Assembly: GCA_051294375.1 (NCBI GenBank)
Contig: JBJCIZ010000332.1
Location: 1 to 10,445 of the forward strand
DNA length: 10,445 nt
Reading direction: 5' to 3'
DNA from: Paraspadella gotoi
Lineage: Eukaryota > Animalia > Chaetognatha
Under the pieces are notes generated by a model. That model saw only the letters and a program-made list of their open reading frames with translations, was not told the origin of the DNA and did no database searches. Both the position numbers and the translations under genes were made by a program. Of the stretch, positions 1-10,445 are shown piece by piece; positions within the stretch are counted from its first letter, which is position 1, and the number at the start of each line of letters is the position of its first letter.

Positions 1-12
1 CTCCGCGAACAC

Positions 13-303
13 GTTCCGTTTTCGCATCCGTTCCGATCCGTGCCGATCCGTTACCGTTTTTCGTTCCGTTTCGTTCCGTTTTCGTTCCGTTTCGTTCCGT
101 TTCGTTTCTCCGTTCGTTCCGTTTCTTCCGTTCCGTTCCGTTTTCGTTCCGTTTCGTTCCGTTCCGTTCCGTTTCGTTCCGCTCTTCGTTCCGTTTCGTT
201 CCGTTTCTTCCGTTTCGTTCCGTTTCTTCCGTTTCGTTCCGTTTCTTCCGTTTCGTTTCGCGTTCCGTTTCGTTTTGTTTCCTTCTATTCCGTTCCATTC
301 CTA
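13..303. repeat. (TTCCG/TTTCG)n pentanucleotide microsatellite, possibly the end of a MITE-like element
   Basis: Dense run of GTTCC/GTTTC pentamers ending abruptly in TATTCCGTTCCATTCCTA. The ORF 40..375 is a translation of this repeat. Confidence 0.9.
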
Positions 304-541
304 TTAAAAAATAACCGGTTTGGTAAAGCCATGTTGAAAAGCTGTTTTAATCTCAGGCCCGGCATCTGCGCATGAATCACGATCCTTTTTTTTTATCGTA
401 TCGAAGTCCTCATTAGATAACCCTCCTATAGCCAGTTTAAATACGCCCGGATTGCGCTTAAAATCGGCTTTACCGTGCCGATAAACGCGACTTCATTCAT
501 ATTTGCATTGAAATTTAATGATAAATAGACTTAATTAGTCC

Positions 542-975
542 CGCGCTCTACCTGAAACAGGATTAGTAATTAACAATACAGTTTCTTCGATGAGTTTAGA
601 ACCAAAAAAAAATGAAGGCTTGGACTATGCAGTTTTCACCTAAAACAACCACCCCGTTTCACTTTGATTGCCTTTATCAAGCATTAAAGATTGCAAAGAA
701 TTTAAACTTTTTTTTTTTTTATTGTGTAGAGAGACAAAAGGCTATCCGAAACCCGTACTGATATGGTAGATTTGTTCTATTTTCCAAAAAGATCAAGCAG
801 GCTTTTTGGGAAAAGGGAAAAAACGCCTGACAGTTCAAATTTAAAATACCATTTTTGGGAGCATGATCTAAATGGAAATTTCATCGCGCTCTACCTCCGT
901 TGCCTTCCCAAGACGCCAAGCTTTCAGAATCTGCCCATTATTGTTTATAAATTTTTTGGGCCGTGACTATGCAGT
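542..975 (+). repeat. Degenerate direct repeat, ~343 bp spacing
   Basis: CGCGCTCTACCT at 542-553 and 885-896; GACTATGCAGT at 623-633 and 965-975 (offsets 343 and 342). Confidence 0.55.
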
Positions 976-2095
976 CTTTTGAAAGAAGTGAATATATAAA
1001 GGAATCTTATCGGAACTTCGATTCGAACGATGCGCAGCCCTACTCTAATGTTCAATAAAAATTTAAACAATTTTTTTTTCTTTCGGTTAAAACTAGATTT
1101 TTAAAAATAAAATATTTATTTAAAATGCTAAGCCTAAATTTCTACAAAACAAATTTTTACTTAAAACTGGATTCTCTTTACAGTAAGCTCAATTTCTACT
1201 TCTTATAATTTTAATTCTTTCCTTTGGTACAAGTACATACTTGGAGTTGTAACACTAATAATGTCTAAACCAAACTACTCTACACCATATTTTAAGATGG
1301 GGTTTTATGCTTTTATGAGTTGTTACTGAGTTAAAAAACTTATCGAATTTAGTTTCAATTTGACTTTTTACTTAATGTAAATGTTTATATCATAAAATAG
1401 TTGCCCTATTTCTAGGGAATCCCTGAAAAAGAAAAATCTAAATCTGAATTAAAAAAATTAAAAAAACAGTAAGCCCATTTTTTTAAAAAAGACAATTCCG
1501 CGGGGGCGTTGAACCAATAACTCCGTCCATCACATCCCGCTGCTTGTGTATGTTGTGGTGAATCTTGCAAAAGTAATGAGTACAGGCAATTTAACTTTCT
1601 TCGACGAGTTGAAGTTAAAAAACAAAGAGTTGCAGCTCAAACCACAGGATTCTTCTTGAAGAAAAAAATTATCTGGGCAAGGCAAAGGAAAGGTGGGGAG
1701 ATTCTGATGAGCGCGTTGGCAAAAATGTTTTTTTCGTTTTCAAAAGATATCAAGGGAATTTATACCCAAAAATTGCACTAAAATAAATCAAATTTTCTAT
1801 GCAAGGAAGGCAAATCCCGTTGAAAGCTAACTTTTCATAGAATGGAGTTCTGTGACCTAAAGTAATCCATGCCAAAATTTAATGAGAAAAACCGCCTTAC
1901 CGTCTTTGGGCTGCAACTCTTCAAGATAGCGTTTCTTTTATTTTATATAGTAAAAAAAAAATCGGAAAAAATGGATAAACGCCTTTGAAATAATAGTAAA
2001 GTTAATACATTTTCGCGAACTCGCCAGAAAGCCTCTCCTCGAAATCCGAGCTCCGGTTTTAGCCCTAATATAATTGAATTGATGATCCCGGCACC

Positions 2096-2292
2096 TTAAA
2101 ACCAATTTCACTCGCACGGATCCCTCGAAACTTTCATATCCATCTCAATCACACAGTTTCCTACCCCACACACAAAATTTCATACCAATCCATCCATCCA
2201 ATCACGAGTAATTGGTGTTTTTTTGCTAAGGTGGGACGGACAGACGGACGGAACCGGACGGACGGACATCATTTTTTTGCATAATTAATCAA
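2096..2292 (-). mobile_element. Truncated copy of the DINE/HINE-like core (GTCC microsatellite plus one internal repeat unit)
   Basis: Reverse complement reads TTATGCAAAAAAATGATGTCCGTCCGTCC...CCCACCTTAGCAAAAAA...GGATTGGTATGAAATTTTGTGTGTGGGGTAGGAAACTGTGTGATTGA, colinear with ~3113-3310 and ~10238-10400. Confidence 0.85.
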
Positions 2293-2442
2293 AATATTAT
2301 TATATATCAAATTTTATATTGATTGCGTTTTGCATTTGACATGCGCACTGCAGCAGAGAAAAGTTGCCCTTCAAAATTGTGTTTTCATTTTAAAATCCAT
2401 TTTTTCTTCAATCTGTTTTTTCTAACTTTAACTATTTTTTAC

Positions 2443-2865
2443 AAAACTTTATATAAAAATGACAATATTATATATCTTCTGGAAAGCTTTTAAAAATATC
2501 CAAAATAGTTTGCATAATTAAAATTAGCCTATCAAGCTTTAAGATAATATCTAAATAAAAATTTTTAAAGAGCAGTTTTTAAATAATTATTAAATTATGT
2601 TAGCTATTTTATATTTACGTTTTTTTAAGCTTTTTTATGATACTTATATAAACAATATTGTAAGATCATTAAGTAAAAATAGGTCAGATTATTTAAAAAA
2701 AATATTTAAGGATTTATTTATTCAATTTGGAATTATCTTTAAATAAACTAAAGCTGGTTAGCTCCGTATTTTCATATTATAATATCTTAAATATATCATT
2801 TTCTTCAAATTTTCAAAAGCTTTCACGAAGATTTATAATATTGGAACCTTTTATTTAAAAGTTCT
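2443..2865. mobile_element. Fold-back / MITE-like segment with imperfect long inverted repeats
   Basis: 2443-2496 (AAAACTTTATATAAAAATGACAATATTATATATCTTCTGGAAAGCTTTTAAAAA) matches the reverse complement of 2810-2865. An inner match TTTAAAGATAAT / ATTATCTTTAAA lies at ~2538 / ~2732. The segment is largely absent from the homologous right arm. Confidence 0.6.
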
Positions 2866-2917
2866 TATTTGGACGAGAAAAAAATGATTATTGATTTAAA
2901 AATGGTTATTGTTTTAA

Positions 2918-2969
2918 TTTAAATCAGACATGTTGACTCTAGGACTAAGAGTCTTCATCAGCATTTAAA
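2918..2969 (-). ncRNA. Degenerate minimal type I hammerhead ribozyme (GAAA core reduced to AA)
   Basis: Minus strand: TTTAAATG-CTGATGA-A-GACTCT-tagtcct-AGAGTC-AA-CATGTC-TGATTTAAA. Stems I and II are intact but two nucleotides of the conserved GAAA are missing. Confidence 0.75.
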
Positions 2970-3223
2970 ATCACAAACGTATTCAGTTTTTAGTCGGTCT
3001 GCTTATCAGCAGCATCCCGACTCTATAATTCACTTTGTCGGTCCGTCGCCGTCCGCCCCCTCAATATTGTCGGGCACACACTTATATCATGTCAGAACAT
3101 CGAATATGATAAATTATGCAAAAAAAACGATGTTCACGTCCGTCCGTCCGTCGCTCTGTCCGGTCCTCCGTCCCACCTTAGCAAAAAACTTCCAATACTC
3201 GGATTTGATGAATGGATTGGTAT

Positions 3224-4730
3224 GGAAATTTTTGTGTGTTGGGTAGGAAAACTGTGTGATTGAATGGATATGAAGTTTCGGGGAATCGTAGCGAGTGGAA
3301 ATTGGTTTAAATGGAAAAAATAAAAAAATATTTCACTATCTGAACGCCAATTGGCTCGATGCAGTAGATAGGGCAATGACTTGAAATTTTGTTAATATAT
3401 ATAGTGTGTGATTGCCAGCTGGATATAAAGTTTCGATGGGCAATCGTGCCGTACGTGGAAATAAGTTTAAAATGGAAAAAACCAAAAGTCATATTACTTG
3501 GAAGTATTATTTACTAAATTTACTCATAATTATTATGTTTATTAAAAAGTTGGATAGATAAATCGAAATTGAATTTGAGTGTGGGTAGGGAAGTATGTGA
3601 TAAAGCTGGATATAAATTTTTAGATGAATCGTAGGAGTGGAAAAGAGTTTCAAATTAGAAAACCAAAAAACACAAATTTATTTGAATTTATGTTAAAGTT
3701 CTCTTCTCCTATCTCTCTCTGATTATATTGATTGATTGATTGATGATGCATGATGACTTACAAATTATGCAAATTGACAACCAAAAATATTGCAGGCCTT
3801 GACCCACCCACCTATTGCCAGTTGACAAAATTCTGCAAAGTATCAAGTCTGCAACGTTGACCAACAATTATGCCTGTTGCACCAAATTATGCCAGTTTGA
3901 CCAAATAGGCCAGTGATAAATTAGGCCAGTTGACCAAATTATGCCGGTGACCAAATTAATTTAATTTGATCAAATTACGTCAGTTACAAAATTATGCCAA
4001 GTTGGATTAAATTATGCAAGTGCACCAAGTTAGCTTATTCCACCTAATTATCGAATGACCTGCGAATTTTGTATGTGAGTAGAAAAGTGTGTGATTGAAC
4101 AGGAAACAAGTTTCGATGGAATCTTTTGAGTTGGAAATGAGTTTAAATGGAAAAAAACAAAAAACCTGTTTTACTAAATTAATTTCTTTTTTTATATTTT
4201 TATGTTAAAGTAAATGCAGGATGTATTAATAAATCAAATAATTCAATCAGTTAATTAATCAATTAGTCAATTTAATTAATCAATAATTAATTAATCAGTC
4301 AACCAATCCGTCCATCCGTCCCACCTTAGCAAAAGCTCAATAACTCGTTGATTGCGCTGGTTGGAATTGAATGGAATTTGTGTGTGGCGGTAGGGAAAGT
4401 GTAAAATGATTAAAGCTGGATATATAAGTTATCGACGAATCGTGGTGAGTGGAAATGAGTTTAAGTGGACAAAACATAAGGTCGCATTTACTAAAACTAT
4501 TTTTACTTATAACCAATAAGTACTTCTAATTAATCAAATTGGAGTGGATAGATGAGTTCAAATTTTGCCGTTGGTGGGGTAGGGAAAGTTGTGTGATTGA
4601 AGCTTGATATTAAAGTTTCGTTTACGAGTGGAAATGAGTTTAAATAAAAAAATATGGTCACATTACTATGAATCTTTTTATTATTTTAAACCCCATAATA
4701 GATGAGAATGAAATTTTGTGAGCGGGCTAG
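3224..4730 (+). repeat. Internal ~160-190 bp repeat unit, about six copies plus fragments
   Basis: Consensus GAAATTTTGTGTGTGGGTAGGAAA.TGTGTGATTGA..TGGATATAAGTTTCGATGGAATCGT..GAGTGGAAATGAGTTTAAATGGAAAAAAC at ~3224, 3383, 3571, 4064, 4374 and 4560. Truncated at ~4710, with another fragment at ~5380-5455. Confidence 0.85.
3760..4050. repeat. ~18 bp minisatellite (TTGACCAAATTATGCCAG)n, degenerate
   Basis: Recurrent CAAATTATGCCAGTTGAC variants throughout the interval. Confidence 0.85.
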
Positions 4731-4735
4731 AGAGC

Positions 4736-4766
<31 letters not shown>

Positions 4767-5060
4767 AGAAAGAGACAGGAGACGAGAGCAGAAAAATGAG
4801 ATAAGCGATCGTCGCAATTGCAAAAGCAGAGAGGAGAGAGAGAGAAGAGAGAGAGAGAGGAGATGAGAGGAGTAGAGAGAGAGAGAGAGGACGAGGAAAG
4901 AGAGCCAGCCAAAAATGAGCATTAGGAATCGTCGCAATTGCAAAGAGAGCAGAGAGAGAGAGAGACTGAGAGACGAAGAGAAGAGAGAGAGAGGAGAGCA
5001 GAAAAAATGAGCATAAGGATTCGTTTCAATTGCAAAGAGAGAAAGAGAGAAAGAGTCCGA
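4728..5060. repeat. (GA)n tracts alternating with a ~45 bp conserved block, three copies
   Basis: AGCAGAAAAATGAG(C)ATAAG.GATCGTCGCAATTGCAAA at ~4787, ~4906 and ~4997 between GA runs; a diverged fourth block lies at ~5547-5630. Confidence 0.85.
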
Positions 5061-5472
5061 GATTAAAATTAGCAAATAAAAAAAGTTGTTATTTTACTCA
5101 CTGAATAAAAATATTAAAATACTTACAACCAATACATTAACAAATTGATAAAAAATATTATTCCGATAACATTGTTTAATTCACATGGCCAATATATCTA
5201 GTAAGGCGGGCCAAAAATTGAACATATTTTATAACTTCTAGTTTCTCTCTTAAAAATTTTGTTTTCCTTTTACTACTTAAATCGATTTTTCAATGTAACT
5301 TGTTGAATTAGTTCATTTGGTTGTGCACTGAGCTTTTAAATATTTATTAATATCATAATAATTATTATTAAAGTTTTGACGGAATTGTGGCCAGTAGAAA
5401 TTAGTTTAGATGGCGAAAAAAACATAAGTCACATTTACTTGAATCTTTAATATTAATGATTACTAATAAATG

Positions 5473-5507
5473 TTTAATTAATTAATTAATTTAATTAATT
5501 AATTAAT
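5473..5507. repeat. (TAAT)n microsatellite
   Basis: TTTAATTAATTAATTAATTTAATTAATTAATTAAT; similar tracts at ~4250-4295 and ~5790-5822. Confidence 0.8.
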
Positions 5508-5875
5508 AGTGAAAAAATGGATGCAAGTTAAAAAGAATCTTACAAAGCCATTAAAGATGCGTTCGCATATTGCCATAAAAAGAGGAACGGATGGAGCAGA
5601 GAGAGAGTGAGAGAGCTGAGAAGAGAGATGAGAAGGCAAAGGCCAAAAATAAAATAGAGGATATTTGTTTGTTTTGATTAAAATGTAAAACAAAGAAACA
5701 TATTAATAAACTGTCCTAACCCAATTTTTAAGGAACATCGATGATGATAAGTTGAATATAAATTTCTAAAATTTAATTATTACATATTAAAATTAAATAA
5801 TTAATTAATTAATCGTATTAATAATATCGGTAGGCAGATCCGACATTGTTTAGCTCAAACTGTTTAAATATTGCA

Positions 5876-6180
5876 GTTTGTGAATTTTAAATGCTGATGA
5901 AGACTCGAAAGTTATTGAGTCGAAACATGTCCGATTTAAATAAAAACAAAATTATTGTTGTTAACTAATGAATTTTCGTTTTCTCTCTAAATAATTATAA
6001 AAAACAATAAAAGAAAGGATTAATTCAATGTAAATTTAAAAAAAAAATATTCATAAAGTTAGTCAAAAAATTTTCAAAAACTATTTCTTTTAAAATGAAA
6101 GACAATTTTTAAAGCAACTTTTACCTGGTCATTGCCAAGTCAAATCATAACCAATCAATATGAAATTTGGATATATAAAT
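5876..6180 (+). repeat. Right inverted arm carrying a hammerhead motif; homologous to 2300-2978
   Basis: Matches the reverse complement of the left arm at 5876-5950 and ~6045-6180, and lacks the fold-back segment. Confidence 0.8.
5886..5940 (+). ncRNA. Minimal type I hammerhead ribozyme (Penelope-like-element type), intact core
   Basis: Stem I TTTAAATG (5886-5893) / C(G)ATTTAAA (5932-5940); core CTGATGA (5894-5900) plus an extra A; stem II GACTC/GAGTC (5902-5906 / 5917-5921); GAAA (5922-5925); palindromic ACATGT in place of a full stem III; GUC triplet at 5929-5931, predicted cut after 5931. Confidence 0.85.
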
Positions 6181-6388
6181 GATTTAGGTTTTTACTATAG
6201 AAAAAATCTTTCAGATTAAAAATATATTCAAAAGTTTGCAAATGACAATTTTTTATTTAGCGGCGGGCTGTCGTATGTCACCTTGTAACCCAGGCTTTTT
6301 GTTTATTTCTGAGCTTCAACCCAAACTCTAGGTTGTAGTTTATTCAAATAACAATGTTACCGGCAATTCATGCATCAGTCACAATTGT

Positions 6389-7327
6389 GGTTCTAGTTGG
6401 TTGGCGACTTTACTATGGCAATATCGGCAAAGCCCTGGTGGTGTTGCCAATACCCTCACTGGTGACTTCGCCAGTAATAAAAGTAATGAATATAATGATA
6501 GGCGCAAGTTAAAGAAAAAGCTTGCGGCTGAAGTTGAGACATGGGGATAGATACATCACCTGCAGGCTCTTCCCTCAAAACTAAACCCTAACCCAAGTCT
6601 CCCATACATCTCCATGCCTTTCCCCAACCCTAACCCAGGCCTAGGTCTCCCATACATTTTCATGCATCAACCATAACCACCTTCGACGCGCCCACTGTGG
6701 GCTTTCCTTACCCTAACCCTTACCCGGGCCTCCATTTTTCTCCCCTAATCCTAACCCAGGCCTCCAGTACATCTCTGTGCCTCAACCCAACCCTAACTGC
6801 CTTCGATGCATCAACCATGGTCTTTTCCCCTAACCCGAGCCTCCCAATCAACTCCATGCTTTTCTCCCAACTCTAACCCTAACCCGGGCCTGGGCTTCCC
6901 ATATATCTCTGTTCCTCAACCCTAACTTTAACCGCCTTTGATGCATCAACAGTAAGTCTCTCCCCATACCCTAACCCAGGCCTACCATTCAACTCCAAGC
7001 CTCTCTCCTAACCCTAACCTAAACCCCGGACCTTGCCTCCCTTATATATCCGTACCTCAACTTTAATCCCTAATATCTATTGCCAGTACCTTATTTAACC
7101 CTAATGCCGGCTTGTTTATCTTAACCTTAAAATTGACATTAACCCTAACCATAACCTTAAACTACTCAACCTTAACCCTAACCCTAAACTACTTAACCCT
7201 AACCCTAATTATTACAAACTCAACCTTAACCCTAAACCAAACCAACTCAACCTTAACCCTAAACCTAACCAACCTAATCTAACCCTAAACTACCTCAACC
7301 CTAACCCTAACCATAATCTGAGTTTTA
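6389..7327 (+). mobile_element. Telomere-repeat-bearing element, copy 1 (more decayed, right TIR missing)
   Basis: Begins GGTTCTAGTTGGTTGGCGAC, continues into a CCCTAA-punctuated composite repeat and a degenerate CCCTAA tail, and ends TAATCTGAGTTTTA. Colinear with the reverse complement of 8824-9670. Confidence 0.8.
7140..7312. repeat. Degenerate interstitial (CCCTAA)n telomere-like tract
   Basis: AACCCTAACCCTAA variants interleaved with ACTACTC/ACCAACTC motifs. Confidence 0.85.
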
Positions 7328-7419
7328 AGAAGAATCTCTATAACGAGAATGCTAAATATAATTCACAGTTAAATTACCAAAGAGTGAGGATGTCACCAAA
7401 AAATAAAAAAAATATTTAG

Positions 7420-7596
7420 CTTATTATTTTAATATTTTTAAAAATAATATTAATTATATAATATATTTTTTAATATTAAAATTTTAATATATTATAATAT
7501 AAAATAAATATTAAATATAATCAAAATATAAATTATATAATTTAAAGAATATATTATGAATATTTAATTTCTTAAATTATAATTATAAGTATAGTA
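7420..7596. repeat. Extremely AT-rich low-complexity tract
   Basis: Almost exclusively A/T for ~175 bp. Confidence 0.8.
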
Positions 7597-7598
7597 AT

Positions 7599-7770
7599 GG
7601 AGCCGAAATTGGAGCCGGAGCCAAGTTGAAATTTTTGCTGGAGCCGGAGCCGGAGCCGAAAAAAAATTTTGCTTGGAGCCGGAGCCGGAGCTGGAGCTGA
7701 AAAAAAATTTGGCCTGGAGCTGGAGCCGGAGCTGGAGCCGAGACAAAATTAGATCGGCTCCACATCCCTG
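7599..7770 (+). mobile_element. (GGAGCC/GGAGCT)n-containing MITE-like fragment with terminal hairpin
   Basis: Hexamer runs separated by AAAAAAATTT spacers; GGAGCCG (7734-7740) pairs with CGGCTCC (7755-7761); ends ACATCCCTG. No matching left end found. Confidence 0.65.
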
Positions 7771-8675
7771 GTCTCAAATATGAGAGATTTTAGCGTCCAC
7801 TCTCATCAAACAGCTGAAGAAATGTATTAAGTTGAATTTCAAGTCTCAACTACATCTCTGAGCTTAAAACAGCACCAGCAATCTGCTGGAGAGGAGTAGC
7901 CATTATGTTGAAGGACTAGGAACCACAAAGTGTTCTTACAAAATTTTATTAACAATTAGTAGCTCCAAATAAAAAAAATATTGTTTTCAAAAATATTGGT
8001 GTAGCTACATCCTGGAGGATTTTTTCTGTACAGAATATTTAAACTAGTAAAAAATATTCATAATACTTATTCATAATATTAATTATAGCATTAATAAATG
8101 AAGTAGCATATGATAAGAAAGTTGGGTAGATTTTATCTTGATTGACGCACTACTTCAGAAGGTAGCCTCTTTAAAAAGATCCCCAAAATCTTTTTTCCAC
8201 ACGCTATTAATCTGAAAAAAATAAAAGTTATTTATTCAAAAAAACATTTATTAGTTGCCTAAACACACTAGGTTCAATTTTTTATGAGTACAATGTGAGT
8301 AAGAATCTCCACAGACTTCCTGGAGGCTTTCTCCATATGTTGGAGGATGTGGACGAAACTTTGGAGTTAAAAAAAAATTGTAACAAAAGGAATTTACATT
8401 TATTCATAAATGCAATTTCCTTTTAAAAGCTAAAGCCCTAAAAGCATTAACAATTTTGATCAAGTTGCGCTCACATCTTTGTGGATTATCCTTGTACAGA
8501 CTGCTTAAAGAGTGAAAAATATATATAAAATAATTTGAAATTATTATAGGATGACCTCATTTTGTAAAATTTATTATAATGATCACACTAAACTCACTTT
8601 ACCAAAATATATTCGTCGGTTCCAATGTTTGTAAAAAGATATTTTTTAAGGTTATCCTTTTTGAAACAAAAAATA

Positions 8676-8795
8676 TTCAGCCCTAAGTTGTAGTTCATTC
8701 AAATAGCAATGTCGCCGGCGCATTCACGCCAAAGTCGCAGTGTGGTTCTTGTTGGTTGGCGAACTTCGCCATGGCGATATCGCCAGGGCTTTGGC
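8676..8795 (+). mobile_element. Truncated 5' fragment of the telomere-repeat element plus shared upstream flank
   Basis: GTTGTAGTTCATTCAAATAGCAATGTCGCCGGC...TGTGGTTCTTGTTGGTTGGCGAAC... is a direct-orientation match to ~6315-6440. Confidence 0.8.
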
Positions 8796-9670
8796 GTTCT
8801 AGTTATGGCGATTTCACCTAAACTAAAACTCAGATTAGGGTTAGGGTGAGGGTTGATTGGTTTAGGATTAGGGTTGATTGGTAGTAGTTAGGGTTAGGGT
8901 TGAGTAGTTTAGGGCTAGGTTGAGTAGTTTTTATTAATGTCATTTTAGGATAGGGGTAGGGAGGGTGTTTGTGATGACCAAGAGGCCCGCGTTAGGCTTA
9001 GGGAAGTATTGGCGAGGGACATTAGGGATTAGGGTTGAGGCACGGAGATGTACGCGGAGGCCTGGCCCGGTTTAGGGTTAGGTTGGGAGAGAGGCCCGTG
9101 TTTATATATCAAAGGCGATTAGAGTTAGGGTTGAGGTACGGAGATGTAGAAGGAGGCCGCGGCCTGGGTTAGGGTTAGGGAGAGGCATGGAGTGAACGGG
9201 AGGCTTGGTTTAGGGTTAGGGTTGGGGGAGGGACCCATGGTTGATGCATCGAAGGGCGGTTAGGGTTAGGGTTGAGGCAACGGAGATGTACGCGGAGGCC
9301 TGGCCTGGGTTAGGGTTTAGGGGAGAGCACCAGAGTTGAACGGGAGGCTTGGTTTAGGGTTAGCATTGGGGAGGACCCGTGGTTGTTGCAACAAAGGCAG
9401 TTTAGGGTTAGGGTTGAGGCATGACAATGATCGGGAGGCCCAGGCCCGGGTTTAGGGTTAGGGGAGAGGCACAGAGTTGAACGGAGGTTTGGTTTTTAGG
9501 GTTAGGGTTGGGAGAGGATCCTGTAGGTGATGTTCTATCCCTTTGTTAGCTGCGCTTTTCAGTATATTCGCTACTTTTATCACTGGCGAGGTCGCCAGTG
9601 GGAGGACTGGCTGACATCGCCAAAGCCCTGGCGATATCGCCATGGCGAAGTCGCCACACCAACTAGAACC
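8796..9670 (-). mobile_element. Telomere-repeat-bearing TIR element, copy 2 (apparently complete, ~875 bp)
   Basis: Imperfect TIRs GTTCTAGTTATGGCGATTTCACC (8796-8818) and GGCGAAGTCGCCACACCAACTAGAACC (9644-9670); internal TTAGGG-rich composite repeat; no coding capacity; no clear TSD seen. Confidence 0.75.
9020..9515 (+). repeat. ~141 bp composite repeat of three blocks separated by TTAGGG doublets
   Basis: TTGAGG(C/T)A recurs at 9131, 9272 and 9413. Blocks are A GTTGAGGCACGGAGATGTACGCGGAGGCCTGGCCTGGG, B GGAGAGGCA..GAGTTGAACGGGAGGCTTGG and C GGGGAGGACCC.TGGTTGATGCATCGAAGGC.G. Confidence 0.85.
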
Positions 9671-9807
9671 TCGATTTATTAACAGCCAAAAACTGTTATG
9701 AATTTTAAGTCATTGATTTATTTTTTCAAAACTGTTAATCATCAATTATTACTTATAAATAATACTTATGTCACAACCGCACTGAATGCCTGACTGCAGG
9801 TGGCTGT

Positions 9808-10113
9808 GGTATTCCTCCCCGCAGGGATTCCTCCAACTGGATTCTTCCCACACGGGATTCTCCCACGCGGATTCCTCCTATGGATTCCTCCCACTCTGGA
9901 TTCCTCCCACACGGAATTCCTCCCACACAGGATTTCTCCCACACGTGATACTCCCACGCGGGATTACTCCCACACCGATTATCTCCACACAGGGATTCCT
10001 CCAACACGGGATTTCTCCACACGGGATTCGTCCCACGCGGGATATCTCCCACACTGATTCCTCCTACATGGATTCCTCCCACACGCGATTCCTTCCCACA
10101 CGGATCTCTCCCC
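9808..10113. repeat. 16-17 bp minisatellite (GGGATTCCTCCCACAC)n
   Basis: Roughly 18 degenerate tandem units; explains the four overlapping ORFs here. Confidence 0.9.
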
Positions 10114-10145
10114 TAAATTGCTGATTAACTTTCTTGTGATGTTCC

Positions 10146-10445
10146 ACTCTATATTCACTTTGTCAGTCCGTCGGTCCCACCCCTAAATATTGTCGGTACA
10201 TCATTATTATCATATCAGAACCTCGAATTATGATAAATTATGCCAAAAAAATGATGTCCGTCCGTCCGTCCCCCCTTAGCAAAAAACTCCAATTACTTGT
10301 GACTGGATGGATGGATTGGTATAAAATTTTGTGTGTAGGTAGGAAACTGTGTGATTGATATGGATATGAAGTTTCGATGGAATCGTGCGAGTGAAAAAGA
10401 GTTAGAATGGAAAAAACAAAAGTCATATTTACTTGAAGTATTTTT
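10146..10445 (+). mobile_element. Second DINE/HINE-like copy, lacking the 5' hairpin and running off the window end
   Basis: ACTCTATATTCACTTTGTCAGTCCGTC...AATATTGTCGG...TCAGAAC.TCGAAT.ATGATAAATTATGC...GTCCGTCCGTCC...CTTAGCAAAAAACT is colinear with ~3020-3330. Confidence 0.85.

What the first reader, a model, noticed from the sequence alone, without database searches (positions are those of the whole stretch)
2300..6180. Outward-facing hammerhead ribozyme pair bracketing a Helentron-like element
Seen: two homologous arms in inverted orientation, each starting with a hammerhead motif roughly 20 bp from an end of the 2987-5865 element. Known: minimal type I hammerheads mark the pLTRs of Penelope-like retroelements, which often occur in inverted arrangements, while DINE-1/HINEs are rolling-circle DNA elements. 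Two inferences are possible. (a) A HINE inserted at the T-rich axis of a head-to-head pLTR palindrome; removing it leaves roughly TCACAAAC-~20 nt-GTTTGTGA. (b) This is a composite mobile unit whose read-out transcripts on either strand meet a ribozyme at the boundary. Option (b) is not an architecture I recognise.
Basis: partly seen in the sequence, partly recalled or inferred. Interest (0 to 1): 0.85.

Follow-up and report, generated by a model that had tools for sequence, protein, structure and literature searches.

The report
Head-to-head Penelope ribozyme relics, HINE inserted
Two decayed, back-to-back copies of a common repeat carrying a small self-cutting RNA motif (one copy broken), likely left by one Penelope-type retrotransposon insertion, are split by a common rolling-circle DNA transposon that likely landed between them later; this looks like ordinary nested mobile DNA, not a new kind of element.

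Summary
The anatomy is real. Two inverted arms flank a 2.9-kb HINE (non-autonomous Helentron) and align well beyond the ribozyme. Only the right hammerhead (core 5894-5931) is intact; the left one lacks the GA of its GAAA core box. The arms are unequal: the left carries a 419-bp insert with inverted ends and stops at another HINE fragment, and family copies in public contigs follow the right arm to about 6287, not 6180. In those contigs arms and HINE look like separate repeat families: arm copies continue upstream into sequence that is not the HINE end, and other HINE copies close 1.8 kb earlier. The same hammerhead type forms uninterrupted outward-facing palindromes in 2 of 4 distinct metagenome loci, and head-to-head pairs are described for Penelope-like elements. 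Best reading (0.7): reading (a), a head-to-head pair of 5'-truncated Penelope-type ends, later split by a HINE at the T-run of the joint. Reading (b), a composite unit, has no support. No RT/GIY-YIG gene was found, and no genome or RNA run was available, so Penelope membership rests on ribozyme type and layout.

The parts
2096..2295 (-). 5'-truncated fragment of the same HINE family as the central element; abuts and ends the left arm
   Evidence: 82% to 3107-3311 and to 10227-10396; alignment
2300..2444 (-). Left arm, distal part (homologue of 6042-6178); outer end lost
   Evidence: 78%, E 5e-18; 0 of 300 shuffles reach the score
2445..2863 (.). About 419-bp insert in the left arm with ~50-bp terminal inverted repeats (MITE-like, inferred)
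   Evidence: 2448-2497 vs 2809-2859 inverted, 82%; without it the arms align at 218 of 262 ungapped columns
2864..2986 (-). Left arm, proximal part, reading outward from the HINE
2918..2970 (-). Broken minimal type I hammerhead: helices I and II kept, GA of the GAAA core box missing; predicted inactive
   Evidence: inactivity inferred from recalled hammerhead core requirements
2987..5865 (+). HINE (DINE-1-like non-autonomous Helentron) with internal module repeats; begins in a T5 run and ends TGTTT
   Evidence: subTIRs 2993-3002 and 5834-5844; 5' hairpin z -2.3; GTCC microsatellite and core shared with two other copies in the window
2992..3022 (+). 5' subTIR with its short inverted-repeat partner (hairpin)
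   Evidence: fold; scan
3856..4032 (+). 18-bp tandem array inside the HINE
4053..5826 (+). Extra internal segment (second core, repeated modules, GA-rich repeats 4729-5062) that other family copies lack
   Evidence: loose ends behind 4039 run straight into the 3' subTIR in 16 records of X2 and 9 of X4; joints skip modules
5834..5860 (+). 3' subTIR (5834-5844) and imperfect 3' palindrome (5848-5860) of the HINE
   Evidence: read from the sequence; layout as in PMC4067079
5866..5874 (+). 9-nt linker at the axis, assigned to neither arm nor HINE
   Evidence: arm-family records diverge before 5875; a similar short unpaired centre lies in the L005 palindrome
5875..6287 (+). Right arm: 5'-truncated copy of a multicopy, non-coding, hammerhead-bearing repeat (Penelope pLTR-like, inferred)
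   Evidence: 303 records of X2 and 53 of X5 laid on 5820-6120; pieces reach 6221-6287
5885..5940 (+). Intact minimal type I hammerhead: CUGAUGA, helix II GACUC/GAGUC, GAAA, palindromic ACAUGU helix III, predicted cut after C5931
   Evidence: (z -2.3)

Best explanation
The two arms are inverted, decayed copies of one multicopy hammerhead-bearing repeat, likely laid down head-to-head by a single Penelope-type retrotransposition, and the HINE between them likely inserted later into the T-run at their joint. Shown: arm homology, one intact and one broken ribozyme motif, HINE ends, many other copies of both families, and uninterrupted head-to-head palindromes of this ribozyme type elsewhere. Inferred mechanism: a Penelope RT/GIY-YIG protein cut AT-rich DNA and reverse-transcribed the element's 3' region, stopping early, so that two 5'-truncated ends met at the centre with their 3' ends facing outward. 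That could be by extension from both cut strands or by fold-back self-priming. A Helentron RepHel protein then copied a HINE into the T-run. A MITE-like insert and a further HINE hit the left arm, and both arms decayed. The locus is predicted to be inert: nothing moves as a unit and the ribozymes have no role at the HINE boundary.
For: Arms align outside the ribozyme. Public contigs switch from left-arm-like to right-arm-like sequence in register (joint 2400 to 6088, opposite strands, 2 contigs in X2 and 1 in X4), as expected if both arms belong to one family. Five X2 contigs continue upstream of 5875 with a shared non-HINE sequence (agreement 0.83) that shares AACTGAA with the left arm just before the T-run; one X5 contig also runs 74 unlike letters past 5875. 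Other HINE copies close at the 3' subTIR straight after 4039. HINEs target T-rich sites (PMC4067079 passages), and two more family copies lie in this 10-kb window. L001/L002 (one locus, 462 bp, 95%) and L005 (358 bp, 89%) are outward-facing hammerhead palindromes with no insert, ending 54-60 nt after the cut site and differing in centre length. Helix I pairs within families more than across them (45 vs 21.5 +/- 7.2; 12 of 5000 permutations; 9 motifs including both window arms). Literature: dual minimal hammerheads 100-700 bp apart on opposite strands (PMC4209133); head-to-head is the most frequent inverted arrangement (PMC3846280); a Penelope-type protein cuts and extends both strands of AT-rich DNA (PMC11167929).
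Against: No RT or GIY-YIG match in 82 of the 88 frames listed from the window and the five loci (Pfam; six low-complexity frames from window 1-372 were left out), so the link to Penelope is indirect. The arm runs about 350 nt past the cut site, against 54-60 nt in the metagenome palindromes. The arms differ by about 17% of aligned columns and have unlike helix II loops; a left-type loop end appears as a loose end in 8 X2 contigs (agreement only 0.6), which could mean two subfamilies and two events. No target-site duplication can be read because the left outer end is lost. No empty head-to-head copy of this arm family was seen. The metagenome loci share only the ribozyme with the window. The laid runs hold relatives of these repeats, not this locus (share of words 0.05-0.09, no long near-identical piece).
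Confidence: 0.7

Rival explanations
1. Chance nesting: the two arms are separate insertions of two subfamilies that ended up back to back, with the HINE arriving before, between or after them.
For: Unlike helix II loops and about 17% divergence; a left-type loop end in other contigs; the window is almost wholly repeats.
Against: Both arms are truncated within about 12 nt of the same family position and meet within 21-23 nt once the HINE is removed, the layout seen in L002 and L005.
Confidence: 0.12
2. The arms are long terminal inverted repeats of a DNA transposon or MITE that once took up a Penelope 3' end; the HINE inserted into its centre.
For: The right arm ends CACCTTG-TA at 6287 and one locus (records 7 and 23) stops matching exactly there; a TA-flanked end of this look recalls Tc1/mariner (recalled, not tested). 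The arm is much longer after the ribozyme than L002 or L005.
Against: Other listed pieces stop matching at 6221-6222, 6264 and 6282. The matching outer end is not in the window. The ribozyme type is that of Penelope-like elements.
Confidence: 0.1
3. Composite mobile unit: HINE plus both arms moved together, by Penelope machinery acting on the flanking arms or by Helentron machinery, with ribozymes trimming read-out transcripts.
For: The symmetry itself. Unrelated sequence captured between solo pLTRs is reported in a rotifer (PMC3846280 passage).
Against: The left core is broken. Each strand has one sense copy of a dimer-type motif, and on a spanning transcript the other arm is antisense and is predicted to pair with it (duplex -81 kcal/mol against -15 and -12 for the separate folds). 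The insert begins and ends at HINE termini. Arm copies elsewhere continue into non-HINE sequence.
Confidence: 0.04
4. A local inverted duplication of the chromosome copied an old solo arm; no retrotransposition step made the palindrome.
For: The locus is rearranged: the left arm and the neighbouring HINE fragment are both cut at 2296-2300.
Against: Homology is confined to the repeat family. A possible continuation of the left arm near 1960 was not significant (50 of 300 shuffles as good).
Confidence: 0.04

Closest known systems
Inverted (head-to-head) pLTR pairs of endonuclease-positive Penelope-like elements with minimal type I hammerheads (PMC4209133; PMC3846280; PMC8557442)
   Same: Minimal core with a palindromic helix III, one unpaired base before helix II, G-C first pair; two copies on opposite strands with 5' ends meeting; unequal 5' truncation; AT-rich site; many dispersed non-coding copies.
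   Different: No ORF next to either arm; one core broken; about 350 nt after the cut site; loops differ between arms; axis interrupted by a HINE; no readable target-site duplication or tail.
HINE / DINE-1-like non-autonomous Helentrons (PMC4067079)
   Same: 5' subTIR with short inverted repeat, GTCC microsatellite, internal tandem repeats, 3' subTIR and palindrome, T-rich flanks, no coding frame, many copies.
   Different: At 2.9 kb it has a second core and extra modules that other copies lack; the subTIR pair is imperfect; no autonomous partner identified.
Metazoan non-LTR retrozymes (bioRxiv 10.64898/2026.07.22.740005; PMC7229834, listing only)
   Same: Short non-coding repeat of a few hundred bases with a type I hammerhead, pLTR-related.
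   Different: Retrozymes are defined as head-to-tail tandem units with a ribozyme in each; here the two copies are head-to-head and one is broken.

Membership tests
Minimal type I hammerhead (right arm) | Core CUGANGA and GAAA, NUH cut site, helices I and II, short palindromic helix III | tested here: met
   Rfam has no hit at E up to 1
Minimal type I hammerhead (left arm) | GAAA core box | tested here: not met
   two bases missing; no such deletion at 10% or more among family contigs laid on the right arm
Minimal type I hammerhead | Self-cleavage (as a dimer) | not testable with these tools
   needs an in vitro assay; cofolding two copies gave no catalytic dimer fold as the lowest-energy state
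Penelope-like elements | RT plus GIY-YIG ORF adjoining the repeat | tested here: inconclusive
   none in 82 frames scanned; truncated copies would lack it, and no genome was held
Penelope-like elements | Hammerhead in the terminal repeat | tested here: met
Penelope-like elements | Inverted 5'-truncated copy adjacent at the 5' end | tested here: met
   21-23 nt apart once the HINE is removed; family sequence continues upstream in other copies
Penelope-like elements | Optional 30-40 bp tail and target-site duplication | tested here: inconclusive
   ragged ends 6221-6287 in few listed pieces; left outer end lost
HINE / non-autonomous Helentron | Subterminal inverted repeats, 3' palindrome, T-rich flanks | tested here: met
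   2993-3002 vs 5834-5844 (10 matches, 1 gap); palindrome 5848-5860 (imperfect); T5 and TTT flanks
HINE / non-autonomous Helentron | Autonomous RepHel partner sharing the ends; empty site without target duplication | not testable with these tools
   no genome held; no run holds this locus
Non-LTR retrozyme | Head-to-tail tandem units each with a complete hammerhead | tested here: not met
   one intact core in the window; copies inverted; other loci of the family not visible

The most novel reading that the evidence does not exclude
The HINE and its two ribozyme-bearing arms are one mobile unit: a rolling-circle DNA element carried between inverted Penelope ends and copied in trans by Penelope reverse transcriptase, so that a DNA transposon travels by an RNA route with ribozyme-defined transcript ends. 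This copy would be a decayed member.
Probability: 0.04. Interest if true: 0.75.

Novelty: new member of a known kind. Interest (0 to 1): 0.2.

Why it matters
As read here it matters little: it is a clear example of nested decay, and shows how two known layouts (a head-to-head Penelope pair and a T-targeted HINE) mimic a designed composite. One modest use: if the two arms of such palindromes often come from different subfamilies, that would favour two RNA templates copied from both ends of one cut over fold-back self-priming, an open point in Penelope integration. A genome-wide count could test that. If the composite reading were true it would join rolling-circle and retro-transposition in one unit; listings showed no such report.

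Tried and rejected
No source genome was held, so junctions could not be counted. No RNA holder listed, so read ends at 5931/5932 could not be mapped; this says nothing on expression. The bin 5864-5874 across the right junction had no cover in X2 or X5, but a hole proves nothing, the HINE 3' end itself was thinly laid, and the runs do not hold this locus, so it is not counted as evidence. No joint from about 2986 to 5866 (empty site) was among the 15 of 220 joints shown. Summed contig depth was not used as a copy number. Four of the 8 listed runs were laid (X2-X5; two calls). Rfam gave no hit. Pattern scans of viral contigs and prokaryote genomes gave 0 loci. Pfam gave one sub-threshold Vif hit in L002, taken as chance. 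The pair count on the eight-motif alignment was circular because the search pattern fixed the stems; the helix I permutation replaced it, and a filter slip kept both window arms in that set. A continuation of the left arm near 1960 was rejected. An ATG near the right arm's end as an ORF start was rejected: nearly all laid depth reads G at 6275. An Athena-like telomere attachment from the single TAACCC after 6285 was not pursued: it belongs to the neighbouring repeat. Look-ups of earlier findings by sequence and by words found nothing. Literature searches for hammerhead with Helitron/Helentron or MITE were seen as listings only; supplements were not read and could hold examples.
Full report
Setting. 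The window is 36% G+C and almost wholly repeats, with no Pfam match in the 39 window frames scanned. TTAGGG-type repeats and an earlier scan note point to an animal. No genome is held, so outside evidence came from coded public contig sets and a metagenome pattern scan.

The arms. Self-comparison gives two inverted blocks, 2909-2978 with 5876-5949 (85%) and 2300-2440 with 6042-6178 (78%). The distal block lies outside the ribozyme and scores 112 against 29.4 +/- 3.7 in 300 dinucleotide shuffles; the 60 bases after the cut site score 33 against 18.2 +/- 3.2 (1 of 300). The left arm is longer because 2445-2863 is an insert with inverted ends; leaving it out, 218 of 262 ungapped columns match. 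The left arm stops at 2300 against a 5'-truncated HINE fragment. Contigs of organism A follow the right arm past 6180 to between 6221 and 6287, and a few switch in register from left-arm-like to right-arm-like sequence. So the arms are two damaged copies of one roughly 410-bp multicopy repeat, both cut short at the 5' end.

The ribozymes. The right motif has the whole minimal type I core, helix II GACUC/GAGUC, a palindromic ACAUGU helix III, and an 8-pair helix I with one bulge; the predicted cut is 5931/5932. The left motif keeps the helices but lacks the GA of GAAA. By recalled hammerhead chemistry that removes the general base, so it is predicted dead. Family contigs vary mostly in the helix II loop and show no such deletion at 10% or more. 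Across nine motifs, helix I pairs within a motif more than across motifs (12 of 5000 permutations; both window arms included). Cervera and De la Pena report that such motifs show no cleavage as monomers and little as dimers (PMC4209133, parts 1-2 of 4 read). Here each strand carries one sense copy, and the other arm on the same strand is antisense and predicted to pair with it. That weakens the idea that read-out transcripts meet a working ribozyme on either side.

The central element. It starts in a T5 run with a subTIR folded against a short inverted repeat, has a GTCC microsatellite, a core shared at about 77-82% with copies at 2096-2295 and 10146-10421, internal arrays, and ends with a subTIR, an imperfect palindrome and TGTTT. 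This is the DINE-1/HINE layout with its T-rich target (PMC4067079, passages). Other copies go from 4039 straight to the 3' subTIR, and many skip internal modules, so this is a long variant or a nest of a variable family.

The joint. Removing the HINE leaves the arms 21-23 nt apart. Five X2 contigs continue upstream of 5875 with a shared sequence that is not the HINE end. That sequence shares AACTGAA with the left arm's last bases, so the left arm reaches about 10 nt further up the family than the right and the HINE sits in its T-run; 5866-5874 is a 9-nt linker. This is what a HINE inserted at the axis of an unevenly truncated head-to-head pair would leave. The limit is plain: these runs hold relatives of the repeats, not this locus.

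Uninterrupted pairs elsewhere. A pattern for the right core found 5 metagenome loci, 4 distinct. L001/L002 and L005 are palindromes of 462 and 358 bp with two outward-facing cores, no insert, outer ends 54-60 nt after the cut and different centre lengths. L004 is single; L003 is single with only about 226 bases upstream before the contig ends. They share only the ribozyme with the window, so they show the layout, not this family's empty site. No RT or GIY-YIG frame was found in them.

What is known. Dual minimal hammerheads 100-700 bp apart on opposite strands, probably truncated Penelope-like elements, are reported (PMC4209133). An inverted 5'-truncated copy at the 5' end is typical (PMC8557442, passages). 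Head-to-head is the most frequent inverted form and was ascribed to self-priming (PMC3846280, passages). A purified Penelope-type protein cuts and extends both strands of AT-rich DNA, and its ribozyme was dispensable for insertion in vitro (PMC11167929, parts 1-2 of 4). Non-LTR retrozymes are tandem pLTR derivatives (bioRxiv 10.64898/2026.07.22.740005, part 1 of 5 and passages; supplements closed). Searches for hammerheads with Helitrons, Helentrons or MITEs listed no composite by title or abstract start.

Mechanism and odds. Best (0.7): one Penelope-type event left two truncated ends head-to-head; a HINE later inserted at the T-run; further inserts and decay followed. The order of events and the enzymes are inferred. 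Against it: no ORF link, an arm far longer after the ribozyme than in L002 and L005, unlike loops, no readable target duplication. Rivals: two separate insertions (0.12), long terminal repeats of a DNA transposon (0.10), composite unit (0.04), local inverted duplication (0.04). It works like a Penelope inverted pLTR pair; membership is likely but unproven. A HINE at the axis needs no special cause: the family has three copies or fragments in this 10 kb, and interrupted palindromes may survive better than perfect ones (inference).

Verdict. A real but ordinary nested structure; new member of known kinds; interest 0.2.

Noticed in passing
window 6288-7330 and 8683-9676: A repeat family rich in TAACCC (telomere-like) units with a ~142-bp higher-order period; two copies lie inverted (66% over 944 columns) and a third fragment meets the second near 8820.
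   Followed up: no
window 6235-6400: Contigs of organism A run across the right arm's end into the TAACCC family (6258-6400 in X2 and X5, 6235-6370 in X4) at depths well above neighbouring pieces, so this junction may be repeated.
   Followed up: partly
window 2445-2863: AT-rich insert with ~50-bp terminal inverted repeats; contigs of three of four runs lie on its middle. Likely a MITE.
   Followed up: partly
window 27-301, 7611-7750, 9811-10103: Tandem arrays with 5/10-bp (TTCCG-type), 35-41-bp (GGAGCC-rich) and 16-bp units.
   Followed up: no
L002 2495 and 613 (minus), L005 1852 (minus): Three more minimal hammerhead cores of other families, with different helix II sequences, within a few kb of the palindromes.
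   Followed up: partly
L002 300-524; L003 1317-1523; L005 384-823 and 2788-2992: Further self-inverted repeats without a matched hammerhead core.
   Followed up: no
L003 211-1239 (minus): A 343-residue open frame with hydrophobic stretches and no Pfam match, downstream of the hammerhead.
   Followed up: no
window 5885-5940: Rfam 15 does not detect this intact minimal hammerhead even at E up to 1.
   Followed up: no

What the first reader, a model, noticed from the sequence alone, without database searches (positions are those of the whole stretch)
5886..5940. Intact minimal hammerhead with palindromic stem III, predicted to need dimerisation
All core nucleotides are present (CUGAUGA, GAAA, GUC). 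Stem III would close only a 2-nt loop, but ACAUGU is self-complementary, as in Penelope-type minimal hammerheads reported to cleave as dimers. There is no same-strand partner in this window, so activity would need a trans partner such as another transcript or the opposite-strand copy, which retains ACAUGU. The last point is inference.
Basis: partly seen in the sequence, partly recalled or inferred. Interest (0 to 1): 0.75.

Follow-up and report, generated by a model that had tools for sequence, protein, structure and literature searches.

The report
Leftover Penelope-type hammerhead, likely inactive
This is one copy of a common repeat that carries a small hammerhead RNA motif of a kind already described in Penelope-like jumping genes; it is likely one arm of an old mirror-image insertion that a second jumping gene later split, and it is predicted not to cut here because the only other copy in the window is broken and faces the other way.

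Summary
The motif is real: core CUGAUGA/GAAA/GUC, helix II of 5-7 pairs and palindrome ACAUGU (1 of 1000 shuffles gave a similar hit). It belongs to an abundant dispersed repeat: 48-259 contigs per run lay on this stretch, with no core variant at 5% or more. No same-strand partner and no PLE protein frame lie in the window. The opposite-strand copy (2917-2970) lacks G12 and one A, so it cannot supply the half that cuts after C5931; as antisense it is predicted to pair with the whole core. The two copies are likely arms of one head-to-head PLE stub, split by a 2.87-kb DINE-1/Helentron-like element (one contig shows the empty junction). The link to a PLE protein gene and any cleavage are untested. 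The scan has noted this motif class 41 times in at least 19 genomes. Ordinary; interest low.

The parts
5885..5893 (+). Helix I, 5' arm
   Evidence: Sequence; distal seven A-U pairs at probability 0.70-0.99 in the isolated motif, proximal G5893-C5932 at 0.15
5894..5900 (+). Catalytic core C3-A9 (CUGAUGA)
   Evidence: no variant at 5% or more in 4 runs
5901..5901 (+). Extra A between A9 and G10.1, a described trait of PLE hammerheads
   Evidence: PMC4209133
5902..5921 (+). Helix II (5 firm pairs, 7 in this copy) and loop II; G10.1-C11.1 present
   Evidence: pair probabilities 0.86-1.0; loop II carries 11 of the 12 indel rows shown and a majority variant at 5916
5922..5925 (+). Core G12-A15.1 (GAAA)
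   Evidence: no variant at 5% or more
5925..5930 (+). Palindromic helix III, ACAUGU; six pairs possible only between two molecules
   Evidence: G>A at 5929 in 5.5-15% of depth in 3 of 4 runs breaks the palindrome
5931..5931 (+). C17, predicted cleavage site 3' of this base
   Evidence: hammerhead numbering; cleavage untested
5932..5940 (+). Helix I, 3' arm, with bulged or wobble G5933
   Evidence: 7 of 32 listed contig pieces span the motif without gaps at 2-5 differences, so this shape is shared by a subfamily
5939..5944 (+). AATAAA, likely the poly(A) signal of the repeat, overlapping the end of helix I
   Evidence: such a hexamer lies within 45 nt after the cut in 10 of 13 distinct related loci against 240 of 2884 background bins
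5866..6015 (+). Right arm: likely 5'-truncated PLE pseudo-LTR stub (short leader, hammerhead, about 80 nt of tail)
   Evidence: repeat cover peaks at 5888-5941 and tails off to about 6015; PLE origin inferred
2917..2970 (-). Second hammerhead copy, lacking G12 and one A; different loop II
   Evidence: 49 of 58 columns identical to copy 1
2865..2991 (-). Left arm of the likely head-to-head pair (left end approximate)
   Evidence: tail aligns weakly to copy 1's tail for about 60 nt past the cut; junction seen in one contig
2992..5862 (+). DINE-1/Helentron-like element, possibly nested, that likely split the two arms
   Evidence: inverted ends 12 of 14 alike, exact 11-mer at 5834-5844, inner inverted repeat and GTCC microsatellite near the left end, same-strand internal repeats D9/D14/D15, T-runs on both sides, very deep cover of the left end

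Best explanation
The motif is a type I hammerhead with a complete core, an extra A after A9 and a palindromic helix III, and it sits in an abundant dispersed repeat that is likely the truncated end repeat (pseudo-LTR) of a Penelope-like retrotransposon; it is predicted to cut only as a dimer with an intact same-sense copy and is likely inactive at this locus. Shown: anatomy, repeat status, conserved core with variable loop II, no same-strand partner, no protein frame, broken opposite-strand copy. Inferred mechanism in the parent element: two hammerheads of a tandem transcript swap strands through ACAUGU so that helix III becomes six intermolecular pairs, probably helped by the element's protein, and each cuts the other's GUC just upstream of the poly(A) signal. 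Inferred history here: reverse transcription from the tail gave a head-to-head pair of short stubs about 58 nt apart between their cores; a DINE-1/Helentron-like element then inserted into the T-run between them and the left copy lost two core bases. Step odds: real hammerhead-derived motif 0.97; PLE-derived stub 0.85; one split head-to-head insertion 0.7; no appreciable cleavage at this locus in vivo 0.85.
For: Anatomy and chance. Extra nucleotide, G10.1-C11.1, long helix II, small palindromic helix III, 2-pair helix I, mostly single motifs, and close pairs on opposite strands are all described for PLE hammerheads (PMC4209133). Repeat status: 201, 259, 90 and 48 contigs laid in 4 of 4 runs; 0 of 13 core positions with a variant at 5% or more; 10 of 12 substitution rows lie in the tail. 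Related loci with the same core words: helix I, which was not in the search pattern, shows two-sided changes at 5 of 5 pairs, 0 of 500 shuffles reaching the covariation score; all 7 close neighbour pairs are minus-then-plus, the orientation seen here. Inverted 5'-truncated copies are typical of PLE insertions (PMC8557442 passages). Empty junction: one contig of run X5 runs from letters equal to 2982-2991 straight into 19 letters of which 18 match 5866-5885 with one base skipped (table 7, compared by eye). Element ends fit the DINE-1/HINE description. Inactivity: monomer active fold 10 kcal/mol above the minimum; active dimer -19.6 against -23.2 for two monomers; antisense duplex -61.6; 3-kb read-through pairs the whole motif with copy 2.
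Against: No PLE protein gene was linked to this family: 0 RT or GIY-YIG hits in 118 window frames of 40 aa or more and in 80 of 145 frames from 15 of 16 related loci; no genome was held. The strict published minimal descriptor is not met (it wants two bases between GAAA and UH and three pairs in helix I). A palindrome-breaking G>A at 5929 stands in 5.5-15% of depth in 3 of 4 runs. The empty junction rests on one contig's 29-letter loose end in an organism that shares at most 0.17 of the window's words. The right end of the proposed Helentron-like element has shallow cover (49-399) while its left end has over 100,000 in two runs, which a single intact element does not explain well. The arms differ strongly in loop II, so they may be two separate insertions. 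Conservation counts are biased, since contigs were laid by likeness and related loci were found by their core words. Energies ignore tertiary contacts, magnesium and proteins.
Confidence: 0.75

Rival explanations
1. The motif belongs to a non-autonomous retrozyme or SINE-like element that uses PLE enzymes; this is a solo monomer of it rather than a stub of an autonomous PLE.
For: No protein frame nearby. A one-pair helix III capped by a palindromic tetraloop also occurs in amphibian retrozymes (PMC7229834 passages). Solo retrozyme copies exist and retrozymes are argued to derive from PLE repeats (preprint 10.64898/2026.07.22.740005, part 1).
Against: No tandem array at this place and no second same-sense copy. 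Extra nucleotide, long helix II and a freely varying loop II fit PLE forms, not canonical retrozyme hammerheads with loop-loop contacts. Head-to-head geometry is a PLE insertion trait.
Confidence: 0.12
2. One reading: this copy is a working ribozyme that cuts after C5931 by dimerising in trans, with another family transcript or with the opposite-strand copy.
For: Core complete and close to a deep subfamily (2 differences in 63-66 letters in 3 runs), so intact partners probably exist elsewhere in the genome. Dimers of related motifs cleave weakly (PMC4209133) and a PLE protein can switch cleavage on (PMC11167929).
Against: Opposite-strand copy lacks G12 and an A; no gain on co-folding with its sense RNA and strong antisense pairing; active dimer less stable than two monomers in the model; proximal helix I pair at probability 0.05-0.15. 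In the one PLE tested, no RNA-seq reads ended at the cut site (PMC11167929).
Confidence: 0.1
3. The two copies are independent insertions that happen to flank the Helentron-like element; the mechanism for copy 1 is as in the best explanation. This competes only with the history step.
For: Loop II differs at about half its positions between the arms while pairs in related loci mostly keep similar loops; both loop types occur as family variants; the family is abundant and PLEs tend to insert next to one another (PMC6765202 passage).
Against: Both leaders stop exactly at the T-runs that bound the element, and one contig joins them without it.
Confidence: 0.25
4. A chance arrangement of short words in AT-rich DNA.
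For: Core words alone appear in 116 of 200 shuffles; no Rfam hit.
Against: 0-1 of 1000 shuffles with stems and palindrome; second copy in the window (E 4e-10); hundreds of matching contigs. Viral word matches lack the stems: 14 of 16 parsed, none with helix II over 3 pairs.
Confidence: 0.01

Closest known systems
PLE hammerhead variants with a small palindromic helix III (Drosophila virilis Penelope type; also rotifers, shrimps, mosquitoes; Cervera and de la Pena 2014, PMC4209133)
   Same: [quoted passage not shown]
   Different: No bulge inside helix II; a further seven A-U pairs can form beyond a bulged G; no link to a PLE protein gene shown here.
Strict minimal hammerhead (min-HHR) of metazoan PLE pseudo-LTRs (PMC4209133, descriptor in Fig. 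S7)
   Same: Core, extra N10, helix II of 3-7 pairs, loop II of 3-10 nt, mostly single copies, opposite-strand pairs.
   Different: Four bases, not two, between GAAA and UH; two, not three, contiguous pairs in proximal helix I.
Poseidon element PAc of Anolis (Frangione et al. 2024, PMC11167929)
   Same: Hammerhead near the element end with a tail beyond it; insertion in AT-rich DNA.
   Different: PAc is a full element whose frame starts inside the hammerhead and whose cleavage was shown to need the protein; nothing was assayed here.
Metazoan non-LTR retrozymes (Cervera and de la Pena 2020, PMC7229834)
   Same: Non-coding repeat with a type I hammerhead; amphibian form has a one-pair helix III with a palindromic tetraloop and works as a dimer.
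   Different: Retrozymes are tandem 150-450 bp units with canonical helices and loop-loop contacts; none of these is seen here.
DINE-1 / HINE non-autonomous Helentrons (PMC2374699, PMC4067079), for the element between the two copies
   Same: Sub-terminal inverted repeats, inner inverted repeat and GTCY-type microsatellite near one end, central repeats, small 3' hairpin, T-runs on both sides, no frame.
   Different: The 3' hairpin is only four pairs here; other repeats are nested inside; single-element status not proven.

Membership tests
Type I hammerhead ribozyme | Core C3-A9, G12-A15.1, U16.1-H17 | tested here: met
Type I hammerhead ribozyme | Helix II with G10.1-C11.1 | tested here: met
Type I hammerhead ribozyme | Open helix I joining the 5' and 3' ends | tested here: inconclusive
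   distal seven pairs form; proximal pair 0.05-0.15
Type I hammerhead ribozyme | Self-cleavage after H17 | not testable with these tools
   no assay; only contigs were available
Rfam hammerhead families | Score at or near a family's threshold | tested here: not met
   no hammerhead family listed at E up to 5 or up to 10
Strict PLE min-HHR (PMC4209133 Fig. S7) | GAAA, two bases, UH (no loop III) | tested here: not met
   four bases (CAUG) lie between; descriptor text
Strict PLE min-HHR (PMC4209133 Fig. S7) | Helix I of 3-7 contiguous pairs | tested here: not met
   run of 2
PLE hammerhead, small palindromic helix III variant | Extra nucleotide between 9 and 10.1 | tested here: met
   A5901
PLE hammerhead, small palindromic helix III variant | Long helix II (about 6-8 pairs) | tested here: met
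   7 in this copy; the outer two are not conserved in the family
PLE hammerhead, small palindromic helix III variant | Palindromic 15.2-16.2 and loop III | tested here: met
   ACAUGU; a minority variant breaks it
PLE hammerhead, small palindromic helix III variant | Many dispersed, variable copies | tested here: met
   48-259 contigs per run in 4 of 4 runs of a related or the same organism
PLE hammerhead, small palindromic helix III variant | Lies in the pseudo-LTR of an element with RT and GIY-YIG frame | not testable with these tools
   no genome held; no such frame in window or related loci
PLE hammerhead, small palindromic helix III variant | Cleaves as a dimer, not as a monomer | not testable with these tools
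   folding model only
Non-LTR retrozyme | Tandem 150-450 bp units each with a hammerhead | tested here: not met
   no array here; one same-strand copy
Non-LTR retrozyme | Canonical helices with conserved loop I-loop II contacts | tested here: not met
   loop II varies freely; extra nucleotide present
Non-LTR retrozyme | Abundant circular RNA | not testable with these tools
   no raw RNA reads available
DINE-1/HINE (element 2992-5862) | Sub-terminal inverted repeats of 11-15 bp | tested here: met
   12 of 14 columns; 11-mer in 6 of 200 shuffles at one mismatch
DINE-1/HINE (element 2992-5862) | T-rich target, no duplication, empty site | tested here: inconclusive
   T-runs both sides; one contig shows the junction
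DINE-1/HINE (element 2992-5862) | Microsatellite and central repeats | tested here: met
DINE-1/HINE (element 2992-5862) | 3' stem-loop of 5-11 pairs | tested here: inconclusive
   four pairs at 5848-5860 by inspection

The most novel reading that the evidence does not exclude
The two arms of this mirror-image stub carry different loop II types, so one insertion was copied from two different family RNAs; the palindromic hammerhead would then serve mainly as a dimerisation signal that holds two PLE RNAs together for reverse transcription, much as retroviral dimer signals do, with cutting and poly(A) choice (AAUAAA overlaps helix I) as secondary roles.
Probability: 0.08. Interest if true: 0.6.

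Novelty: new member of a known kind. Interest (0 to 1): 0.17.

Why it matters
As it stands it matters little: animal genomes hold thousands of such motifs (PMC4209133) and this scan has noted the class 41 times. The open question is what PLE hammerheads do in vivo, and a stranded stub does not answer it. The locus would gain value only if a genome-wide count showed that the arms of single head-to-head insertions often come from different subfamilies, which would bear on how PLE insertions are templated.

Tried and rejected
Own-genome search: no genome held, so no copy census, consensus or PLE frame could be obtained. Rfam: no hammerhead match. Pfam on 118 window frames and on 80 of 145 frames (80 aa or more; L011 left out as the mirror of L012) from related loci: no RT or endonuclease; 10 window frames and 2 locus frames had weak hits, all below curated cut-offs. 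Exact pattern in viral contigs and in prokaryote genomes: 0 loci each. A looser viral pattern gave 16 loci; 14 were parsed and none had helix II over 3 pairs, so they were dropped as chance. Expression: no RNA holder listed; run X9 is only guessed to be RNA and is not used. In one search no contig covered 2860-2929, so whether the 2-base loss is private to copy 2 is not shown; loose ends at 2935 (2 contigs each in X1 and X3) read on with an intact GAAAC. The joint 5861-5935 in one contig (side 22 letters) is too weak to use. Contig L011/L012 is a mirror around its centre, probably an assembly artefact; it was counted once. Helices II and III in alignment A2 were fixed by the search pattern and carry no covariation evidence. 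Lunse et al. (PMC5785218) is not held; only its title was seen, in a reference list. Search by sequence among earlier findings: nothing.

Full report
Observation. The window is AT-rich, repeat-dense, non-coding DNA. At 5885-5941 the sequence shows a type I hammerhead: CUGAUGA at 5894-5900, an extra A at 5901, helix II at 5902-5921, GAAA at 5922-5925, the palindrome ACAUGU at 5925-5930 and C17 at 5931. Helix I is irregular: G5893-C5932 and a U-G wobble then a mismatch, or that one pair, a bulged G5933 and seven A-U pairs. AATAAA follows at 5939-5944. A descriptor with stems hit 7 of 1000 shuffles, 1 with a short palindromic helix III and 0 with stems as long as here; the core words alone are not rare (116 of 200). 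Rfam lists no hammerhead family here.

It is a repeat. No genome was held. Nine public runs of one coded organism share a small part of the region's words, at most 0.17. Laying 4 of them on 5780-6020 gave 201, 259, 90 and 48 contigs, with summed depth peaking over 5888-5941 and tailing to about 6015 (the tool warns that depth is no copy number). Of 12 substitution rows at 5% or more, none is in the 13 core positions, one is at 5916 in the loop II region, one at 5929, and ten are in the tail. Eleven of the 12 indel rows shown lie in loop II; 8 more rows were not shown. Seven of 32 listed pieces span the motif without gaps at 2-5 differences, so the extra A and the odd helix I belong to a subfamily and are not decay. 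Against a strict dimer model, G>A at 5929 breaks the palindrome in 5.5-15% of depth in 3 of 4 runs. These counts favour conservation because contigs were laid by likeness.

Relatives. An exact core pattern found 16 metagenome loci, 13 distinct, with different flanks from the window. Helix I was not in the pattern, yet it pairs more than in permuted arms (sum 43 against 29.3, 2 of 10,000) and shows two-sided changes at 5 of 5 pairs (relatedness can inflate such scores). A poly(A)-type hexamer lies within 45 nt after the cut in 10 of 13, against 240 of 2884 background bins. A model built from these 13 and the window copy found 43 matches in the 16 loci. After dropping duplicates, all 7 neighbour pairs under 400 nt apart are minus-then-plus. 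None of 80 frames tested hit RT or GIY-YIG. Viral and prokaryote scans with the exact pattern were empty.

The second copy. The model finds one other strong hit in the window, on the minus strand at 2917-2971. It keeps ACAUGU but lacks G12 and one A, has U at 1.1, and has a different loop II. By established hammerhead chemistry (recalled) G12 is the general base, and in a double hammerhead the cut in one strand is made with the other strand's CUGAUGA and GAAA. Copy 2 therefore cannot cut copy 1 after C5931; at most it could be a substrate. Co-folding shows no gain with its sense RNA and a -61.6 kcal/mol duplex with its antisense RNA. A 3-kb plus-strand read-through is predicted to pair all of 5885-5941 with copy 2. 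For copy 1 alone the minimum fold (-11.6) is not the active one (-1.5 with helix III forced), A15.1-U16.1 has probability 0.0, and the active dimer (-19.6) is less stable than two monomers (-23.2) in a model without tertiary contacts.

History of the locus. The two copies point away from each other, as in the related loci, but 2.9 kb apart. The DNA between them starts at 2992 after a T-run with a very deeply covered repeat end and stops at 5862 before a T-run. Its ends are inverted copies of each other (12 of 14 columns; exact 11-mer at 5834-5844). Near the left end are an inner inverted repeat and a GTCC microsatellite; inside are same-strand repeats spaced near multiples of 160 nt. These are the features listed for DINE-1 and HINE elements (passages of PMC2374699 and PMC4067079). 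One contig of run X5 has a loose end whose first 10 letters equal 2982-2991 and whose next 19 match 5866-5885 at 18 places with one base skipped (table 7, compared by eye): the junction without the element. Removing it leaves two hammerheads about 58 nt apart head to head, close to the 44-270 nt gaps in related loci. This rests on one contig, and the shallow cover of the right end is unexplained, so I give it 0.7.

Mechanism. In an intact PLE the motif sits in both end repeats of a tandem transcript. Two motifs likely swap strands through the palindrome and cut each other just upstream of the poly(A) signal. PMC4209133 (main text read; supplement passages) reports the extra nucleotide, long helix II, palindromic helix III, a 2-pair helix I in the D. 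virilis form, mostly single motifs, opposite-strand pairs, no cleavage of a monomer and low cleavage of dimers. PMC11167929 (passages and part of the main text) reports that the PAc hammerhead cuts only with the element's protein, is not needed for insertion in vitro, and leaves no RNA-seq ends at the site. PMC8557442 (passages) describes 5' truncation and adjacent inverted copies as PLE traits. This copy is best read as such a stub, intact in sequence but without a partner, and likely silent.

Membership. It works like a PLE hammerhead and meets the described traits of the small-palindromic-helix-III variant. It fails the strict loopless descriptor on two counts and the retrozyme test on tandem structure (PMC7229834 passages; preprint 10.64898/2026.07.22.740005 part 1 of 5). 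Linkage to a PLE protein gene and cleavage could not be tested. Lunse et al. on dimer cleavage was seen only as a title in PMC6765202 (passages).

Novelty and verdict. A new member of a known kind. Earlier notes of this scan describe the class 41 times in at least 19 genomes; the 7 notes listed for this genome concern twister motifs. The one unusual point is the loop II mismatch between the arms, which may record two templates, an idea already raised in an unreviewed note on another genome, or simply two insertions. A search for Penelope, hammerhead and polyadenylation signal together returned one review (listing only for that point), so the overlap of AAUAAA with helix I may be little discussed, but one search does not show that. 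Interest 0.17.

Noticed in passing
window 2992-5862: DINE-1/Helentron-like element with inverted ends, GTCC microsatellite and about 160-nt central repeats; partial copies at about 2078-2290 (minus) and 10140-10445 (plus). Its left end is covered roughly 10-20 times deeper than the hammerhead in the same runs.
   Followed up: partly
window 6250-7330 (+) and 8680-9670 (-): Two or more related repeats rich in TAACCC/GGGTTA units, in opposite orientation, with shared heads (6446-6506 with 9551-9611; 8744-8796 with 9618-9670) and a roughly 142-nt period; telomere-like words inside an interspersed element.
   Followed up: no
window 7598-7770: GGAGCC-rich 35/41-nt tandem array with a short inverted end, resembling a non-autonomous DNA transposon.
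   Followed up: no
window 9800-10110: 16-nt minisatellite, about 19 copies, consensus close to ATTCCTCCCACACGGG.
   Followed up: no
window 1-300: (CGTTC/TCCGT)n 5-10 nt tandem array, likely the body of another repeat.
   Followed up: no
window 4690-5060 and 5560-5660: GA-rich repeat with recurring spacer blocks, nested inside the Helentron-like element.
   Followed up: no
window 8381-8428: Near-perfect AT-rich hairpin that gave two weak microRNA-family scores far below threshold; probably chance or a transposon remnant.
   Followed up: no
L001, L002, L006, L012, L013, L014, L015: Related metagenome loci hold head-to-head hammerhead pairs 44-270 nt apart; 43 model matches in 65 kb show very dense hammerhead stubs in those genomes.
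   Followed up: partly
L011/L012: The 14.2-kb contig is a mirror image around a head-to-head hammerhead pair at its centre (235 of 235 identical), probably an assembly artefact caused by the palindrome.
   Followed up: partly
window 5929: A G>A variant that breaks the helix III palindrome stands in 5.5-15% of depth in 3 of 4 runs without a listed matching change at 5926; may be a subfamily with a longer or different helix III.
   Followed up: no
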